Shown here: piece after piece, positions 1 through 64,000 of the stretch
Position numbering within the stretch: the first letter of the stretch is position 1
Layout: the number at the start of each line of letters is the position of its first letter
DNA from: an uncultured Acidimicrobiia bacterium
GTDB taxonomy: Bacteria > Actinomycetota > Acidimicrobiia > Spongiisociales > UBA5794
Direction of reading: 5' to 3'
Length of the DNA: 64,000 nt
Assembly (NCBI GenBank): GCA_963753185.1
Contig: CAVWBO010000007.1
Location: forward strand, 2,507,805-2,571,804
Position numbers and translations under genes: made by a program
Notes under the pieces: generated by a model
What the model saw: only the letters and a program-made list of their open reading frames with translations
What the model was told of the DNA's origin: nothing
Databases searched by the model: none

Positions 1-319
1 TCGTCTCGAACAGGTACGTTCGTGCCTCGGGCCGATGGTCGAGCACGACGTCGATGTGCGCCGCGATCAGCAGTCGTAGCGTTTCAGGTGGCTCGGCGCC
101 CATCGCGAGCGCTCCGGCCGCGGCGGCATCGAAGAAGCCTGCGCCGCGCTCGATCACGGCGACGAGGAGCTCCTGTTTCCCCCCGACGTGGGCATAGATC
201 GACGAGCCCAGGATCCCGAGATCGTCCCCCAGGTCCCTCATCGATGTCCCGTGGTACCCGTGCGTGGCGAACCGCCGCCCTGCGCCGGTCACGATGTCAT
301 CGCGCGTGAGGCGGCTCAT
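1..319 (-). CDS. TetR-family transcriptional regulator, 3'-truncated by window edge; candidate PaaR repressor of the adjacent paa operon
   Basis: Reverse-complement of 1-319 translates from ATG (317-319) as MSRLTRDDIVTGAGRRFATHGYHGTSMRDLGDDLGILGSSIYAHVGGKQELL..., a typical TetR N-terminal HTH. Its start overlaps the paaE stop (TCATG). Absent from the ORF track because no stop codon falls inside the window. Confidence 0.7.
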   Translation of the reverse strand, partial: MSRLTRDDIVTGAGRRFATHGYHGTSMRDLGDDLGILGSSIYAHVGGKQELLVAVIERGAGFFDAAAAGALAMGAEPPETLRLLIAAHIDVVLDHRPEARTYLFET

Positions 320-1377
320 ACGTCGTAGGTGAGCTCGACGACATCGGACACGGGATGGGACTGGCACGTGAGGATGTGACCGCCCGCCACTTCCTCACCA
401 TTGAGGCTCCAGTTCCTGTCCATCCGTACCTCTCCCTCGATCACCCGTGCCCGGCACGACGCACATGCCCCGCTCCGGCACGAGAACGGCCCTTCGGGCC
501 GTATCGACAAAACGTGGTCGAGGATGGGCGCGCCGTGGGGATCGATGACGACCGTCGACGTGCGCCCGTGGAGCGTGAAGCGCACGGTGGAACCGACGAC
601 GTCGTCCTCCGCGATCACCGGAGGCCCGTCACCTGCGTAGAACAGCTCGTCGAGGACGGCGTCCGATGGGACACCGCGATCTTCGAGGGCCCGGCGGGCA
701 TCCTCGACCATGCCGCGAGGACCGCACAGGAACCACCTGTCGATCGCGCCCGGATCGACGACGGTCGAGAAGAGCTGCCCGAGCTTCTCCGAGTCGATGC
801 GCCCCTCGAACAGGGGGACCATGTGGGATTCCCTGCTCAACACGTGCATGACCATGAAGCGATCCGGATATGCGCCCTTGAGGGCGTCGATCTCGTCGAG
901 GAACATGACCGAGCGACCCTCGCGGTTCCCATACACGAGGGTGAACGTGGCCTCCGGCTCATCCCTGAGTGTGGAAGCGATGATCGAGAGCACGGGTGTG
1001 ATGCCGCTCCCCGCTGCGATCGCGCCGTATGACCGCACGCCTGCCCGCGACGGAGAATGCACGAACTCCCCCGTCGGTGGAGTCGCTTCGATGACCGTGC
1101 CGGGCTCGAGCGTGCTGTTCGCCCACGTCGAGAAGGCTCCACCGCGCAGCAGCTTGATACCCACCTGGAGGGCGGTGCCGCCTGCGGGTGAGCAGATCGA
1201 GTAGCTCCTGCGGACATCGGCACCGTCGATCGACGTCCTGAGGATCATGTGCTGACCGGGAACATGGGTGTACAGCGATCGCAGGTCGTCGGGAACGTCG
1301 AACGTGACGCACACCGAATCGTCTGTCAACCGATCGACCGCACGCACCGTGAGGGGGTGGAACTCGACGGCTTCCAT
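316..1377 (-). CDS. paaE: 1,2-phenylacetyl-CoA epoxidase reductase subunit PaaE (ferredoxin-NADP reductase plus 2Fe-2S ferredoxin domain)
   Basis: 353 aa. FNR-like FAD/NAD-binding fold followed by a C-terminal CxxxxCxxC...C plant-type ferredoxin motif (CRSGACASCRARV). Last gene of a paaABCDE-ordered cluster. Confidence 0.85.
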   Translation of the reverse strand: MEAVEFHPLTVRAVDRLTDDSVCVTFDVPDDLRSLYTHVPGQHMILRTSIDGADVRRSYSICSPAGGTALQVGIKLLRGGAFSTWANSTLEPGTVIEATPPTGEFVHSPSRAGVRSYGAIAAGSGITPVLSIIASTLRDEPEATFTLVYGNREGRSVMFLDEIDALKGAYPDRFMVMHVLSRESHMVPLFEGRIDSEKLGQLFSTVVDPGAIDRWFLCGPRGMVEDARRALEDRGVPSDAVLDELFYAGDGPPVIAEDDVVGSTVRFTLHGRTSTVVIDPHGAPILDHVLSIRPEGPFSCRSGACASCRARVIEGEVRMDRNWSLNGEEVAGGHILTCQSHPVSDVVELTYDV

Positions 1378-1886
1378 CAGATCGCCTTGAATTGGTCGAA
1401 GGGCTCACCGCACGACGTGCACACGAGCATGCGCTTGCATGCCGTCGACGAGTACTCCGAGACGATGCGAGCCGTGGCTTCGGAGCAATTCGGGCACAGG
1501 ACCTCATCGATGATCCCGATGACGGACCCCGGTGGAGCGATACCGAACCCTGCGAGCTTGCGCTTGGCCTCGTCCGTCATCCACTCGGTCGTCCACGCAG
1601 GGGTGAACGTCATCTCCACGGATGCCTCGAACCCTTCCGACGCGAGGAGCGTCACGATGTCCTGCGCGATGACATCCATCGCGGGACATCCGGAGTACGT
1701 CGGTGTGATCGTCACGATGATGCGGCCGTCGGGATCCACGTCGACCCCCCGGAGAATGCCGATGTCGGCGATCGTGAGGACGGGGATCTCGGGATCCGTG
1801 ACCTGATCGAGCAGCAACCGGGCGGTCTCGGCGACGTCGACCGTGGCCGTCACCATGACAACCCCGGGTGGGAGCGCTGCATCCAC
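1377..1886 (-). CDS. paaD: phenylacetate-CoA oxygenase subunit PaaD (PaaJ), DUF59/SUF-like
   Basis: 169 aa. DUF59-type N-terminal region and C-terminal Cys cluster (CPNCS...CTSCGEPF). Start overlaps the paaE region by 1 nt. Position in the paa cluster. Confidence 0.8.
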   Translation of the reverse strand: MDAALPPGVVMVTATVDVAETARLLLDQVTDPEIPVLTIADIGILRGVDVDPDGRIIVTITPTYSGCPAMDVIAQDIVTLLASEGFEASVEMTFTPAWTTEWMTDEAKRKLAGFGIAPPGSVIGIIDEVLCPNCSEATARIVSEYSSTACKRMLVCTSCGEPFDQFKAI

Positions 1887-2617
1887 TGCAGCTGGGCGAG
1901 GAGGTGCCCGAGGTACTCGGTGTGCATCCCGACCCTGCCTCCCGACGTCTGGAAGGCGTCACTGCTGCGGGTCAGGGTCGCCTCCTCGAACACGGCATCG
2001 ACGGTTCGTTCCCAATCCGCGAGAAGATCCGACGATCGAGGAGCCACTCCCCCATCCGCGAGCTCGGCCTCCACATCGTCTGTCGCGCACAGCTCCGCGG
2101 TGAAGCGCCATAGTCCGTCGATCGAATCCTGGACCCTCCGGTGACTCTCAGGCGTGCCGTCGCCGAGGCGGATCATCCACGATGACGACCGACGGAGGTG
2201 GTAGGTCGCCTCCTTGAGGCCCTTTGCCGCGATGCCGGCGAGCTGGTCGTGTGTCGAGGTGCTCAGGTTCCGCCACAAGGGAACCTGATACGCGTCGAAG
2301 AAGAACTGGCGGGTCGTGAGGTACCCGAAGTCGACGTTCGGTTGCTCGACGAGCAGCACGTTCGTGAACTCTCGCTCGGAACGGAACATCGCAAAGTCGT
2401 CCTCGCTCCGACCGTCTCCTTCCACCTCCCCGGCGAGGGTGTAGAGGTGCCGCGCCATCCCGATGTGGTCGAGGCCGGTGTTGGCGATCGCGAGGTCCTC
2501 CTCGAGTTCTGGCGCGTGCGAGATGTACTCACCGAGGCGCTGGCCGATGACCAGGTTGTCGTCCGCCAGTCGAACGAGATAGGTGCCGAGTGCCGTCGAC
2601 GTCGTGACCGTGTTCAC
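1850..2617 (-). CDS. paaC: phenylacetate-CoA oxygenase subunit PaaC (PaaI)
   Basis: 255 aa ferritin-like structural subunit, lying between paaB and paaD. Overlaps paaD by 37 nt and paaB by 4 nt. Confidence 0.8.
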   Translation of the reverse strand: MNTVTTSTALGTYLVRLADDNLVIGQRLGEYISHAPELEEDLAIANTGLDHIGMARHLYTLAGEVEGDGRSEDDFAMFRSEREFTNVLLVEQPNVDFGYLTTRQFFFDAYQVPLWRNLSTSTHDQLAGIAAKGLKEATYHLRRSSSWMIRLGDGTPESHRRVQDSIDGLWRFTAELCATDDVEAELADGGVAPRSSDLLADWERTVDAVFEEATLTRSSDAFQTSGGRVGMHTEYLGHLLAQLQWMQRSHPGLSW

Positions 2618-2955
2618 AGCTGCCCGACCTCAGCGGGGATCTCGTAGAACGTCGGATGCCGGTACGGCTTGTCCTCGAACGGGGCGAACATCGAGTCCGG
2701 ATCATCGGACGCATGGATCTCGGTCGATGGGACGACCCAGACGCTGACCCCCTCGGCTCGCCTCGTGTAGCCGTCGCGCGCGTTTTGGATCGCCGTCTCG
2801 GCGTCAGGGGCGTGCAGCGAGCCGACGTGGGTGTGGCTGAGGCCGCGCTTGGCGCGAACGAACACCTCCCACAGGGGCCACCCGTGGTCCTTGTGGGCCC
2901 CGGTCGGCACGGCGACGGGCTCGTCACCGGGGGCGACGGGAACGTCGTAGCTCAT
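2614..2955 (-). CDS. paaB: phenylacetate-CoA oxygenase subunit PaaB
   Basis: The track ORF is 139 aa. I placed the start at the internal ATG ([36 protein letters not shown]...), giving a ~113-aa product (PaaB is ~95-100 aa). This start overlaps the paaA stop (ATGA). Confidence 0.8.
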
Positions 2956-3896
2956 GCGACCCCCTCCAGTCGGGCACTCGACTTCGCTGCATACGCCGTT
3001 GCGGCCTCGCGTACCCATGCGCCGTCGTTCCACGCCCGTGTCTTGTGGGCGATCCGTTCACGGTTGAGACGGCCATTTCCCTTGATCGTCGCCCAGAACT
3101 CGTCCCAGTCGATCTCGCCGATGTTCCAGTGGCCCGTCTCCTCATCGAAACGCAGATCGGGATCGGGGATGACGCAGCCGAGGTAGTGCGCCTGGGGCAC
3201 CGTCTGGTCGATGAACATCTGACGGAGGTCGTCGTTTGTGATGCGCTTGACCTTCCACGCCATCGACTGCTCCGTGTGGGAAGACTCCGAATCGTGGGGA
3301 CCGAACATCATCAGGGCGGGCCACCACCATCGATCGATCGCGTCCTGTGCCATCGCCTTCTGCTCGTCGGTTCCGTTGGCGAGGGCCATCATGATCGAGT
3401 AGCCCTGGCGTGCATGGAAGCTCTCCTCCTTGCAGATCTTGACCATCGCACGCGAGTACGGCCCGTACGACGTTCCCTGGAGCACGATCTGGTTGACGAT
3501 GGCTGCACCGTCGACGAGCCAGCCGATCGCTCCCATGTCCGCCCACGACAGGGTCGGATAGTTGAAGATCGACGAGTACTTCTGCTCGCCTGCGTGGAGG
3601 AGGTCCTGCAACTCGTCGCGCGACACGCCGAGCGTCTCAGCGGCCGAGTAGAGGTAGAGGCCGTGGCCCGCCTCGTCCTGGACCTTCGCCATGAGGATCG
3701 CCTTGCGAAGGAGGGTCGGCGCGCGAGTGATCCAGTTCGCCTCAGGCTGCATGCCGATGACCTCGCTGTGTGCGTGCTGGGCCATCTGCCGTATGAGCGT
3801 CGCCCGGTAACCGTCCGGCATCCAGTCGCGGGGTTCGACCTTCTCGTCAGCGGCGATGATCGCGTCGAATGCCTGTTGTCGTGTCACGTGGTCCAC
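2952..3896 (-). CDS. paaA: 1,2-phenylacetyl-CoA epoxidase catalytic subunit PaaA
   Basis: Strong similarity to PaaA ([39 protein letters not shown]...[10 protein letters not shown]...[11 protein letters not shown]). GTG start at 3896 is preceded by GGAGAGGAGG and gives 21 residues before the DWMPD motif, as in E. coli PaaA. The track's TTG at 3929 has no RBS and lies inside the operator palindrome. Confidence 0.8.
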
Positions 3897-3926
3897 GTGC
3901 CTCCTCTCCTCGAGGCAGGAGGGTAT

Positions 3927-3944
3927 CAAACGAACGTTCGTTTG
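3927..3944. promoter_or_regulatory. Putative PaaR (TetR) operator: perfect 18-bp palindrome CAAACGAACGTTCGTTTG upstream of paaA
   Basis: Perfect inverted repeat. Matches the CNAACGNNCGTTNG motif I recall for Thermus thermophilus PaaR. Lies ~30 bp upstream of the proposed paaA GTG start, with a TetR gene at the other end of the operon. Confidence 0.6.
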
Positions 3945-3986
3945 TAAACCTGATCCCGTCCCCAGGTGGCATGCCTCGGCCCGCGA

Positions 3987-6900
3987 TCAGGGAACGAGGA
4001 TCTGGTGGAGTCGGCGGGTCGCGATGAAGCCCGCGGATACGTCGAGGATCCCGTCCCTCGCAAGCCATCGGTGCCACCGCTCGATGCGGGGCATGACGCG
4101 GTCGTTGGCTTCGATGAAGGCATCGATCGAACCGTCCGCCTCGGCCAGGATCGCCGCGACGACCTCTCGCCGGAGTATCTGGAGGTCATCACGCAGGGCG
4201 GCGATCGCAAGGCGATCGAAGGCGGTGGTTCCCGGAAGGAGGCGGATCTGGCGCTCGATCCAGCCGATCATGAACTCCTGGCTCGCCTGGGTGTAGATCT
4301 CGGCGACCTCCATCACGTCGCGCTCGAAGCGGTTCGCGAGATCGACGATGTCAGGTCCGCGCCGCAGGACGCGCTGGTAGGCGTGCCGCACCGCCAAGTC
4401 GGCTGGTACCCCCTGTGCCACCAGGTCCGAGGCGACCCGCTCGTACGGTTCGCGCCACTCAGCGGGCCCGAGTGTGGGGAACCCGTCCGAGAGCCTTGCG
4501 AACTCCTCTTTCGCAGCGGCGATCTCCTCGTCGATGCTGAGTGTCTGGCTCTGCATGAGGTACCAACGGGACACGAGGGTCACGAGCAGGTCGATGTCCT
4601 GGAGCATGATGCGGGCAGTCTCGGGCCGCACCGATGCACCGAGTTCCTCGACCGCCAGCCACCTGCTCGACGCGTCCGTGACGGCCCTGGCTATCCGGTA
4701 GGCCCTCACGATCATGGCAGCGGACGAACCCGAAACGGTGCGCATCCTCGAGTAGTAGGTGCTGCCCTGGGAGTTGAGTACCTGGTTCGCCACGATCGTC
4801 GAGATCAGCTCTCGGCGGAGGGGGTGGTCGAGGATCAGGTGCCCAAAGCGCTCGACGATGCTCGGGGGAAAATACGCGAGGAGGTCAGGGACGAAGTGCT
4901 CGTCATCGGGGAGGGTCGACACCCTGAGATGTTCGGTCAGGCTCATCTTCGCGTAGGCGAGGAGGACCGCGATCTCGGGCCGTGACATGCCCTTGCCCTC
5001 GCGCGATCGTTGGGTCATGTCCTCGGTGCTCGGGAGGAACTCGATGTCCCTCGTCAGGAGTCCCTCGCGTTCGAGGCGGTCCGTCAGCTCGATGTACGCC
5101 TCGATCGTTCGTTGGGAGTTCTCGGCCTCCTGGGAGATCATCTGCGCTTGGAGGAAGTTGTCGTACAGGATGGCCCTCACGACATCGCCGGAGACCGACT
5201 CGATGATCTCGTCGCGCTCGGATCTGGTGATCTCGCCTGCTTCCTCGGCCATCCGCAGCAGGATCTTCAGGTTGACCTCCCTGTCCGAGGCATGGACGCC
5301 GCCAGAGTTGTCGATGAAGTCCGTGAAGATGCGGCCGCCGTTGTTGTCGAACTCGATACGGCCGAGCTGGGTGAAGCCGAGGTTGCCGCCCTCGCCGACG
5401 ACACGGCACCTGAGGTCGCGTGCGTCGACTCGCACGGCGTCGTTGGATCGATCCTGCACCTCGGCATTCGTCTCGTACCTCGACTTGACATAGGTGCCGA
5501 TGCCTCCGTTCCACAGGAGGTCGACCGGTGCCGTGAGGATGATCCGAATCAACTCGTTGGGGGTCGCGAACTCGGCATCCGTGCCAAGGACTTTCCTCAT
5601 CTCCGGGGTCAGGTCGATCCGCTTCAAGGACCGGGGAAACACGCCGCCACCGTCGGAGATGACGTTCGGGTCATAGTCCTGCCACGAGGACCGCCCGAGG
5701 CCTGCAAGGCGATTTCGCTCGGTCCACGCCGTGGCGCCATCCGGGTCCGGGTCGATGAAGATGTGGCGGTGGTCGAATGCGGCGACGAGCCTGAGGTGCT
5801 TGGACAGGAGCATCCCGTTGCCGAAGACGTCCCCGGACATGTCGCCGATCCCGACGGCAGTGATCGGGTCGGCATCGACGTCGACACCGAGGTCGAAGAA
5901 GTGGCGGCGAACCGATTCCCACGCCCCGCGGGCGGTGATGCCGAGTGCCTTGTGGTCGTAGCCAGCTGACCCCCCTGAGGCAAAGGCGTCGTCGAGCCAG
6001 AAGCCGTACTCGGCTGCCAAGGCGTTTGCCGTATCCGAAAAGGATGCAGTTCCCTTGTCTGCGGCAACGACGAGGTACGGATCGTCGTCGTCGTGGCGTA
6101 CGACGTCATGCGGCTCCACGACCGAGTCCCCGACCCGATTGTCGGTGATGTCGAGGAGACCGCGTATGAAGGTCGAATAGGCGGCCCGAACCTCGTCGTA
6201 GGTCGGCCCAGCTGCATCGGCGTGGCGCTTCACCACGAAGCCACCTTTGGCCCCTGTCGGCACGATGACGGCGTTCTTGGTCATCTGCGCCTTCATCAGC
6301 CCGAGCACCTCTGTCCGATAGTCCTCACGCCGATCGGACCAGCGGATGCCTCCCCTGGCGACCATGCCACCACGGAGGTGGACACCCTCGACGTCGCGAC
6401 CCGAGACGTAGATCTCGAAGAGTGGGGCTGGTTCCGGCATGTCCGGAATGATGCCGGACCGGAACTTGAGGGACAGGGTGGTGCGGCCCGGGATCCGGTA
6501 GTTCGTCCGCTCGGTTGCCCTGATGAGGTCGAGGAATCCGCGCAGGATGCGGTCCTCGTCGAGCGACGACACGTCGTTGAGGGCCCTGACGATGGAGGTC
6601 ACGATCGCGTGTTCGACGTCGGCGTCGTGGTCGGCTGAGAACCGTGCCTGGAACAACCGAACGATCATCTCGGCGACCTCCGGGTGCGCAGCGAGGGTGT
6701 CGTCGACGTAGCCAACCGAGAATGCAGGTGTCACCAACCGCCAGTAGGCACGGTACGCGCGCAGGATGGTCAGGTCCTGGTGGTCGAGTGTGCTCGAGAT
6801 GAGGAGGCGATGGAGGCTGTCTGACTCGGCTTCACCCCTCAGGACCGCCTCGACTGCCGCCTCGATTCGCGGCCCATCCGTGTCGACGTCGAGCAGTCCG

Positions 6901-8777
6901 CCGTCCCTGGTGAGGACGCCGAAATCGTGGATGAACGTCCCCTGCTCGTTCTTCAGCCTCGTCGGGACCTCCTCGACGACGGCGAGCCCGAGATGCTCGA
7001 TGAGGGGCATCATCTCCGAGAGGTTCAACTTCCCGGAGGATCGATACACCGTGATGCGCGACAAGCGGTCCGTCGTCGCAGCGCCACTCGACGCCGCCTC
7101 GTTCTGGACGCCGACGGCGACCTCCTGCCCGGACTTCGTGAGGCTTTCGAGCTTGAGGATGTCCCCCGCGGCGATCTCGATCGGCATGGACGTCTTGTAG
7201 TAGGTCGGGAAGAGGCCCGCCCACTCCCCACCCAGTCGCTTCGCGGTTCCCTCGTCGACCCGTGACATGAGCTCCTCGACGACCCTGTCGTCCCAGTTCC
7301 TCGCCATGCTGATGACGGTTCGTTCGAGCTCCGCTATGTCGACGTCGATCGGCGACCCCTCGTCGACCCACACGCTGAAGTGGATCCTGGCGTCTCCGGA
7401 TTCACCGAGAGCCAATCGGTAGTCGATGGCGTGGCCACCGAAGGTCCTCAGGAACAGCTCCTGGAGCTGCTTCCTCAGATCGGCGTTGAACCTGTCCCGT
7501 GGAAGGGTCACGAGCGTTCCGACGTAGCGGCTGAGGGCGTCGTGGCGCACGAACAACCGAGTGGTCGATGCCTCCTCGGTCTCGACGAGATCCCCGAGCA
7601 CGTCGGTGAGTGCATCGACGTTCATGGCGAACAGATCGTCCTTCGGGAACGACTCGAAGACGTGAACGAGCGATTTGTAGTCGTGGGAGCCCTCGATCAC
7701 GTCCTGATCGACGAGGACCTGGGCGAGCTTGCGCCTCAGCACGGGGATCTCGGACGCAGGAGTCATGTACGCCTTCGAGGTGAAGAGTCCGAGGAGTCGG
7801 AGCTCGGCGACCATCTCGCCGAGCTCGTTGATCTGGCGCATCCCGACGTAGTCCATCCGTGCGTCGCGGTGAACCGACGCATGTCGGTTCGTCTTCGTGA
7901 TGACGAGTAGAGATCCCCCGGTGTAGCGGTCCCGAAGGTGCGGCGGAAGGTCTGCGAGAGGGATGGACGATGGCTCCGCACCGTCTGGCGCGAGGATCCC
8001 GAGCCCGCTGTCTGGTATCGCCGAGACGAGCTTGCCCCGATCCGAGTCGGTGATCGCGTACGTCCGATAGCCGAGGAACACGAAGTTGTCGTCCAGCAGC
8101 CACTCGAGGAAGGCGACAGTCTCTGCCACATCTTCGTAGTCGTAGAAGTGGACGCTCGCCTTCGCGACGTCTTCCATCTCGGAGACCTTCGCTCGCATCG
8201 GATCGAAGTCCCGCACCGCGCACTCGACGTCCCTGAGCGCATTGCGTATGGCTTCGGTGAGCTGTGCCTCCTCGTCAGGCTCCAGGACGCGGGACAACTC
8301 GACGTGCTGGATCGACTCGCGATGGGTACTCCCGCGGGCCGCCGACAGTGCGGTGATACGTCCATCGGTATTGCGAACCGTGCCAACCACAGGATGCAGG
8401 TGGCGCTCGATGCCCGCGTTCATGCGGCCGACCGCCATGGTGATCGAGTCCACGAGGAACGGGCTGTCGTCCGCCACGACCTGGACGACAGAGCCCTCGA
8501 TCTCGTAGCCGCAGGCTGCCAGCGTCGGCCTGAAGACGCGCACCGCGGTCTCACCCTTCCGGCGTTCGTCGATGAACGACAGGAGGTCCACGACCTCGGC
8601 GAGGAGCTGTTCGGGGGTGAGGTCGGGAACGTCTGCGTCGGGAAGGCGCTTGAGGTACAGCGTCGCGAACGTTCGCAACATGTCGCGGTACTCGGGCGGT
8701 TCCTCCGCTTCGATCAGGTCGAGGAGCTGATCGACCAGCGATGCATGGGGAGTCTCGGCACCCTCGGTTCCGACCAT
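3987..8777 (-). CDS. gdh: NAD-specific glutamate dehydrogenase, large (~180 kDa) class
   Basis: ORF of ~1600 aa with the characteristic GDH catalytic core (GGMVARGGIRWSDRREDYRTEVLGLMKAQMTKNAVIVPTGAKGGFV) flanked by long N- and C-terminal regions. Start set at MVGTEG (ATG at 8777). An upstream in-frame ATG at 8858 is the alternative. Confidence 0.85.
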   Translation of the reverse strand: MVGTEGAETPHASLVDQLLDLIEAEEPPEYRDMLRTFATLYLKRLPDADVPDLTPEQLLAEVVDLLSFIDERRKGETAVRVFRPTLAACGYEIEGSVVQVVADDSPFLVDSITMAVGRMNAGIERHLHPVVGTVRNTDGRITALSAARGSTHRESIQHVELSRVLEPDEEAQLTEAIRNALRDVECAVRDFDPMRAKVSEMEDVAKASVHFYDYEDVAETVAFLEWLLDDNFVFLGYRTYAITDSDRGKLVSAIPDSGLGILAPDGAEPSSIPLADLPPHLRDRYTGGSLLVITKTNRHASVHRDARMDYVGMRQINELGEMVAELRLLGLFTSKAYMTPASEIPVLRRKLAQVLVDQDVIEGSHDYKSLVHVFESFPKDDLFAMNVDALTDVLGDLVETEEASTTRLFVRHDALSRYVGTLVTLPRDRFNADLRKQLQELFLRTFGGHAIDYRLALGESGDARIHFSVWVDEGSPIDVDIAELERTVISMARNWDDRVVEELMSRVDEGTAKRLGGEWAGLFPTYYKTSMPIEIAAGDILKLESLTKSGQEVAVGVQNEAASSGAATTDRLSRITVYRSSGKLNLSEMMPLIEHLGLAVVEEVPTRLKNEQGTFIHDFGVLTRDGGLLDVDTDGPRIEAAVEAVLRGEAESDSLHRLLISSTLDHQDLTILRAYRAYWRLVTPAFSVGYVDDTLAAHPEVAEMIVRLFQARFSADHDADVEHAIVTSIVRALNDVSSLDEDRILRGFLDLIRATERTNYRIPGRTTLSLKFRSGIIPDMPEPAPLFEIYVSGRDVEGVHLRGGMVARGGIRWSDRREDYRTEVLGLMKAQMTKNAVIVPTGAKGGFVVKRHADAAGPTYDEVRAAYSTFIRGLLDITDNRVGDSVVEPHDVVRHDDDDPYLVVAADKGTASFSDTANALAAEYGFWLDDAFASGGSAGYDHKALGITARGAWESVRRHFFDLGVDVDADPITAVGIGDMSGDVFGNGMLLSKHLRLVAAFDHRHIFIDPDPDGATAWTERNRLAGLGRSSWQDYDPNVISDGGGVFPRSLKRIDLTPEMRKVLGTDAEFATPNELIRIILTAPVDLLWNGGIGTYVKSRYETNAEVQDRSNDAVRVDARDLRCRVVGEGGNLGFTQLGRIEFDNNGGRIFTDFIDNSGGVHASDREVNLKILLRMAEEAGEITRSERDEIIESVSGDVVRAILYDNFLQAQMISQEAENSQRTIEAYIELTDRLEREGLLTRDIEFLPSTEDMTQRSREGKGMSRPEIAVLLAYAKMSLTEHLRVSTLPDDEHFVPDLLAYFPPSIVERFGHLILDHPLRRELISTIVANQVLNSQGSTYYSRMRTVSGSSAAMIVRAYRIARAVTDASSRWLAVEELGASVRPETARIMLQDIDLLVTLVSRWYLMQSQTLSIDEEIAAAKEEFARLSDGFPTLGPAEWREPYERVASDLVAQGVPADLAVRHAYQRVLRRGPDIVDLANRFERDVMEVAEIYTQASQEFMIGWIERQIRLLPGTTAFDRLAIAALRDDLQILRREVVAAILAEADGSIDAFIEANDRVMPRIERWHRWLARDGILDVSAGFIATRRLHQILVP

Positions 8778-8878
8778 GGTCGCGAGGCTAGACGGCTGCG
8801 GGCGGGGATGCCGTGGTTTCTCGCCGATCCGATCACTGGAGCCCCGCTTCGGTATCATCCTCCGGATCGAGGAGGATC

Positions 8879-9649
8879 ATGGCGAACCCAACCCTACAGA
8901 AGCAATTCGGCGAGTACTCGGCGGTCACGGACGCGACGCTCGAAGCAGAACCGGTGTCCCCGTTCGAATCGAACACCGACGCCATGACGATCAGCGGCAC
9001 CGCAGCTCGCACCGGCGTGCTGCTCGCCCTCGTGGTCGGCGCCGGCGCATGGGGATGGGGCCAGGTCGATCCCGCAACGGGAGATGCATCCATACCGGGC
9101 TGGTGGCTCCTCCTGATGCTCGGAGCGTTCGTGCTCGCGATCGTCACAGCCTTCAGGCCGAGGATCGCGATCGTCACCGGCCCCATCTATGCGATTGCCA
9201 TGGGAGCGATCGTCGGCACCATCAGCCACATCTACGACGCCGAGTTCGAGGGGATCGTGCTCCAGGCGATCATGGCGACGGTTGCGGTCTTCTTCGGCAT
9301 GCTTGTCCTGTTCGTAACGCGGACCATCCGCGTCACGAACCGCGTCCGCGGCGTCATCATCGGGGCAACAGTCGGTATCGCGCTCTTCTACCTCGCGAGC
9401 ATCCTGCTGTCGCTCTTCGGCGTCGGCATTCCGCTCGTGTGGGACAGCGGCCCGATAGGGATCCTCTTCAGCGCCTTCGTCGTGGTGGTCGCCGCCTTCA
9501 ACCTCATGCTCGACTTCGACATGATCGAGCGTGGCGTCCAGGCAGGCGCACCCAAGAGCCTCGAGTGGTATGGCGCGTTCGGTCTGATGGTGACGATCAT
9601 CTGGATGTACATCGAGATCCTCCGCCTCATCAGCAAGGTGCGCAACTGA
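8879..9649 (+). CDS. Bax inhibitor-1/YccA family (TMBIM) membrane protein
   Basis: Seven predicted TM segments and the typical BI-1 C-terminal region. Start at MANPTLQKQF, preceded by GAGGAGGATC. Divergent from gdh. Confidence 0.75.
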   Translation: MANPTLQKQFGEYSAVTDATLEAEPVSPFESNTDAMTISGTAARTGVLLALVVGAGAWGWGQVDPATGDASIPGWWLLLMLGAFVLAIVTAFRPRIAIVTGPIYAIAMGAIVGTISHIYDAEFEGIVLQAIMATVAVFFGMLVLFVTRTIRVTNRVRGVIIGATVGIALFYLASILLSLFGVGIPLVWDSGPIGILFSAFVVVVAAFNLMLDFDMIERGVQAGAPKSLEWYGAFGLMVTIIWMYIEILRLISKVRN

Positions 9650-9698
9650 ACGCATCCGCATCTACGGGTACCCAGCCAACCGTCGGTAGCGTTGACCC

Positions 9699-10712
9699 GT
9701 GAGCACGATCGCCACCCTCGTCGTCATGTGGACCCGGGGATGGCTGGCGGTCGCAAAGGTCACGATTCGTCGACTCCTCCTCGGCCCAACCCTGCCGTCG
9801 TGGATGTGGAGGACCGAGTGGGCCGTTGCGTTTGCTCGTGAGGTCATCTCGGTTGCCGCCGCCAAGCGGGACGACAAGCGCCTGTTCCGCTGGGGGCTGC
9901 GTGCATCGATCCCCGTCCCGCTGGACCTGCTCCGGCACGTCGACGTCCGCAGGGTCAAAGTCGGCACCATCGTGGCGGACCGCTACCTGCCGACCGACGT
10001 CTTCGTTGCGAGGACGACGATCCTCTACTTCCACGGCGGCGGGTACGCATTCGGGAACCCGGGGACCCACCGTCAGTTCATCGCACGGATCGTCCATGCA
10101 ACCCAGTCAGGCGCGATCGCGCCGAGGTACCGCCTCGCTCCCCTGTACCGCTTCCCGGCTGCCGTCGATGACGCCATCGAGTCGTACGAGGCACTCATCG
10201 CGGCTGGCATCGATCCCGCCTCGATCGTGGTTGCCGGCGACTCGGCAGGCGGAGGTCTCGCCGTTGCGCTGCTCCATCGGATCCGTGCGACGGGCGCGCC
10301 GATGCCTGCGGGAGCCATGCTGTTCTCGCCATACCTCGACCTCGAACACGGCGACTACACGATCGCCACCAACGCGAGGACCGACTATCTCCCCCTCTCG
10401 GAGCTCGCGACACCGAACCATTGGTACGCGACCACCGAGGAGCTGAGGAACCCTGAGGTGTCGCCGATCAATGCCGACCTGACGGGGTTCCCACCGATGC
10501 TCGTGTTCGTCGGTGGCGCCGAAATGCTCCTCGGGGACAGCCTCAGGTTCGCAGAGAACGCCAGGCGCGACGACGTCAGCCTCTCGCTCGTGGTCGAGCC
10601 GGAGATGGTCCACGTGTGGCCGGCGTTCGTCGACTGGGAACCTGCGAGCCGACGATGCCTCGAAACCTCGAGGTCGTGGTTCTCCGAGCTCCTCGGTGAC
10701 AGTCTGCGGTGA
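9699..10712 (+). CDS. alpha/beta-hydrolase fold-3 esterase/lipase (hormone-sensitive-lipase family)
   Basis: HGGGYAF oxyanion-hole motif and GDSAGG catalytic-serine motif. Start codon uncertain; the track start is non-ATG. Confidence 0.75.
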   Translation: MSTIATLVVMWTRGWLAVAKVTIRRLLLGPTLPSWMWRTEWAVAFAREVISVAAAKRDDKRLFRWGLRASIPVPLDLLRHVDVRRVKVGTIVADRYLPTDVFVARTTILYFHGGGYAFGNPGTHRQFIARIVHATQSGAIAPRYRLAPLYRFPAAVDDAIESYEALIAAGIDPASIVVAGDSAGGGLAVALLHRIRATGAPMPAGAMLFSPYLDLEHGDYTIATNARTDYLPLSELATPNHWYATTEELRNPEVSPINADLTGFPPMLVFVGGAEMLLGDSLRFAENARRDDVSLSLVVEPEMVHVWPAFVDWEPASRRCLETSRSWFSELLGDSLR

Positions 10713-10722
10713 ACCGCGCCCT

Positions 10723-10776
10723 CGTTCTTGCGTAACTGGGTTCCACCCATGGGTGGAACCCAGTTACGCAAGAACG
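10723..10776. repeat. 54-bp perfect palindrome (copy 1 of a palindromic element also found at 46135-46183) in the convergent gap between the esterase and uvrD; likely bidirectional terminator or hairpin element
   Basis: CGTTCTTGCGTAACTGGGTTCCACCCA|TGGGTGGAACCCAGTTACGCAAGAACG. The left arm equals the reverse complement of the right arm exactly. Shares the core GCGTAACTGGGTTCCACCC with the second copy. Confidence 0.8.
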
Positions 10777-10783
10777 GGTCAGA

Positions 10784-12835
10784 TCAGTCCCACAGCGCTG
10801 AGAGTCCCTCGACGATGTCCGTTCCCTTCCCCGACCAGGCGGACGCATCGGATCGCGACGGCGTGCCGAACGCCGACGCCTCGAACAGTCCGGAGGCGGC
10901 GTCGAGGAAACGACTCGCAAGCGCATACGTGTGCGCGCCGTTGGTGGACCGTCTGTGGTGATAGAAGCGCTGGGGCACGGTCACCGCGAGGTGATCCTTC
11001 GCCCTCGTCAATGCGACGTACAGGAGGCGCCGTTCCTCCTCGAGACCGCCGGGCTCCCCCAGCGCCATGTCGGAAGGGATGTTGCCGTCCGCTGCGTGGA
11101 TCACCGTGACAGCGCTCCACTCACCGCCCTTCGCGGAGTGGATGGTCGACAGGACCAGATAGTCGTCGTCGAGGTGCGGGGCGTCTGCGTATCCGCTGGA
11201 ACTCGCAGGGGGATCGAGCGTGATCTCTGCGAGGAACCGGGATCGGTCCGGGTAGCCCGCACCGAGCGCTGCGAGGTGCTCGATGTCGGCCATCCGGGCC
11301 TGGGCGTCGTCGTACTGGATGGGAAACACGGCAGCGCAGAACGGAGTGAGGGCATCGATCTGTGCCGCCGGCGAGGGCTCGTGGCCAGTCCCGCGGGCAT
11401 CGCTGAGTCCCGTACGGAGGAGGCCGATCACTTCGCGCGTCTCGAGGGACACCGGCACGTCGTAGGTGAGGAATGCATCGAGGATCGATAGCCCGTCCGA
11501 CGCGGCAGCGACCTCCCCCAGGTGCGCCATGATCTTCGAGGCCGTCGCTGGTCCGACGCCGGGCATCGAGAGGAGAACTCGGTTCCATGCGAGCTCGTCG
11601 CGTGGATTGTCGATGATGCGCAGCATCGCCAACAGATCCTTCACATGTGCGGATTCCATGAACGTCAAACCGCCGAACTTCACGAACGGGATGTGCCTCC
11701 GTCCGAGCTCGAGCTCCAAGCCACCCGAGTGGTGCCCCGTTCGGAAGAGGACGGCCTGGTCCCTGAGCGGGATTCCCCGCTCCCTGAGCTCGAGCACCCT
11801 GTCGCACACCCAGTCGGCTTGGGCAGCCTCGTCGAAACACGTGATGAGATCCGGGTAGCCCCCAACGGGACGTTCCGTCCACAACTCCTTGTCGAAGGCG
11901 GTCTCGGAGGCACCGATGATCGCGTTCGATACATCGAGGATCTGGGGGGTCGAGCGATAGTTGCGCTCGAGGGTCACGACCGTCGCTCCCGGATAGGTGT
12001 CCGCAAAACCGAGGATGTTCTCCACCCTCGCGGCTCTGAACGAGTAGATGGATTGGGCGTCATCCCCGACCACGGACAGATTTCCTTCGGGACCGCAGAG
12101 GTCGAAGAGGATGTCGGCCTGGATCTGGTTCGTGTCCTGGTACTCATCGACGAGGACATGGTCGAAGTCGGTGCGCACGGCCTCTCCGGCATCCGACGCC
12201 ATGAGGCCACGCCAGTACACGAGCAGGTCGTCGTAGTCGACGACGTTGGTCGCCTGCTTGCGCCTCGTGAACTCGCGGAAGATCTCCTTGAGTTCTTCGC
12301 CGTGTTCCGAACACCACGGGAAGCGTTCCTCGAGGGTCCCACCGAGCGGCGTCTGGGCATTGACGACGCGCGAGTAGATCGACGCGATCGTCTCCTTTCG
12401 AGGGAACCGCACCCGCGACCGTCCATGGCCGAGATCCGACCGAACCATGCCGAAGAGCGACTCGACGTCCGAGCGGTCAAGCACCGTGAACCCCTCGTCG
12501 AGGCCGACTGCCCTTCCGTACCTTCGGAGGAGGCGATGGGCCGTGGCATGGAAGGTCCCGCCCCACACGGGCGACGCGTCGGCGCCGTGGACTGCTGCGT
12601 CGGCGCGCCGGACCATCTCCGCGGCGGCACGGCGCGTGAACGTCAGGAGCATGATGCGCTCGGCGGGTGTCCCCGTCTCGATCAGGTGGGCGACACGGGC
12701 GGCAAGGGTCCGTGTCTTGCCCGTTCCCGCGCCCGCGACGATCAGGAGCGGGCCCGATCCGTGCACGACAGCGGACCGTTGATCCTCGTTCAGGCCGTCC
12801 AGGTACGACGGAACGTCTGTGGTTGTGTCGAACAT
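10784..12835 (-). CDS. uvrD: UvrD/Rep-family ATP-dependent DNA helicase
   Basis: 683 aa. Walker A GAGTGKT, DEYQDTN motif II, and the remaining SF1 helicase motifs through the C-terminus. Confidence 0.85.
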   Translation of the reverse strand: MFDTTTDVPSYLDGLNEDQRSAVVHGSGPLLIVAGAGTGKTRTLAARVAHLIETGTPAERIMLLTFTRRAAAEMVRRADAAVHGADASPVWGGTFHATAHRLLRRYGRAVGLDEGFTVLDRSDVESLFGMVRSDLGHGRSRVRFPRKETIASIYSRVVNAQTPLGGTLEERFPWCSEHGEELKEIFREFTRRKQATNVVDYDDLLVYWRGLMASDAGEAVRTDFDHVLVDEYQDTNQIQADILFDLCGPEGNLSVVGDDAQSIYSFRAARVENILGFADTYPGATVVTLERNYRSTPQILDVSNAIIGASETAFDKELWTERPVGGYPDLITCFDEAAQADWVCDRVLELRERGIPLRDQAVLFRTGHHSGGLELELGRRHIPFVKFGGLTFMESAHVKDLLAMLRIIDNPRDELAWNRVLLSMPGVGPATASKIMAHLGEVAAASDGLSILDAFLTYDVPVSLETREVIGLLRTGLSDARGTGHEPSPAAQIDALTPFCAAVFPIQYDDAQARMADIEHLAALGAGYPDRSRFLAEITLDPPASSSGYADAPHLDDDYLVLSTIHSAKGGEWSAVTVIHAADGNIPSDMALGEPGGLEEERRLLYVALTRAKDHLAVTVPQRFYHHRRSTNGAHTYALASRFLDAASGLFEASAFGTPSRSDASAWSGKGTDIVEGLSALWD

Positions 12836-12843
12836 GTGTTCGA
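12828..12843. promoter_or_regulatory. LexA SOS box (Cheo-type) TCGAAC-ATGT-GTTCGA overlapping the uvrD start codon
   Basis: Perfect match to the actinobacterial/Gram-positive LexA consensus TCGAAC-N4-GTTCGA. The uvrD ATG (12835-12833 on the minus strand) lies in the central ACATGT. Confidence 0.65.
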
Positions 12844-12931
12844 TGGTAGCCGGAGGCTCCGCTGTTGCGCGGGACTCTCCGCCCCGGCGGTCGCACTAGT
12901 GTCGTCGAACGTGCCTGGCGAACGCGAGATC

Positions 12932-13408
12932 ATGACGTGGGACGTCTTCGGACGGGCGAGCAGGGAGCTGGCCCAGATGATCGTCGACGACGGCTTCATG
13001 CCCGACATGATCCTGTCGATCGCCCGCGGCGGGCTCCTCATCGGTGGCGCACTGGGATACGCGCTGTCCGTCAAGAACACCTACACGATGAACGTCGAGT
13101 TCTACATCGGGGTCGATCAGCGGCTCGAGGTGCCTCGAATCCTGCCGCCCGCCCCCGACTTCGTCGATCTCCACGACAAGAGCATCCTCATTGCAGACGA
13201 CGTCGCCGACACGGGGCACACATTGATGAGCGTCAGCCGATTCTGCGAGGGCAAGGTGGGCGAGGTGCGCACCGCGGTTCTGTACGAGAAGCCCCAATCC
13301 GTCGTGCGGTGCGACTACGTGTGGCGCCGAACCGACCTGTGGATCAACTTCCCATGGAGCGATCAGCCGCCGGTCGCTGGCGTTGCCGGGTCAGTCGTCG
13401 AGGCATGA
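12932..13408 (+). CDS. phosphoribosyltransferase-domain protein (purine/xanthine PRTase-like)
   Basis: 158 aa. PRPP-binding motif ILIADDVADTGHTL. Divergent from uvrD. The long track ORF 11522..13408 is antisense noise upstream of this start. Confidence 0.7.
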   Translation: MTWDVFGRASRELAQMIVDDGFMPDMILSIARGGLLIGGALGYALSVKNTYTMNVEFYIGVDQRLEVPRILPPAPDFVDLHDKSILIADDVADTGHTLMSVSRFCEGKVGEVRTAVLYEKPQSVVRCDYVWRRTDLWINFPWSDQPPVAGVAGSVVEA

Positions 13409-13418
13409 CCGACCCGCG

Positions 13419-13973
13419 TCACGCCTCGAATGACACGGGACCGCGATTCTCGGGCTTGAGCCCGTGCTTGTCGTCGTAGAACTCCCTCGCCGTAGCCATC
13501 CACGCGCCAACGTCGCCCGAGACGCGTACCGCGGGGCCGAGGCCGATCCGCTTCGTCGGTCCGTCGATGTACGCCATGACCACGGGAATGTCGAGCGCAT
13601 CGGCGATCCGAGCGAAGCCGGTCCGCCATCGAGACGTCCTCGCGCGCGTCCCCTCAGGTGCAAGGACGAGGACCATCGGTCCTCCCTCCTCGAATGCATC
13701 GACAGCCGCCCTCACGGAATCACCCGGTGTTGCCGGATCGACCGGAATTCCGCCCATGTGCCGCAGGTACCACCCGAAGGGCCCAACGAAGAGGCCCTTG
13801 GCTCCCAGGAATCGGGCGTCGAGGTGGAAGTGGGACAGGGCGGCAAGGAACATGAAGAAGTCCCAGTTGGTCGTGTGGGGATACGCGACGACGATGAAGC
13901 GCTGCTCGTTCGGGAGTCCCCCCTCGAACGTCCACCCGCGCATGCGCAGGTACCACGCGCTGAGCCGCCTCAT
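13419..13973 (-). CDS. PlsC-family acyltransferase (1-acylglycerol-3-phosphate O-acyltransferase-like)
   Basis: Acyltransferase motifs HTTNWD (HX4D) and PEGTR. Start set at MRRLSAWY. An upstream in-frame extension to 14153 is possible. Confidence 0.6.
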   Translation of the reverse strand: MRRLSAWYLRMRGWTFEGGLPNEQRFIVVAYPHTTNWDFFMFLAALSHFHLDARFLGAKGLFVGPFGWYLRHMGGIPVDPATPGDSVRAAVDAFEEGGPMVLVLAPEGTRARTSRWRTGFARIADALDIPVVMAYIDGPTKRIGLGPAVRVSGDVGAWMATAREFYDDKHGLKPENRGPVSFEA

Positions 13974-14047
13974 CCACCGATCCCGTTCTCCGGATCCTGA
14001 CCGTTCCGTGGAGTAGTGTCCCACGAAACGGTCGATAGGAGTGTTTC

Positions 14048-14545
14048 GTGTTCGACACGTCGACCATCCACGGAGCCGGGGAGGCCATCCGGTCGCTCGT
14101 TGTCGAGCGGTCGGTCGATGCGGATCCCATGTCTGCGTGGCGTGATTGGACATCGTCTCGTTCGCTCGCCGAGTGGTGGCCCGTCAAGGAGACGAGGATC
14201 GATCTGCGCGTCGGCGGACCGATCGAGATGTTCTTCGATCCTGAGGCACCACCGGGGGATCAGGGAAGCGAGGGATGCCGCTTCCTGTCATATGTGCCGG
14301 GGGAGATGGTGTCGTTCACCTGGAACGCACCACCGCACCTGTCCCTTCGCAAGGTCAACACGTGGGTGGTCATCACATTCTCCCGCCGCCTGGATGAGAG
14401 CACCGACGTACGTCTGGTCCACACCGGCTTCCTCGAGGGTGAGGATTGGAACGCCTACATGTCGTACTTCGAGAGCGCGTGGAGCTACGTCCTCGACCTC
14501 CAGGTCGAGCATCACGCCGGACAGCGCGCTTCCGACACGCGCTAG
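14048..14545 (+). CDS. SRPBCC-superfamily protein (AHSA1/activator-of-Hsp90-ATPase-like domain)
   Basis: 165 aa, AHSA1-like START/Bet v1 fold pattern. Divergent from the acyltransferase. Confidence 0.6.
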   Translation: MFDTSTIHGAGEAIRSLVVERSVDADPMSAWRDWTSSRSLAEWWPVKETRIDLRVGGPIEMFFDPEAPPGDQGSEGCRFLSYVPGEMVSFTWNAPPHLSLRKVNTWVVITFSRRLDESTDVRLVHTGFLEGEDWNAYMSYFESAWSYVLDLQVEHHAGQRASDTR

Positions 14546-14584
14546 CGTCACACCACCAGCCAAGGACACGAACCCGGAGGCAGC

Positions 14585-14902
14585 ATGTACGTCGTCCGTC
14601 GCATCTATACGACCAAACCAGGCGAGGCACGCCGCGCAGCAACGCTGATCAGCGAAATCGGCAAGGCCTACGAAGCGGCGGGAACCCGTGGTCCCAGCCG
14701 TGTCTACTTCAACAGCGGCACGACGCCGGGGACGCGCAACACGGTCGTCATGGAGTGGACCGACGACGCACTCGTGACGCCGTATCGGGACGACCGGGTT
14801 CGGGTGGAAGGACTCGAGGACGTGTCCGCCCAACTCCGAGAGGTCACCATCGAGAGCGAGATCGAGTTCTGGGAGCTCATGACAGACGAGAAGAGGATCT
14901 GA
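14585..14902 (+). CDS. NIPSNAP-like small dimeric alpha/beta-barrel protein
   Basis: 105 aa, MYVVRRIYTTKPGE..., reminiscent of the NIPSNAP N-terminus. Good RBS GGAGGCAGC before the ATG. Confidence 0.45.
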   Translation: MYVVRRIYTTKPGEARRAATLISEIGKAYEAAGTRGPSRVYFNSGTTPGTRNTVVMEWTDDALVTPYRDDRVRVEGLEDVSAQLREVTIESEIEFWELMTDEKRI

Positions 14903-14944
14903 CCGCCCGGTACTCCCGGACGGCCAGATCCTTCCATTCCTGTA

Positions 14945-14989
14945 CCGATTGCCTGGAACCCGATTGCCGGGAACCCGATTGCCGGGAAC
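14945..14989. repeat. three tandem copies of a 15-bp unit CCGATTGCC(T/G)GGAAC abutting the yceI stop codon
   Basis: Direct tandem repeat in the convergent gap between the NIPSNAP-like gene and yceI. Confidence 0.7.
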
Positions 14990-14991
14990 GA

Positions 14992-15597
14992 TCAGCTGAG
15001 TGAGGCCTGAGCCTCGATCTCGAGCTTGACCGTCTTCGAGACGAGCACGCCACCGCCTTCGAGGGCGACGTTCCATGTGAGCCCCCAGTCCTCGCGAGCG
15101 ACCTCGGTCGTCGCCGAGAACGCGGCCTTCGCATTGCCCCACGGGTCATTCGTGATCCCGACGAAGTCGAAGTCGAGGGTCACGGGCTTTGTGACGTCCT
15201 TGATCGTGAGGTCGCCGGTGAGCGTCCACCGAGAACCCTTGGGCTCGACCTTCTTCGATACGAACCGGATCTCGGGATAGGTCTCGACATCGAAGAAGTC
15301 GGCCGACTTCAGGTGAGCGTCTCGATCCGCGGTGCCGGATGTCACCGACGCCACGTCGATGACGACCTCGACCTTCGAATCGCGGGGATCCTCGGCGACC
15401 ACGATCGTGCCCGACAACTCCTGGAACCCTCCGCGAACCTTGGTGACCATGAGATGGCGTGCGATGAATTCCGCCTGGGTGTGGGTCGGATCGAGCGTCC
15501 ACGTGCCGACCGCAGGCACTTCCTTGCCGTCCACCGACCGTGTGAGGGACATCGTGTCCGATGCTACGTCGTCCGTCATTACGTTGTCCGTTGTCAT
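14992..15597 (-). CDS. YceI-family polyisoprenoid-binding protein
   Basis: C-terminal ~200 aa of the track ORF match the YceI domain. Start at MTTDNV, with GGAGG 5 nt upstream. The upstream ORF extension is antisense to marR. Confidence 0.75.
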   Translation of the reverse strand: MTTDNVMTDDVASDTMSLTRSVDGKEVPAVGTWTLDPTHTQAEFIARHLMVTKVRGGFQELSGTIVVAEDPRDSKVEVVIDVASVTSGTADRDAHLKSADFFDVETYPEIRFVSKKVEPKGSRWTLTGDLTIKDVTKPVTLDFDFVGITNDPWGNAKAAFSATTEVAREDWGLTWNVALEGGGVLVSKTVKLEIEAQASLS

Positions 15598-15620
15598 GGA
15601 AACCTCCATATTCGTTCCTG

Positions 15621-15670
15621 ACTGCAACAGTTGCTGTATGCAACAATCAGTGTAGTTGCATATTTCAACT
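15621..15670. promoter_or_regulatory. cluster of overlapping inverted repeats built on TGCAAC/GTTGCA half-sites; candidate MarR operator(s) in the marR-yceI divergent region
   Basis: GCAAC-A-GTTGC (15624-15634), TATGCAAC-N10-GTTGCATA (15637-15662), AGTTG-N7-CAACT (15654-15670). A relatively AT-rich intergenic region between divergent marR and yceI. Confidence 0.5.
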
Positions 15671-15691
15671 ATTTCGCCGTACGCTTCGCTC

Positions 15692-16138
15692 ATGACGATC
15701 CGCATCCGATCGACCGAGACGACCGAGGCATGGAGGTCGCTGCTCGTTGCCCATTCGAGGGTGAACCACCGGCTCGAAGCCGACCTCAGGGCCCGTGTCG
15801 GCATGAACCTCGGCTGGTACGAGGTCCTCCTCCAACTCGCACGCGCCCCTGAACAGCGCCTTCGCATGAACGAGATCGCGGACGGGATGATCCTGTCACG
15901 GAGCGCCGCGACTCGGTTGGTGGACCGTCTCGAGCGCCATGGATTGGTCGAGAGGGCAGTCTGCGACGCCGATAGGCGGGGCATGGAGGTCTCCTTGACC
16001 GACCTGGGGAGGACCCGCTTCATCGAGGCTGGGAGGCTCCACCTCCGTGGCATCCAGGAGTACTTCGGGGATCACTGCACAGCCGACGAGCTCGCAATCC
16101 TCACAACCGTCCTGAACCGGGTGGCAGAAGCGAACTGA
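15692..16138 (+). CDS. MarR-family transcriptional regulator
   Basis: 148 aa. Winged-helix region LRMNEIADGMILSRSAATRLVDRLERHGLVER. Divergent from yceI. Confidence 0.8.
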   Translation: MTIRIRSTETTEAWRSLLVAHSRVNHRLEADLRARVGMNLGWYEVLLQLARAPEQRLRMNEIADGMILSRSAATRLVDRLERHGLVERAVCDADRRGMEVSLTDLGRTRFIEAGRLHLRGIQEYFGDHCTADELAILTTVLNRVAEAN

Positions 16139-16216
16139 TCCCCGCGTCGGACGAGAAACCCTTCGTTTCCCGTCTCGTTTCGTACACTCCGTGGTCGTCG
16201 CCAGGGACCGGAGAGC

Positions 16217-18031
16217 ATGAATAGATACCTCATCGCAGCAGCGGTCGCCGTCCCGCTCGTCGCGGTGCTGTTCATCGGTGCCGGCTACATCCACGACGAG
16301 GTCATGTCGGACGGCAGTGTGAGTCGGGGCGTCGAGGCCGCAGGAATCGACCTTTCGCGCCTCCCTGCGGCGACCGCGCTCACTGCGGTCGCCGCATACG
16401 AGGAGCGGCTGGTGTCCGAACCGGTGGTGCTCATCATCGACGGCAAGGAGGTGGAGCTCGATCCTGCCGACGTCGACCTGGCCGTCGATGAACAAGCCGT
16501 CGTCGACGAAGCCCTCACCATCCGACGATCCGACGGAATGCTGTCCAACATCCGATCGTGGTTCGCGACGTGGTCGTCCACCGAGACCATCGACATTCCG
16601 GTGTCGTTCGACCGCGATGCGCTGGCGGCGCTGCTCTCGGGCCTGTCGCGGACGGCGATCGGGAAGCCTGCGTATGAGGGCGCCGTGCTTGTCGAGAGCG
16701 GTCTGGCGATACCCGAGTACCCGAGGCCGGGTCTGGTCATCGACGTCGATGCGTCCATTCCCCTCATCGCATCCCAACTCGAGACGCCCGACCGCTCCAC
16801 GGTCTCACTCCCGCTGATGCCGCTCGAACCTGCGGTCACCAGGGCGGATGTCGACGTCGCCGTGGCGAAGGCCAACAGGCTGATCGGCGAGCCTGTCGTC
16901 CTTCGCAAGTCGGGCCAATCCGCGACGATGATGTTCACTCCAACGGGTTTGGCCTCGGCCCTCCGATCCGAGGTCGTCGTCAACTCGCCTGCCACCCTCG
17001 AGGTTTCGCTCGACGATGCCATCCTCCGCGAAATCGCCTCAAGGACCGCCGACGAGTTCGTCGTCCCACCGCTCGACGCGACCTTCTCCTTCGACGACGT
17101 GACGAAGACCTTCACGGTCATTCCGTCGGTGACGGGGCTGAAGGTGGATCTCGACGCAATCCCGGCGATCGTGACGCGTGCGGCGCTCAGCAATCGCACG
17201 GCCGTGCTGCCGATGGCAGAAGGAGATGAGGCGGCGTTCACGACCGAGATGGCGCAAGCCATGGCACCGCTCGGAGAGGTGTCGTCCTTCACGACGAATC
17301 ATCCGTGCTGTGAGAACAGGGTCAGGAACATCCAGCTGCTCGCCGACACGATCCGAGGCTCGATCGTGATGCCTGGTGAGACGTTCTCGATCAACGAGAC
17401 AGCAGGGCAACGCACACTCGCCAAGGGGTACGTCCGAGCGGGCGCGATCATCAACGGCCGAGTCGAGTGCTGCGACAACCCCGCCAATGTCGGCGGTGGG
17501 ACGAGCCAGTTCGCAACCACCTTCTACAACGCCGTGTTCTTCGGGTGCTACGAGGATGTGTTCCACCAGCCCCACAGCCTCTACTTCTCTCGGTATCCCT
17601 TCGTCAGGGAGGCAACGCTCGGTTTCCCGGCGCCCGACGTCAAGTTCCGGAACGACTCCGACGCGATCGTCTACATCGACACGTCGTACACGCCATCGTC
17701 GATCACCGTGACCCTCTACGGGAACAACGGAGGCAGGACCTGCACGTCCGAACGGTCGGGAAACACGATCACCAGGGTCATGACGTGGCCCGATGGAAGG
17801 ATCACGACGCAGGATTGGACCTGGTTCTACAAGCAGCCACGCGAGGATGACCCTCCCCCGACGACCACGACCACCACGCAGCCACCGACGACCACGACCA
17901 CCGTGCCAGACACGACGACGACGCAGCCTCCGCCCACGACAACCACGACGACCGAGCCCCCTCCGACCACAACCACCACGACGGAGCCTCCGCCCACGAC
18001 CACGACGACGACGACGACGACGGAGCCCTAG
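16217..18031 (+). CDS. VanW-family protein with N-terminal TM anchor and C-terminal Thr/Pro-rich low-complexity tail
   Basis: N-terminal TM helix, a central YoaR/VanW domain, and a terminal (PPPTTTTTTE)n tail that ends at the stop codon. Confidence 0.7.
   Translation: MNRYLIAAAVAVPLVAVLFIGAGYIHDEVMSDGSVSRGVEAAGIDLSRLPAATALTAVAAYEERLVSEPVVLIIDGKEVELDPADVDLAVDEQAVVDEALTIRRSDGMLSNIRSWFATWSSTETIDIPVSFDRDALAALLSGLSRTAIGKPAYEGAVLVESGLAIPEYPRPGLVIDVDASIPLIASQLETPDRSTVSLPLMPLEPAVTRADVDVAVAKANRLIGEPVVLRKSGQSATMMFTPTGLASALRSEVVVNSPATLEVSLDDAILREIASRTADEFVVPPLDATFSFDDVTKTFTVIPSVTGLKVDLDAIPAIVTRAALSNRTAVLPMAEGDEAAFTTEMAQAMAPLGEVSSFTTNHPCCENRVRNIQLLADTIRGSIVMPGETFSINETAGQRTLAKGYVRAGAIINGRVECCDNPANVGGGTSQFATTFYNAVFFGCYEDVFHQPHSLYFSRYPFVREATLGFPAPDVKFRNDSDAIVYIDTSYTPSSITVTLYGNNGGRTCTSERSGNTITRVMTWPDGRITTQDWTWFYKQPREDDPPPTTTTTTQPPTTTTTVPDTTTTQPPPTTTTTTEPPPTTTTTTEPPPTTTTTTTTTEP
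17851..18030 (+). repeat. ACC/ACG-rich tandem codon repeats encoding the PT-rich tail of VanW
   Basis: Imperfect tandem repeats of CCGCCCACGACCACGACGACGACGGAGCC-like units. Confidence 0.6.
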
Positions 18032-18151
18032 CACCTGCTCGCACGACCGTGACATCGACGACGTCCACCGATGCTGCGGTCTCCGCTGTCTTCCTGGAGG
18101 CGGGACCCGCCGGGTAGCGCACGGACCACCCGCCTACCGTCGGGGGACCCG

Positions 18152-19339
18152 TCAGTCGGCTTCGGGGGCGGCGTGTGCGAACCGGTTCGTGACCACGACA
18201 TCGGCGACGACCTCGACGGCGCAAATCGCACCGAGGAGGAGGACCGTCACGGCGGGCCCCTGGCCGATCAGCCCGACGAGGATCACGAACGGCACCGCGT
18301 AGAGGCGGTTCCACGCGATCCGTGAACTGAGGTCCTCCCCGGCCCGACGGATCGACGCATGCTCGATCGTTGCGATCGCGGCGAAGGCAATGGCGACTCC
18401 GGCCACCAGGACCCACCGTTCGTGCGCTCCGTACACATGGTCGTGATCGGCTCCGATGATCGCATGCTCGACCCCGACCCCGATCATCGCGATGCCGATC
18501 GCCAGCGGCAGGTGCGTGTAGATCCACACGGTCGGACGCCACGCCTTCGCGGCTCCGCGACGCCTCACGACGAACCCGTCGAGGTTGTCGAAGTGGATCC
18601 ACCAGATCCCTGACGCGAGCAGGATGCCTGTGACCCCCGTGATGGTTGTCGCCACCTGCCACTCGACATGGCCCAGGCCGACCGTGACGGCAACGATCGT
18701 CTCGCCGAGCACGAGGATCGTGAAGAGCCCGAACCTTTCGGGGAGGTGGGAGACGTCGAGGGGGACCGAGGCCTGGTCCTTTCGCATGACGTACGGCGTC
18801 GCGACGTCGATGGCGAAGGCGAGCCCCCACATCCAGAAGCGGGCAGGCTCGGGGACGACGACCGATACCAGCCAGAGCGCCGCGGCAGCGCCGAAACCGA
18901 CGAGGTAACCACGCACGAGCTTCTTCGCCTCGGGCACGTGGCGGTACACGCGTGCGTAGAGAACCAGGAGGATGATCCGCGCCGATGCGTACATCGCGGC
19001 GAACACGGTGGTGGAACCCGAGGACTCGGTCGACACCGAAGCGGCGAGGAGGGCGAGGGTGACCATCTGCGTGGCCGCGAGCATGCGATATACGAGATCG
19101 TCGGTGTCGAAGCGATCGGCGTAGAAGGTATGACTCGCCCACAGCCACCAAACCAGGACGAAGTACGCCGCATACGACAGCCAGCCTGAGAAGGAGCTGT
19201 CCGCGAGCAGGCGAATCCCGAGGGCCGCCACGACAGCGACGAAGACGAGGTCGTAGAAGAGCTCGAGCCAGGTCGCCGACCGTTCGCCCTCCTCCTCGAT
19301 GGTGCGCAGCCGCGGAGGCCGGATCGCGGCGAGCCTCAC
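18152..19339 (-). CDS. low-temperature-requirement protein A (LtrA) family membrane protein
   Basis: N-terminal WLELFYDLVFVAVV signature. Multi-TM protein of 395 aa. Confidence 0.75.
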   Translation of the reverse strand: MRLAAIRPPRLRTIEEEGERSATWLELFYDLVFVAVVAALGIRLLADSSFSGWLSYAAYFVLVWWLWASHTFYADRFDTDDLVYRMLAATQMVTLALLAASVSTESSGSTTVFAAMYASARIILLVLYARVYRHVPEAKKLVRGYLVGFGAAAALWLVSVVVPEPARFWMWGLAFAIDVATPYVMRKDQASVPLDVSHLPERFGLFTILVLGETIVAVTVGLGHVEWQVATTITGVTGILLASGIWWIHFDNLDGFVVRRRGAAKAWRPTVWIYTHLPLAIGIAMIGVGVEHAIIGADHDHVYGAHERWVLVAGVAIAFAAIATIEHASIRRAGEDLSSRIAWNRLYAVPFVILVGLIGQGPAVTVLLLGAICAVEVVADVVVTNRFAHAAPEAD

Positions 19340-20130
19340 AGGGGAACCTCGAGGCCCTGATGGATCGCGTCCGTTGCGGGTCTGAGCTGCCGTGCTCGCA
19401 ACAGCATCGCATCGACGGCCTCATCGGTGCGTGAGGGATCGAGGCTGGTGAGCACGAGCTCCGACGTGCCGACGGCGTCCGCCAGGCTGATCGCGTCCTC
19501 GAACGTCGAGTGGCCCCAGCCGCGGTGGGTTTCCATCTCCTCTGGCAGGTACTGCGAGTCGTGGATCAGCACATCAACACCACTGAGGACATTTCGTATC
19601 TCGGCATCCCGCGGCGAACCCGACTCGTGGTCCGTCACGATCCCGACACTGCGATTCGGGCCGTCGATCCGGAACCCGATCGCCCCCTGCGGATGGTTCA
19701 CGTCGAACGCGGAGACCCGGACGCCATCGACGGTGACGGGATCGCCCATGAGCTCGAACCGTAGGGCGGCATCCTCGGCGATCGAGACAGGGAAGAGCGG
19801 CGGCGAAATCGCCCTCGTCAGGATGGATCTCGAGTCACCCTGGCCCCAGAGCCGCACATCGCATGCTCCCTTCCACAACTCGTCGAGCATCGTGAGGCCC
19901 TGGATGTGATCCCAGTGGTAGTGGGACAGGAAGATGTCGACGGCCTGGGACAGCTCGAGCCCGAGGGTCCGATGCGCGGCGAGTCCCGTTCCCGCATCGA
20001 TGAACGCGACCGCCCGATGACCTGCGACGATCGCGAACGACGTGGTGTTTCCCCCGTAGCGAACATATGCCGGACCGGAGACGGGTATCGAACCGCGACC
20101 ACCGAGGACCACGATGCTTGCGTTGTCCAC
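19336..20130 (-). CDS. MBL-fold metallo-hydrolase
   Basis: HYHWDH (HxHxDH) metal-binding motif. Start placed at GTG (VDNASIVVLGG) with GGAGGAG 4 nt upstream. Overlaps ltrA by 4 nt, so probably co-transcribed. Confidence 0.7.
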   Translation of the reverse strand: MDNASIVVLGGRGSIPVSGPAYVRYGGNTTSFAIVAGHRAVAFIDAGTGLAAHRTLGLELSQAVDIFLSHYHWDHIQGLTMLDELWKGACDVRLWGQGDSRSILTRAISPPLFPVSIAEDAALRFELMGDPVTVDGVRVSAFDVNHPQGAIGFRIDGPNRSVGIVTDHESGSPRDAEIRNVLSGVDVLIHDSQYLPEEMETHRGWGHSTFEDAISLADAVGTSELVLTSLDPSRTDEAVDAMLLRARQLRPATDAIHQGLEVPL

Positions 20131-20243
20131 GTCACTCCTCCATCGACCGAAGTGGGAGGCTAGCGGGTCACGTGATGCGAAGCTGTTCGCGTGTCGGTAG
20201 GCTCGAATGTGCTCATGGACCAGGGCGGAAGGAGGTCGTTCAC

Positions 20244-21896
20244 ATGGCAAAACCTGTGATTCTCGCGGTCGACGACGACCCCCAGGTTCTGGCTGCCGTG
20301 CGGCGCGACCTTCGAACCCGATACGCGGAGTCATACCAGATCGTCGCTGCACCTTCGGGTCGCGAGGCGCTCGACGCCGTTGCCGAGATCGATGACGGGG
20401 GCCGCACCATCGCCGCATTCGTGGTCGATCAGCGGATGCCCAACATGACCGGCACCGAGTTCCTCGTCGAGGCACAGAAGACCTTCCCGAACGCGAAGCG
20501 GCTCCTCCTGACTGCCTATGCCGACACAGAGGCGGCGATTCAGGCGATCAATGACGTCGGCCTCGACCACTACCTCCTCAAACCGTGGGCGCCACCGGAG
20601 GAGCGCCTGTACCCCGTGCTCGACGATGTGCTCGACGACTGGCAGGCATCCGCGGAGCGCCCGTTCGAGGGCGTTCGCGTCTTCGGAACGACATGGTCGC
20701 CGACGACATTCGAGGTCAAGGCCTTCCTCGCCCGAAACGAGGTTGCCTACCAGTTCCTCGACATCGACCGCGACGCGGAAGCCGCCGAGCTCGCCGCGAA
20801 GCTCTCCGACGGAAGGGCCGAACTTCCCATCGTCGTCACGGAGGACGACACGGTGTTCGTGAATCCCGACAAGGCGACACTTGCTGCAGCCGTCGGGATC
20901 CATGCGACCCCGGGATCACCCTTCTACGACCTTGTGATCATCGGGGGAGGTCCCGCGGGACTCGCGGCAGCCGTCTACGGTGCGTCGGAGGGGCTCGCGA
21001 CTGCGCTCATCGAGCGCGAAGCCGCGGGCGGCCAGGCCGGCACGAGTTCACGTATCGAGAACTACCTCGGCTTCCCGAAGGGTGTGAGCGGTGCTGACCT
21101 CGCCAGGAGGGCTATTGCCCAGGCGATTCGGCTCGGTGCGGAACTCGTCACCGCCGTTGAGGTCACGGGTGTCAGGGTCGACGGACCGGTCAAGCATGTC
21201 CAGCTCTCAGACGGCTCCGAGCTGACGTGCCGCGCACTCATCGTGGCGTCCGGCATGACCGTCAAGCGCCTCGGTGTCCCCGGATACGAGCGCTTCGAGG
21301 GTGCTGGGGTCTACTACGGCGCAGCGGCCACGGAAGCAGCCACGTATAGGGACAAGGATGTCTACGTGATCGGGGGCGCGAACTCCGCGGGACAGGCCGC
21401 CGTGATGTTCTCGAAGACGAGCTCTCGCGTCACGATGGTGGTGCGCGCACCGTCGCTCGGGGAGCGCATGTCGCAGTACCTCGTCGACCAGATCGCCGGA
21501 ATCCCGAACATCGAGGTGCTGACATCCACCGAGGTCGTCGAGGTCACCGGCAGCGATAGGGTCGAGTCGATCACCCTGCGCAACACGGAGACGCTCGTGC
21601 CCGAACGTCGCGATGCTTCGGCTCTGTTCATCTTCGTCGGCGCCGTACCCCATTCGGCCTTCCTCCAGGATGTCATCGCGATGAACGCCAAGGGGTTCAT
21701 CTACACGGGACGGGACGTTCAGAGCTTCAGCGACGACTGGAGGCTCAAACGCGACCCGTTCGCCCTCGAGACGTCCGTACCCGGTGTCTTTGCGGCGGGC
21801 GACGTGCGCGAAGGGGCCGTTCGACGCGTGGCAAGCGCCGTTGGTGAGGGGTCGGTCGCCGTGACATTCGTCCACCGATACCTGGATACGGTGTGA
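20244..21896 (+). CDS. response-regulator receiver (REC) fused to a glutaredoxin-like domain and a thioredoxin-reductase-like FAD/NAD(P)-binding domain; redox-active cysteines absent from both
   Basis: N-terminal REC (ILAVDDD...FVVDQRMPNMTG...KP). Middle Grx/NrdH-like fold with SPTT in place of CxxC. TrxR-like domain with intact GxGxxG FAD and NAD(P) motifs, but AAATEA in place of the CATCDG active site. Start at MAKPVI with GGAAGGAGG upstream. Confidence 0.75.
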   Translation: MAKPVILAVDDDPQVLAAVRRDLRTRYAESYQIVAAPSGREALDAVAEIDDGGRTIAAFVVDQRMPNMTGTEFLVEAQKTFPNAKRLLLTAYADTEAAIQAINDVGLDHYLLKPWAPPEERLYPVLDDVLDDWQASAERPFEGVRVFGTTWSPTTFEVKAFLARNEVAYQFLDIDRDAEAAELAAKLSDGRAELPIVVTEDDTVFVNPDKATLAAAVGIHATPGSPFYDLVIIGGGPAGLAAAVYGASEGLATALIEREAAGGQAGTSSRIENYLGFPKGVSGADLARRAIAQAIRLGAELVTAVEVTGVRVDGPVKHVQLSDGSELTCRALIVASGMTVKRLGVPGYERFEGAGVYYGAAATEAATYRDKDVYVIGGANSAGQAAVMFSKTSSRVTMVVRAPSLGERMSQYLVDQIAGIPNIEVLTSTEVVEVTGSDRVESITLRNTETLVPERRDASALFIFVGAVPHSAFLQDVIAMNAKGFIYTGRDVQSFSDDWRLKRDPFALETSVPGVFAAGDVREGAVRRVASAVGEGSVAVTFVHRYLDTV

Positions 21897-23242
21897 CGTA
21901 CGACCTGCGCTCCGTGCCGCTGTTCTCCGGATTGCCGGACGACGATCTCGCACGGCTGTCCGACGGTCTCGCAGAGCACCACCTCCCTGCGGGAGAGACC
22001 CTGTTCGAGGAGGGTGACGAGGCAGACGTCGCGTACGTCATCACAGGTGGGGAGATCGCGATCCTCAAGGACTCGGCGGGCAGGCGGGTGCGGATCGCGG
22101 TCTCGGGCGTCGGCGATGTCGTCGGCGAGATGGCCCTCCTCACCGCCGAGCCACGAAACGCCACGGCGAAGGCCCTCACGCCGGTCGACCTCGTGTCCAT
22201 TCCCAAGAAGTGCCTCGACGAAGTGCTTGCGATCAGCGTCGCTGCCAACCGGGCGCTCTTCGAAGTCTTCATCTCGCGCTGGCGCGAACAGGAGGCGCGG
22301 GTACGTCAGTCCGAACACATGGCACAACTGGGTGTCCTGACCGCCGGGCTCGCACACGAGATGAACAACCCCGCCGCCGCCGTCACTCGTGGCTCCGAGA
22401 GCCTGGGAGGCGTGATCGACAACCTCATCGAGCTCACGAGGCGAGTACCACCGGATGTCGAGATTCCGACGCCTTCGGCCGCAGGTGCATCGTTGTCGAC
22501 GATGGAGCGCTCGGATCGGGAGGAGGAACTCGAGGAGCAGCTCGAACGACTCGGTGTCGAACGCCCGTGGGCCTACGCAGGTCCCTTGGTTGATGGTGGA
22601 TTCCTGCCCTCCGACCTCGCCGATGTCGATCCGGCACATGCCGAGATCCTCATCGCCGCGGCCTCCGCGACCGCGGAGTGCGCCTCGTTGCTGGCGGAGG
22701 TCTCCGAAGGATCCCAGCGCATGTCCTCGCTGGTCTCTGCGCTGAAGTCGTACTCCTTCCTGGACCAGGCGCCCATCCAGCAGGTGGACGTGGTGAAGGG
22801 CATCGAGGACACCTTGCTGATCCTTCGTTCCAAGACGAAGGACATCGACATTGTTCGCGAGTACGCACCGGACGTGCCACCGATCGTCGCGTTCGGGAGC
22901 CAGCTCAACCAGGTGTGGACGAACCTCATCGACAACGCCGCAGACGCCATCACCGAAGCCGGAATCGACGATGGGAGAATCGTGATCCGTGTGACGGGCG
23001 GCGAGGACACCGTGACGGTGGAGATCGAGAACAACGGGCCTGGCATCCCCCCTACCGTCATCGATCGGATCTTCGAGGCGTTCTTCACCACGAAGGAGCC
23101 TGGTCGAGGAACGGGTCTGGGCCTTGACACGGCGTATGGAATCGTCGTGACTCAGCACCGGGGCACGATCGACGTCCGATCCGTCGACGGATCGACCGTG
23201 TTCACGGTCGTCCTTCCCCACGACCAGGCAGGCACGGCCTAG
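21893..23242 (+). CDS. sensor histidine kinase with N-terminal cyclic-nucleotide-binding (CAP/cNMP) domain
   Basis: cNMP-binding phosphate-binding cassette (GEMALL...PRNATAKAL). HisKA H-box AHEMNNP. HATPase N- and G-boxes (NLIDNAADA, GTGLGL). GTG start overlaps the upstream stop (GTGA), implying translational coupling. Confidence 0.75.
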   Translation: MTYDLRSVPLFSGLPDDDLARLSDGLAEHHLPAGETLFEEGDEADVAYVITGGEIAILKDSAGRRVRIAVSGVGDVVGEMALLTAEPRNATAKALTPVDLVSIPKKCLDEVLAISVAANRALFEVFISRWREQEARVRQSEHMAQLGVLTAGLAHEMNNPAAAVTRGSESLGGVIDNLIELTRRVPPDVEIPTPSAAGASLSTMERSDREEELEEQLERLGVERPWAYAGPLVDGGFLPSDLADVDPAHAEILIAAASATAECASLLAEVSEGSQRMSSLVSALKSYSFLDQAPIQQVDVVKGIEDTLLILRSKTKDIDIVREYAPDVPPIVAFGSQLNQVWTNLIDNAADAITEAGIDDGRIVIRVTGGEDTVTVEIENNGPGIPPTVIDRIFEAFFTTKEPGRGTGLGLDTAYGIVVTQHRGTIDVRSVDGSTVFTVVLPHDQAGTA

Positions 23243-23273
23243 GGCCGCTGCCACGGCCGAACGACAGGAACCG

Positions 23274-23303
23274 CATGAGGGGCCCCGATCGGGGCCCCTC
23301 ATG
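23274..23303. terminator. 30-bp perfect palindromic GC-rich hairpin (CATGAGGGGCCCCGATCGGGGCCCCTCATG), probable bidirectional intrinsic terminator
   Basis: Lies 32 bp downstream of the HK stop, in a convergent gap with the cutinase gene. No U-tract. Confidence 0.55.
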
Positions 23304-23494
23304 GTGGCCAGTCCCATCGAGTGGGAGGGATCTGTGTCGTTGACCGACTCCGGGTCTCAGACGCCTGGGGCGCCTGCGTTGTGCTTCGATCCCTGCCGTC
23401 TCGGTGACCGGCCTCGTCCTTTCATCAACCGTCGCGCCGAATCCTGAGTTTGTCAATGAGGATTCGATGGATGCGCCAGATCTGGCGAGGCCCG

Positions 23495-24202
23495 TCAGCG
23501 AGGGCCTGGCGCCCAGCGCGCCCTGGCATCCATGCGGCTTTCGACGATCGACGTCACCCACTGTGCGGCGTCCTGATACCCCTCGGTGTGGGCGAGGAGG
23601 TCGTTACGTCCACGCTCGCAAATCCCGTCACCTGCGGCGCACACGTCGATCGCGACCGTCCTCACATGGTCAGGTAGGGCGATGGCTCCGAAGGCTCCGG
23701 GCCGCAGGGCGGTCGGATCACCGAGCCGGATCATGCCGATCTGGGAAGGATCCCTCGTCGGGTCTGCGAGCAGGACGACCGCTGCGATGCGGTGCATCGG
23801 CACGGTGCCCTCCAGTGCGGTCTTGATCACCTGAGCACCCTGGGAGTAGCCGACGAGGACGATGTCGGTCGACGGACATGTGCGCGCAACGCGCCCGACC
23901 GCCGCCCAGAGGGAGTTGACGCCTGCCCTGACGCTTGCGTCGTACTCGCCGTTGATCAGCGCGAGCCCGAGTGAATCGGCGATGGAGATCGCCGGGTAGT
24001 CGAGCGCCTCCGACGTCACCGACCTTCCGACCGCCGCCGTCGCATCGGAGATCGACCTCACGACCGGCCCCACCTGATCCCCGAAACCGCTCGGTTGGCC
24101 CGATCCCCGTGCTCCGATGACATGGGTCATCGAGCACTCCGGTGCCATCGACGGAGCTGGCGCGATCAGTGCGAGGATGAGGGAGACGGCGGCGAGCCAC
24201 AT
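23495..24202 (-). CDS. cutinase-family secreted serine esterase
   Basis: Signal peptide (MWLAAVSLILALIAPAPSMA). Cutinase motifs GARGSG and GYSQGA, with the conserved Cys pairs. Confidence 0.8.
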   Translation of the reverse strand: MWLAAVSLILALIAPAPSMAPECSMTHVIGARGSGQPSGFGDQVGPVVRSISDATAAVGRSVTSEALDYPAISIADSLGLALINGEYDASVRAGVNSLWAAVGRVARTCPSTDIVLVGYSQGAQVIKTALEGTVPMHRIAAVVLLADPTRDPSQIGMIRLGDPTALRPGAFGAIALPDHVRTVAIDVCAAGDGICERGRNDLLAHTEGYQDAAQWVTSIVESRMDARARWAPGPR

Positions 24203-24339
24203 ATCGCGATCGTACGGCCCTGAACCGGGTAGCGGACCGCACCGACGCCCGGCGCACGTCAGCGACCCAGGTCCCGTGTGCAATCATTGGACGGTCCCGC
24301 AGCGGCGTGGACGGGCGACGCACGACACGGGGGCACGAC

Positions 24340-24738
24340 ATGAGCGACTGGAATGCGCGGGTCATCGAGGAGTTTCGGGACAATGGCGGAGCCGTGGGCG
24401 GAGGGTTCGAGGGCAGACCTCTGCTGCTCCTTCATACCAGAGGAGCCAAGACGGGACGAGAGCGCGTGAGCCCGCTGATGTATCGCGAAGAAGCCGGACG
24501 GATCTACGTGTTCGCCTCCAGAGGCGGGTCTCCCGCGAATCCGGGCTGGTACCACAACCTCCGAGCGAACCCGCAGGTGACGTACGAGATCGGAACTGAG
24601 ATCCGTTCAGCACGCGCGGTCGAGGTCAACGGTGCCGAACGGGACGGCATCTACGCCAGACACGCGTCAGCGTTCCCCATGTTCGCCGAGTATCAGGAGA
24701 AGACCGACCGCACGATCCCGGTCATCGAACTCGTGTGA
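24340..24738 (+). CDS. nitroreductase-family deazaflavin (F420)-dependent oxidoreductase (Ddn-like, DUF385)
   Basis: ~130 aa. Split-barrel motif ...LLLLHTRGAKTGRERVSPLMY...GGSPANPGWYHNLRANP, typical of Ddn/PPOX-class F420H2 enzymes. Confidence 0.75.
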   Translation: MSDWNARVIEEFRDNGGAVGGGFEGRPLLLLHTRGAKTGRERVSPLMYREEAGRIYVFASRGGSPANPGWYHNLRANPQVTYEIGTEIRSARAVEVNGAERDGIYARHASAFPMFAEYQEKTDRTIPVIELV

Positions 24739-24789
24739 CCCGTTCGGTCCCGTTTCGCTCTTGTCACACCCTGGTGTGAGAATCGGGTC

Positions 24790-26412
24790 ATGACGAGTCG
24801 ACCCCTCCCGAGCGTGATCCTCCGGTCCCCGTCGCTCGGTGGATCGGACATCGGCAGATGCCTCACCCGCATCCACCACGACCGGTTCACGCCAGCGGTC
24901 CAGATCGCCGACGAGGTTCGCGAACGCTCGCTCTCGCTGGGGATCGAATATGAAGCCCGCGTCCTTGCCGGGCTCATGGCGACCAGGAGCGACGCGGTGC
25001 GCATCGACGACAGGGGTGAGCCCGGCCGGCTGGCCACGTTGGCAGCCCTCGATAGCGGGGCACCGCTCATCCTCGGAGCGCGATTGGAGTCCGATGACCG
25101 CTCCCTCGTCGGGCTGCCGGACATCCTCGTCCGTCTGGACGACGGCTATGCGGCGGTCGAGGTCAAGAACCACAAGGTGATCGGCGACAACGGTCCAGAG
25201 GGTCACGCCACCCGCCTGCCGTCGTTGCCGAGGCTCGACGGCGATCCGGTTCGGTTCAGATCGTTTCGCAGACGCGACCTGCTCCAGGTCGCCCACTACT
25301 GGCTCCTTCTCGAGACCGCGGGACACTCGACGGCCTCGCCGATCGGTGGCGTTATCGGGTCGGACGAGCCGACGGTGTGCGTCTGGGTCGACCTCGCACA
25401 GGGGGATCCACCGATCGCAGAGGAGTGCAGGACGTACCGAACGGACGCACTAGAGGCGATCGCACATGGGAGGGCGCATCCCGACGAGCCGCTCGCGTCA
25501 CCCTGGCTGCGAGGTGAGTGCAGGGGTTGTGACTGGTATGGGACCTGTATCGCCGAGCTGTTGACAGCCGACGACCCGACACTGTTGCGAGAGATCGATG
25601 CGGAAGGTCGCGACCGTCTTCGATCGGAGGGGATCGCCACCGTCGCCGACATCGCAGACCTGGAACCTGGCGATGAGCGCGTGCCCGGGGATGGGACGGT
25701 CTTCCAGGCCCGCGCTCGAGCCGCTGGACGGCTGCTGCGGTCCGACGCCGGAGGCGGTCCCATCGATCTCCCCAATCGACGCATCGAAGTCGACTTCGAC
25801 GTCGAGACGTTCGGCGGCCGCACGTACCTGGCAGGCCTGCTGGTGACGGAGGCGGGGAGAACGACCTACGAGCCGATCTGCGACTGGGAGGCGAGCGAGC
25901 CAGGTGAACGATCACTACTCGAAGCTCTGTTCGCTCGCTTCGGTGAATGGGCGCACGACGACGTGGTCGTCTTCCACTGGACGGACTACGAACAGCGTGT
26001 CCTGGCCGCCGCAGCGTCCGCACACGGCCTCGACATCCCAGGGTACGGGACGGTGGGCGAGTGGTTCGGTGACATCGCGGTCGACCTGTGCGCCTGGTCG
26101 CGTCACCACCTCGTCTCGCCTGATGGGTTCTCCCTCAAGACCATCGCACCGTTGTGCGGGTTCACCTGGCGGGATCGCGATCCCGGCGGTCTCCAGTCCG
26201 AGATCTGGTTCGAGCGGTTGGTCGCCGGGGAGACGGACATGCAGGATCGGCTCCTCGCCTACAACGAGGACGACGTGCTTGCCCAGCTTGCGATACGCCG
26301 ATGGATCCGCAGCCACGACGTCGGAAGGGGCCCCGGTAGCGGCCTCCCCTCCGTCCACGATTGGCCACTCGCCAAGAGCCCACCGTCGAGCGTCCACAGC
26401 AGCCCACCTTGA
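24790..26412 (+). CDS. TM0106-family RecB/Cas4-like nuclease (PD-(D/E)XK nuclease with Cys cluster plus C-terminal RNase-H-like domain)
   Basis: PD-(D/E)XK core DILVRLDDGYAAVEVKNHK. Cys motif C...CRGCDWYGTC as in Cas4/AddB Fe-S nucleases. C-terminal YprB/RNaseH-like NEDDVLAQLAIRRW. Confidence 0.65.
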   Translation: MTSRPLPSVILRSPSLGGSDIGRCLTRIHHDRFTPAVQIADEVRERSLSLGIEYEARVLAGLMATRSDAVRIDDRGEPGRLATLAALDSGAPLILGARLESDDRSLVGLPDILVRLDDGYAAVEVKNHKVIGDNGPEGHATRLPSLPRLDGDPVRFRSFRRRDLLQVAHYWLLLETAGHSTASPIGGVIGSDEPTVCVWVDLAQGDPPIAEECRTYRTDALEAIAHGRAHPDEPLASPWLRGECRGCDWYGTCIAELLTADDPTLLREIDAEGRDRLRSEGIATVADIADLEPGDERVPGDGTVFQARARAAGRLLRSDAGGGPIDLPNRRIEVDFDVETFGGRTYLAGLLVTEAGRTTYEPICDWEASEPGERSLLEALFARFGEWAHDDVVVFHWTDYEQRVLAAAASAHGLDIPGYGTVGEWFGDIAVDLCAWSRHHLVSPDGFSLKTIAPLCGFTWRDRDPGGLQSEIWFERLVAGETDMQDRLLAYNEDDVLAQLAIRRWIRSHDVGRGPGSGLPSVHDWPLAKSPPSSVHSSPP

Positions 26413-26437
26413 CATGTCTAATACCATTAGATAGGAT
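26409..26437 (+). promoter_or_regulatory. sigma70-like promoter: TTGACA-17 bp-TAGGAT in an AT-rich patch upstream of the SRPBCC gene
   Basis: Consensus -35 TTGACA, a 17-bp spacer and a TAnnnT -10. An AAGGGAGAG RBS and the GTG start at 26466 follow. Confidence 0.45.
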
Positions 26438-26465
26438 GGACCGCCCAGACAGCAAGGGAGAGCAC

Positions 26466-26912
26466 GTGGCGTCCATCCGTACATCCATCGAGGTTGCAGC
26501 CCCAATCGAGACCATGTGGCAGATCCTGACCGATCTCGACGGTCACGCTCAGTGGAACCCGTTCATGGTCCATGCCGAGGGATCTCTGGAGGAGGGCTCG
26601 ACCATTGCGGTCACCCTCCAGCTGCCGGGATCGAAGCCGCAGCGTTTTCGGCCCGTCATCACCAAAGCCACGGAACCCACCGTCCTCGAGTGGCTGGGTT
26701 CCGTCGGCATTCGCGGCATCTTCGACGGACGACACCGATTCGATCTCGAGCCGACAGGCTCGGGTACCCGATTCGTGCAATCGGAGACATTCACCGGTCT
26801 CCTGGCCCCGATCGTGGTGCCCATGATCCGCAAGCGGACCGAGCTGGGCTTCAACGCGATGAACGAGGCCATCCGGTCGAGAGCCGAACAGTCGACCCAC
26901 CGTAGGGCCTGA
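26466..26912 (+). CDS. SRPBCC-superfamily protein (polyketide cyclase/dehydrase-lipid transport, Bet v1-like)
   Basis: VASIRTSIEVAAPIETMWQILTDLDGHAQWNPF..., a typical SRPBCC N-terminus. GTG start with an AAGGGAGAG RBS. ATG at 26436 is the alternative. Confidence 0.65.
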   Translation: MASIRTSIEVAAPIETMWQILTDLDGHAQWNPFMVHAEGSLEEGSTIAVTLQLPGSKPQRFRPVITKATEPTVLEWLGSVGIRGIFDGRHRFDLEPTGSGTRFVQSETFTGLLAPIVVPMIRKRTELGFNAMNEAIRSRAEQSTHRRA

Positions 26913-26923
26913 CCGGGGGATCA

Positions 26924-27484
26924 ATGGGACGAAAAGCCGGTATCGACTACGACAGTGTCATCGCGAGCGCAACGCGTATCGCCGATCGGGATGGACTCGA
27001 CGCCGCAACGCCGAGTGCGGTGGCAGCGGATCTCGGAATCAGGACGCCGTCGCTCTACTACCACGTGGACGGAGCGGCGGGTCTCCGACGAGCGCTCGCA
27101 CTCCACAGCGCGGGGCTCCTGACCGAGTACTTCGAGGGTGCCGTTGCGGGTGCGGAGGGAGGCGCCAGGCTCAGGGCGATCGCTACGGCGTACCGCCGGT
27201 TCGCCGTCGACCATCCTGGACTCCATGCGGCACTCCTCCCCGCGCCGGTGCCTGGCGAGGATGACGAGCTCTATGAGGCAATGGCGGCGCCCGTTGCGAT
27301 CGTGGCGACCGGCGCCGCATCGAATGGGCTCCCCGACGAAGACGCCATCCACCTCATACGAGCCCTCAGGGCAATGCTCTTCGGGTTCGTCGAGCTCGAG
27401 GCGAGGGGCGGATTCGGACTCCCTGTCGACATCGACCGGAGCTTCGACGTCGCCGTCGACCTCATCGTCGATCGCCTCGCCTGA
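26924..27484 (+). CDS. TetR/AcrR-family transcriptional regulator
   Basis: 186 aa. N-terminal HTH (SAVAADLGIRTPSLYYHV) and a TetR C-terminal ligand domain. Immediately upstream of the beta-eliminating lyase gene. Confidence 0.75.
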   Translation: MGRKAGIDYDSVIASATRIADRDGLDAATPSAVAADLGIRTPSLYYHVDGAAGLRRALALHSAGLLTEYFEGAVAGAEGGARLRAIATAYRRFAVDHPGLHAALLPAPVPGEDDELYEAMAAPVAIVATGAASNGLPDEDAIHLIRALRAMLFGFVELEARGGFGLPVDIDRSFDVAVDLIVDRLA

Positions 27485-27550
27485 CACCATCGGAACCTCG
27501 GCACAGTCGCGGTGCTCGTGTCACACTCTGACGAGCAACGGAAGGGATCC

Positions 27551-28930
27551 ATGGAGTACGAGACCATCATCGAGCCGTTCCGGATCCACACGGTCCAGGC
27601 CATCGACCTGCCAGATGCCCGGCAACGCGAGGCCGCCCTCGAGCGCAGCGGCTACAACCTCTTCGGTCTCCATGCGGACGAGGTGATCATCGATCTCCTC
27701 ACCGACTCAGGTACGGGGGCCATGTCGTCGGAGCAGTGGGCTGGCATGATGCGTGGCGACGAGTCCTATGCGGGATCGAGATCGTTCTATCGCTTCGAGG
27801 AGGTCGTCAAGGGCATCACGGGCTTCGAGCATGTGATCCCCACCCACCAGGGACGCGCCGCGGAGAAGATCCTCTTCTCGGTTGCGGTCGATGAGGGTGA
27901 CGTGGTGCCGAACAACACCCATTTCGACACCACCAGGGCCAACGTGGAGTACCGGGGAGCCGAGGCTCGGGATCTCGTGATTCCCGAAGGCATGGACCCC
28001 GGTGCGATCGTTCCGTTCAAGGGCAACATGGACGTGGACGCGCTCCGTGCGACGATTTCCGATGTGGGTCCCGACCGCGTCCCGCTCGTGATGGTGACCG
28101 TCACCAACAACTCCGGAGGCGGACAGCCAGTCTCGATGGCCAACCTGCGCGCCGTACGGGCGGTGTGCGATGAGTTCGGCGTTCCGATGTTCCTCGATGC
28201 ATGTCGGTTCGGTGAGAACGCGTGGTTCATCAAGATGCGCGAGGAGGGGTACGCAGACCGCACACCTCGCGAGATCGCAAAGGAGATGTTCTCGCTTGCC
28301 GACGGCGCGACCATGTCGGCGAAGAAGGACGGCATGGCCAACATCGGCGGCTTCCTGGCGATGAACGATCCCTCGATGGCACAGAGTGCCAGGAACCTCC
28401 TGATCCTCACGGAGGGCTTCCCGACCTACGGAGGCCTTGCCGGATACGACCTCGAAGCAGTCGCCATCGGCCTCGAGGAGGTGCTCGACGAGAACTACCT
28501 CAGGTACAGGATCCGCTCGACGGAGTACCTCGCGAATCGGGTGCTCGGAGCGGGTGTGCCGATCGTCCAGCCCCCTGGCGGGCATGCGGTGTACCTCGAC
28601 GCCGCCGGCCTCCTCCCCCACATCCCGAGCCACGAGTACCCGGCGCAGTCGCTCGCCGTCGACCTCTACCGCCGCGGAGGTGTGCGGGGGGTCGAGATCG
28701 GAACGGTCATGTTCGGCCGGACCGACCCTGGCGGTGGCCCGGATGTCCCTGGCCCGATGGAGCTCGTGAGACTGGCGATCCCGCGCCGGACGTACACCCA
28801 GAGCCACATCGACTACGTGGGAGAGGTCGTCATCGACGCCGCGTCGCACGCGTCGTCCCTGCGCGGCTACCGGATCGTCGAGCAAGCGCCGTGGCTGAGG
28901 CACTTCACCGCACGATTCGCACCGTTGTGA
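27551..28930 (+). CDS. tryptophanase/tyrosine phenol-lyase family PLP-dependent beta-eliminating lyase
   Basis: 459 aa with strong family similarity. PLP lysine in the SAKKDG motif. Start at MEYETIIEPFRIHTV with a GGAAGGG RBS. Confidence 0.85.
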   Translation: MEYETIIEPFRIHTVQAIDLPDARQREAALERSGYNLFGLHADEVIIDLLTDSGTGAMSSEQWAGMMRGDESYAGSRSFYRFEEVVKGITGFEHVIPTHQGRAAEKILFSVAVDEGDVVPNNTHFDTTRANVEYRGAEARDLVIPEGMDPGAIVPFKGNMDVDALRATISDVGPDRVPLVMVTVTNNSGGGQPVSMANLRAVRAVCDEFGVPMFLDACRFGENAWFIKMREEGYADRTPREIAKEMFSLADGATMSAKKDGMANIGGFLAMNDPSMAQSARNLLILTEGFPTYGGLAGYDLEAVAIGLEEVLDENYLRYRIRSTEYLANRVLGAGVPIVQPPGGHAVYLDAAGLLPHIPSHEYPAQSLAVDLYRRGGVRGVEIGTVMFGRTDPGGGPDVPGPMELVRLAIPRRTYTQSHIDYVGEVVIDAASHASSLRGYRIVEQAPWLRHFTARFAPL

Positions 28931-28934
28931 GCTC

Positions 28935-29177
28935 CTAGAGGCCGAGGAGCCTGCGCGTCCCCAATACGTCGAGGAAGAACGAGTCGTCCCTCGCGCCCTC
29001 CTCGAGCGTGCGATGGATCTCCGCGAGCTTCTGCGCGACCGGTGCCGGCGAGATGACCGCGACGACCTGCGCGCCCCTGACCACGGAAACGGTCACATGC
29101 TCCATCTCGATTCGCTCGAGGATGGAAGCCGTGTCCTCGCAGAACGCCTCGACGTCGACGAATTCGTGACCTTCCAT
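28935..29177 (-). CDS. Phd/YefM-family type II antitoxin-like protein (orphan)
   Basis: 80 aa. Phd/YefM-like pattern ...ILERIEMEHVTVSVVRGAQVVAVISPAPV. No toxin gene adjacent. Weak RBS. Confidence 0.4.
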   Translation of the reverse strand: MEGHEFVDVEAFCEDTASILERIEMEHVTVSVVRGAQVVAVISPAPVAQKLAEIHRTLEEGARDDSFFLDVLGTRRLLGL

Positions 29178-29319
29178 GCGCCCATCGTACGCCTTTGATC
29201 CCTCGCCGGTGCCATCGATCCCACCGATGGGACGATGCGCTATGCGAGCCGCCCGGTATCGTCAGGATCGACAGGCGACCGATCGCCGTTGTCGCCAATC
29301 GAACCATCGAGGGGGCACG

Positions 29320-30960
29320 ATGCGGAGACACCCGCTGCTCGCAGGAGCGCTGTCCGCGCTCGTCCCCGGTCTCGGGCAGTGGTACGCAGGCGATCCATAT
29401 CGGGCCGCGATCGCCTTCTCACCGGGCGTGCTCGTGCTCACGGCGATGTACTCCTTCTGGACACGCGGAACGATCGGCATGGCGGAACTCCTGGTGCAGC
29501 CGGGCTTCCTCACGGGAGTCCTGATCGCAAACGCGGCCATCCTCGTTTGGCGCATCGGCGCATCCGTGGACGCGTACGTGATGCTCGCCAAGACGAGGGC
29601 GCGAACCCACGGAGCGGTGATCGCGCTCACGGCCATGCTCGCCGTGCTCGCCATTCCCCAGCTCGTGGGTTGGATGTATGGATCGCAAGCCATCTCCGCC
29701 CTCAACTCCGTGTTCGTTGCGAGCGGGGAGGAGATGGACGATCCAGGCACGACCACGGGGACGACGATCATCGCGCGGAACTCCTCGGGGGTTCCGGATC
29801 CTGCCCTGATCGACATCCCGGACGCTACACCGCGATCGTCCAGGAACATGATCCTCAGGCCGGGTGTCGGGGATCCGGACGCGATCGCGGCACTCGGCGA
29901 CATTCGTGCGCCGACAACCCCGGTGGCTCCATTCGTTCCCTTCACCGAACGGGTCGACCTCGACCGGATCACGATCCTGCTCGTCGGTGGTGATGCAGGA
30001 CCCGGCCGCGAAGGCCTCCGCACGGATTCCATGAACGTCGTCACCGTGGACCTCGAGACGGGCGCGACCGCGATGTTCGGGCTGCCAAGGAACCTGAAGC
30101 TCGTTCCCCTCCCCCCGCACCTGCGAACGGCGTTCGTGGACTATGAGGAGCGCGTGATCGAGCGGGACCTGACGGACGCCGACCTCGATGGGTTCCCTGA
30201 CGCCTGGGTCGACCTCGACGGTGACGCGATCCCGGACGAGCCGGAGTTCGAGAGTTGCGAATGCTTCCCCGCGATGCTCAACGAGGTCCATGGCCAGACG
30301 CGTGAGTGGACGACGACGTACGGCAAGGAGGTCGATCCCGGACTCGCCGCGCTGAGGGACATCGTCAGCCACCTCCTCGACATCGAGATCGACTACTACT
30401 TCATGGTCGAGATGGCGGGATTCGTCAGGACGATCGATGCCATCGGCGGTGTCGACGTCTACGTCAAGGATCCGTACCACGTCATGGTGTCGTCACCCGA
30501 GGAGGGCAAGCCGAAGGCCGTGGTCAACGTGGAGCCAGGGATGAACACGCTCAGCGGCCTCGAGGCGTTGGCATACACGCGTTGGCGAATCGGTTCGTCG
30601 GACTATTCCCGCATGGGTCGTCAGCGTTGCGTCATCAAGGCAGCCGCGACCCAGGCCGATACGGTGACGCTCGTCAGGTCGTTCCCCAGGTTGCTCCGCC
30701 TCATGAAGGAGTACGTCACGACCGACATCCCAGTCGCCTTCCTGCCGGATCTGGTGAGGATCGCAGGCACGATCGACTATCAGGACGTCGCGACGGTCGG
30801 TCTCGTGCCCCCGACGTACACGTCGGGCAGGACTCCGGCGCACTATCCGATCCCCGACGTCGAGCGGATGCGTTGGAAGGTGCGTGACGTTATCGAGAAC
30901 GGTGTGACGGCCCAGTCGAGGACAGGCGCATCCGAGTGCGACCCACCACCTGAGGAATAG
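29320..30960 (+). CDS. LCP-family (LytR-CpsA-Psr) cell-envelope phosphotransferase
   Basis: N-terminal TM segments, Thr-rich linker and an LCP catalytic domain (ITILLVGGDAGPGREGLRTDSMNVVTVD...). Start at MRRHPLLAGAL. Confidence 0.75.
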   Translation: MRRHPLLAGALSALVPGLGQWYAGDPYRAAIAFSPGVLVLTAMYSFWTRGTIGMAELLVQPGFLTGVLIANAAILVWRIGASVDAYVMLAKTRARTHGAVIALTAMLAVLAIPQLVGWMYGSQAISALNSVFVASGEEMDDPGTTTGTTIIARNSSGVPDPALIDIPDATPRSSRNMILRPGVGDPDAIAALGDIRAPTTPVAPFVPFTERVDLDRITILLVGGDAGPGREGLRTDSMNVVTVDLETGATAMFGLPRNLKLVPLPPHLRTAFVDYEERVIERDLTDADLDGFPDAWVDLDGDAIPDEPEFESCECFPAMLNEVHGQTREWTTTYGKEVDPGLAALRDIVSHLLDIEIDYYFMVEMAGFVRTIDAIGGVDVYVKDPYHVMVSSPEEGKPKAVVNVEPGMNTLSGLEALAYTRWRIGSSDYSRMGRQRCVIKAAATQADTVTLVRSFPRLLRLMKEYVTTDIPVAFLPDLVRIAGTIDYQDVATVGLVPPTYTSGRTPAHYPIPDVERMRWKVRDVIENGVTAQSRTGASECDPPPEE

Positions 30961-31002
30961 ACCGCTCCACCCAGCGAACTCTGCTCTCTCCCGCGACTCG
31001 GT

Positions 31003-31660
31003 CGCATCCCCTGCGTGCTCGCAGGCTCGCATGCCCCCTGGCTCACTCCGTTCGCCCGTCCCCCCTGAAGGGGGACGGCAGAGCGAAGCGATGCAGGGGG
31101 ATTCCTCGACACCCGGACCTCGCAGTCATCGGACGGTGCCAACGAGGGACAGGGGGACGGCAGAGGAGCGAAGCGACGATGCAGGGGGATTCCTCGACAC
31201 CCGGACCTCGCAGTCATCGGACGGTGCCAACGAGGGACAGGGGGACGGCAGAGCGAAGCGACGATGCAGGGGGACGTTTCCGAAGACCCACCAGCCCGGC
31301 CGCATTCCACTCCCGTGCTCGCAGGCTCGCGGACCCCCCTGGCTCACTCCGTTCGCCCGTCCCCCCTAAAGGGAGGACGAACCTCGTCCCCTCGTCCCCC
31401 TCGTCCCCCTCGTCCCCCTTTCAAGGGGGACGGCAGAGGAGCGAAGCGATGATGCAGGGGGATTCCTCGACACCCGGACCTCGCAGTCATCGGACGGTGC
31501 CAACGAGGGACAGGGGGACGGCAGAGCGAAGCGATGCAGGGGGATTCCTCGACACCCGGACCTCGCAGTCATCGGACGGTGCCAACGAGGGAGGGGGACG
31601 GCAGAGGAGCGAAGCGACGATGCAGGGGGATTCCCCGACAGCCGGACCTTCATCGGGGTC
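31003..31660. repeat. higher-order GC-rich tandem-repeat array: two blocks, each a ~65-bp leader-like segment followed by 82-88-bp direct repeats (six copies in total, two of them truncated); second block also has a (CGTCCCCCT)x4 microsatellite
   Basis: Unit: GGGGGACGGCAGAG(GAG)CGAAGCGA(CGA)TGCAGGGGGATTCCTCGACACCCGGACCTCGCAGTCATCGGACGGTGCCAACGAGGGACA. Copies begin at approximately 31070, 31152, 31240 (truncated), 31425, 31513 and 31595 (degenerate). The leader segment CGTGCTCGCAGGCTCGC...GTCCCCCCTGAAGGGGGAC occurs at about 31003 and 31315. No unique spacers are present. Confidence 0.85.
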
Positions 31661-33242
31661 AGGGGTTCGTGGTCCACAGGAGTGTGTCGGGGTGGAACTG
31701 GCTCCAGGCGAACCAGAACGCCTCGTGTGCGGCGACGGGTGTGCCGTCGACCCGCATGGCGCGAACGCCGGATCCGTCAGCGACGAGCTCGATGTCGTTC
31801 CATTGCACCGCCCCACCTGCTGAGATCATGGCCAGCGCAGCCTCGACGTCGAAGGCCATGGCCACGCCGCCTTCGATGACACCCAGCACCTTGGCCTGGA
31901 CAGGGAGCCTGCTGTCGACGTCTCCGATGGGGAAGATCGGTCCGTCGTCGTCGCGCCCGCCAAGGGGGTCGAGGTCGTACGAGCGACCGATGCCGCCGTC
32001 ACGGGCGACGATGGTCGTATCGGGGTGTGCGTCCTTCCACGCTCCCCACGTCGAGGTCACGACAGAGGTCTGGGCCAGTGTCACGCCGGCATCGAGGAGT
32101 GGGCCGGAGAGGGCTTCGCCTGTGAACGTGTCGAGCACCGAGAACGTGACGAGGTCGTACATCACCTTGTTGGATCGCGATAGCAGGCCGCTCGTCCTCA
32201 GGATCGGTTGAGCGACACCGTCCGGAACCTCGTCTGTGAAGTACGCCTGCGCCGATCCACAGAGGGTGCAGTACGGGATACCGAGCCGCCGCCCACCGAG
32301 TGTGTCGTTCACCATCTCGTGGACCTCCATGATGTTCTTCGGATACGCACGGGATTCCCCGTTGACGGTCACACCGAACACGATCCGGTCGTCGGGGTAC
32401 CAACTCCCCTCGCTGGCGCCGGTGACGGCTGGATCGTCCAGCGCGGGGATGCATCCGCGAACACATCCCGTTGTGGTTCCGAGCGGACGGTCGTCGATCA
32501 GGACACCTCCCCAGCTCACGTGGCGCCAGTCGATCAGCGCGTCAGCGTCGTCGAAGAACGCCTGCCACTTCGGTTCGACCCTTGTGAACAGCTGGGACTT
32601 CCAGTCCGCGTATCCCGCGAGGGCAGGGATGTCCCACGCGATGAGGTGGTCTGTCATCGACTGCCAGGAACTGCGCTCGAGCACGGGGTCGTCCCCCAGT
32701 GAGGTACCTGTGAGGTCTTCGAACGCATCGATGAGCGCCGCCTCGACCTGACCCCGTCCGACGAACCGGAGGATGTCGGACAGGAGCCACGCTGCGCGCG
32801 GATCACCGGAATCCCCGATGCGTGCCAGCGTCTCGAAGTTGAAGGAGACGTCGAGACCCCGGAACAAGGCTTCGATGTCGGCCACGAGCGCCGGATCAGC
32901 TAGGCCGGCGTCGACTCCGGGTGCTGCGGGAAAGACGTAGCCGACCTGATTCCTCGCCGACGCCCGCTCAGCCGGTGTGACGACGATCCCGTCTCCGGGA
33001 ACGGCACCATGTGGCTCGGTCACGGTCGACGACGTGGGAACCAGGCCGTCGAACTCGTAGCCGCTCGACGTGCACGCCGCGCTCACAATGCCTACCGCTG
33101 CTGCAAGGAGGACGACTCGGCTTCGCACGATGCCGACAACGTATGCCCCAACGCCCCGTATTCCGGTGGTGTTCACCGATTGGCAATCAGCACGTCGTCG
33201 TGGGACTCCCGAGGAGGCGGTCGCCGAGCTCGGCCTCCTCAA
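31659..33242 (-). CDS. DUF3179-domain protein (probable lipoprotein/secreted)
   Basis: Conserved DUF3179 core including GIPYCTLCGSAQAYFT. N-terminal signal with lipobox-like AAVGIVSAAC. Its stop lies inside the degenerate last repeat unit. Start uncertain. Confidence 0.6.
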   Translation of the reverse strand: MRRPSSATASSGVPRRRADCQSVNTTGIRGVGAYVVGIVRSRVVLLAAAVGIVSAACTSSGYEFDGLVPTSSTVTEPHGAVPGDGIVVTPAERASARNQVGYVFPAAPGVDAGLADPALVADIEALFRGLDVSFNFETLARIGDSGDPRAAWLLSDILRFVGRGQVEAALIDAFEDLTGTSLGDDPVLERSSWQSMTDHLIAWDIPALAGYADWKSQLFTRVEPKWQAFFDDADALIDWRHVSWGGVLIDDRPLGTTTGCVRGCIPALDDPAVTGASEGSWYPDDRIVFGVTVNGESRAYPKNIMEVHEMVNDTLGGRRLGIPYCTLCGSAQAYFTDEVPDGVAQPILRTSGLLSRSNKVMYDLVTFSVLDTFTGEALSGPLLDAGVTLAQTSVVTSTWGAWKDAHPDTTIVARDGGIGRSYDLDPLGGRDDDGPIFPIGDVDSRLPVQAKVLGVIEGGVAMAFDVEAALAMISAGGAVQWNDIELVADGSGVRAMRVDGTPVAAHEAFWFAWSQFHPDTLLWTTNP

Positions 33243-34819
33243 GCCCGGTGGACCACACGCCCCTCGACGAATGTCGCTTCCACCGTCACGGACGAGAGGT
33301 CGGCAACGGTGAACGGGTTGTCGGAGGCGATCACGAGGTCGGCAGCCTTGCCGACCTCGATCGTTCCCGTGCGGTCCTCATCGTGATTGACGAACGCCGT
33401 CCCGCGCGTGAAGGCGGTGAGGGCCTCCTCGACCGAGATCGCCTGATCCGAGAGGAAGGGCTCCTGGCTCGGCTCGGATCTCCTCGACACTGCGACCGAC
33501 ATCTGTGCGAACGGGTCTGGCGTGGACACCGACCAGTCCGACCCGGCAGCGAGGTGCGCTCCCGCATCGAGAAGGGACCGAAACGGGTACTGCCATGAAA
33601 CGCGCTCCGGACCCAGTCTGGGAATCGTCAGGTCGACCATCGTGGCGTCGTTGCACGCCCACAGCGTCTGGGCGTTCGCAGCTACGCCGAGGGCAGCGAA
33701 TCGAGGCACGTCCGCGGGATCGATGAGGTGGATATGGGCGATGTGTGGCCGGGATCGCCGGACGTCATCTGGATTCCCTGCGGCCACGGCGTCGAGGGCG
33801 CTGCGAATCGCACAGTCCCCGATCGCGTGGAAGTGTGGTTGGATCCCTGCGGCCATGATCCGCGGCACGATGTCGTTGAGAACGTCGCCGTCGAGGAACG
33901 TGATCCCGTGGTCGCCGCTGTCGACGTACGGTGCGCACACGGCGCCCGTGCCGTTCTCGATGACGCCGTCCACCATCAGCTTGATGCCCCTTGGCCGGTA
34001 CCGCTGCGTCCCTTCACCGGCCATGGCCATCAGCTCGCCGAGCTGCTCGGTGCCACGGTCCCGATTCCACCACAGCGAGCCGAACACCGATCCGATGAGA
34101 TCGCCGCGCCGGTCGAGTTCCCGGTACGCCGCGTGGTCGATCGGGCGCACCCAGGCGTCCTGCCATGCGGTGACGCCGAACGACAGCAGGTACTTCTGAG
34201 CAGCGATGATCGCCTCGAGCATGTCATCGAGCGTGTCGGGCGGTGTGTGCATGTCGACCAGGTCAACGGCGCCCTCCTGGAGCGTGCCGCTGGGGGTCCC
34301 GTCAGGATCGCGCTCGATCCTTCCGTATGCGGGGTCCGCCGTGGATCCATCGATGCCGGCGACTGCAAGGGCGGCGGAGTTCACCCAGGCTGCGTGCCCC
34401 TCGCTCGAGTGGAGCAGGACCGGCCTGTCAGGGACGATTCGGTCGAGGATCTCCTTGCGGGCGATTCCTCCCTCGAAGGCGTTCATCGGCCAGCCGCCAC
34501 CGAGGATCCAGGGCCTGTCGGGATGCGCATCTGCGTAGCCCGCAATGGTCGCTTCGTAATTGGACGGATGGACGCCATGGAGTTCGCAGCGGATCATCGC
34601 CATACCCCCCATGGGCGGATGGACGTGGGCATCCTGGAAGCCGGGGAGAAGGGCCCTGCCGCCGAGGTCGAAGAGCTCGCCTCGTGGTGGCGGACCCACA
34701 CCGAGACCGGTGATCATCGACCCGTCGATCGTCACCCAATCGGGCCGTTCGGCCGTTCCCGTCCAGATGGGGCCGTTCGTGAAGGTGGTACGCATCGCCG
34801 GACGATAAGTGCGGGTCAC
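33239..34819 (-). CDS. amidohydrolase-family metal-dependent hydrolase (Amidohydro_3-like)
   Basis: 526 aa. N-terminal HxH metal-binding motif (QDAHVHP) and C-terminal HxH/D residues. Overlaps the downstream DUF3179 gene by 4 nt and the upstream photolyase gene by 4 nt. Confidence 0.7.
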   Translation of the reverse strand: MTRTYRPAMRTTFTNGPIWTGTAERPDWVTIDGSMITGLGVGPPPRGELFDLGGRALLPGFQDAHVHPPMGGMAMIRCELHGVHPSNYEATIAGYADAHPDRPWILGGGWPMNAFEGGIARKEILDRIVPDRPVLLHSSEGHAAWVNSAALAVAGIDGSTADPAYGRIERDPDGTPSGTLQEGAVDLVDMHTPPDTLDDMLEAIIAAQKYLLSFGVTAWQDAWVRPIDHAAYRELDRRGDLIGSVFGSLWWNRDRGTEQLGELMAMAGEGTQRYRPRGIKLMVDGVIENGTGAVCAPYVDSGDHGITFLDGDVLNDIVPRIMAAGIQPHFHAIGDCAIRSALDAVAAGNPDDVRRSRPHIAHIHLIDPADVPRFAALGVAANAQTLWACNDATMVDLTIPRLGPERVSWQYPFRSLLDAGAHLAAGSDWSVSTPDPFAQMSVAVSRRSEPSQEPFLSDQAISVEEALTAFTRGTAFVNHDEDRTGTIEVGKAADLVIASDNPFTVADLSSVTVEATFVEGRVVHRA

Positions 34820-36300
34820 AGCTCTCCTCGATCGAGTGCGTCGAGGACATCGAGCGCCCGCTCGCGCACCTGGGGCATGTCGGCAAGGCGTCGGGCACCA
34901 CCGAGTTGCCTCGAGATGCGGTGGTTCCCCGCCAGGCGGTCACGGTTGCGGTCGAGGAAGTCCCAGTAGAGCGTCGTGTACGGGCAAGCATCGGGACCGG
35001 TTCGCTTCCCGGGGTCGTAGCGGCACGAACCGCAGTAGTCGCTCATCCGATTGATGTAGTTGCCGCCTGCGGCGTACGGCTTGGTCGCCATCGAGCCCCC
35101 ATCCGCGTACAAGCCCATGCCGATGACGTTGGGTTGCATGACCCAATCCCCACCATCGACGAACGAGTTCCGCATCCAAGCCGTGAGATCGGAGGGGCGG
35201 ATCCCCGCGATGAGGCCGAGGTTGGCGATGATCATGAGCCGCTGGATGTGGTGCGCATAGCCGTGGTCGTGGACGCCGGCGAGGGTCTCGGCGACGCAGT
35301 GCATCTCAGTCGTGCCCCCGCTGAACACGGGCGGCAGCGGACGCTGGGCGTCGAGGCCGTTCGAATCCCGGTATTCGGGCATCCAGATCCAGTAGACGCC
35401 CCAGACGTACTCGCGCCAGCCGATGACCTGCCGGATGAACCCTTCGGCCGACTCGATCGGAACGTGGCCGGCGCGGTAGGCCGCCTCGACCGCGTCGCAG
35501 ACCTCGGTGGGATGCAGGAGGCCCAGGTTGAGGTACGGGCTGAGGAGGGAGTGCCTCATCGACCACCGGCCTGTGAGCATCGCATCCTGGTTTGGTCCGA
35601 ATCGCGGCAGGGTGGACTCGACGAAGTGATCGAGGCGGGAAAGGGCATCCGCGCGACATGTGGCCCAGGACCCGTCGGGTGCACGACCGAACGCCGAGTC
35701 CGGCAGGGCGTCGATCACGGCCGTGTCGGTGTCGGTGAGGACGAACCGCGGCGGCTCAGGCCAGTCGGTGTCCGTCGGATCGGGCGGTTCGCGGTTCGCG
35801 GCGTCGTGGTTCCATGCTCCTCCAGCCGGAAGGTCGCCGTCCATGAGGTAGCCAAGGCGCGTCCGCTGCCAGCGGTAGAAGTCCTCCATCACGAGCCGCT
35901 GGCGGCCATCTGCCCATGCGGCAAAGTCCTCGTAGTGGCAGAGGAACTGGTTCGAGCGAACGACGCTGACGTCGAGGCCCCCCAGCATGGCCCGCATGTC
36001 CCACGACGTGGGTTCCATTACGACGATCTCGCCCGGCTGGTGCTCAGCGCGGTGCTCACGGATCCCCTCACCGAAGGTCCGAGCGGTGCGGTAGTCGACC
36101 GAGTAGCCGTCGGCCTCGAGCCCTTTCGCGAACCTCCGCATCGATGCGAGCACGACGTGCAGGCGCTGGCGATGGAAGGGACGACCGCCGATGGCGGACG
36201 ACGACTCGATCATCAGGATCCTCGTGTCCGTGGGTGACGCTCCGGCGAGGGCCGTCCCCGACCTCGACAGCTGGTCCCCGAGGATCCAAGCGGTTCTCAC
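34816..36300 (-). CDS. cryptochrome/photolyase-family protein of the FeS-BCP class ((6-4) photolyase PhrB/CryB-like, [4Fe-4S])
   Basis: N-terminal WILGDQL photolyase start, FAD-binding domain, and C-terminal cysteines (YCGSCRYD...C) typical of FeS-BCPs. GTG start with GGAAGGAG 8 nt upstream. Confidence 0.7.
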   Translation of the reverse strand: MRTAWILGDQLSRSGTALAGASPTDTRILMIESSSAIGGRPFHRQRLHVVLASMRRFAKGLEADGYSVDYRTARTFGEGIREHRAEHQPGEIVVMEPTSWDMRAMLGGLDVSVVRSNQFLCHYEDFAAWADGRQRLVMEDFYRWQRTRLGYLMDGDLPAGGAWNHDAANREPPDPTDTDWPEPPRFVLTDTDTAVIDALPDSAFGRAPDGSWATCRADALSRLDHFVESTLPRFGPNQDAMLTGRWSMRHSLLSPYLNLGLLHPTEVCDAVEAAYRAGHVPIESAEGFIRQVIGWREYVWGVYWIWMPEYRDSNGLDAQRPLPPVFSGGTTEMHCVAETLAGVHDHGYAHHIQRLMIIANLGLIAGIRPSDLTAWMRNSFVDGGDWVMQPNVIGMGLYADGGSMATKPYAAGGNYINRMSDYCGSCRYDPGKRTGPDACPYTTLYWDFLDRNRDRLAGNHRISRQLGGARRLADMPQVRERALDVLDALDRGEL

Positions 36301-36398
36301 GTTCGTGGCTCCTTCCAGCCGTCCGGTACCGGGAACGGGTGCGTATACCCGGTGAAACCCGTCACACGAAGCACGACGCCGAACACTACGGAGATTCC

Positions 36399-37166
36399 AT
36401 GAAGCCGGCGACACAACTCCAGACCCGCAGCGACCTCCGGGAAACGGACCCCGGGGGCCCGCCGCACGGCATCGAGAGGCCCGTCATGCTCCAGGAGTGG
36501 AGGAACATCACGTTCATCCACCACCGTGTCTCCCCCGACCATGTGCAGGCGTTGCTCCCGGACGGTCTCACCGTCGATACCTTCGACGGATCCGCTTGGG
36601 TCGGGCTGGTCCCGTTTCACATGGTCGGCGTCACGGTTCCCGGGATGCCGCGGATCCCGTACCTCGGCACCTTCCCCGAGACGAACGTCCGTACCTATGT
36701 CGTGGACCGCTCCGGGAGGCGGGGGGTCTGGTTCCACTCCCTCGAAGCGTCGCGCCTGATCCCGGTGTGGACGGCACGGTCCGGTTACGCCCTCCCGTAC
36801 ATGTGGGCCAGGATGGACATCACCCAATCGCGGGGGACGATCCGCTACGTCTCCCGACGCCGCTGGCCCGGACGATCCGGTGCAGGAGGTGTCATCACGG
36901 TGCGCCCGAGGATCGAGCCGGTCCCCCAGGACGACCTCGACCGCTTCCTGACCGCCCGTTGGGGTCTCTTCACATCGGGTCCGAAGGGATCACTGCGGTA
37001 TGCACCCGTCGAGCATCCACCGTGGCAGCTTCACGAGGCGGAGGTTCCCCACATCCGCGACACGCTGCTCGCCAGCGCCGGGTACGTCGACCTCGAACCA
37101 GCGGTCCACGTCCGATGGAGCGGCGGCGTACCCGTTCGTGTCGGGCTTCCCCGCCGGGTCCGCTGA
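36399..37166 (+). CDS. DUF2071 (YqjF-like) domain protein
   Basis: ~255 aa with a conserved DUF2071 pattern. RBS GGAGA before the ATG. The stop overlaps the nei start (TGATG). Confidence 0.6.
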   Translation: MKPATQLQTRSDLRETDPGGPPHGIERPVMLQEWRNITFIHHRVSPDHVQALLPDGLTVDTFDGSAWVGLVPFHMVGVTVPGMPRIPYLGTFPETNVRTYVVDRSGRRGVWFHSLEASRLIPVWTARSGYALPYMWARMDITQSRGTIRYVSRRRWPGRSGAGGVITVRPRIEPVPQDDLDRFLTARWGLFTSGPKGSLRYAPVEHPPWQLHEAEVPHIRDTLLASAGYVDLEPAVHVRWSGGVPVRVGLPRRVR

Positions 37167-37967
37167 TGCCCGAGGGCCACACGATCCACCGTGCAGCCCG
37201 GTTGCAGGCCGGAGCGCTGGGTTCAGGACCCGTTACGGTGTCCTCGCCGCAGGGTCGATTCACCCAGGGTGCCGCACTCCTCGACGGTGGAACCGTCGAG
37301 GAGATCGAAGCCGTCGGCAAGCACTTGCTCTACCACTGGGACCGTCGTCCGGTCCTGCACATCCACCTCGGGCTCTTCGGTCGTTTCACGCTGCACCGGG
37401 AACTGCCACCGCCACCGCCATCGCCGAATGCCCGCCTGACGCTGCTCGGCGACGCCGCCGTGTACCTGTCAGGACCGACCATCTGCGAACTACTCGATCC
37501 GCCCGCCGTCGAGCACCTGAAGGCTCGCCTCGGACCCGACCCCCTCGATCCGGCGGCCTGATCCGCAGCGGTTCCTCGACGCGCTCGATCGCCTCGGCGG
37601 ACCGATCGCAGCCGCGCTGCTCGATCAGTCCGTCATCGCGGGGATCGGCAACGTCTACCGCTCGGAACTCCTGTTCCTCACCGGCATCCACCCGAACCGC
37701 CCTGCCAACGAGACCACACGCGCCGAGCGGGAGGACCTGTGGCAGCGATCTGTCGACCTGCTCGGCATCGGCGAGCGCCTCGGCCGGATCGTGACGACCG
37801 ATCCACGGACCGTTGGGGTTGCGAGCCATCGAGAGATCCCGAAAAGGGCGCGGCTGTGGGTGTACAAGCGGCGATTCTCGCCGTGCTACCGATGCGGGAC
37901 GGAGATCCACGCGTGGGATGTGGGCGGCCGGTCGGTGTGGGCTTGCCCCGTGTGCCAGCCCGCGTGA
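37166..37967 (+). pseudogene. nei: Nei/Fpg-family DNA glycosylase (endonuclease VIII-like) interrupted by a +1 frameshift near 37559
   Basis: N-terminal MPEGHTIHRAARL...ARLGPDPLDPAA then stop (37559-37561). The C-terminal H2TH and zinc finger (IAGIGNVYRSELLF...CYRCGTEIH...CPVCQ) continue in the +1 frame from 37560 to 37967. Deleting T37559 restores a single ORF. Confidence 0.7.
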
Positions 37968-38663
37968 TCAGGCCGGTGCGAAGGCGTCTGCCTCGATCAC
38001 CCTGTCACCGGCAATGATGCCAGCGACGACCCTCTCGGCGACGACATCGGGGGAGACGCCCTCCGGCAGGCGAGGCGCCTCACCGGCGATGGCTCGCCCG
38101 ACCAGGCCCGTTTCCGTGTGGGGCGGCCTGGCATCGATCACGGCGATGCCGATGCGCCGCAGCTCGCGGGTGAGGGCCACCGTCGCTGCTGACAGACCGG
38201 CCTTCGCCGCCGAGTAGGTCGCCATGCCGGCGGTCGGCATGGTGGCGACGATTCCGCTCAGGTTGACGATGAATCCACCATCCATGCGCGGGATCGCGTA
38301 CCGATAGACGTGCAGGGGGCCCGTCAGGTCCACGGAGATGACCTCGTCGATGACCACGGGATCGGTGTCGGCGAGAAGCCCGAACGCGACGACGCCAGCG
38401 GCGTTGACGATCCCGTCGAGTCGGCCGTGCGCGGCGATCGCTGCATCCACCGGGATGTGCGCATCGTGCGGGTTGGAGAGGTCGAAGACGGACGTCTCCG
38501 CGCCCGGAATCCCTCGTGCAACCGCATCGAGCCGCTCGTGAGATCTACCGGCGACCGTGATGAGCGCGCCCTCGACAGCCAGGCGCGTGGCGATGCGGCT
38601 CCCGAGCGCTCCGGATCCACCGAGCACGAGGACGGATGACGAACGGAGGTCGATCGATGCCAT
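37968..38663 (-). CDS. SDR-family short-chain dehydrogenase/reductase
   Basis: Start at MASIDLRSSSVLVLGGSGALGSRIA (Rossmann TGxxxGxG-like), with YxxxK downstream. The upstream part of the track ORF is unlikely to be coding. Confidence 0.7.
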   Translation of the reverse strand: MASIDLRSSSVLVLGGSGALGSRIATRLAVEGALITVAGRSHERLDAVARGIPGAETSVFDLSNPHDAHIPVDAAIAAHGRLDGIVNAAGVVAFGLLADTDPVVIDEVISVDLTGPLHVYRYAIPRMDGGFIVNLSGIVATMPTAGMATYSAAKAGLSAATVALTRELRRIGIAVIDARPPHTETGLVGRAIAGEAPRLPEGVSPDVVAERVVAGIIAGDRVIEADAFAPA

Positions 38664-38709
38664 GTCATGTATTCGCTGCCACGGGCCTGCTCGGATCGAC
38701 CTGCGGGGC

Positions 38710-39576
38710 CTACCCGGGCCTGCCTGGGGCGAGGTCCGGGGATGCGATAGCACGAGCTGCGTTGTCCGCCCCTGCACGCATCGCGGCGTCGAGGCCTTCC
38801 CGTCCGAGCCACGCGACGGCGAACCCCGCGAAGAACGCGTCCCCCGCCCCATTCGTATCGATGAAGTGGTCCACGGGCGAGGCTGGGACGTCACACCAGC
38901 CTTGATCTGGCGAAATACCGGAGGCACCGTTTGCGCCATGCGTGACCACGACCGCACGCGATCCCGCCTCGATGCGGCTCTCGGCGAATGACCTCCAGCT
39001 CTCCAGCCGCACGGAGCTGAGGAACAGGTAGTCGGCCGCCTCGATGAAATCGGCGTGGTACTCGTTCACACCGTCGTAGTCGTGTATGTCCACCCAGGCC
39101 TCGCACCCGAGCTGGTCGATTCTCGGGAGGAACGCCCGACAGTGATCGAGGATCGTCACGGACACGATGTCCGCACCTTCCACAACCGCGTCCACGGGTG
39201 TCGGATCGACGACACAGCTCAAGGATCCCGGGTTCTCGAAGATCGAGATGCGCTCGCCGGAGCGGTCCATGAGGTTGACATGACGTGCGGTTCCTGCCGG
39301 GTCGAGCTGTGTGATCAGGGTGACTCCCGCCTCGTCCATGACATCCATGACTCGTTGACCGTTCTCGTCATCGCCCATGAGCGCCCACAGCGTGACGTCG
39401 ACGCCGAGTCCTGCGAGGTTCAGCGCCTTACCGGCTCCGGATGAGCCCACGGTCTGGTGCGTGCGGATCGGGAAGACGGTGTGGGGTGAGGCCTGCGGGA
39501 ACCGATCGAGGTAGATCATCGTGTTCCATGCCACACCGCCCAGCACGACCGCCCTGAGCCCGGGGTGTCCACTCAC
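38710..39576 (-). CDS. PfkB-family carbohydrate kinase (ribokinase-like)
   Basis: DTNGAGDAF nucleotide-binding motif and GG dipeptide. GTG start overlaps the upstream epimerase stop (GTGA). Confidence 0.7.
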   Translation of the reverse strand: MSGHPGLRAVVLGGVAWNTMIYLDRFPQASPHTVFPIRTHQTVGSSGAGKALNLAGLGVDVTLWALMGDDENGQRVMDVMDEAGVTLITQLDPAGTARHVNLMDRSGERISIFENPGSLSCVVDPTPVDAVVEGADIVSVTILDHCRAFLPRIDQLGCEAWVDIHDYDGVNEYHADFIEAADYLFLSSVRLESWRSFAESRIEAGSRAVVVTHGANGASGISPDQGWCDVPASPVDHFIDTNGAGDAFFAGFAVAWLGREGLDAAMRAGADNAARAIASPDLAPGRPG

Positions 39577-40433
39577 GGCGCAGCGACGTGATCTCGCCAG
39601 GAATGGCCGGGTGCGTATCCGAGCACAGCCCTCGCCTTGTCGATTGCCAGGAGGGTCTCGTGACCCGCAATGGGTCGGCTCAGCGGGACGTTCGGATACA
39701 CGGCCTCGAGCAAGGATGCGCTCGGTGTGGTCATGCACGTGTCGGCTGCGGCGACGAGGAAGGCCTCGTGCCCGGTCACGTCCCCGATGAGGGCGAGCCG
39801 TGCTGCTTGCGCGACGTCCCTGGCATCCACGTATCCCCATAGGTTCCACGCCCGGATGCGCGGGTCGTCCCAGAAGTCGGGAAACCGGTCGGTGTAGTCG
39901 GAGGGGTTCATGATGTTGGAGATCCGGAGGGACACGTGGGGAGTGCCGCTCCAGCGTGCGAACTGCGCCGCGATCGACTCTCCCGCGATCTTCGACAGCG
40001 CGTAGTGGGACTCGGGGAGCAGCGGGTGATCCTCGTCGATCGGCGCGTACCGGGGCTGCTCACGCTCGAAGGGGAGCCCGATGAGGGTCTCGGAGGATGC
40101 CCAGACGACCCTCGCCATCTTCAGCTTCCTCGCGGCTGAGAACACGTTGTACGTGGACATCATGTTGGTTCGGAAGGTCTCGCCGTTCGCCACGATGTTG
40201 GGCGCTGGGATCGCCGCGAGATGCACGACGGCATCGAACCCCTCGAGCGACTCGATCGTCTGGCCGAGATCCGTGAGATCCACGACGAGGGTCGGCTGAT
40301 CGGGATCCCTGGACTCGGCGATGTCGATCGATCGCGCTTCGAAACCGTGGGTACGAAGGTCGTCCACCACTGCGACACCCGCCTTGCCGCTTCCCCCGGT
40401 CACCGCCACACGTCCCACGGACACGTCAGCCAC
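39573..40433 (-). CDS. NAD-dependent epimerase/dehydratase-family protein
   Basis: VTGGSGKAG Rossmann motif and a YxxxK motif (YALSK). Confidence 0.7.
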   Translation of the reverse strand: MADVSVGRVAVTGGSGKAGVAVVDDLRTHGFEARSIDIAESRDPDQPTLVVDLTDLGQTIESLEGFDAVVHLAAIPAPNIVANGETFRTNMMSTYNVFSAARKLKMARVVWASSETLIGLPFEREQPRYAPIDEDHPLLPESHYALSKIAGESIAAQFARWSGTPHVSLRISNIMNPSDYTDRFPDFWDDPRIRAWNLWGYVDARDVAQAARLALIGDVTGHEAFLVAAADTCMTTPSASLLEAVYPNVPLSRPIAGHETLLAIDKARAVLGYAPGHSWRDHVAAP

Positions 40434-40484
40434 CTCGATCTCGCTGCCCTCCCACGCTACCAGCGGGCCGGGCCGACGAATCGA

Positions 40485-41928
40485 TCAGGTCGTATCCGAG
40501 ATGTCGACGATCATCGTCTGGAGGTCGGTGAAGTCCCCGACGGTTCCTCGCCCCCATCCCGAGTCCGTGCCCGCGGCGCCGCCGAAGGGCTGGAACGTCT
40601 CCCAGAAGTCCGTGGAGTCGTTGATGATCACCGTGCCCGACCGGATCCGGTCGGTGTACCAGAACGCCCTTCCGAGGGATCTGGTGAACACGGCAGCTTG
40701 GAGACCGAGTCGCGATGACGAAGCGATCGCCACAGCGTGCTCGTCATCGCGCGCGGTGAGCACGGGTAGCACGGGACCGAACGACTCCTCCGTCGCGACG
40801 AGGGCATCCTCGGGAACTCCATCGAGCACGGTGAACTCGTAGTACAGGTCGGTCGGGTAACCGGGGGCTCGATGACCGCCGACGAGCAGGTCGGCGCCGC
40901 GCTCGAGTGCGTCAGCCACGTGCCGATCCATCTTGGCGGCCGTCGCCTCGTTGTTGAGTGGGCCCATCGTGGTGGACTCGTCGAAGGGGTCTCCGAGTCG
41001 GACCGCGGCGGCCGCGGCTCGAGCGAGCTCGACGAACTCGTCGTGGACATCGTCGACGACGATGAGCTTCTCGGTTGCACAGCACACCTGCCCGGCGTTG
41101 TAGTAGGCGCCGTAGACGGCGAGCTCGGCTGCCGCCGCGACGTCGGCGTCGGCGGTGACGATCGTCGGCCCGTTGCCGGACATCTCCATGATCGAGCGCT
41201 TGATACCCATGATCGCCAGGATCCTCTTCCCGGTCTCGGAGGATCCGGTGAAGCCCACACCGTCCACGTGGCGAGACGTGACGAGCTGCTCACCGATCGA
41301 CGCACCACCGGGGATGATCGACACGAGACCCTTGGGGACACCCGCTTCGTCAAACGCCTTGGCGAGCTCGAGGAGGGCCCATGAGGTGAACTCGGGAGGC
41401 TTCGCAACGACGGCGTTCCCTGTTCGCGAGGCCGGGTCCGATGTACTCGAGGGGGATCGTGACGGGGAAGTTCCACGGGGTGATCGCTGCCCAGACACCG
41501 ACCGGTCGGGGGAACGTGAACATGCGCTTGTTCCGGTCCGAGGTCGGCAGGACCGATCCGTTGAGGCGCTTGACATCCTCGGCTGCGTTGAGGAAGTACT
41601 GATTCGCCTCGGTGATGTCAGCGAGAGACTCGGCGTGATACGGCTTGCCTTGTTCGAGGGTCTGGATACGGGCGACCTCCTCGATGTTGTCGGATACCGC
41701 AGCTGCGATGCGATGCATGAGGTCGGCCCGCTCGATTGCGCTCCAGTGTCTGAACTGGTCCTGGGCCTCCCTCGCAGCCAGGAGCGCACGCTCGACATCG
41801 GACGCGGACGCGATCGGGACGTTGGCGACGTGCTCCCCTGTCACGGGAGACATGAGCTCGTGATGCGAATCACCGGTCCCGTCGGTCCACTCGCCCGCGA
41901 TATAGATCTGGAGGTCTGCCGTCATCAC
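40485..41928 (-). pseudogene. aldehyde dehydrogenase (ALDH superfamily) with a frameshift near 41423
   Basis: The N-terminal 168 aa (…WNFPVTIPLEYIGPGLA) lie in one frame. The remainder (TGNAVVAKPPEF...catalytic Cys in QVCCATE...EESFGPV) lies in the +1 frame. Removing one A from GCGAACAGG restores a full ALDH. Confidence 0.7.
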
Positions 41929-42353
41929 GAGTCCTCCATCGCGTCGCGGGCTCTCTCGAGCAGGGCGATAAGGGCACCCTGGTCGATGTCGTCGAGAGAG
42001 GAGAAGCTGATGACGGACTTCCCGACCCTGGCCGCGCCCACGGAAGGCCCGTACGTCTCTGCGATGTACTGACCGTTCTCCACTGCGCTGACATAGACGC
42101 TCAGATAGCGCTTCTGAGCGGCGAGCCCGACGCGGAACCAGGTCGCGATCTCCTTGTCCGACCGGCGCTGGGACATGCGCCCGTAGCCGATGATCTCCTG
42201 TTCCGAGCCTCCCCAGAAGACTCCCTCAAACAGCTCGCGCTCGGAGCCATCCATGACGCGCGAGATGATCCGGTCGAGGGCGATCATGTCGCTCCGTACA
42301 TCGTCAGGGAGCTCGGCGAGGAAGTCGTCGACGTTCCGGTCGGTTCGATCCAT
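41925..42353 (-). CDS. DUF1801 (YdhG/YjbR-like) domain protein
   Basis: ~142 aa matching DUF1801. Start at MDRTDRNVDDFL with an AGGAGG RBS. Overlaps the ALDH start by 4 nt. Confidence 0.6.
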   Translation of the reverse strand: MDRTDRNVDDFLAELPDDVRSDMIALDRIISRVMDGSERELFEGVFWGGSEQEIIGYGRMSQRRSDKEIATWFRVGLAAQKRYLSVYVSAVENGQYIAETYGPSVGAARVGKSVISFSSLDDIDQGALIALLERARDAMEDS

Positions 42354-42458
42354 CCGATGCCGCCTCCTTCGTTCGATCGAAGTGTTCCGAGCGCGCAACC
42401 CTACTCGGCGGTGCATGGGGGGCACCCCACGGGGCGAGCTCCACCGTAACGTGTCGGG

Positions 42459-43100
42459 ATGACCTCCGACCACGATGCATACGGGACGATTGCACGGATC
42501 TATGACCGCGTCCTCGAGCCCGTCACCTCGCCGCTGCGCTCCAGGGCGCTCGAGCTGGCGCCGGCTGAACCAGGGATGCGAGTGCTCGACGTGGGGTGCG
42601 GCACAGGGACCCAGCTGGAGCGATACGCCGAGTACGGAGCCATCGTCACCGGTGTCGACCTCTCCCCCGCCATGCTCGCCGTCGCCGCTGATCGTCTTGG
42701 CAGTGGCGCGACCCTGATCTGCGAGGACGCGTCGAGCCTCTCGCTCGCAGACGGTTCGTTCGATCTGGTGATCGCTTCCCTCCTGCTCCACCAACTCACT
42801 CCGTCGACGCGTTCGGAAGTTCTGCAGGAGATGGTACGTGTCACAGCGCCCGCTGGATCCATGCTGGTCATCGACTACCGGGCAGGTCCGCGACGCTTTG
42901 CGGGACATGCGTGGCGAGCCATCTCCACGGTCATCGAGCGACTCGCGGGACACGACCACTACTCGAACTGGCGCCGGTACCTCACAGACGGTGGCGTCGA
43001 AAAGGTCGTGGTTCCGCCCCTGACGGTCGAGCGGACCAAGCTCATCGCAGGCGGCAACCTCTCGGTGTGGCTGATATCCACGGGGTCTGCGACCGAATAG
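42459..43100 (+). CDS. class I SAM-dependent methyltransferase
   Basis: VLDVGCGTG SAM-binding motif I and a downstream acidic motif. 213 aa. Confidence 0.75.
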   Translation: MTSDHDAYGTIARIYDRVLEPVTSPLRSRALELAPAEPGMRVLDVGCGTGTQLERYAEYGAIVTGVDLSPAMLAVAADRLGSGATLICEDASSLSLADGSFDLVIASLLLHQLTPSTRSEVLQEMVRVTAPAGSMLVIDYRAGPRRFAGHAWRAISTVIERLAGHDHYSNWRRYLTDGGVEKVVVPPLTVERTKLIAGGNLSVWLISTGSATE

Positions 43101-43114
43101 ACTCGGAACCGACG

Positions 43115-44065
43115 ATGATGGATCACACGGTCGCGACGCCATCGACTGTCGAGAGCCGACCGCTACACGGTTTCGACGATGTGATGGCTGTGCATCGGTT
43201 CCTCGCTGACACCTTTGCCCGCACGGGCACGAGCCGCACGTGGGAGGTTCGGCGGTGGGAGGGCAGGTTCTGGCACGACGATCCGGAGGCCCTCAAAGTG
43301 CAGCTCGCGGCGCCGAAGCGAGACGTTCGGATCTGGGAGACGGCGAATGGTGAGATCGTCGGGGTCGCCCATTCCGAGGATGGCGGTGACGTCCACCTGC
43401 AGGTCGACCCGGCTCATGCCGACATCGAGACCGAGATGCTCGAGTGGGCCGAGTCCAACCTCCGAATGTCGATCGGAGGCGGCGCGACGAGGCTCACGAC
43501 GTTCGCTCTGTCAGACGACCATGCCCGAGGACGCCTTCTCGAAGCAAGGGGGTACGCCAGGCAGCCGTGGGAGTCGGTACAGCGCTGGCGCTCGCTCGTC
43601 ACGGCTCTGCCGGATCTGCCACGCGCCGACGGGTACGTGATCCGATCCGCCCGACCGGGCGACGCTGACGAAGCGCAGAGGCTCGCCGACGTGATCAACG
43701 CCGCCTTCGGACATTCGTTCGGCCCCGAGGCCCTGTTGCACTTCGAGCGCGCGCCATCGTTCGTTCCGGATCTCGTGATGATCGCGGAGGCACCGAGCGG
43801 GGACTTCGCCGCCCATGCGGGGATCGTCATCGATCGACGGAACAACCTGGCGATCGTGGAGCCTGTGTGCACGCACCCAGACCATCGGCGCCGCGGCCTC
43901 GCCTCGGCGTGCATGGCAGAAGGCCTTCGGCGAGCGGTGGCACTCGGTGCGAAGCGGGCGACCGTGAGCACGGGCTCTGACAACTCTTCGAACCTCGTGT
44001 ACGAACGCTTGGGATTCACCGAGATCGAACGCATCGAGGCTTGGTCGAGAACGTGGCTCCCCTAG
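43115..44065 (+). CDS. GNAT-family N-acetyltransferase (tandem GNAT-like halves)
   Basis: C-terminal acetyl-CoA-binding motif (IVEPVCTHPDHRRRGLASACMAEGLRRA). Start at MMDHTV. Confidence 0.65.
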   Translation: MMDHTVATPSTVESRPLHGFDDVMAVHRFLADTFARTGTSRTWEVRRWEGRFWHDDPEALKVQLAAPKRDVRIWETANGEIVGVAHSEDGGDVHLQVDPAHADIETEMLEWAESNLRMSIGGGATRLTTFALSDDHARGRLLEARGYARQPWESVQRWRSLVTALPDLPRADGYVIRSARPGDADEAQRLADVINAAFGHSFGPEALLHFERAPSFVPDLVMIAEAPSGDFAAHAGIVIDRRNNLAIVEPVCTHPDHRRRGLASACMAEGLRRAVALGAKRATVSTGSDNSSNLVYERLGFTEIERIEAWSRTWLP

Positions 44066-44128
44066 CCGTCGGCCGAGGACACCGGGTGACCGCCCGAGGG
44101 TCCGGGCACCGGTAGTCTGGCGCTGACC

Positions 44129-44593
44129 ATGGATGACACGACAGCCGCACTGCGAGCACTGCTCGAGGCACACGAGTGGCATGCCGCCGACGACGAGACT
44201 CGCAAGCTCCTCGTCGAGGACGCCGACCTCGGCGGTTTCATCGGCGTCGATGCAGAAGAGGCATCCCTCCTCCATTGCGACCTCCTCGTGGCCATCGATG
44301 CCGCATGGACCAGTGCGAGCGACGGCCACTTCGGCCTGAGCACCCAACAGCGGATCCTCGCACGGGAGCTCAGGGAGAATCTCGCCACGAACGAGACCTG
44401 GCGCTCCTTCGGTCGCGCGGTCGGCTGGGTCCGCGGCAGGGAGTGGATCGAAGCAGACGACCTCGACTATTCCCTCGGCGCTCCCATGGGTCACCTCCCC
44501 TACGTTCCCGGCATCGGCACCGTCGTCACGACCGGGCGGGTGTATGAGGGGTTCCTCGCCTTCTACAACAGGGTCGCCGCCTGTATGGGTTGA
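44129..44593 (+). CDS. GUN4-like domain protein
   Basis: GHFGLSTQQRI...W..FGRAVGW...W...DLDYSLGAPMGHLP resembles the GUN4 domain signature. Confidence 0.5.
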   Translation: MDDTTAALRALLEAHEWHAADDETRKLLVEDADLGGFIGVDAEEASLLHCDLLVAIDAAWTSASDGHFGLSTQQRILARELRENLATNETWRSFGRAVGWVRGREWIEADDLDYSLGAPMGHLPYVPGIGTVVTTGRVYEGFLAFYNRVAACMG

Positions 44594-44687
44594 CGCCACA
44601 GCCCGATGGGAACGCTCCGGGGGTCGATGCTGGTCATCCCTCGAGCGTCGGAGCACCGAATACCGAGGCTTCACGAAAGGGGCCAGC

Positions 44688-46145
44688 ATGCGCATCGCCG
44701 TCACGGGAGCCACCGGGTACATCGGCGGCCGCCTCGTGCCCCAACTCCTTGGGGCCGGGCACGAGGTGGTCTGCCTGGCACGCACGCCGGCCAAGCTCGC
44801 CGACCGCCCGTGGGCCGACAAGGTCGAGGTGGTCGCTGCCGACTTGGTGCGCAGCGATGACCTCGAGGCGTCCCTCGCAGGCTGTGATGTCGCGTATTAC
44901 CTCGTCCACTCGATGGGAGGTGGCGAGGGGTTCGAGGAAGACGACCGCCTCGCTGCCACACGGTTCTCCAAAGCGGCGCACTCTGCGGGGGTCGAGCGGA
45001 TCATCTACCTCGGCGGGCTGGGGATCGACGACGGATCCCTGTCACGGCACCTTGCGAGCCGCCACGAAGTGGGACGGGCGCTCGCATCGGGTGGCGTTCC
45101 GGTCACGGAGTTCCGCGCCGCGGTGATCATCGGATCGGGCTCGATGTCGTTCGAGATGCTCAGGCACCTCACCCAGGTCCTGCCTGCGATGACGACCCCG
45201 AAATGGGTTCGAACCCGTTGCCAACCGATCGCCATCCGAGATGTGCTGTCCTACCTCGTTGCCGGCATCGACGATGATCCACCTGGCCACACCATTTACG
45301 AGATCGGTGGGCCGGACGTACTCACCTACGAGGAAATGATGCAGACCTATGCATCGGTCGCCGGTCTCCCGAAGCGGCTGATCATCCCGGTCCCCGTGCT
45401 CTCCCCAGGACTCTCGTCGTTGTGGATCGGGCTCGTCACGCCCCTTCCCGTCAATGTCGCACGCCCGCTCGTCGACTCCCTCAAGCACGAGGTCGTCGTG
45501 ATGGACGGAACCGCAACGGATCGCTTCGACATTCGCCCCATCGACTTTCGGACCTCGGTCGAGCTTGCGGTCAACATCGCCGACGGTCTGAAGGCTCCGA
45601 CACGGTGGTCCGACGCCGAGGCCTCCCCGGCACGGCCGATGGACGCTGATCCATCGTGGAGCGGAGGGACACTGTTCGAGGACCGCAGGACGATTCACAC
45701 CCATGCCTCGACCGCGGATGTGTATTGGGCGTTCAGCCGTATCGGCGGCGAGGTCGGCTACTACGGATTCGGTTGGGCATGGGCACTGCGCGGTCTCATC
45801 GACACGCTGGTCGGTGGCGTCGGGTTGCGACGAGGACGGCGCCATCCGACCGAGATACGACCGGGGGACGCCATCGACTTCTGGCGCGTCGCCGACGTCA
45901 CCGAGGGCAGTCGCCTCGAGCTCGCAGCCGAGATGAAGCTACCGGGTGACGCGTGGCTCATCTGGAGCGTCGAGCCCGCACCCTCGGGATCGGTGCTCCA
46001 CCAGGAGGCATTCTTCCGTCCGAGGGGCCTGTTCGGTCGCCTCTACTGGTACGCCGTCCTCCCCTTCCACGGACCCATCTTCGGCCGGATGCTGCGACGC
46101 ATCGCTGCCGCAGCCGAGGAACGCCACTCGGACCTTCCTGCGTAA
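44688..46145 (+). CDS. NAD(P)H-binding NmrA/SDR-like oxidoreductase fused to a C-terminal DUF2867 domain
   Basis: N-terminal IAVTGATGYIGGRLV Rossmann motif. C-terminal DUF2867-like region. Start at MRIAV with a GAAAGGGG RBS. The TAA stop lies inside the palindromic element. Confidence 0.65.
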   Translation: MRIAVTGATGYIGGRLVPQLLGAGHEVVCLARTPAKLADRPWADKVEVVAADLVRSDDLEASLAGCDVAYYLVHSMGGGEGFEEDDRLAATRFSKAAHSAGVERIIYLGGLGIDDGSLSRHLASRHEVGRALASGGVPVTEFRAAVIIGSGSMSFEMLRHLTQVLPAMTTPKWVRTRCQPIAIRDVLSYLVAGIDDDPPGHTIYEIGGPDVLTYEEMMQTYASVAGLPKRLIIPVPVLSPGLSSLWIGLVTPLPVNVARPLVDSLKHEVVVMDGTATDRFDIRPIDFRTSVELAVNIADGLKAPTRWSDAEASPARPMDADPSWSGGTLFEDRRTIHTHASTADVYWAFSRIGGEVGYYGFGWAWALRGLIDTLVGGVGLRRGRRHPTEIRPGDAIDFWRVADVTEGSRLELAAEMKLPGDAWLIWSVEPAPSGSVLHQEAFFRPRGLFGRLYWYAVLPFHGPIFGRMLRRIAAAAEERHSDLPA

Positions 46146-46183
46146 CTGGGTTCCACCCAGGGTGGAACCCAGTTACGCAGGAA
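46135..46183. repeat. 49-bp palindrome (copy 2 of the element at 10723-10776) supplying symmetric TAA stop codons to both convergent genes
   Basis: TTCCTGCGTAACTGGGTTCCACCC-A-GGGTGGAACCCAGTTACGCAGGAA. The plus-strand gene stops at TAA 46143-46145 and the minus-strand DUF1365 gene at TAA (reverse complement of 46173-46175), both inside the arms. Confidence 0.8.
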
Positions 46184-46963
46184 CGGCCAGATAGGTGACC
46201 TCGAGTTCTTCGATCGGTGGCGCCGGAACGGGTCGATACTTCGCGCCCTTCCGCCACAGCTTGATCGCCTCCCAGTGGATCCCTCCGACGACCTTGAGGG
46301 TCAGGAGCGGGCTCGTGAAGAACTGCTTGATGAGGCTACGAGTCGTGAGCGGGACCCTTCGCCCGGCCTGGGACGCCGTGAGAAGCCTCGCTCCCTCCTC
46401 GTCAAGGTATTCGATCACGATCCCGTACTCGTCGGCCGGTGGGGTGAGCGAGATCCGGTACCGGCCGATCTGGTCGAAGAACGGCGACACGTGCAACGTC
46501 TTGTCGAACCCGTGCCTGGGCAGCTTGTCGCCATCGAGGCCGTGGGGCAGCACCGCGAGGTGCGAATGCGCGTGGCCGAAGGTGTTGTGGACCTCGTACA
46601 GGACGGCGCGGAGCGTTCCCCCGCGTCGTAGCCGAACCAGACCGTGATCGGGTTGAACGTGTATCCGAGGATGCGAGGGAACACCAACATCCTCACGGAC
46701 CCGCCGTCGAGATCTACGCCCGCACGATCGAGATGGCCATCGAACCATGCGCGCAGGTCGGATCCATCCCTGGGACCGTGGTCACGATCGTGGAACGACA
46801 CGAGGTTCCACCGGTTGTGGGACAACACAGGGATCCTCCTGGCGACATCGTCGATCTCGTCGAGGTCTACCAGCAACGACCAGACCTTGTACTTGAGTTG
46901 ATGACCCATGGGCTGGAAACGGCGGTGACGCACGACCGACTCGTAGATGGCAGAGGCGCTCAT
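46173..46963 (-). pseudogene. DUF1365-family protein (usually partnered with an amine-oxidase-like oxidoreductase and Cfa) with a frameshift in a G-run near 46618
   Basis: The N-terminal 116 aa (MSASAIYESVVRHRRF...WFGYDAGE) lie in one frame. The C-terminal part (GTLRAVLYEVHNTFGHAHSHL...HVSPFFDQ...) lies in the +1 frame. Changing GCGGGGGAACG from five G to six G restores the ORF. Start overlaps the upstream oxidoreductase stop (ATGA). Confidence 0.7.
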
Positions 46964-48285
46964 GCGAGTGCCCGCTGCCCGGCGGGTGCCGCATGGATGG
47001 CAGCCGTCGAGACCGGCACGATGTCATCGTGCCACGGAGCCGGGGAGTCGAGGGCGGCGGCCACCGTCAGGCCGGACTGGAGGCCGTCCTCGTGGAAGCC
47101 GTACCCGAGGTGCGCGCCGGCGAACCAGACGCGGTCGCGACCCTGAATGGATGGGATCTCCCGCTGGGCCCGATCGGTGTCGACGTCGAACTGCGGATGC
47201 ATCGTCACCCAGCGGTCGAGGACCTTCGAGGGATCGACGCTCTCCCCGGGATTGAGCGTGACCATGACGTCCGTGTCGGTGCCGAGGTTCTGGAGGAGGT
47301 TCATCCAGTAGCTGACTGAGACGGGACGTGACCCGTCATCGTCGACGCGCTCGATGGCGTTCCACGACGACCACACCCGACGGCGCCTCGGCATCGCCGA
47401 GACGTCGGTGTGGAGAACGACCTCGTTGCGGTCATACCGGAACACCGACAGGATCCGACGCTCGTCGTCTGAAGCGTCCTCCCCGAGGATGCCGAGGGTG
47501 ACATCGGCGTGGGTGGCGAACACGACCTGGTCGAACGTCTCGGTGACACCGTGGACGTCCGTGACGTCGACTCCTGTCACACCGCGCCGCACGGTGGCCA
47601 CGCCCCGGTTCGTGTGAACGGAGGTGACCTCCTTGATGGCTCGCCGCACGTATTCCCGGGATCCCCCCGCTACGGTCCGCCACTGGGGCCGGTCGGTGAT
47701 TCGGATGAGGCCATGGTTGTCGAGGAATCCGAGGAACGTGCGTGCAGGCATGTCCTGAGCGTTGTTGCGTGTTCCTGACCAAACGGCCGAGGCGAGGGGC
47801 ATCAGGTAGTGCGAACCGAAACCTGCGGGGTACCCACGATGGGTGAGGTAATCGGAGATCGACATGTCGTCTGGGACGAGTCCACGGCCGAGGCGGTCGG
47901 CCTCGGATCTGAACCGATTGATGCCGCGCACCACGTCCCAGATACGCCTGTCGAGGACGGATCGCGGCCGGGAGAACATCGCACCGGCCCTTCCACCGTA
48001 TTCGACCGTCCCGTCCTCTGAGGAGACGGCGAACGACATGTCGCTCGCCTCCGTTTCCACGCCGAGGATGTCGAAGAACCTGACGAGGTTGGGGTAGTTC
48101 CTCTCGTTGTAGACGATGAATCCGGTGTCGACGGGAATCGTCGCTCCGTCCACGTCGACATCGAGCGTTCGGCTGTGACCGCCCACCCGATCGTCGGCCT
48201 CGAACAGGACGACGTCGTGCACCTGGCTCAGCGCCCACGAGGCGCCGATTCCGGCGATACCTGAGCCGACGACGGCAATACGCAT
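46960..48285 (-). CDS. NAD(P)/FAD-dependent oxidoreductase (amine-oxidase-like, the usual DUF1365 partner)
   Basis: N-terminal IAVVGSGIAGIGASWAL dinucleotide-binding motif. ~440 aa flavin amine-oxidase fold. Confidence 0.75.
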   Translation of the reverse strand: MRIAVVGSGIAGIGASWALSQVHDVVLFEADDRVGGHSRTLDVDVDGATIPVDTGFIVYNERNYPNLVRFFDILGVETEASDMSFAVSSEDGTVEYGGRAGAMFSRPRSVLDRRIWDVVRGINRFRSEADRLGRGLVPDDMSISDYLTHRGYPAGFGSHYLMPLASAVWSGTRNNAQDMPARTFLGFLDNHGLIRITDRPQWRTVAGGSREYVRRAIKEVTSVHTNRGVATVRRGVTGVDVTDVHGVTETFDQVVFATHADVTLGILGEDASDDERRILSVFRYDRNEVVLHTDVSAMPRRRRVWSSWNAIERVDDDGSRPVSVSYWMNLLQNLGTDTDVMVTLNPGESVDPSKVLDRWVTMHPQFDVDTDRAQREIPSIQGRDRVWFAGAHLGYGFHEDGLQSGLTVAAALDSPAPWHDDIVPVSTAAIHAAPAGQRALA

Positions 48286-48412
48286 CGAAAGGTGTCCTTT
48301 CACGACGGGGTACCTCCTCATACGGCATGACGTGTCCCCGCGGATGAACGAGCGAGCGGATCACCCGACGCGCCACCATCCGAGTACCCCACTCGGTCCG
48401 TAGAGTCAGGGC

Positions 48413-49387
48413 ATGAGCTTTCTCGATTCAGCACTCGACGCGACACTTGCCGGCTATTCCAAGGTCGGCTTCTCAGCGCGCGGGCTCTCGGTAGATGAGC
48501 GATTCCCCGGCATCGAAGGCAGACACGTCATGGTCACCGGAGCGACAGGGGGAATCGGCCGCGCGACCGCCTTGCGCCTCGCGGACAACGGTGCGGTCGT
48601 CCACGCCGTTGGCCGCAGTGTCGACAAGCTCGACACGCTGGTTGCCGATGCGAATGGCACCGTCATCGCGCATCGCGCCGACCTGTCGCTCATGGCGGAC
48701 ATCGAGCGACTCGCAGACGACTACATCGCTTCAGGCCGACCCCTGCACGGCCTCGTGAACAACGTCGGAATCATGATCCACGAACGAACCGTCACCGAGG
48801 AGGGCTGGGAGATCACCTATGCCACGAACCTCCTCGGGCAGTACGTCCTCACCCGCAAGCTGATGCCCGTCATTGTCGGGTCGGCACCCGCTCGCATCGT
48901 GATGGTCTCCTCGGGAGGCATGTACTCACAGGGGCTCACGGTCACGAACCTCCAGTCGAACGTGGGCGAGTACAACGGAACCGACGCGTACGCCCGAACC
49001 AAACGCGCACAGGTGGTCCTCGCAGAGGAATGGGCTGAGGAAGTCAAGGCGACTGGCGTGACTGTGAACTCGATGCACCCCGGATGGGTCGACACCGCGG
49101 GCGTGCAGACGTCGCTCCCGACCTTCAGGAAGATCACGGGACCATTCCTTCGGGATGAGGCGCAAGGTGCCGACACCATCGTCTGGCTGGTCGCCTCGGA
49201 CCAGGCGAAGGACGCCTCTGGCTCGTTCTGGCACGACCGCGCCGAACGCCCCACCCACCGCGTGAAGAAGACGCAGGAAGACGCGTCCAAGCGACGGCGT
49301 TTCCTCGAACAGATGGCGACCGATGCGGCGCCATACCTGAAGTCCACCCAAGCTCATCCCCAACCGGTCGATCAATCGGAGAACTGA
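48413..49387 (+). CDS. SDR-family oxidoreductase
   Basis: VMVTGATGGIGRATA Rossmann motif and catalytic YxxxK (YARTK). Confidence 0.75.
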   Translation: MSFLDSALDATLAGYSKVGFSARGLSVDERFPGIEGRHVMVTGATGGIGRATALRLADNGAVVHAVGRSVDKLDTLVADANGTVIAHRADLSLMADIERLADDYIASGRPLHGLVNNVGIMIHERTVTEEGWEITYATNLLGQYVLTRKLMPVIVGSAPARIVMVSSGGMYSQGLTVTNLQSNVGEYNGTDAYARTKRAQVVLAEEWAEEVKATGVTVNSMHPGWVDTAGVQTSLPTFRKITGPFLRDEAQGADTIVWLVASDQAKDASGSFWHDRAERPTHRVKKTQEDASKRRRFLEQMATDAAPYLKSTQAHPQPVDQSEN

Positions 49388-49388
49388 C

Positions 49389-49847
49389 ATGCCAAAGCTG
49401 ATCCGCACCATCACAACCGACGCACCCATCGACGAGGTGTTCGCGTACCTCGCAGACTTCTCGAACGGCCCCGAATGGGACCCTGGCCAGGAGTCGTCCG
49501 TGGCACGAGACGACACAGGGCCACGCCTCGGTCAGGTCTACGACGTCATGGTGCTGTGGGGCGACCGCAAGCTCCCCATGGTGTACGAGGTCACCGCATA
49601 CAAGCCGAACTACATGATCACGCTCGTCGGCGACGGATCGACGACCCATGCTGTCGACACGCTCGAGTTCGCGGAGGTCTCGGACGGCGGCACCGCCGTC
49701 ACGTACACGGCGGACATCCGCCTCAAGGGAGTCCTCCGCCTCGCCGAACCGTTCCTCGGATCGAAGTTCAAGGAACTCGCCGATCACGCCGAGGCCGGCA
49801 TCGCGGCCCAGCTGAATCGGCTCGCGGCGACGGGCGAGACGGGCTGA
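49389..49847 (+). CDS. SRPBCC-superfamily protein (Bet v1-like)
   Basis: 152 aa, MPKLIRTITTDAPIDEVFAYLADFSNGPEWDP..., a typical SRPBCC N-terminus. Start is 2 nt after the SDR stop. Confidence 0.65.
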   Translation: MPKLIRTITTDAPIDEVFAYLADFSNGPEWDPGQESSVARDDTGPRLGQVYDVMVLWGDRKLPMVYEVTAYKPNYMITLVGDGSTTHAVDTLEFAEVSDGGTAVTYTADIRLKGVLRLAEPFLGSKFKELADHAEAGIAAQLNRLAATGETG

Positions 49848-49871
49848 CCCAGCGCCAAATCCCGTTCGGCG

Positions 49872-50195
49872 TCAGGCTCGGTGGCCGAGGAGGAATGTCC
49901 GAATGTCGTCGGTGCGAAAGCTGGCGATCGCTGCGTACAGCGCCGTCCCACCGTGGCCGAGGACGATGAACACGGCGAGCCACGCGAACGCGACCCACAG
50001 CTTCGCCTCCCGCAGAACGACCCATCCCCAGATCAGCGCGACCCCGACGTAGAGGTCGATGAGCGACATCCTTCCCCACGGCAGGTCGAGGAGCTGGGAT
50101 CCCTCACCGCTGAAGTCCCCGGTGGCAGCGGACACGCCGATCGCGATGAACATCACGACGGTCAACGCGACGGTTGTGATCCTGATACCGGTCAT
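49872..50195 (-). CDS. small integral membrane protein (DUF1475-like)
   Basis: ~107 aa from MTGIRITTVALTVVMFIAIGV. Three predicted TM helices. The upstream track extension lacks coding character. Confidence 0.4.
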   Translation of the reverse strand: MTGIRITTVALTVVMFIAIGVSAATGDFSGEGSQLLDLPWGRMSLIDLYVGVALIWGWVVLREAKLWVAFAWLAVFIVLGHGGTALYAAIASFRTDDIRTFLLGHRA

Positions 50196-50235
50196 GACGT
50201 GGCCGCCTCCTCGGAGCTTGATTGCGTGGTTCGAT

Positions 50236-50646
50236 TCACCCGTCGTCATCGGATGATGCGGCCGGGACTCCGAAGCCATCCTCGAGAACCTGCTCGAGCC
50301 TTCGCTCACCGACGCCACCCACAAACCACCACAGACCGAACCCGAGTGCGGCCACGGTGAGCCCAATGACACTGACGAGGTATACGGCCACGACGGCAGG
50401 TGGTGCGTCCATGAGCGTGTCCCAACCGAGGACGAATCCGAAGACGTAGGCCAGTGCGCCGATGAGCGTGTAGAAGATCGTCACGAACGAGAACCACGTG
50501 AACTCCCCGGTGATCGGGATCGTCACGATCTTGGGAGTTCCCAGCTCGTACAGGTACACGGCCTCTAGGTCCGACGCGACATGGATGCGCTCACCCAACC
50601 GGTCGTTGAGGTAGCGCTCGAGGTACTGCGCGTACCAGCGCGGCAA
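50236..50646 (-). CDS. hypothetical membrane protein
   Basis: 136 aa with 3-4 hydrophobic segments. Non-ATG start. Overlaps the 3' end of the next ORF in the +1 frame, so the two may be one gene split by an indel. Confidence 0.35.
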   Translation of the reverse strand: MPRWYAQYLERYLNDRLGERIHVASDLEAVYLYELGTPKIVTIPITGEFTWFSFVTIFYTLIGALAYVFGFVLGWDTLMDAPPAVVAVYLVSVIGLTVAALGFGLWWFVGGVGERRLEQVLEDGFGVPAASSDDDG

Positions 50647-50842
50647 ACGTGAGATAGGACGAGTCGAACGCGGTGGCGACTGCGCCGATCAAGGCGACGA
50701 CGGGGACGAGGAGGAAGGCCTCGGGGACCTGCCACCATCCGATGACCAACAGGGCGATGACGAGCACCGTCGTGAAGTTGATGTCGAAGAAGAACCGCTT
50801 GTGGTACATCGCCGTCATCCCTCGCATCCTCGAGAGCTGCAT
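50591..50842 (-). CDS. hypothetical small membrane protein
   Basis: ~83 aa from MQLSRMRGMTAMYHKRFFFDINFTTVLVIALLVIGWW with two TM helices. Start ambiguous among three nearby ATGs. Confidence 0.3.
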   Translation of the reverse strand: MQLSRMRGMTAMYHKRFFFDINFTTVLVIALLVIGWWQVPEAFLLVPVVALIGAVATAFDSSYLTFAALVRAVPRALPQRPVG

Positions 50843-50985
50843 GGCGGCGATCCGCGTCGTGGCGTCCATGCACGCGAGCCTAACGTGGTCGACCAGTCCG
50901 ATTTGGACGGCGAGGCCGGTGTTGGTGCCGTCGTCGTCTGCAGCGAGCACGGTCGACGCAGCTCCGATGCCGCGACGCTTCGACG

Positions 50986-52182
50986 TCAGGAGGCTCCGTC
51001 GAGGTCGAGGATGGCGTTCACCCATTTCCCATTCGCCCGGCTCGATGCCACGGCGGCTTCGACGAACCGGACACCGATGGCGCCGTCCATCTCGTTCGGG
51101 AACCACCGCGAGAGCGGGTCCGGAGAGGTTCCGGCCCGTCTGGCGGCGATCACCTCCGCGGCATCTGCGTAGACGTTGGCGAAGGCCTCGAGGAATCCCT
51201 CCGGATGCCCAGCGACGATCCGTGAGGCGCGCCTCGCGGGCGGGAGGATGTCGGGGCCGTTCGGCGTGAAGAAGCGAACGGGACCGTCAAGGGGGCGGTA
51301 GACGAGCTCCGTCGGCTGCTCCTGGCTCCACTCCAGCGTGCCGCCGGTACCCGAGACACGGATCCTGAGGCCGTTCTCGACCCCTGCTGCGGCCTGGGTC
51401 ACCCACATCGAACCCCTCGCACCGTTGTCGAAACGAAGCATCGCCGCCCCATAGTCGTCTACGAGTCGACCTGGCGCGACATGACCGAGCTCGGCCGCCA
51501 CCTCGGATACCTCGATCCCTGCGATGAAGCGAGCCAGATTGTGGGCGTGGGTCCCGATGTCGCCCATGACGAGGGAAGGCCCTCCCCGCACCGGGTCGTA
51601 CCGCCATGGCAGGCCGTCCTCAGGGTTCGGATCGTCCTCCCGAGCCTTCCCACCCTGGACATACTCGACCTGCACCAGCCTGATCGTCCCCAGGAGTCCT
51701 TCCTCGACCATCGCCCTGGCCTGTCGAACGAGGGGGTACCCGGTGTAGTTGTGCGTGAGGCAGAACACACGGCCAGTCGCGCGAACGGTGCGCACGACGT
51801 CGACTGCTTCGACGACCGTGTTGGTCATCGGCTTGTCGCAAACGACATCGAACCCCCTCTCCAATGCGGCGACGATGTACCGATGGTGACTGTCGTTCGG
51901 TGTCATGATCGCGACCACGTCGACACCGTCCGGTCGCTCGGCCTCAGCGTCGAGAAGCTCGATCGCATCGTCGTATGCGCGCTCGCGTGCGATGCCGAGG
52001 TCGGTCGAGGCCGCTCGGGATCGATCGGGGTCAGACGAGAGGACGGCTGCCACCAGGTCGTACCGACCGTCGAGCCGCGCCGCCGATCGATGCATGGCAC
52101 CGATGAAGCTGCCAGGCCCCCCACCGATGACCGCGAGACGTAGCGGCCTCCCCAGCGACGCCAACACCGGATTCGTGTCCAC
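50986..52182 (-). CDS. Gfo/Idh/MocA-family NAD(P)-dependent oxidoreductase
   Basis: N-terminal Rossmann LRLAVIGGGPGSFIG and the Gfo/Idh/MocA C-terminal alpha/beta domain. GTG start with GGAAGGGAT 4 nt upstream. Confidence 0.75.
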   Translation of the reverse strand: MDTNPVLASLGRPLRLAVIGGGPGSFIGAMHRSAARLDGRYDLVAAVLSSDPDRSRAASTDLGIARERAYDDAIELLDAEAERPDGVDVVAIMTPNDSHHRYIVAALERGFDVVCDKPMTNTVVEAVDVVRTVRATGRVFCLTHNYTGYPLVRQARAMVEEGLLGTIRLVQVEYVQGGKAREDDPNPEDGLPWRYDPVRGGPSLVMGDIGTHAHNLARFIAGIEVSEVAAELGHVAPGRLVDDYGAAMLRFDNGARGSMWVTQAAAGVENGLRIRVSGTGGTLEWSQEQPTELVYRPLDGPVRFFTPNGPDILPPARRASRIVAGHPEGFLEAFANVYADAAEVIAARRAGTSPDPLSRWFPNEMDGAIGVRFVEAAVASSRANGKWVNAILDLDGAS

Positions 52183-52330
52183 AGATCCCTTCCGTCGGCC
52201 ACGCACTCTAGGGGTGCCGACTCGGTGCCGAGACACCGCACGGTGCCATTCGGGCGTCTGGAATCCCGCCCCGCGAGTTAGCCCGAATCCGAAACGGTGG
52301 GCGCCGGTAGCCTCTCGCGGAGTGGACGAC

Positions 52331-52639
52331 ATGACGGAACGACACCACACGCTCCGACCGGTCGGCGCCCGCTATTGGTGGGTGTCCACCATCCTCCTTG
52401 GCGTCCTTGTCCTGACCGTCGTGAACATCGTGAGCACGATCGGTCGCATGGAAAACCGGAACGCGCTGATGGCGCCCTTCCTCGAGTGTGTCGAGCAATC
52501 CGGCGGAACCTTCACCGAACCAACGCAATGGATGAAGGCAGGGGGGCGTCCCATCGTCATCCCAGCGACCGAGGTCAGCGAGGAGGACCGTGAGATCCAT
52601 CGAGTCTGTTGGGAGCAGGTGCAGTACTCAGGGCCCTAG
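52331..52639 (+). CDS. hypothetical membrane-anchored small protein
   Basis: 102 aa, one TM helix (WWVSTILLGVLVLTVVNIV) then a soluble Cys-containing region. Modest RBS. Confidence 0.35.
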   Translation: MTERHHTLRPVGARYWWVSTILLGVLVLTVVNIVSTIGRMENRNALMAPFLECVEQSGGTFTEPTQWMKAGGRPIVIPATEVSEEDREIHRVCWEQVQYSGP

Positions 52640-52671
52640 CGGACCATCTGCTCTTCCCTGATGTCATCTCG

Positions 52672-53202
52672 ATGTCGATTCAGCTCCGTACCAAGGGCGT
52701 GAGCGAGTCAGGGTCAGCCAGCACGGGCATCGAACGCATCGACCGGTCGATCTCGGCCTTCCTCCGGCGTTGGTCGATCCCGACGCTGCGAGTATCACTC
52801 GCCATCGTGTTCATCTGGTTCGGGGCGCTGAAGGTGTTCGACGTCACGCCCGTGACCGATCTCGTTGCCAGCACGGTGTACTGGTTCGACCCCGACTGGG
52901 TGGTGCCCGTCCTCGGCGTGTTCGAGATCCTCGTCGGTGTCGGGCTGCTGTTGCGGATCGCCTTGCGTGCTGTTCTGGCCCTCTTCGCCGCACAGATGAT
53001 CGGAACGTTCCTCGTCCTCGTGCTCCTGCCAGAGATTTCGTTCCAGGATGGCAACCCACTCCTGCTCACGGTCGAAGGAGAGTTCGTCATCAAGAACCTC
53101 GTTCTCCTCTCTGCCGGGATGGTGGTCGGCGCAACCGTGAGAACCAGGCACGCCTTCGCCATCCGAACCGAGACCGACGAGCGACTCCCCGACCCCAGTT
53201 GA
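52672..53202 (+). CDS. DoxX/DUF417-like membrane protein
   Basis: RVSLAIVFIWFGALKVFD resembles the DUF417/YkgB motif. Four predicted TM helices. Confidence 0.5.
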   Translation: MSIQLRTKGVSESGSASTGIERIDRSISAFLRRWSIPTLRVSLAIVFIWFGALKVFDVTPVTDLVASTVYWFDPDWVVPVLGVFEILVGVGLLLRIALRAVLALFAAQMIGTFLVLVLLPEISFQDGNPLLLTVEGEFVIKNLVLLSAGMVVGATVRTRHAFAIRTETDERLPDPS

Positions 53203-53425
53203 ACCCCGGGCCGACGCGGTCAGCACCAGCGTCACCGCCATCCGAGGTCCCAGACGCACGCGAGCTCGTGTCTACGCCTCGCGCCCCCGCCTCCTAAGGC
53301 GCGTACTAAGAAATCGATAAGGAAAAACCTAATGGATTGATGGACATCGGATCCCATCCGTCGCTACCTTGGACTTCTCGCAGCGTCCACGACGCCGCGA
53401 ACAACGGGAAAGAGATGGAGGAACC

Positions 53426-55135
53426 ATGAAGCGAACGACCGCATGGTTCATGTTGGTGCTTGCACTTGCGATGGTTGCGTCAGCGTGTTCCGGAGATGAC
53501 TCCGGCGAGCCTGAAGAGACGACGACCACCACGACCGAGGCACCAGCTGAATCGACAACCACGACAACGAGGGCTCCGGACCCAGGGTTCGAAGGCCTCG
53601 TGCTCGACGCAGGAGGCTGTGACTACGGCGGCCGCGTCGAGAAGATCAGCGCCACCGATGAGTTCACCGTCGAATTCGACCTGTGCGGACCGCACCCCGC
53701 GTTCCTGTCACAGATCGCCTTCAGCGTGTTCGGCATCCAGCCACAAGAGCACCTCGAAGCGACCGGCGGCTCACCACTCGACGAACCTGTCGGGACCGGC
53801 CCGTACTCCCTTCAGGACTGGATCCGAGGCGACTCGGTCGTGTTTGCGAGGAACGACAGCTACTACGGCACCGTCGCTCCACATGAGACGTTCGTCCTCA
53901 AGTGGGCAACGGAGAGCGCAGGACGGCTCATCGAGCTCCAGAGCGGCAACGCTGACGGAATGACGTTCCCCGCACCCGAGGACATCTCGGTGATCGAGGG
54001 AGACGCCAACCTGGTGCTCCTTGACAAGCCGGAGCCGAACATCTTCTACATGGGCTTCACCAACACGTTCGAGCCCTGGAACGATGTCAGGATCCGCAAG
54101 GCCGTTGCACTCGCGATGGACCGCCAGAGGATCGTCGATACGTTCTACCCGCCGGGTTCCGAGACCGCATCGCATTTCACACCCTGTTCCGTGGAGAACG
54201 GATGTGAGGGCGAGTCGTGGTGGGACCAGGACGTCGAAGCCGCGAAGGCCCTGATGGCCGAGGCTGGCTACCCAGACGGGTTTGCGACGACGATCTACTA
54301 CCGGGACGTGACCCGTGGGTACCTGCCTACGCCAGGCAACGTCGCGGCAGACATCCAGGCCCAGCTCAAGGAGACACTCAACATCGATGCACAGGTCATC
54401 GTGCTCGAGTCCGGTGAGTTCATCCAGTCGTCCTCGGCTGGCGAGCTCGACGGCATCCACCTCCTCGGGTGGACCGGCGACTACCCGCACGTGACGAACT
54501 TCTTGGACTTCCACTTCGCAGACACGAACCTCCAGTTCGGTGATGCGCATCCGGAGATCTACGAGCCACTCGCCACCGCCTCGCAGACAGCGAGCGCCGC
54601 AGAGGCTGCTCCACTCTACGAGCAGGCGAACAACGCCATCAAGGAGCTCATCCCGATGATCCCGATCGCCCATGGTGGCGCCGCCTATGCAGCGCTGGCA
54701 TCGGTTCAGGGTGCATACGCTCCCCCATGGGGCGACAGCCAGTTCAACCTGTGGGACAACGGCGGCGACACGCTCGTGTTCGTCCAGGGCAACGAGCCCA
54801 TCTCGTTGTACTGCGCTGACGAGACCGACGGTGAGTCACTGCGGGCATGCTCGCAGATCGTCGAGTCTCTGTACTCGTACGCACCAAACGGTGACGTCCA
54901 GCCACAGCTCGCGACCGAGTGCGTGCCGAATGAAGACCTGTCCCTGTGGACGTGCTCGCTCCGTCAGGGCGTCACGTTCCATAACGGTTCGACGTTCGAT
55001 GCGAACGACGTCGTCGTCTCGTTCACGGCGGGACTCGATGCTTCGAGCCCGTTGCACACCGGCAACAGCGGTGTGTTCGAGTACTACGACTACCTGTGGA
55101 ATGGCCTGATCAACGCACCGGCGTCAGACGGATGA
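53426..55135 (+). CDS. ABC-transporter substrate-binding lipoprotein, family 5 (DppA/OppA-like), apparently circularly permuted
   Basis: Lipoprotein signal MKRTTAWFMLVLALAMVASAC and a Thr-rich linker. All family-5 SBP segments are present, but the segment that is normally N-terminal (LRQGVTFHNGSTFDANDVVVSF...YDYLW) sits at the C-terminus. Confidence 0.8.
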   Translation: MKRTTAWFMLVLALAMVASACSGDDSGEPEETTTTTTEAPAESTTTTTRAPDPGFEGLVLDAGGCDYGGRVEKISATDEFTVEFDLCGPHPAFLSQIAFSVFGIQPQEHLEATGGSPLDEPVGTGPYSLQDWIRGDSVVFARNDSYYGTVAPHETFVLKWATESAGRLIELQSGNADGMTFPAPEDISVIEGDANLVLLDKPEPNIFYMGFTNTFEPWNDVRIRKAVALAMDRQRIVDTFYPPGSETASHFTPCSVENGCEGESWWDQDVEAAKALMAEAGYPDGFATTIYYRDVTRGYLPTPGNVAADIQAQLKETLNIDAQVIVLESGEFIQSSSAGELDGIHLLGWTGDYPHVTNFLDFHFADTNLQFGDAHPEIYEPLATASQTASAAEAAPLYEQANNAIKELIPMIPIAHGGAAYAALASVQGAYAPPWGDSQFNLWDNGGDTLVFVQGNEPISLYCADETDGESLRACSQIVESLYSYAPNGDVQPQLATECVPNEDLSLWTCSLRQGVTFHNGSTFDANDVVVSFTAGLDASSPLHTGNSGVFEYYDYLWNGLINAPASDG

Positions 55136-55208
55136 TCGCCTGTTGATGTACGAATGACAGAGGGGGAGGCGCTTGCGCCTCCCCCTCTGTCTACGATCAA
55201 GGCACTGA

Positions 55209-56288
55209 ATGCTCGGTTTCATCACACGTAGAACGCTCGTAGCGATCCCCGTCCTCATCGGGATCGTCGTCGTCGTGTTCTTCCTGATCAGGGCGATCCC
55301 CGGGGACCCATGCACGTCGCTTCTCGGCGAGCGGGCCACCGCGGAGGCCTGCGAACGATTCAACGAGGCGAACGGCCTCAACGAACCCATCTGGGTCCAG
55401 CTCGGGATCTACATGAAGAGCGTGGTGACGTTCAACCTCGGCGACTCGATCCGATTCTCACGGCCGGTGAACCAGCTCCTCATCGAGCGCCTCCCGACCA
55501 CGACCGAACTCGCTGTCTCCGCTCTGACGCTGTCGATCGCGGTCGGCGTGCCATTGGGAATCGTCGCCGCTCGGCGACACAACTCCGCGGTCGACGCTGC
55601 CACGATGGCGTTCGCGAACGTCGGCGTCTCGATGCCGGTGTTCTGGCTCGGTCTGATGCTTGCCTACCTGTTCGCGATCGTGCTCCAGGGCACACCGCTC
55701 GAGCTGCCACCGTCTGGCCGGTTGACCGCAGGCGTCTTCTCCGTCCCCTACTACGAGGTCTGGGATTGGAACCTCAACGAGGGCACGTTCTGGGCGAGCT
55801 TCCACGAATACGTGGCGAACCACGTCATCTTCAACAGCTTCATCACCGCCCAGTGGTCCGTGTGGTGGGATGCCGTCAGGCACATGATCCTCCCCGCAAT
55901 CGCGCTTGCGACGATTCCGCTCGCCATCATCGCGCGGATCACACGGAGCTCTCTGCTCGAGGCGATGAACAAGGATTACATCCGCACGGCTCGGGCGAAG
56001 GGCGCATCCGAGACGAGGGTGGTGCGAAAGCATGCACTCAGGAACTCGATGCTTCCCGTCGTCACAATCATCGGGCTCCAGCTTGGCGCGCTGCTCGGTG
56101 GCGCCGTTCTCACCGAGACGGTCTTCCGACTCGCCGGGATCGGTACGGCGCTCTTCGATGCCGTCACGGGGAGGGACTACGCAGTCGTACAGGGATTCAC
56201 CGTTGTCATCGCGACGGTGTACGTCGTCGTGAACCTCCTCGTCGACCTCTCCTACGGCTACCTCGACCCGAGGATCAGGGTGAAGTAG
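55209..56288 (+). CDS. ABC-transporter permease (DppB/OppB-like)
   Basis: Six TM helices and the EAA-like motif (YIRTARAKGASETRVVRKHALRN). Confidence 0.85.
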   Translation: MLGFITRRTLVAIPVLIGIVVVVFFLIRAIPGDPCTSLLGERATAEACERFNEANGLNEPIWVQLGIYMKSVVTFNLGDSIRFSRPVNQLLIERLPTTTELAVSALTLSIAVGVPLGIVAARRHNSAVDAATMAFANVGVSMPVFWLGLMLAYLFAIVLQGTPLELPPSGRLTAGVFSVPYYEVWDWNLNEGTFWASFHEYVANHVIFNSFITAQWSVWWDAVRHMILPAIALATIPLAIIARITRSSLLEAMNKDYIRTARAKGASETRVVRKHALRNSMLPVVTIIGLQLGALLGGAVLTETVFRLAGIGTALFDAVTGRDYAVVQGFTVVIATVYVVVNLLVDLSYGYLDPRIRVK

Positions 56289-57239
56289 ATGACGAGCCGA
56301 AAGACCGTTGAACTCCTCGAATCCGCGGCTGCCGCGCAGCTGCTGACCGATCCCCCGACCAGCCAATGGCGTCTCACGCTCAAGCGGTTCCGTGGACGCA
56401 AGTCGGGCATGATCGGCCTCGGCATCGTTGTCGTCCTCATCCTCGTCGCCATCTTCGCCCCTGTGATCGCGCCGTACGGACCGAACGAGGTACTCATCGG
56501 AAAGCAGGACGTCGGACCACGGGAGAAGCCATGCGTCCACATCCTCGGATGTGATCCCGACCAGCCCCAACACATCATGGGCACCGACGGCAACGTGCGT
56601 GACGAGTTCTCACGCGTGATCTTCGGGGCTCGCGTCAGCCTCACACTCGGCTTCTTCACGGTGACGATCGCCCTCATCATCGGCAGCATCCTCGGTGCGA
56701 TCGCCGGATACGTCGGCGGGTGGTTCGACAACATCGTGATGCGATTCATGGACGTGATCCTCGGTTTCCCATCCCTCGTGCTCGCGATCGCGATCGTCGC
56801 CGTGCTCGGCCCCGGACTCCAGAACGCCCTCATCGCTATCGCGATCGTCAGCATCCCTGCCTATGCGCGCGTGATGCGATCCCAGGTGCTCTCGATCAAG
56901 GAGAGTGACTACATCTCCGCTTCCAAGGCGCTCGGCCAGTCTGCGTTCGGGATCCTGATCCGCCGCGTCGTACCCAACGCGCTGACTCCCCTCGTCGTGC
57001 TTGCGACGCTCGGCGTTGCCACCGCGATCCTCGAAGCCGCGGGACTGTCGTTCCTCGGCCTCGGCGCCCAGCCCCCGACGGCCGAGTGGGGAACGATGCT
57101 CGCGACGGAGCGCAACAACGTCTTCACGTCGCCTCACCTCGTCTTCTTCCCCGGGTTTGCGATCATGATCACGGTGCTCGGCTTCAACCTCATGGGTGAT
57201 GGCCTGCGCGACGCCCTCGACCCATCACTGAACAAATGA
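56289..57239 (+). CDS. ABC-transporter permease (DppC/OppC-like)
   Basis: Typical DppC topology with the SIKESDYISASKALGQS EAA-like motif. Start is 1 nt after the dppB-like stop. Confidence 0.85.
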   Translation: MTSRKTVELLESAAAAQLLTDPPTSQWRLTLKRFRGRKSGMIGLGIVVVLILVAIFAPVIAPYGPNEVLIGKQDVGPREKPCVHILGCDPDQPQHIMGTDGNVRDEFSRVIFGARVSLTLGFFTVTIALIIGSILGAIAGYVGGWFDNIVMRFMDVILGFPSLVLAIAIVAVLGPGLQNALIAIAIVSIPAYARVMRSQVLSIKESDYISASKALGQSAFGILIRRVVPNALTPLVVLATLGVATAILEAAGLSFLGLGAQPPTAEWGTMLATERNNVFTSPHLVFFPGFAIMITVLGFNLMGDGLRDALDPSLNK

Positions 57240-58288
57240 CGGATCACGAGCCCCTGGTCACGATCGTCCCACCGGATCTCCGGCGTGATTGGGGGGAGCG
57301 ACTCCTCGAGATCACGGGCCTCAAGACGCACTTCGACACCAGAGAGGGAGTGGTCAAGGCGGTCGACGAGGTGAGCATCCACGTGGATCGGGGGGAGGTG
57401 CTCGGCATCGTCGGTGAGTCCGGGTGCGGGAAGTCGGTCATGTCGTTCTCGATCATGGGCCTCGTTCCGAAGCCGGGGGCCGTGGTCGCCGGGAAGATCA
57501 TGTTCAACGGTCGCGACATCCGCGAGATGTCCGAGCGGGAACTTCGGGAGGTTCGCGGCGAGCACATGTCGATGATCTTCCAGCAGCCGGGCTCGGCGCT
57601 CAACCCGGTCCAGAGGGCAGGTGTCCAGATCACCGAGGTCTTCGAGCTCCACCGCGACTGGTCGAAGGACGTTGAGGAGGCAAAGACGCTCGAGATGCTC
57701 GCACAGGTGGGCATCCCCGATCCCGCTTCGCGGGCGAAGGCGTATCCGCACGAACTCTCCGGGGGGATGGCACAGAGGATCATGATCGCCATGGCCCTGT
57801 CATGCGAGCCCGAGCTGCTCATCGCCGACGAGCCGACGACCGCGCTCGACGTCACGATCCAGGCACAGATCCTCGACCTCATCAGGAACCTCCAGGCAGA
57901 GTCGAAGACGGCGGTCATCCTCATCACGCACGACCTCGGTGTCGTCGCCGAGATGGCTGACAGGGTGGCGGTGATGTACGCCGGTCAGATCGTGGAGGAG
58001 ACGGACGTTCGCACGATCTTCAAGGAACCGCTCCATCCCTACACGCGCGGCCTCGTGAAGTCGATCCCCGTGCTCGGTCGCCTCTCCGACACGCTCGAGA
58101 CCATCCCGGGAGTCGTACCGAGCCTGATCGACCTCCCCGTGGGATGCCGCTTCGCGTCGCGGTGCACGGCCCGGGTCGAGAACGATCTCGACATCTGCCT
58201 CGAGGTGGAACCGAGCCTGGACGAGGTGCGTCAAGGTCACAAGGTCCGCTGCTGGCTCTATGCGGACAGGGAGGACGCAGATGGGTGA
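57236..58288 (+). CDS. ABC-transporter ATP-binding protein (DppD/OppD-like)
   Basis: Walker A GESGCGKS, signature LSGGMAQR, Walker [13 protein letters not shown], and the oligopeptide C-terminal domain. Overlaps the upstream permease by 4 nt. Confidence 0.85.
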
Positions 58289-59285
58289 CCCGCTCGTCGT
58301 CGCGAAGGACCTCGTGATGCAGTTCCCGGTACGCGGTGGTGTGCTCCAACGTCAGATCGCAACGGTGAACGCCGTCGCCGGAGTGGACCTCACGATCCAC
58401 CGGGGGGAGACCGTCGGTCTCGTCGGTGAGTCGGGTTGCGGCAAGTCGACGCTGGGGAGGATGCTCGTGCGCCTCCTCCAGCCGACCTCGGGAACCATCC
58501 TCTTCGACGGCGAGGACGTCACGCACGTCTCCGGCAACTCGTTGCGCCCGTTCAGGCGCCGTGCCCAGATCATCTTCCAGGACCCGTACTCGTCGCTCGA
58601 TCCCCGGACCCAGGTCGGTAACTCGATCTCGGAGGGCCTCCGAATCCACGGGGTCTCGGACAAGGACGAACGCCAGACGCGCGTCTGCGACATGCTCGAG
58701 CTCGTCGGGCTCCCACGGTCGGCCAGTGGGCGATATCCGCACGAGTTCTCCGGTGGCCAGCGCCAGCGCATAGGGCTCGCACGTGCCCTGGTCCTCAAGC
58801 CGGACTTCGTCGTGGCAGATGAACCGGTTTCCGCACTCGACGTATCCGTCCAGGCACAGGTCCTCAACCTGCTGAAGGAGCTCCAGAGAGAGCTCCACCT
58901 CACACTCCTGTTCGTCGCACACAACCTCGCCGTCGTCGAGCACATGTCCGACAGGGTGGCCGTGATGTACCTCGGCAGGATCGCTGAGATCACCGACCGC
59001 GAACAGCTGTACCGCGCACCGCTCCATCCATACACGGAGGCACTCCTGTCGGCGATCCCGATGCCGGACCCCGACCGTCCGAGGGATCGCCAGATCCTCC
59101 AGGGTGAGGTGCCATCCCCCATCGATCCACCATCTGGGTGCTATTTCCATCCCCGATGCCCGCTCGCCGTGAAGGGGGTCTGCGACGTCGAGACGCCAGA
59201 GCTCCTCCCCGGGCGCGATCGGATCGACCACCTTGCCTCGTGCCACGTCCGCACGGGATCGCTCTCCACCACGACCACATCCTGA
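58281..59285 (+). CDS. ABC-transporter ATP-binding protein (DppF/OppF-like)
   Basis: Walker [10 protein letters not shown], signature FSGGQRQR, Walker [13 protein letters not shown]. Start at MGDPLVVAK, overlapping the upstream stop by 8 nt. Confidence 0.85.
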
Positions 59286-59318
59286 CCGTCCTGACGGCCC
59301 GCTCCGCATCGGTCCGTA

Positions 59319-60104
59319 TCAGGCTCCGGTCACGGCCGTTCCCCGGTCAATGAGCTTCGGACAGACCTCAGCAATGACGCAGACCTCACATTCGGGATCC
59401 CGTTTGTGGCACCACGTGCGGCCTATCTCCCACATGGGGAGGTCGAGGGCGCCTGGTCGCTCCGGATGCAGGGATCTGGCCCGCTCGACCATGTGGGTGA
59501 CGTTGTCGCGTTCCGCGAGCCCGGTGCGAAGCATGAGCCTGCGCACGTGCACGTCGTAGGCGATGTCGGATCCCGTCATGTCTGCGATGTCCACCCCGAG
59601 CTGCGCGTACAGGATCTCCACCGCCATGGCTGCCTTCTTCTGGCTGATCCCCCTGAACGCCGACATCCGCCCCTGGAGCTCACGAGCCGTCGGAGTTCCG
59701 GCCCACACTGCCGACGCATCGCCCCCGTACTCGTCGATCACCCGTCGTGCCCCTTCGATGACGAATGAAGACGTCTGGTTCGGGAATCGGTGGATGGCGG
59801 GAGGACCGATGAAGGCCGCGTGCACGAGATCGGGATGTCCGGCGACGAGCTCCACGCTCCACCCACCGAGGCGCTGGGCGAGGTTGTACGGCGTGGCCCA
59901 TGCCCGGTCGGCAGGCATCTGGTAGTCGCAGATGACCCCGCACAAGAACCCCCATGCATCCGTTACGAGGAGATCGTTCGCGGCGGGATTGTTCGTGAGC
60001 ACGGTGGTGAGCCGCGACGCCTCGATCGCGTCGAGCTCCTCACCGAATGCGAGTAGTGCTTCGACGACCCCGGGAGATGATGCAAGGGCCTTGCGACGTC
60101 CCAT
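59319..60104 (-). CDS. HhH-GPD superfamily base-excision DNA glycosylase-like protein with a [4Fe-4S] cluster loop
   Basis: Helix-hairpin-helix GISQKKAAMAV and a C-terminal CHKRDPECEVCVIAEVC (C-X6-C-X2-C-X5-C) Fe-S cluster loop as in EndoIII/MutY. Confidence 0.55.
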   Translation of the reverse strand: MGRRKALASSPGVVEALLAFGEELDAIEASRLTTVLTNNPAANDLLVTDAWGFLCGVICDYQMPADRAWATPYNLAQRLGGWSVELVAGHPDLVHAAFIGPPAIHRFPNQTSSFVIEGARRVIDEYGGDASAVWAGTPTARELQGRMSAFRGISQKKAAMAVEILYAQLGVDIADMTGSDIAYDVHVRRLMLRTGLAERDNVTHMVERARSLHPERPGALDLPMWEIGRTWCHKRDPECEVCVIAEVCPKLIDRGTAVTGA

Positions 60105-60173
60105 AGATCGGCGAGGATACCTCCGTCTTGATTCGGGCTCGGGTGGCGCACGATCCGAGGGCGTCGCTGACGG

Positions 60174-60977
60174 TCAGGTGCCGGTGAGCCGTGCGAGCTC
60201 GGTGCGCAAGGCGATCTCCTCGGCATCGGAACCTTCCCCGAGGCGCGAGGCGACGACGGGGAGGCGCCACGCGGCGACGACCCTTCGATCGATCTTCGCC
60301 CGCGAGGCGATCCTCCTCTGGTAGCCCTTCAGGAACATCCGCCGAAGGGCTGAGAGAACCCGTCGGCTGACCCCCTCCCCCGCAGGTGTGCCCACCGAGA
60401 TCAGCCACATCGTCCTCGCGACATCCGCCGATGGCGACCCGGTGCTTGCACTCGCCCAATCGATCACCTGCCCACCACGCGCGGCAAGGATGATGTTTCC
60501 CGGCCGAAAGTCCCCATGGAGGAGCGAATCCCCGTCGGGCGCAGCCTTCAGGACCCCAAGGGCGGCAGCACGCTGGTGGGCGGTGATGTCGGCTCCCTCT
60601 ATTCGTTCTCCCATGACGTCGAGGAGGGAAGGAAGGCCAGACGGTGTCGTCGAGAGGACGCTGTGGTGCAGGTCCGCAAACTGTCGTGCCCAGCTCCCGA
60701 CGCGCATCGGATCGAGGGCGATCTCATCGAGGAGGGAATCGCCATCGACGCGATCGAACACGATCCCGTGGCGCCCGTCGATGGTGACGACGCCGTGAAC
60801 TGCTGGCGCAGGAGCTCCTGCGAGGACCGCCGCCGCGGCGCGGGACGCCTCGAGGTCGGCGTCGGGTGCTGAGACACCGCGACGAAGGAGTTTCACGACG
60901 CGGTCGTCGCCGTATCCGAACACCTCGGCGGTTCGGCCGGCTGCGATGAGTGGCCCTTTCGAGCCGTGCGCGGTCAC
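60174..60977 (-). CDS. phosphotransferase-family protein (APH/choline-kinase-like)
   Basis: Catalytic loop LHGDFRPGNIIL (HGD...N) and a downstream D-motif (VIDWASAS). Confidence 0.65.
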   Translation of the reverse strand: MTAHGSKGPLIAAGRTAEVFGYGDDRVVKLLRRGVSAPDADLEASRAAAAVLAGAPAPAVHGVVTIDGRHGIVFDRVDGDSLLDEIALDPMRVGSWARQFADLHHSVLSTTPSGLPSLLDVMGERIEGADITAHQRAAALGVLKAAPDGDSLLHGDFRPGNIILAARGGQVIDWASASTGSPSADVARTMWLISVGTPAGEGVSRRVLSALRRMFLKGYQRRIASRAKIDRRVVAAWRLPVVASRLGEGSDAEEIALRTELARLTGT

Positions 60978-61960
60978 CAGCGTTGGTGGACGTGGGGAGC
61001 CGCGTACTCCTCGTAGATCTCAGCGATCCTGTCCATGGTCGCCTCGTCGATGTGGTCCATCTCCGATGCTGCTGCATTGTCCGCAACCTGGCGAGGGTTC
61101 TTGCCGCCCGGGATGACGGAGGACACGGCAGGGTGGTCGAGGATCCACCGCAACGCGAACTGCGCTGGCGTCACCCCCTCTGGGATGAGGGGACGAAGCG
61201 CATCCATCGCTTCGAGGGCAACCTCGAAGGGGACACCCGAGAAGGTCTCGCCCACATCGAACGCCTCCCCGTCCCGGTTGAACGCGCGGTGGTCATCTGC
61301 CGCGAATGAAGAGCTCGCGGACATCTTCCCCGTGAGGACGCCGCTCGCGAGGGGAACCCTTGCGATGACACCCACGTTGCGTGCGGCTGCCTCCCTGAAG
61401 AAGAGCCCCGCCGGCCTGTGCCTGAGGATGTTGAAGATGATCTGGACGGTCGCGACGTTCGGGTACTCGATCGCCTTGAGCGCCTCCTCCACCTTCTCGA
61501 CGCTGACGCCGTAGTGGAGCACCTTTCCCGAGGCGACCAGCTCGTCCATCGCGTCGAAGACATCGGGGAGGTAGTACGCCTCGGTGGGCGGGCAGTGCAG
61601 CTGGAGGAGGTCGAGCGAGTCCATTTCGAGGTTCTCCCGGCTGCGGTCGATGAACGCCTCGAGGTTGTCTGCGTTGTACCCCTCCGCAACATGCGGCGAC
61701 AGGCGACGGCCGGCTTTGGTGGCCACGACCATCTCCGCCTCGGGTCGCTCACGGCGCACCTTGGCGATCAGTCGCTCGCTGCGTCCGTCACCGTAGACAT
61801 CTGCCGTGTCGAAGAACGTGATGCCGCGGTCCAGGGCCTCGAACAGGGAGGCCATGGCGTCGCTCTCGGTCACCTCACCCCAAGTGCCCCCGATGGCCCA
61901 CGCCCCGAACCCCACCTCTGATACCCGGAGATCGGTTCTACCGAGGTCTCGATACTTCAT
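60974..61960 (-). CDS. aldo/keto reductase
   Basis: Start at MKYRDLGRTDLRVSEVGFGAWAIGG. The AKR catalytic tetrad context (FFDTADVYGDG...) is present. Overlaps the downstream kinase-like gene by 4 nt. Confidence 0.8.
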   Translation of the reverse strand: MKYRDLGRTDLRVSEVGFGAWAIGGTWGEVTESDAMASLFEALDRGITFFDTADVYGDGRSERLIAKVRRERPEAEMVVATKAGRRLSPHVAEGYNADNLEAFIDRSRENLEMDSLDLLQLHCPPTEAYYLPDVFDAMDELVASGKVLHYGVSVEKVEEALKAIEYPNVATVQIIFNILRHRPAGLFFREAAARNVGVIARVPLASGVLTGKMSASSSFAADDHRAFNRDGEAFDVGETFSGVPFEVALEAMDALRPLIPEGVTPAQFALRWILDHPAVSSVIPGGKNPRQVADNAAASEMDHIDEATMDRIAEIYEEYAAPHVHQRW

Positions 61961-62114
61961 GGTGCTCACCTCCTCCGATGTCCCAAGCATGCCCCCGTTG
62001 CGATCACTACGTGCTCTCGTGGCGACACGCGATGGGAGGAAGCCATTCATGGATCATCGCCATATGCTCCACCGCCGACGATAGGAGAATCGCCTGCTGC
62101 GAAGACGAAGCCTC

Positions 62115-62582
62115 GTGCTCAGCCTCCCTGGGGCTTCCCTCGTGGTCTCCATCGCGCTGTCCGGATGCGCCGGTGCAGCACCCGATCCGATCGCCGATAC
62201 CACGACGAGCACCACAGTCGCCGCCACGGCCCCGAGCACGCCCGAACAGACCATCACGTCGACCATGGCTCCCGTCACGACAACCACCGAGGATCAGGCA
62301 ACCACGACCACGACCACCAGTGAACCCGAGGTGCTGACGACGACCGGGATCGTGATCGACATGGCCGGAGACCTGGCTGCGACGACTGGCGTCACGATCC
62401 TCGACGGGGACGGAGTGCAGATCATCTTCGTCCCATCTGCCGACGCGACCTTCCACGGAGGTCCCGTGAGCCACATCCGCGACCACCTGTTGAGTGGCCT
62501 GCCCGTCGTCGTCGAGTACCGGGTGCTCGGTGACGGGACGTTCGAGGCGATCTCGTTCGACGACGTCGATCACGACCAATGA
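62115..62582 (+). CDS. hypothetical lipoprotein with Thr-rich linker
   Basis: Lipobox LSGC and a T-rich linker TTTSTTVAATAPSTP...TTTTTTSEPEV. A probable alternative CTG start at about 62091 has AGGAGAA 4 nt upstream and yields an LLRRRS n-region. Confidence 0.5.
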   Translation: MLSLPGASLVVSIALSGCAGAAPDPIADTTTSTTVAATAPSTPEQTITSTMAPVTTTTEDQATTTTTTSEPEVLTTTGIVIDMAGDLAATTGVTILDGDGVQIIFVPSADATFHGGPVSHIRDHLLSGLPVVVEYRVLGDGTFEAISFDDVDHDQ

Positions 62583-62653
62583 GTCGGCCCATCGAACGGC
62601 ATCGGTCCGCTCCCGTCGGTGTATCGCCCGGTCCCGTGGGGAATGGGAATGCC

Positions 62654-64000
62654 CTACCGGGGTGAACCGTCGCCGGCGTTGCCATCCAATGCGGACAGGG
62701 CATCGAGAAGTGCCCGTCTCGCCACCTCAGCGTCCTCCCCGGCCAGTGATGCCGGATCGAGCTGGAGGTTGAAGCCGCTGCCTGCGGCATTGATGGCGTT
62801 CCCCGCCCTCTGTTCCATCGTGCCGACCACTTCGTAGGTAAACAGCTTGTGGGAGATGCCCTTGACCTGGACATCTCCGACGGGGCGGCAGTAGATCTCA
62901 TCCTTGACGAGTGAGTAGGTCTCGTGGGAGATGTGAATCTGGTCCGGCTGTGCCGTGGATTCCAGCCTCGACGCGATATTGACCGACCCGCCCACGATGG
63001 TGTAGTCCATGCGGTCCTCGGAACCGAAGTTGCCGACCGTGCAGTAACCGGTGTTGATGCCCATCCGGACCCGCAGCTTCGTCGAGTCCGTCATCTCGGC
63101 CCAGCCCTCGCAGAGGTCGCGGATCCGTTCGCGCATTCGAACGGCCATGCGGACACAGGAAAGGGCATCCTGCTTTCGGCCCTTCGTCTCGGGATCGCCG
63201 AAGAAGATCATGATCCCGTCGCCTATGAACTTGTCGATCGTCCCTCCGTACTCGTCGGCGATCTTCGCCATCTCCGACAGGTATGAGTTGAGGATCTCGC
63301 TCAATCGCTCTGCTTCGAGGCGATCGGTGAGGTCAGTGAAACCGAGGATGTCGGAGAAGAAGACGGTGAGCTCCTTGCGATAGGACTCGACCCTGACCTC
63401 CCTCCTCCCCTCGAAGATCGAGTCGTACACCTGGCGGGATAGGTACTTCGCGAGCTTCGCCGACAGCGCCTCGAGTTGATCGTTCTTCTCGTTGAGCGAT
63501 TTGTTGGCGAGATGGAGGGCCTCCTCGGCCCGCTTGCGTTCCGTGATGTCCCTGACGATCCCAATGAATACGGGCTCGGAACCCGTCGACGCAGTCGCCA
63601 GTGACAGTTCGATCGGGAACTCGCGTCCGTCCCTGTGCAGCCCGGCGAGTTCGACGGTGCTCCCGATGACATGTCGCTCACCGCCTGCGACGACCCGCTC
63701 GATGCCTGCTCCGTGTCGATCGCGGAAGCGCTCGGGGACGATTGCGGTGAGGGGTTCGCCAAGCATCTCGTCGGCGGTGTAGCCGAAGAGATCCGTGGCG
63801 TGCCTGTTCCAGACGAGGACTCGGCCCTCGTGGTCGACGGAGATGATGGCGTCGTTGGCTGCGGCCAGGATGGCCTCGAGCCGGTGTGTGGTGTTCGTCA
63901 GCTCGCGGGTCACCGCCACGTGTTCGGACACATCCCTGATGATCCCGCTGAAGTACTGGTCCCCTTCGGACGTCCACGTGGCGAGGGACAGCTCAATGGG
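62654..64000 (-). CDS. multi-PAS-domain class III adenylate cyclase (N-terminus beyond the window end)
   Basis: C-terminal cyclase homology domain (FFSDILGFTD...GGTIDKFIGDGIMIFFG...NTGYCTVGNFGS). The Lys in DKFIGDG suggests ATP specificity. A PAS domain lies upstream. The ORF continues in frame to position 64000 with a second PAS C-terminal motif (FPIELSLATWTSEGDQYFSGIIRDVSEH). Confidence 0.75.
   Translation of the reverse strand, partial: PIELSLATWTSEGDQYFSGIIRDVSEHVAVTRELTNTTHRLEAILAAANDAIISVDHEGRVLVWNRHATDLFGYTADEMLGEPLTAIVPERFRDRHGAGIERVVAGGERHVIGSTVELAGLHRDGREFPIELSLATASTGSEPVFIGIVRDITERKRAEEALHLANKSLNEKNDQLEALSAKLAKYLSRQVYDSIFEGRREVRVESYRKELTVFFSDILGFTDLTDRLEAERLSEILNSYLSEMAKIADEYGGTIDKFIGDGIMIFFGDPETKGRKQDALSCVRMAVRMRERIRDLCEGWAEMTDSTKLRVRMGINTGYCTVGNFGSEDRMDYTIVGGSVNIASRLESTAQPDQIHISHETYSLVKDEIYCRPVGDVQVKGISHKLFTYEVVGTMEQRAGNAINAAGSGFNLQLDPASLAGEDAEVARRALLDALSALDGNAGDGSPR

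What the first reader, a model, noticed from the sequence alone, without database searches (positions are those of the whole stretch)
20244..23242. Translationally coupled cNMP-binding histidine kinase plus REC-Grx-like-TrxR-like flavoprotein lacking all redox cysteines
The response regulator's output is a thioredoxin-reductase-like FAD/NAD(P) domain preceded by a glutaredoxin/NrdH-like fold. Both canonical dithiol motifs are replaced (CxxC to SPTT, and CATCDG to AAATEA). The FAD and NAD(P) GxGxxG motifs are intact. The partner kinase starts 4 nt inside the regulator's stop (GTGA). It carries an N-terminal CAP-type cyclic-nucleotide-binding domain with an intact phosphate-binding cassette (GEMALL...RNATAKAL). 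This implies a cAMP- or cGMP-gated two-component system. Its output would be a flavoprotein that cannot do thiol-disulfide chemistry. It could be a pseudo-enzyme or scaffold, or a non-dithiol NAD(P)H:flavin oxidoreductase controlled by phosphorylation. A multi-PAS adenylate cyclase at 62654 is a candidate signal source.
Basis: partly seen in the sequence, partly recalled or inferred. Interest (0 to 1): 0.7.

Follow-up and report, generated by a model that had tools for sequence, protein, structure and literature searches.

The report
Cyclic-nucleotide-sensing kinase controlling a cysteine-less flavoprotein regulator
Two overlapping genes encode a cyclic-nucleotide-sensing histidine kinase and a response regulator whose output is a thioredoxin-reductase-like flavoprotein that has lost every redox cysteine; the pair belongs to a very large, multi-phylum family with no tested function that is repeatedly tied to cAMP/cGMP signalling.

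Summary
The regulator (20244-21896) is REC + mycoredoxin-like domain + thioredoxin-reductase (TrxR)-like domain. WCGYC has become WSPTT and CATCDG has become AAATEA. The kinase (21893-23242) starts in a GTGA overlap and has a CAP-type cNMP domain with the ligand-binding Glu and Arg.

This is a conserved family trait, not a local oddity.
- None of 79 orthologous regulators has a CxxC, while the FAD and NAD(P)H positions are invariant.
- 56 of 75 informative loci have the cNMP-kinase directly downstream, mostly overlapping by 4 or 1 nt.
- Among 150 diverse relatives, the same Cys-less module carries an N-terminal REC in 61 and a directly fused cNMP domain in 53.
- One relative (P0231) keeps both CxxC motifs and looks like the ancestral form.
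- Seven loci have a class III cyclase directly upstream on the same strand.

Most likely this is a cAMP/cGMP-gated two-component system that controls an NAD(P)H-dependent flavoprotein without dithiol chemistry. Its substrate is unknown.

The cyclase at 62654 shows one PAS domain, lies 39 kb away and has no synteny support.

The REC-TrxR architecture is already listed in regulator censuses. I rate it a new variant of a known kind.

The parts
20227..20235 (+). Shine-Dalgarno GGAAGGAGG, 8 nt before the regulator's ATG. It lies in the 113-nt divergent intergenic region 20131-20243, the presumed promoter region.
   Evidence: No sigma-70 consensus was found, which is uninformative for a 65% GC actinobacterium.
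20244..21896 (+). Response regulator gene, 550 aa: REC + mycoredoxin-like domain + TrxR-like FAD/NAD(P) domain
   Evidence: AF2 model with pLDDT 83. Foldseek top hits are TrxRs, E 1e-33.
20259..20597 (+). Receiver (REC) domain, residues 6-118, with phospho-acceptor D62
   Evidence: Pfam PF00072. D10, D11, D62, T90 and K113 are invariant in 150 sequences.
20673..20891 (+). Mycoredoxin/NrdH-like thioredoxin-fold domain, residues 144-216. WSPTT (20694-20708) replaces WCxxC.
   Evidence: TIGR02200 E 1e-11. PDB 2LQO E 6e-6 with C to S152 and C to T155. W151, S152 and P153 are conserved in orthologues.
20925..21884 (+). TrxR-like flavoprotein domain, residues 228-547. FAD motif GGGPAG; ex-active-site AAATEA (21321-21338); NAD(P) motif GGANSAGQ.
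21893..21896 (+). GTGA overlap: the kinase GTG start overlaps the regulator's TGA stop
   Evidence: The same 4-nt overlap occurs in 26 loci and a 1-nt overlap in 9 loci.
21893..23242 (+). Cytoplasmic histidine kinase, 449 aa: cNMP-binding domain + DHp (H155) with a roughly 90-aa insertion + HATPase_c
21977..22231 (+). CAP/PKA-type cNMP-binding domain, residues 29-113. The phosphate-binding cassette GEMALLTAEPRNATAKA lies at 22124-22174.
   Evidence: PF00027 at 74 bits. G78, E79, P87, R88 and A90 are at least 90% conserved in 53 orthologues.
22901..23224 (+). HATPase_c catalytic domain, residues 337-444. The phospho-acceptor His155 codon is at 22355-22357.
23271..23307 (.). GC-rich hairpin (13-bp perfect stem, 4-nt loop) between the kinase stop and the convergent cutinase gene. 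It is a likely terminator without a U tract.
   Evidence: 88-nt fold -52.5 kcal/mol, z -3.7. The consensus terminator scan found nothing.
62654..64000 (-). PAS + class III nucleotide cyclase. The reading frame is open to the window end, so the N-terminus may be cut. It is a possible but unsupported signal source.

Best explanation
The two genes form a bicistronic, translationally coupled two-component system.

Proposed chain of events:
1. The soluble kinase binds a 3',5'-cyclic nucleotide, most likely cAMP, in its N-terminal CAP/PKA-type domain.
2. Binding changes autophosphorylation at His155.
3. The phosphoryl group passes to Asp62 of the regulator.
4. The regulator has no DNA-binding domain. 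Its output is a dimeric FAD flavoprotein descended from a mycoredoxin/NrdH-TrxR fusion in which all four redox cysteines were replaced: Ser/Thr in the redoxin part, and Ala(or Gly)/Thr next to an invariant Glu in the reductase part.
5. I propose that the module still binds FAD and oxidises NAD(P)H, with relaxed NADH/NADPH preference. REC phosphorylation would gate electron flow from the flavin to a non-dithiol acceptor, or gate the TrxR-type domain rotation. The Cys-less redoxin domain would act as a built-in docking or regulatory pseudo-substrate. In sister proteins a directly fused cNMP domain would do the gating.

Status of each step:
- Shown: gene anatomy, domain identities, loss of Cys, conservation, synteny and the domain fusions.
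- Inferred: ligand, phosphotransfer, cofactor binding, catalysis and the acceptor.
For: Anatomy and domains.

Signalling competence:
- Kinase H, N, G1, F and G2 boxes and the cNMP cassette Glu79/Arg88 are at least 90% conserved in 53 orthologues.
- REC residues D10, D11, D62, T90 and K113 are invariant.

Operon:
- The cNMP-kinase lies directly downstream in 56 of 75 informative loci. The overlap is 4 nt in 26 loci and 1 nt in 9.
- The same arrangement is seen in a cyanobacterium.

Three independent links between the module and cNMP:
- The partner kinase's sensor domain.
- Of 150 representatives at 50% identity, 61 carry REC, 53 carry a directly fused cNMP domain and one carries both.
- An orthologous zinc-ribbon/class III cyclase/AAA/TPR gene lies directly upstream on the same strand in L035 (with a metallophosphoesterase gene between cyclase and regulator), L038, L067, L072, L075, L076 and L078. 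It is divergent in L032, L062 and L077.

Module under selection rather than decaying:
- FAD positions (G236, P237, G239, G262-Q264, N273, G519, D520) and NAD(P) positions (G377, N380-Q384, R401) are invariant in 150 sequences.
- E364, aligned with the TrxR acid catalyst Asp, is present in 130 of 150 representatives and 120 of 120 cNMP-fused proteins.

Ancestry: P0231 keeps WCPDC and CAT-CDG and aligns over the whole module (38% identity, E 1e-102), including the family-specific insertion.

Structure: the AF2 model (pLDDT 83) matches TrxRs. It fits the flavin-reducing (FR) conformation best: L. lactis TrxR FR form 5mh4 gives TM 0.87, against 0.66 for its flavin-oxidising (FO) form 5mjk.

Biochemistry of a probable sister: ATII-TrxR has a cNMP domain plus a TrxB domain (1659-bp ORF). 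It was purified as a dimer with 1.87 FAD per dimer and oxidised both NADPH (Km 5.2 uM) and NADH (Km 4.2 uM) (PMC6544261).
Against: - No experiment exists on any REC-fused member. Searches of the held literature found only a census mention.
- The NADPH 2'-phosphate triad HRR is VRA, and the third position of the dinucleotide motif is Ala where TrxRs have Gly. NAD(P)H binding is therefore plausible but unproven.
- No conserved neighbouring gene suggests an electron acceptor.
- I could not obtain the ATII-TrxR sequence, so its membership of the Cys-less clade rests on architecture and on the cysteines its authors name. That clade also keeps one Cys (window position 368) which the window protein lacks (Tyr).
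- The overall frequency of a cyclase within 6 kb (18 of 80 loci) is about what the window's own cyclase density predicts. Only the direct adjacency is informative.
Confidence: 0.5

Rival explanations
1. Pseudo-enzyme or redox sensor. The Cys-less module binds FAD and/or NAD(P)(H) but catalyses nothing. It would use the TrxR-type domain rotation or dimer interface as a conformational output or a second input. The regulator would then integrate the cNMP-driven phosphorylation signal with the cell's NAD(P)H state and act through protein-protein contacts.
For: - All four redox cysteines are gone family-wide.
- No conserved acceptor or substrate gene lies nearby.
- The redoxin-like domain is retained although it cannot accept electrons.
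- The model favours one conformation, FR-like.
Against: - E364 at the acid-catalyst position and the SxxT pair are conserved more strongly than a pure scaffold would seem to need.
- The probable sister ATII-TrxR turns over NAD(P)H (PMC6544261).
- REC and cNMP domains usually gate enzymes when fused to enzyme folds (general knowledge).
Confidence: 0.3
2. Non-canonical disulfide reductase. The module would still reduce a disulfide (thioredoxin, mycothiol disulfide or a similar substrate). It would do so either by direct hydride or flavin attack, as has been proposed for the YpdA/Bdr-type enzymes, or with a thiol supplied by a partner.
For: - ATII-TrxR was reported to reduce DTNB (kcat 5.6 per s) and a thioredoxin in an insulin assay (PMC6544261).
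- There is a weak NCBIfam match to YpdA (E 2e-20).
- The mycoredoxin-like fold, with Ser in place of the nucleophilic Cys, could still bind a thiol substrate (inference).
Against: - The window protein has a single Cys (C329), remote from both former sites, and lacks the Cys368 that most of the superfamily keeps.
- The ATII assays follow NADPH or DTNB absorbance and may include oxidase or diaphorase background (my reading).
- Similarity to TrxR (E 1e-52) far exceeds that to YpdA.
Confidence: 0.12
3. TrxR-like ferredoxin/flavodoxin-NAD(P)+ reductase (YumC/TRLF type) placed under two-component control.
For: - It is a Cys-less TrxR fold that keeps its FAD and NAD(P) motifs.
- PDB TRLF enzymes are detectable homologues (2zbw E 1e-22; 3lzw E 1e-16).
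Against: - It is much closer to true TrxRs (E 1e-52 to 1e-37) than to TRLFs.
- The Foldseek TM to 2zbw is 0.57, against 0.84-0.87 for FR-state TrxRs.
- It descends from a redoxin-TrxR fusion.
- No ferredoxin or flavodoxin gene is conserved nearby.
Confidence: 0.06
4. Ordinary thioredoxin reductase, as JGI annotates the family ('thioredoxin reductase (NADPH)').
For: Automatic annotations and the best Pfam and NCBIfam matches.
Against: - There is no CxxC in any of 79 orthologues or 120 cNMP-fused relatives.
- TIGR01292 scores 243 bits, below its 343-bit cut-off.
Confidence: 0.02

Closest known systems
Low-molecular-weight thioredoxin reductase (TrxB; e.g. E. coli 1F6M, Thermosipho 7JYP)
   Same: Two-domain FAD/NAD(P) fold, 30-35% identity. 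It shares GxGxxG, the GGQ...ENYPGF loop and GD(V). The model superposes at TM 0.84-0.87 on FR-state structures.
   Different: - No redox-active CxxC; AAATEA replaces CATCDG.
- HRR is VRA, and NSAxEE is NSAGQA.
- There is a 16-residue insertion before ETSVPG.
- It is fused to REC and a redoxin-like domain.
- It scores below the equivalog cut-off.
Mycoredoxin-1 / NrdH-type glutaredoxin-like proteins (M. tuberculosis Rv3198A, PDB 2LQO)
   Same: Best PDB match of residues 138-222. It has the same length and the same cis-Pro and NP landmarks.
   Different: WCGYC is WSPTT, so it has no thiol. It is a domain inside a larger protein.
Redoxin-TrxR fusion with intact cysteines (P0231, Anaerolineae, 407 aa; the order of a thioredoxin-fold domain followed by a TrxR-like domain also recalls AhpF)
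   Same: Same domain order, 38% identity over the whole module, and the same family-specific insertion.
   Different: P0231 keeps WCPDC and CAT-CDG and has no REC or cNMP domain. It is the only one of 150 representatives with a CxxC.
cNMP-binding-domain-fused 'thioredoxin reductase' (ATII-TrxR from the Red Sea brine pool, 87% identical to a Cupriavidus metallidurans protein; PMC6544261)
   Same: It is probably the sister architecture: cNMP domain, an 87-residue gap where the redoxin-like domain sits, then a TrxB domain. It is an FAD-bound dimer that uses NADH and NADPH. The cNMP-fused clade shares SxxT, YY.A..E and GG.NSAGQAA.
   Different: The nucleotide sensor is fused directly rather than acting through a kinase and REC. 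That clade keeps one Cys at window position 368. Its authors treated it as a genuine TrxR and did not test cNMP.
[quoted passage not shown]
   Same: Same domain combination.
   Different: The census passages retrieved only list the architecture. They do not mention the loss of cysteines, the redoxin-like domain, the cNMP-kinase partner or any function.
TrxR-like ferredoxin-NADP+ reductases (YumC, Chlorobaculum FNR) and YpdA/Bdr
   Same: They are precedents for TrxR-fold flavoenzymes that work without the CxxC.
   Different: They are only distantly related by sequence, they are not regulated by REC or cNMP domains, and they have no redoxin-like domain.

Membership tests
Two-component system (histidine kinase + response regulator) | Kinase with a phospho-acceptor His in the H-box and N, G1, F and G2 ATP-binding boxes | tested here: met
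   AHEMNNP (H155), NQVWTNLIDNA, NGPGIP, FFTTK and GTGLGL are at least 90% conserved in 53 orthologues. HATPase_c scores 82 bits.
Two-component system (histidine kinase + response regulator) | Receiver domain with the acidic pocket, phospho-acceptor Asp, and conserved Thr and Lys | tested here: met
   D10, D11, D62, T90 and K113 are invariant in 150 sequences. PF00072 scores 55 bits.
Two-component system (histidine kinase + response regulator) | Cognate pairing (adjacent, co-oriented genes) and actual phosphotransfer | tested here: inconclusive
   Adjacency and overlap are conserved in 56 of 75 loci. Phosphotransfer is not testable with these tools.
CAP/PKA-type cyclic-nucleotide-binding domain | Profile match above the Pfam gathering score | tested here: met
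   PF00027 scores 74.1 bits against a cut-off of 27.5, residues 29-113.
CAP/PKA-type cyclic-nucleotide-binding domain | Phosphate-binding cassette with the Glu that binds the ribose 2'-OH and the Arg that binds the cyclic phosphate | tested here: met
   G78-E79-M-A-L-L...P87-R88-N-A90-T. E79 and R88 are at least 90% conserved.
CAP/PKA-type cyclic-nucleotide-binding domain | Binds cAMP or cGMP | not testable with these tools
   Needs ITC or a similar binding assay. Nucleotide specificity cannot be read from the sequence.
Thioredoxin-disulfide reductase (TrxB, TIGR01292) | Redox-active CxxC (CATC) in the NADPH domain | tested here: not met
   AAATEA in the window. No CxxC in 79 orthologues or in 149 of 150 representatives.
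Thioredoxin-disulfide reductase (TrxB, TIGR01292) | Equivalog score above the curated cut-off | tested here: not met
   243.4 bits against a cut-off of 343.45.
Thioredoxin-disulfide reductase (TrxB, TIGR01292) | FAD-binding GxGxxG plus the GGQ/ENYPG and GD motifs | tested here: met
   GGGPAG, GGQAGTSSRIENYLGFP and AAGDV are invariant positions.
Thioredoxin-disulfide reductase (TrxB, TIGR01292) | NADPH site: GxGxxA and the HRRxxxR 2'-phosphate binders | tested here: inconclusive
   The motif is GGANSAGQ, with Ala at the third position where TrxRs have Gly. HRR is VRA, and only R401 is kept and invariant.
Glutaredoxin / mycoredoxin / NrdH | Thioredoxin fold with a CxxC (or CxxS) active site | tested here: not met
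   The fold-level match is kept (2LQO E 6e-6; TIGR02200 at 45 bits, below the 89.5 cut-off). The motif is WSPTT.
TrxR-like ferredoxin-NADP+ reductase (TRLF) | Closer kinship to YumC/FNR-type enzymes than to TrxRs | tested here: not met
   E 1e-17 to 1e-22 for TRLFs against 1e-52 for TrxRs. TM 0.57 against 0.87.
REC-TrxB response regulators (census class) | REC domain N-terminal to a TrxB-like domain in one polypeptide | tested here: met
   (PMC5847659).

The most novel reading that the evidence does not exclude
The Cys-less redoxin-TrxR module could be a widespread, previously unrecognised class of cyclic-nucleotide effector. It would be a flavoprotein whose NAD(P)H turnover or FO/FR conformational switch is gated by a fused cNMP domain, or by a cNMP-sensing kinase acting through REC. 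That would couple cAMP/cGMP signalling directly to cellular redox or electron flow. The module occurs in Actinomycetota, Chloroflexota, Cyanobacteria, Myxococcota and a chytrid fungus.
Probability: 0.3. Interest if true: 0.8.

Novelty: new variant of a known kind. Interest (0 to 1): 0.55.

Why it matters
- Few bacterial cAMP/cGMP effectors beyond CRP-type transcription factors are understood. This family has more than 8000 database hits in each of three searches. It spans several phyla, and one fungal member was found.
- Three independent genomic signals tie it to cyclic nucleotides. Even so, JGI labels it 'thioredoxin reductase (NADPH)' and NCBI labels it generically.
- Recognising that the canonical chemistry is impossible corrects a widespread mis-annotation.
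- It also defines a tractable question: what does a phosphorylation- or cAMP-gated flavoprotein without redox cysteines reduce, or sense?
- It is a clean natural example of an enzyme fusion (redoxin + reductase) re-purposed after all its catalytic thiols were lost while its cofactor sites were kept.

Tried and rejected
- The first AF2 run used 58 close homologues and was poor (pLDDT 66). It was replaced by a 150-sequence alignment.
- The afdb50 fold library was unavailable.
- Exact-sequence context look-ups for the window regulator found nothing.
- Literature searches for 'fused response regulator' + thioredoxin, 'REC-TrxB', and cNMP + TrxR + histidine kinase found nothing relevant. Galperin 2006 was not held.
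- I tested whether the divergent MBL-fold gene (19336-20130) is an Rv1339-like cAMP phosphodiesterase. Its SHYHWDH fits the [T/S]HxHxDH signature (PMC9293780), and there is a weak full-length NCBIfam hit to a cyclic-nucleotide phosphodiesterase (36 bits against a 400-bit cut-off). However, RNase Z matches are as good, RNase Z carries the same motif, and the gene is conserved only among close relatives. The result is inconclusive.
- The metallophosphoesterase directly upstream in 16 loci matches CpdA only weakly (E 7e-6). It remains a lead.
- Overall cyclase proximity (18 of 80 loci) is not above the background estimated from the window. Only direct adjacency was used as evidence.
- I tried to retrieve the Cupriavidus/ATII-TrxR sequence through P0228. 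It was not among the hits.
- Contexts of four cNMP-fused members showed no conserved partner gene.
- No Rfam element lies in 19900-23600.


Full report
**1. Observation**

The window is 65% GC. Its closest relatives are Acidimicrobiia metagenome-assembled genomes.

The regulator gene runs 20244-21896 on the + strand and encodes 550 aa. It starts at an ATG 8 nt after GGAAGGAGG. The kinase gene runs 21893-23242 and encodes 449 aa. Its GTG start overlaps the regulator's TGA stop as GTGA.

A 13-bp perfect GC-rich hairpin at 23271-23307 follows the kinase stop. It lies before a convergent cutinase gene. An MBL-fold gene lies upstream in the divergent orientation. The two genes therefore look like a self-contained bicistronic unit. 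No Rfam element or consensus promoter or terminator was found.

**2. Domains**

The regulator has three parts.
- REC domain, residues 6-118.
- A mycoredoxin-like domain. NCBIfam TIGR02200 covers 144-216 at E 1e-11, and Pfam Glutaredoxin gives only E 3e-3.
- A TrxR-like domain. Pyr_redox_2 covers 228-536, and TIGR01292 scores 243 bits, below its cut-off of 343.

The kinase has a cNMP_binding domain (29-113, 74 bits) and HATPase_c (337-444). It has no detected membrane segment or other sensor domain.

The redoxin-like domain's best PDB match is M. tuberculosis mycoredoxin-1 (2LQO). In that alignment TSWCGYC lines up with TTWSPTT.

Three TrxR alignments put the CATCDG active site on AAATEA, allowing one residue of slippage. 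T363 sits at the second Cys and E364 at the acid-catalyst Asp. The NADPH 2'-phosphate triad HRR is VRA. The protein's only cysteine is C329, which is far from both sites.

The exception is that the NAD(P) site is altered rather than intact.

**3. A family trait, not a local accident**

Each of three protein searches hit the 8000-candidate ceiling.

I recovered eighty genome loci from Acidimicrobiia, Nitriliruptoria, Chloroflexota and other groups. Across 79 orthologous regulators:
- None has a Cys at the reductase site. Five have a lone Cys at the second position of the redoxin motif.
- The replacement motifs are conserved as W-S-P-x-[TS] and Y-Y-G-A-A-x-[TS]-E-A.
- G-G-A-N-S-A-G-Q is nearly invariant.

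In a 150-sequence alignment at 53-95% identity, the FAD contacts, the NAD(P) motif, R401 and the REC phospho-acceptor set are all invariant.

Fifty-three orthologous kinases keep the cNMP cassette (G78, E79, P87, R88, A90) and all catalytic boxes at 90% or more.

This pattern indicates purifying selection on cofactor binding and signalling, not decay.

**4. Gene pairing**

Of 75 loci with enough flanking sequence, 56 have the cNMP-kinase directly downstream of the regulator. The genes overlap by 4 nt in 26 loci and by 1 nt in 9.

Ten further loci have, directly upstream, a kinase with the same DHp-CA core but a different sensor. Those inspected carry a REC, a membrane domain or an unassigned domain.

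A Nostocales cyanobacterium carries the regulator followed by two cNMP-kinase paralogues.

**5. Links to cyclic nucleotides beyond the kinase**

I ran a full HMMER scan of 1.84 billion cluster representatives, using only the redoxin + reductase part as query. Among the best 150 hits:
- 61 have an N-terminal REC.
- 53 have an N-terminal cNMP-binding domain fused directly.
- One has both.
- The rest are stand-alone proteins or fragments.

In 120 cNMP-fused proteins there is no CxxC anywhere. S-x-x-T, YY.A..E and GG.NSAGQAA are conserved, and a single Cys sits at window position 368 in 118 of them. One member of the cNMP-fused group is from a chytrid fungus.

An orthologous gene of about 1200 aa (zinc ribbon, class III cyclase, AAA, TPR) lies directly upstream of the regulator in several loci.
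- Same strand: L035 (with a metallophosphoesterase gene in between), L038, L067, L072, L075, L076 and L078.
- Divergent: L032, L062 and L077.

Any cyclase within 6 kb occurs in 18 of 80 loci. That is no more than the window's own density of one cyclase per 64 kb would predict. Only the direct adjacency therefore counts as evidence.

The window's own cyclase (62654-64000, minus strand) shows one PAS domain plus a class III catalytic domain. Its reading frame runs off the window end, and it lies about 39 kb away.

**6. Origin of the module**

P0231 is a 407-aa protein from Anaerolineae. It is the only one of the 150 representatives with CxxC motifs, and it has both: WCPDC and CAT-CDG. It aligns with the window module end to end (38% identity, E 1e-102, five gaps). 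The alignment includes the roughly 16-residue insertion before ETSVPG that ordinary TrxRs lack.

The module therefore looks like a descendant of a self-contained redoxin-TrxR fusion that lost all four thiols.

**7. Structure**

With the deeper alignment, AF2 gave pLDDT 83 and pTM 0.65. Foldseek's top hits are TrxRs (E 1e-33).

The fit is better to flavin-reducing (FR) conformations than to flavin-oxidising (FO) ones.
- FR: L. lactis 5mh4 TM 0.87; the E. coli TrxR-thioredoxin complex 1f6m TM 0.84.
- FO: L. lactis 5mjk TM 0.66.

This is a model preference, not a measurement. I could not read the coordinates, so I could not locate the redoxin-like domain relative to the former active site.

**8. 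What is known**

[quoted passage not shown] Database names are generic or wrong: 'FAD-dependent oxidoreductase', 'thioredoxin reductase (NADPH)' and 'ATP-binding protein'.

The only biochemistry I found is on ATII-TrxR (PMC6544261). It has a cNMP domain at residues 13-146 and a TrxB domain at 234-522.
- It is a dimer with 1.87 FAD per dimer.
- Km is 5.2 uM for NADPH and 4.2 uM for NADH.
- It reduced DTNB, and it reduced a thioredoxin in an insulin assay.
- The authors name Cys206/223 and Cys376/467 as redox centres, not a CxxC.
- They did not test cyclic nucleotides.

Cys376 probably corresponds to the family's position-368 Cys, which the window protein has replaced by Tyr. I could not retrieve the ATII-TrxR sequence to confirm this.

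**9. Mechanism**

Best-supported chain, with the status of each step:
1. A cyclic nucleotide binds the kinase's CAP-type domain (inferred from intact cassette residues).
2. This changes autophosphorylation at H155 and transfer to D62 (inferred from intact motifs and conserved coupling).
3. REC phosphorylation gates a flavoprotein that binds FAD and NAD(P)H but cannot use a dithiol relay (cofactor binding inferred from conservation and from the sister enzyme).
4. The output is electron transfer to a non-thiol acceptor, or a redox-linked conformational signal (speculative).

I put about 0.85 on 'functional cNMP-linked two-component system with a flavoprotein output' and about 0.5 on the whole statement including catalysis.

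Rivals:
- Pseudo-enzyme or NAD(P)H sensor: 0.3.
- Non-canonical disulfide reductase: 0.12.
- TRLF-type ferredoxin reductase: 0.06.
- Ordinary TrxR: excluded by the sequence.

**10. Verdict**

The architecture is already catalogued. I found no paper in the held library that describes three things: the family-wide loss of all redox cysteines, the redoxin-TrxR ancestry, and the threefold tie to cyclic nucleotides.

I rate it a new variant of a known kind, interest 0.55.

Noticed in passing
window 22415-22690 (kinase residues ~175-265): There is a roughly 90-residue insertion between the H-box helix and the second DHp helix. It is partly conserved in 53 orthologues (R.d.E...E..L...gv...W..a..Lv..g) and also present in the kinases that lack the cNMP domain. 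Its role is unknown.
   Followed up: partly
window 19336-20130 (-): This MBL-fold (Lactamase_B_2) gene is divergent from the regulator and conserved in 20 close loci. It has an SHYHWDH motif and a weak full-length match to a cyclic-nucleotide phosphodiesterase model, but equally good RNase Z matches. It may be an Rv1339-like cAMP phosphodiesterase; this is unresolved.
   Followed up: partly
L019:5116-5970 and 15 other loci: A metallophosphoesterase gene (GDxxDN, GNHD) sits directly upstream of the regulator on the same strand in 16 loci. Its best NCBIfam match is the cAMP phosphodiesterase CpdA, but only at E 7e-6.
   Followed up: partly
P0126 (714 aa), P0221 (599 aa), P0231 (407 aa): P0126 carries REC, the Cys-less module and a C-terminal cNMP domain in one chain. 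P0221 is a cNMP-fused member from the chytrid fungus Spizellomyces punctatus. P0231 is the only relative found with both CxxC motifs intact.
   Followed up: partly
window 21345-21347 (regulator residue 368): Most of the superfamily keeps a single Cys here: 118 of 120 cNMP-fused proteins, and the consensus of the cyanobacterial REC-fused proteins. The window's clade has Tyr. This may separate sub-clades with different chemistry.
   Followed up: partly
L082:6864-10400: In the cyanobacterium Okeanomitos corallinicola, the regulator gene is followed by a PIN-domain pair that looks like a toxin-antitoxin system, and then by two tandem cNMP-kinase paralogues.
   Followed up: no
window 16217-18031 (+): A VanW / peptidoglycan-binding protein ends in a long Thr/Pro-rich tail (TTTTTEPPP repeats).
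   Followed up: no
window 24307-24738 (+) and 18152-19339 (-): An F420H2-dependent quinone reductase (Ddn-like) gene lies downstream, which suggests the organism uses F420. An LtrA-family membrane protein gene lies upstream. Neither is conserved with the pair outside close relatives.
   Followed up: no
window 62654-64000 (-): The PAS + class III cyclase reading frame is open to the window end, so the 425-aa ORF listed may be N-terminally truncated. Adenylate versus guanylate specificity was not examined.
   Followed up: partly

Follow-up and report, generated by a model that had tools for sequence, protein, structure and literature searches.

A probable modular, palindrome-bounded intergenic repeat family of Acidimicrobiia, with an array in the gap separating LCP and DUF3179 genes

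We analyzed a 64-kb stretch of DNA (64,000 nucleotides, here called the window) from an uncultured member of the Acidimicrobiia, a largely uncultured class that is abundant in soil, wastewater, and marine settings. An LCP gene and a DUF3179 gene converge on a gap that holds a noncoding repeat array at positions 31014 to 31649. The preliminary description had reported a GC-rich tandem array of about 650 bp in this gap, and both Tandem Repeats Finder (TRF) and an exact parse into modules bear this out. Over the 64 kb, TRF gave an 88-nt period with 6.4 copies and a score of 403 at 31089 to 31649, as well as a 9-nt microsatellite with 4.3 copies at 31382 to 31419. The second-best tandem repeat of the window scored 135, which makes the array the strongest by far. 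The repeat core GGGGGACGGCAGAG occurs six times and, within the window, is confined to the array (chance expectation, 0.14); the window has only this one cluster of the repeat family.

The array is built from a small set of modules. R is a 32- to 38-nt core with six direct copies, and R' is an imperfect inverted R with two copies. There are four copies and one partial copy of a 50-nt module, S, together with a linker, C, a 9-nt microsatellite, and three GTCCCCC-loop-GGGGGAC hairpins. R has the sequence GGGGGACGGCAGAG(GAG)CGAAGCGA(CGA)TGCAGGGGG, in which the bracketed trinucleotides are variably present. The features of the locus are as follows.

29176 to 30960, plus strand: LCP (LytR_cpsA_psr) gene, upstream flank (Pfam PF03816, E value of 6e-22)
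30961 to 31013, plus strand: spacer after the LCP stop codon; its 3' part (..CGGTCGCATCCCCTG) is weakly C-like in a by-eye comparison with C at 31275 to 31313
31014 to 31069, plus strand: tail of putative element E0, earlier called the leader, with the end of C (CGTGCTCGCAGGCTCGC), R' (31034 to 31064), and the loop TGAA (direct and inverted repeat finding)
31058 to 31076, no strand: hairpin 1, GTCCCCCC-TGAA-GGGGGAC, at the center of the 31-bp imperfect palindrome R'/R1
31070 to 31101, plus strand: R1, 32 nt (exact parse)
31102 to 31151, plus strand: S1, 50 nt, with homologous S in loci L001, L005, L006, L014, L019, and L028
31152 to 31189, plus strand: R2, 38 nt, with GAG and CGA insertions (exact parse)
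31190 to 31239, plus strand: S2, 50 nt, the same as S1 (exact parse)
31240 to 31274, plus strand: R3, 35 nt, with a CGA insertion, the start of a canonical R-C-R' unit (exact parse)
31275 to 31333, plus strand: C, the linker from R to R' (alignment of 15 elements)
31334 to 31366, plus strand: second copy of R' (repeat finding)
31359 to 31378, no strand: hairpin 2, GTCCCCCC-TAAA-GGGAGGAC, the usual right end of the element
31382 to 31419, plus strand: (TCGTCCCCC)n microsatellite, about four copies, which usually borders R-S arrays on the left (TRF)
31412 to 31431, no strand: hairpin 3, GTCCCCC-TTTCAA-GGGGGAC, the canonical left end and the exact target motif of an IS481-like insertion sequence (IS) elsewhere
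31425 to 31462, plus strand: R4, 38 nt, with GAG and TGA insertions (exact parse)
31463 to 31512, plus strand: S3, 50 nt (exact parse)
31513 to 31544, plus strand: R5, 32 nt (exact parse)
31545 to 31592, plus strand: S4, 48 nt, without the terminal CA (exact parse)
31593 to 31630, plus strand: R6, 38 nt (exact parse)
31631 to 31656, plus strand: truncated, degenerate S at the array end (17 of 19 matches to S at 31631 to 31649)
31659 to 33242, minus strand: DUF3179 gene, downstream flank, with its stop codon at 31659 to 31661 (Pfam PF11376, E value of 2e-60)

The near-identical direct repeats of 82 to 88 bp that had been described are present, with R-S unit lengths of 82, 88, 88, and 80, and so is the fourfold TCGTCCCCC microsatellite of the second block. 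The 50-nt S copies at 31102, 31190, and 31463 are 100% identical. The units were said to differ only by 3-nt indels; the GAG and CGA/TGA indels stand, but one 2-nt CA deletion does not fit "only." The leader with its GC hairpin does occur twice (at 31014 and 31314, with 88 to 97% identity), but the hairpin is more than the 7 to 8 bp first recognized: the leader holds an inverted R copy that is 77% complementary and that forms with R1 a 31-bp imperfect palindrome. The division into "leader plus repeats" blocks does not hold, since the leader is the 3' part (C plus R') of the preceding element. Judged from module order, the window would contain three elements: E0, represented by its tail only (31014 to 31069); E1, with the structure (R-S)2-R-C-R' (31070 to 31378); and E2, a truncated microsatellite-(R-S)2-R-S' (31382 to 31656). 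The 3' part of the spacer at 30961 to 31013 may be a decayed piece of E0.

The finding that the array is not coding was upheld. Open reading frames (ORFs) across it have a flat GC content by codon position (0.67, 0.68, and 0.70 at positions 1, 2, and 3), versus 0.65, 0.49, and 0.81 in the neighboring genes, and had no Pfam match at E values up to 1. A protein-coding tandem repeat was rejected on this flat composition, on the unit lengths of 80, 82, and 88 nt, and on the lack of a Pfam match. A Shine-Dalgarno (SD) sequence with an ATG inside R (GAGGAGCGAAGCGACGATG) was rejected as a small-ORF start because the composition is flat, the units are not triplets, and the SD is absent from the 32-nt form of R.

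Orthologous loci place the array against its flanking genes. Homology of the DUF3179 orthologues in L015 and L035 to the window begins at 31657. The last, degenerate unit had been thought to supply the 3' end and stop codon of the DUF3179 gene; the comparison indicates that the stop codon is ancestral, not array derived, because L015 and L035 share the same 3' end (...GGTCAG(G/C)GG...) and neither has an array at that end. An exact-protein look-up with the DUF3179 protein of the window returned no record. The LCP orthologue in L015 has 87% nucleotide identity, and repeats of the same family lie 3' of the gene there too. Positions 31239 to 31378 of the window align with the R-C-R' unit of L015 at 85% identity; this unit downstream of LCP is common to the window, L015, and L035, and all else differs. 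The arrays of L005 and L006, and those of L002 and L014, likewise differ between loci. Because arrays at orthologous loci differ between metagenome-assembled genomes (MAGs), the arrays turn over fast. In the more distant syntenic relatives L036 and L037, a small ORF lies where the repeats would be. A 2.2-kb acyltransferase segment of the closest relatives is missing from the window precisely at the position of the array.

We scanned MAG assemblies with the first 22 to 25 nt of R. The possibility that the repeats are dispersed, raised in the preliminary description, was confirmed with 34 loci in 12 MAG assemblies, almost all labeled Acidimicrobiia, on up to 11 contigs per MAG and often near contig ends. 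The R family had no match in viral contigs, plasmids, or phages. The S core and the R-S junction had none in one metagenome contig collection, which does not include JGI contigs such as L050, where an R-S junction is present. According to a heuristic gene finder, all 38 clusters are intergenic. Their orientation relative to genes is unbiased (15 co-oriented and 11 anti-oriented at 3' sides, 9 and 12 at 5' sides). Convergent genes flank 6 of the 16 clusters for which both flanks were called, and other clusters lie in divergent gaps, in tandem gaps, and beside tRNA genes.

The modules R, S, C, R', H, and X recur in fixed orders across MAGs. The complete element has the order (TCGTCCCCC)n - GTCCCCC-TTTCAA-GGGGGAC - (R-S)n - R - C - R' - GTCCCCCC-TGAA-GGGAGGAC, with R and R' as imperfect inverted repeats. 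In (R-S)n-R-C-R', n is 0 to 3 depending on the locus, and most copies outside the window are solitary R-C-R' units. We found R with a C-R' tail behind it in 15 elements, at 13 loci. Arrays comparable to that of the window are found in the independent assemblies L001, L005, L006, and L014. The terminal hairpin of the hairpin 2 type is also present in L001, L002, L005, L006, L008, L014, L015, L024, and L035, and the TCGTCCCCC microsatellite also precedes R in L001, L005 (seven copies), L006, L008, L014, L019, L048, and L050. R is near-invariant across the 12 assemblies, including copies sampled through the IS independently of R, while the neighboring modules diverge.

The hairpin loop is a specific insertion target. 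A 1,105-bp IS481-like IS sits exactly in the loop in 12 of its 14 complete copies; in these 12, GTCCCCC and a 6-bp target site duplication (TSD) precede the IS, and the same TSD and GGGGGAC follow it, so that the TSD is the loop. The insertions represent about 11 distinct loci, 2 of which were hit in both orientations. A second IS481-family element (L003) lies within a hairpin loop with the 5-bp TSD TTCAG. Element X, of 97 nt, occupies the same loop position in eight loci. As a conserved sequence upstream of R, X was considered as an IS200/IS605 right end or TnpB omega-RNA and rejected, since it is a noncoding insert with no ORF nearby. We also rejected the repeats as miniature inverted-repeat transposable elements (MITEs) of the IS481-like IS: the element ends TCGTCCCCCTTTCAAGGGGGACGG show no relation to the terminal inverted repeats GGTGTCCTGTCGCG... 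of the IS, and clean TSDs flank the IS where it sits in the hairpin loop. We identified no TSD for the repeat itself. No pair of empty and filled sites was found for it, so that its mobility is inferred only. No transposase, RAYT-like or of another kind, recurs beside the copies in the 34 loci (172 predicted proteins), except that of the targeting IS.

Based on these results, we think it likely that three copies of one repeat family, lying next to or overlapping each other, make up the array. The family is noncoding, modular, and bounded by palindromes, and its copies are dispersed through the intergenic DNA of Acidimicrobiia. "Minisatellite" is inadequate as a full description, because the tandem R-S amplification is one layer of a palindrome-bounded mosaic family. 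The array would have grown at the DNA level, by unequal recombination or replication slippage between direct R copies, which would produce the identical S units, the GAG/CGA trinucleotide slippage, and the 9-mer expansion. This amplification appears recent, because the S copies are 100% identical. Elements would also join or insert at their terminal hairpins. The repeat would be essentially selfish or neutral structural DNA that creates hot spots for recombination and IS insertion between genes, as REP/BIME and BOX do, and any effect on the two convergent genes, with hairpins in their 3' untranslated regions (UTRs), would be a by-product.

Interspersed hairpin repeats have been studied extensively in Proteobacteria, Firmicutes, and Neisseria (the REP/BIME/REPIN, BOX, and NIME types), and our literature search found no description of such a repeat family in Acidimicrobiia. 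The family is new, apparently undescribed, and mosaic in the manner of REP/BIME and BOX. In the NIMEs of Neisseria, RS units are flanked by dRS3, so that a short conserved repeat alternates with variable units of 50 to 150 bp, as here. NIMEs are hot spots of insertion and recombination, and the 20-bp dRS3 is a phage and IS110-type integration site; the sequences and the host differ from ours, and we know of no NIME equivalent of the long R/R' palindrome. The MIRU-VNTR loci are similar in being actinobacterial and intergenic, with tandem units of 50 to 100 bp at tens of loci and strain-variable copy numbers. MIRUs are simple tandem repeats, in some cases containing small ORFs that are coupled to flanking genes, and to our knowledge no palindromic end modules, hairpins, or IS targeting like those described here occur in them.

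The BOX element of Streptococcus pneumoniae, boxA-(boxB)n-boxC, is likewise a composite interspersed intergenic repeat; its end modules can pair with each other, like R and R', and its middle module ranges from 0 to several tandem copies depending on the strain, like S-R (PMC3049150). BOX elements total <100 to >600 bp, give rise to spurious ORFs on both strands, and are often clustered, as is also the case here (PMC3049150). The analogy with BOX is one of architecture only, without sequence similarity, and the host here is a high-GC actinobacterium. Unlike BOX, which repeats a separate box only, the tandem unit here (R-S) includes a copy of the end module. Each end here has its own short GC hairpin, and no TSD or mobilizing IS was identified for the repeat.

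The features shared with REP/BIME elements are GC-rich intergenic palindromes (at 34 loci in 12 assemblies, a count that is not per complete genome), mosaic clusters with defined linkers (R, S, C, R', H, and X), and service as a specific IS target (the loop and the TSD are the same in 12 of the 14 complete copies of the IS); REPs are known IS targets (PMC1525189). The inverted doublet R-C-R', of about 135 nt, could form a long hairpin, like a REPIN. In REPIN-RAYT systems, inverted REPs flank a single-copy gene for RAYT, a Y1 HUH transposase. We found no RAYT or IS200-like gene beside the copies (34 loci, 172 predicted proteins), and RAYTs have been reported only from Proteobacteria (PMC2817692). 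The GT(A/G)G head of REPs is absent, the hairpins here having TC/CC before them and GGCAGAG after them, and R, at 32 to 38 nt, is not itself palindromic. The R-S arrays are tandem and direct, whereas BIMEs alternate in orientation.

We examined folding in relation to a function in RNA. The R'-R1 palindrome has fold energies of -51.7 kcal/mol on the plus strand and -55.6 kcal/mol on the minus strand (z scores of -3.3 and -3.8), while S and R-S units fold no better than shuffled sequences (z scores of 0.1 to -0.4). The strand complementary to R folds better in eight of nine S variants, and R-C-R' reaches -75.7 kcal/mol on that strand versus -57.3. RNAalifold of 15 R-C-R' elements showed invariant helices with one compensatory pair in 34 and was uninformative. 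MAFFT with alifold gave no usable consensus for the nine S variants, each of which folds singly; the variants retain a hairpin despite changes, one of which is a C-G to U-A double change that distinguishes the window from L005.

An alternative with a small chance of being right is that the array acts in cis as RNA: transcripts of the two convergent genes, LCP and DUF3179, would carry the hairpins in their 3' UTRs, where these would have been selected as terminators, 3'-end stabilizers, or insulators. The strength of the R'-R palindrome (-52 to -56 kcal/mol; z score of about -3.5) is consistent with this, as are the better folding of the minus strand, which is the DUF3179 sense strand and implies G.U pairs, the position of 6 of 16 two-flank clusters between convergent genes, and the reported effects of REP and BOX repeats on the expression of neighboring genes (PMC3049150). 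However, we found no promoter-like or terminator-like site in the array and no U tract on either strand. The unbiased orientation relative to flanking genes, the clusters in divergent and tandem gaps and beside tRNA genes, the near lack of compensatory change in helices that are simply invariant, and the shuffle-like folding of S and R-S also argue against a selected role in cis.

We consider it very unlikely that the array consists of genes for a trans-acting small RNA or encodes a structured RNA with R as its functional conserved core. The near-invariance of R in 12 assemblies amid divergent neighbors and the hairpin retained by the S variants would fit such an RNA, but promoter-like and terminator-like sites were not found and covariation is essentially absent. 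As the preliminary description had left to be established, no Rfam family matches: the whole window gave 0 matches at the gathering threshold, the array region gave only microRNA-type noise at E values up to 10, and the repeats in 12 related loci gave no match, the only hits being unrelated tRNA and signal recognition particle (SRP) RNAs. R also lies in either orientation relative to genes and has a degenerate inverted partner, R', which is typical of DNA palindromes, and folding of the X module prefers the strand opposite to that of S, so that no single transcript orientation fits.

An assembly artefact, with a wrong copy number or order of identical R-S units, is similarly improbable. The units are 100% identical over 50 to 82 nt, and the family breaks short-read MAG contigs, with the repeat less than about 300 nt from a contig end in at least 12 of the 34 loci. 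Nevertheless, comparable arrays occur in four independent assemblies, the alternating R variants of 32, 35, and 38 nt and a private 2-nt deletion in S4 provide unique anchors, and the orthologues L015 and L035 confirm an element at the locus. A degenerate or orphan CRISPR-like array, suggested by direct repeats of 32 to 38 nt about 50 nt apart, has a negligible chance of being correct and, in agreement with the preliminary description, is already refuted by anatomy: the "spacers" are not unique but identical (50 nt three times and 48 nt once) and homologous to "spacers" of other genomes, the repeat length is 32, 35, or 38 nt through indels, inverted copies are present, and copies elsewhere are mostly solitary, dispersed R-C-R' units. 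In addition, no cas family is among the matches listed (the best 25 families for 49 predicted window proteins).

Within the dispersed repeat family that we favor, R may be more than selfish DNA. Purely selfish decay does not predict the invariance of R, which hints at a sequence-specific partner, and selection acting on just one strand, as RNA or single-stranded DNA, could account for the better folding seen on the strand complementary to R. It is a speculative and rather unlikely possibility that R is the recognition site of a dedicated trans-acting partner kept across Acidimicrobiia; candidates could be a single-strand DNA transposase or recombinase other than RAYT, a nucleoid protein, or an RNA-binding factor. 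Such a partner would explain the near-invariance of R amid drifting modules, the consistent difference in folding between the strands (with G.U pairs on the one complementary to R), and the co-evolved homing of an IS to the adjacent hairpin loop.

A family of this kind breaks short-read MAG assemblies, yields spurious ORF calls, marks hot spots of gene order change, such as the missing acyltransferase segment of the window, and is a source of VNTR-type markers. Five REP-targeting IS families have been listed, with IS481 not among them (PMC1525189); the loop-specific IS481-like IS would be a sixth family that homes to palindromic repeats, and with 12 of 14 copies it offers a clean natural case for studying how hairpins direct a DDE transposase to its targets. 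If R does have a dedicated protein partner, the family would represent a REP-RAYT-like symbiosis of host and repeat that arose independently in Actinomycetota.

In Tandem Repeats Finder, the main tandem repeat had an 88-nt period, with 6.4 copies at 31089-31649 (score 403), and a separate entry was a 9-nt microsatellite at 31382-31419; the runner-up of the whole 64-kb window scored 135. The 14-mer GGGGGACGGCAGAG occurs six times in the window, all within the array, against 0.14 occurrences expected by chance. The three GTCCCCC-loop-GGGGGAC hairpins of the window are also all inside the array, and no part of an array unit occurs a second time elsewhere in the 64 kb.

Features of the array and its borders (window coordinates)
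29176-30960, + strand: LCP gene (Pfam assignment), bordering the array gap
31659-33242, - strand: DUF3179 gene (Pfam assignment), bordering the array gap
Starts at 31070, 31152, 31240, 31425, 31513 and 31593: core module R, GGGGGACGGCAGAG(GAG)CGAAGCGA(CGA/TGA)TGCAGGGGGA, 32-38 nt
Starts at 31102, 31190 and 31463: full module S, 50 nt, three identical copies
Start at 31545: S4, 48 nt
31631-31649: partial S
31275-31333: linker C
31034 and 31334/5: inverted R copy R', CCCCC(C)TGGCTCACTCCGTTCGCCCGTCCCCC
31014-31069: element E0, tail only, hairpin-to-hairpin fusion with E1
31070-31378: element E1, (R-S)2-R-C-R' plus terminal hairpin
31382-31656: element E2, microsatellite-TTTCAA-(R-S)2-R-S', truncated

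The R-S units are 82, 88, 88, and 80 nt long. Duplicated GAG and CGA/TGA trinucleotides inside R, each adjoining an identical copy, account for these differences, as does the loss of 2 nt from S4. R' is 77% complementary to R; together, R' and R1 make up an imperfect palindrome of 31 bp, with folding energies of -51.7 and -55.6 kcal/mol for the two strands (z -3.3 and -3.8). The preliminary description had treated a leader as the separate start of the repeat block, but this segment is actually the end of C plus R', palindromic with R1. Two other tandem repeats were seen in the window: a 15-nt unit present three times in an intergenic gap (14945-14989) and 24- to 30-nt units at 17858-18013, which are probably the coding low-complexity tail of the ORF at 16217-18031.

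The earlier view that the array is neither coding nor CRISPR held up. GC content by codon position is flat in the ORFs crossing the array (0.67/0.68/0.70), with values of 0.65/0.49/0.81 and 0.67/0.51/0.78 in the flanking genes, and these ORFs had no Pfam match at E up to 1. The structure rules out a CRISPR array, since the supposed spacers are identical, the repeat length is variable, and inverted repeat copies are present. The window covers housekeeping genes (phenylacetate catabolism, ABC transporters, NAD-glutamate dehydrogenase, and UvrD), with no cas or transposase families among the top 25 families listed. Rfam gave no match at the gathering threshold in the whole window and only miRNA-type noise in the array region at E up to 10, and a search for a sigma-70-like promoter or U-tract terminator found none. 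Two further stretches of 1.5 to 1.9 kb each (36414-38310 and 39849-41350) contain no gene passing the GC-frame filter and no Rfam match.

We scanned one genome per GTDB species with the pattern GGGGGACGGCAGAG-N0-3-CGAAGCGA and obtained 34 stretches in 12 assemblies, confirming that the array unit is dispersed beyond the window. Nearly all of the matching assemblies are labeled Acidimicrobiia, Acidimicrobiaceae, or Actinomycetota, with up to 11 matching contigs per MAG and many matches near contig ends. Two pattern scans of metagenome contigs gave zero matches, which are uninformative, since the JGI samples with the R-S junction (related locus L050) lie outside that collection.

The aligned contexts define a canonical element with the left part (TCGTCCCCC)n-GTCCCCC-TTTCAA-GGGGGAC-(R-S)n and the right part R-C-R'-GTCCCCCC-T(G/A)AA-GGGAGGAC. 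The right arm of the left hairpin, GGGGGAC, is the start of R, and the GTCCCCCC of the terminal hairpin is the end of R'. The commonest form has n = 0, with n = 1 to 3 in loci L001, L005, L006, L014, and L019. Chained elements are frequent and are joined by a ~70-nt linker, H, with a CCGATCAC-GNA-GTGATCGG hairpin. The loci from more distant MAGs (L017, L021, L023, and L025-L032) still show the left hairpin along with R and an R'-like partner; their centers differ, often with short tandem repeats inside. L021 and L023 are on CAXMSN010000056.1, an R-bearing contig in a MAG labeled Kiloniellales (Alphaproteobacteria). This is probably a mis-binned actinobacterial contig; horizontal presence of R in Kiloniellales is a possible alternative.

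All 38 repeat clusters are intergenic according to a GC-frame gene finder. The 16 with both flanking genes called are in convergent (6), tandem (6), or divergent (4) gaps, and tRNA genes also adjoin clusters. The orientation of R relative to flanking genes shows no bias, with 15 co-oriented and 11 anti-oriented cases at abutting 3' ends and 9 and 12, respectively, at 5' ends.

The orthologue of the window locus, L015 (JAWOGV010000301.1; nucleotide identity of 87% for LCP and 86% for DUF3179), has the order LCP-[X-partial R-R-C-R']-acyltransferase_3-271-aa gene-DUF3179, where X is a further module and the 271-aa gene encodes a membrane protein. A second relative, L035 (DUF3179 protein 87% identical), shares this R-C-R', which lies upstream of the acyltransferase gene; its contig terminates inside the repeat. 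As R-C-R' is common to all three loci, the R3-C-R' unit of the window is ancestral here. The R-S amplifications and E2 belong to the window lineage alone. In these closest relatives, the acyltransferase_3 gene lies between the repeat and DUF3179 (L015:2044-4314 and L035:6471-7950). The window lacks this 2.2-kb acyltransferase segment, and at 31380-31660, E2 occupies the position of the acyltransferase_3 and 271-aa membrane protein genes. The more distant syntenic loci L036 and L037 (DUF3179 protein 68 to 73% identical) have an 86- to 96-aa membrane ORF and no repeat there. The array had also been thought to supply the DUF3179 stop codon. Homology begins at 31657, and L015 and L035 share the gene end although they have no array at that place. 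This comparison shows that the last codons and the stop are ancestral and do not come from the array. The DUF3179 ORF of the window reads through for 527 aa and has a longer N terminus than its ~489-aa homologues, which probably puts the true start downstream of the listed TTG. Some close homologues (P0043, P0075, and P0097) have the NCBI name "DUF3179 domain-containing (seleno)protein."

Two other sites, upstream of fdhD (L005/L006) and beside a tRNA gene (L002/L014), are conserved with different mosaics. In the L006:1333-2960 region, an Fe-S/molybdopterin-Fe4S4 ORF of the formate dehydrogenase type ends at a TGA directly after the Fe4S4 domain, and ~550 bp of family repeats separate it from the fdhD gene that follows. 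Its catalytic domain seems to be missing or displaced; alternatively, the gene could be disrupted and its TGA a codon for selenocysteine.

Clustering of 172 predicted proteins from 34 loci revealed only one recurrent nonorthologous protein beside the repeats, an IS481-type rve (DDE) transposase in L003 and L004. Homologues of the L004 transposase led us to 15 further IS copies in three JGI metagenomes (L038-L052). This IS481-like element is 1105 bp long, with TIRs GGTGTCC...GGACACC and a single rve ORF of 327 aa (e.g., L043:1241-2345). In 12 of 14 complete copies, the IS has GTCCCCC plus 6 nt to its left and those 6 nt plus GGGGGAC to its right, a perfect 6-bp TSD that is the hairpin loop (TTTCAA, TTGAAA for the reversed IS, and once TTTTCA). 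The inserted IS has R or its complement beside it, and the loop insertions represent ~11 distinct loci. At two loci, the IS is found in both orientations, in different contigs or samples, and the duplication fits the orientation every time; this implies independent hits on the same hairpin. The L004:690-1815 copy is flanked by TTTCAA at one end and TTGAAA at the other; these inverted flanks without direct duplication suggest that two IS copies recombined or that an inversion took place between them, or else that the MAG contig is chimeric. The L003 IS (446-1499) is a second, distinct IS481-family element inside a related hairpin, CCCGTCCCCCC-TTCAG-GGGGGGACGGG, whose 5-bp loop is duplicated (TSD TTCAG). 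We rejected the idea that the repeats are MITEs of the IS481-like element, since repeat and IS have unrelated ends; the repeats are the IS target. Homing to REP palindromes is known for the IS3, IS110, IS4, IS256, and IS5 families (PMC1525189), and an IS481-type example appears to be a new case.

The same loop position holds X, a conserved 96- to 98-nt (97-nt) noncoding insert, in eight loci (L015:4508-4604 on the - strand, L006:2490-2585, L002:728-824, L012, L016, L018, L004, and L022), always between GTCCCCCTTTCCA and GGGGGACGG. X is missing from the window and has no ORF and no Rfam match at the gathering threshold. Three hairpins are predicted in it, with better folding on the R strand, where three copies gave -49 to -51 kcal/mol.

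RNAalifold analysis of 15 R-C-R' elements gave a 34-pair consensus with nearly all pairs invariant and one double change, an invariance that partly comes from selecting loci by the exact 5' part of R (first 22 to 25 nt). R copies sampled through the IS are at most one base off the consensus. The nine homologous S variants, from six MAGs, all fold as hairpins, eight of them better on the strand complementary to R (in the L014a variant, -20.4 versus -4.9 kcal/mol), and R-C-R' folds at -75.7 kcal/mol (z -2.2) on the complementary strand versus -57.3 (z -0.1). This G.U-type asymmetry could reflect selection on one single strand, RNA or single-stranded DNA, or could be a legacy of master copies. 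With X favoring the other strand and genes oriented at random, the data do not support one single function at the transcript level. An effect of the putative 3' untranslated region hairpins on the convergent LCP and DUF3179 genes is possible.

The window array may have formed when elements became juxtaposed or fused at their terminal hairpins. It would also have grown through unequal recombination between direct R copies or slippage between them during replication, in keeping with the identity of the S copies, the trinucleotide slippage in R, and the 9-mer expansion. The neighboring acyltransferase segment may have been removed by deletion at the array.

The family is dispersed, intergenic, orientation neutral, modular, and palindromic. 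It turns over quickly at fixed sites, and its hairpin is an IS target. In architecture it is closest to the BOX elements of pneumococci, built as A-(B)n-C with ends that can pair (PMC3049150), and also close to REP/BIME/REPIN repeats (PMC2817692, PMC3116915, PMC3333891). Unlike in REPIN-RAYT systems, the GTAG head has no counterpart, and no RAYT-like gene was found among the 172 predicted proteins at the 34 loci; RAYTs are described from Proteobacteria only (PMC2817692). We found no TSD or empty site for the repeat itself and no description of such repeats in Acidimicrobiia in the full-text literature. We thus rate the repeats as a new family of an already known repeat type, notable chiefly for a core, R, that is unusually invariant and for a hairpin loop cleanly targeted by an IS481-like element.
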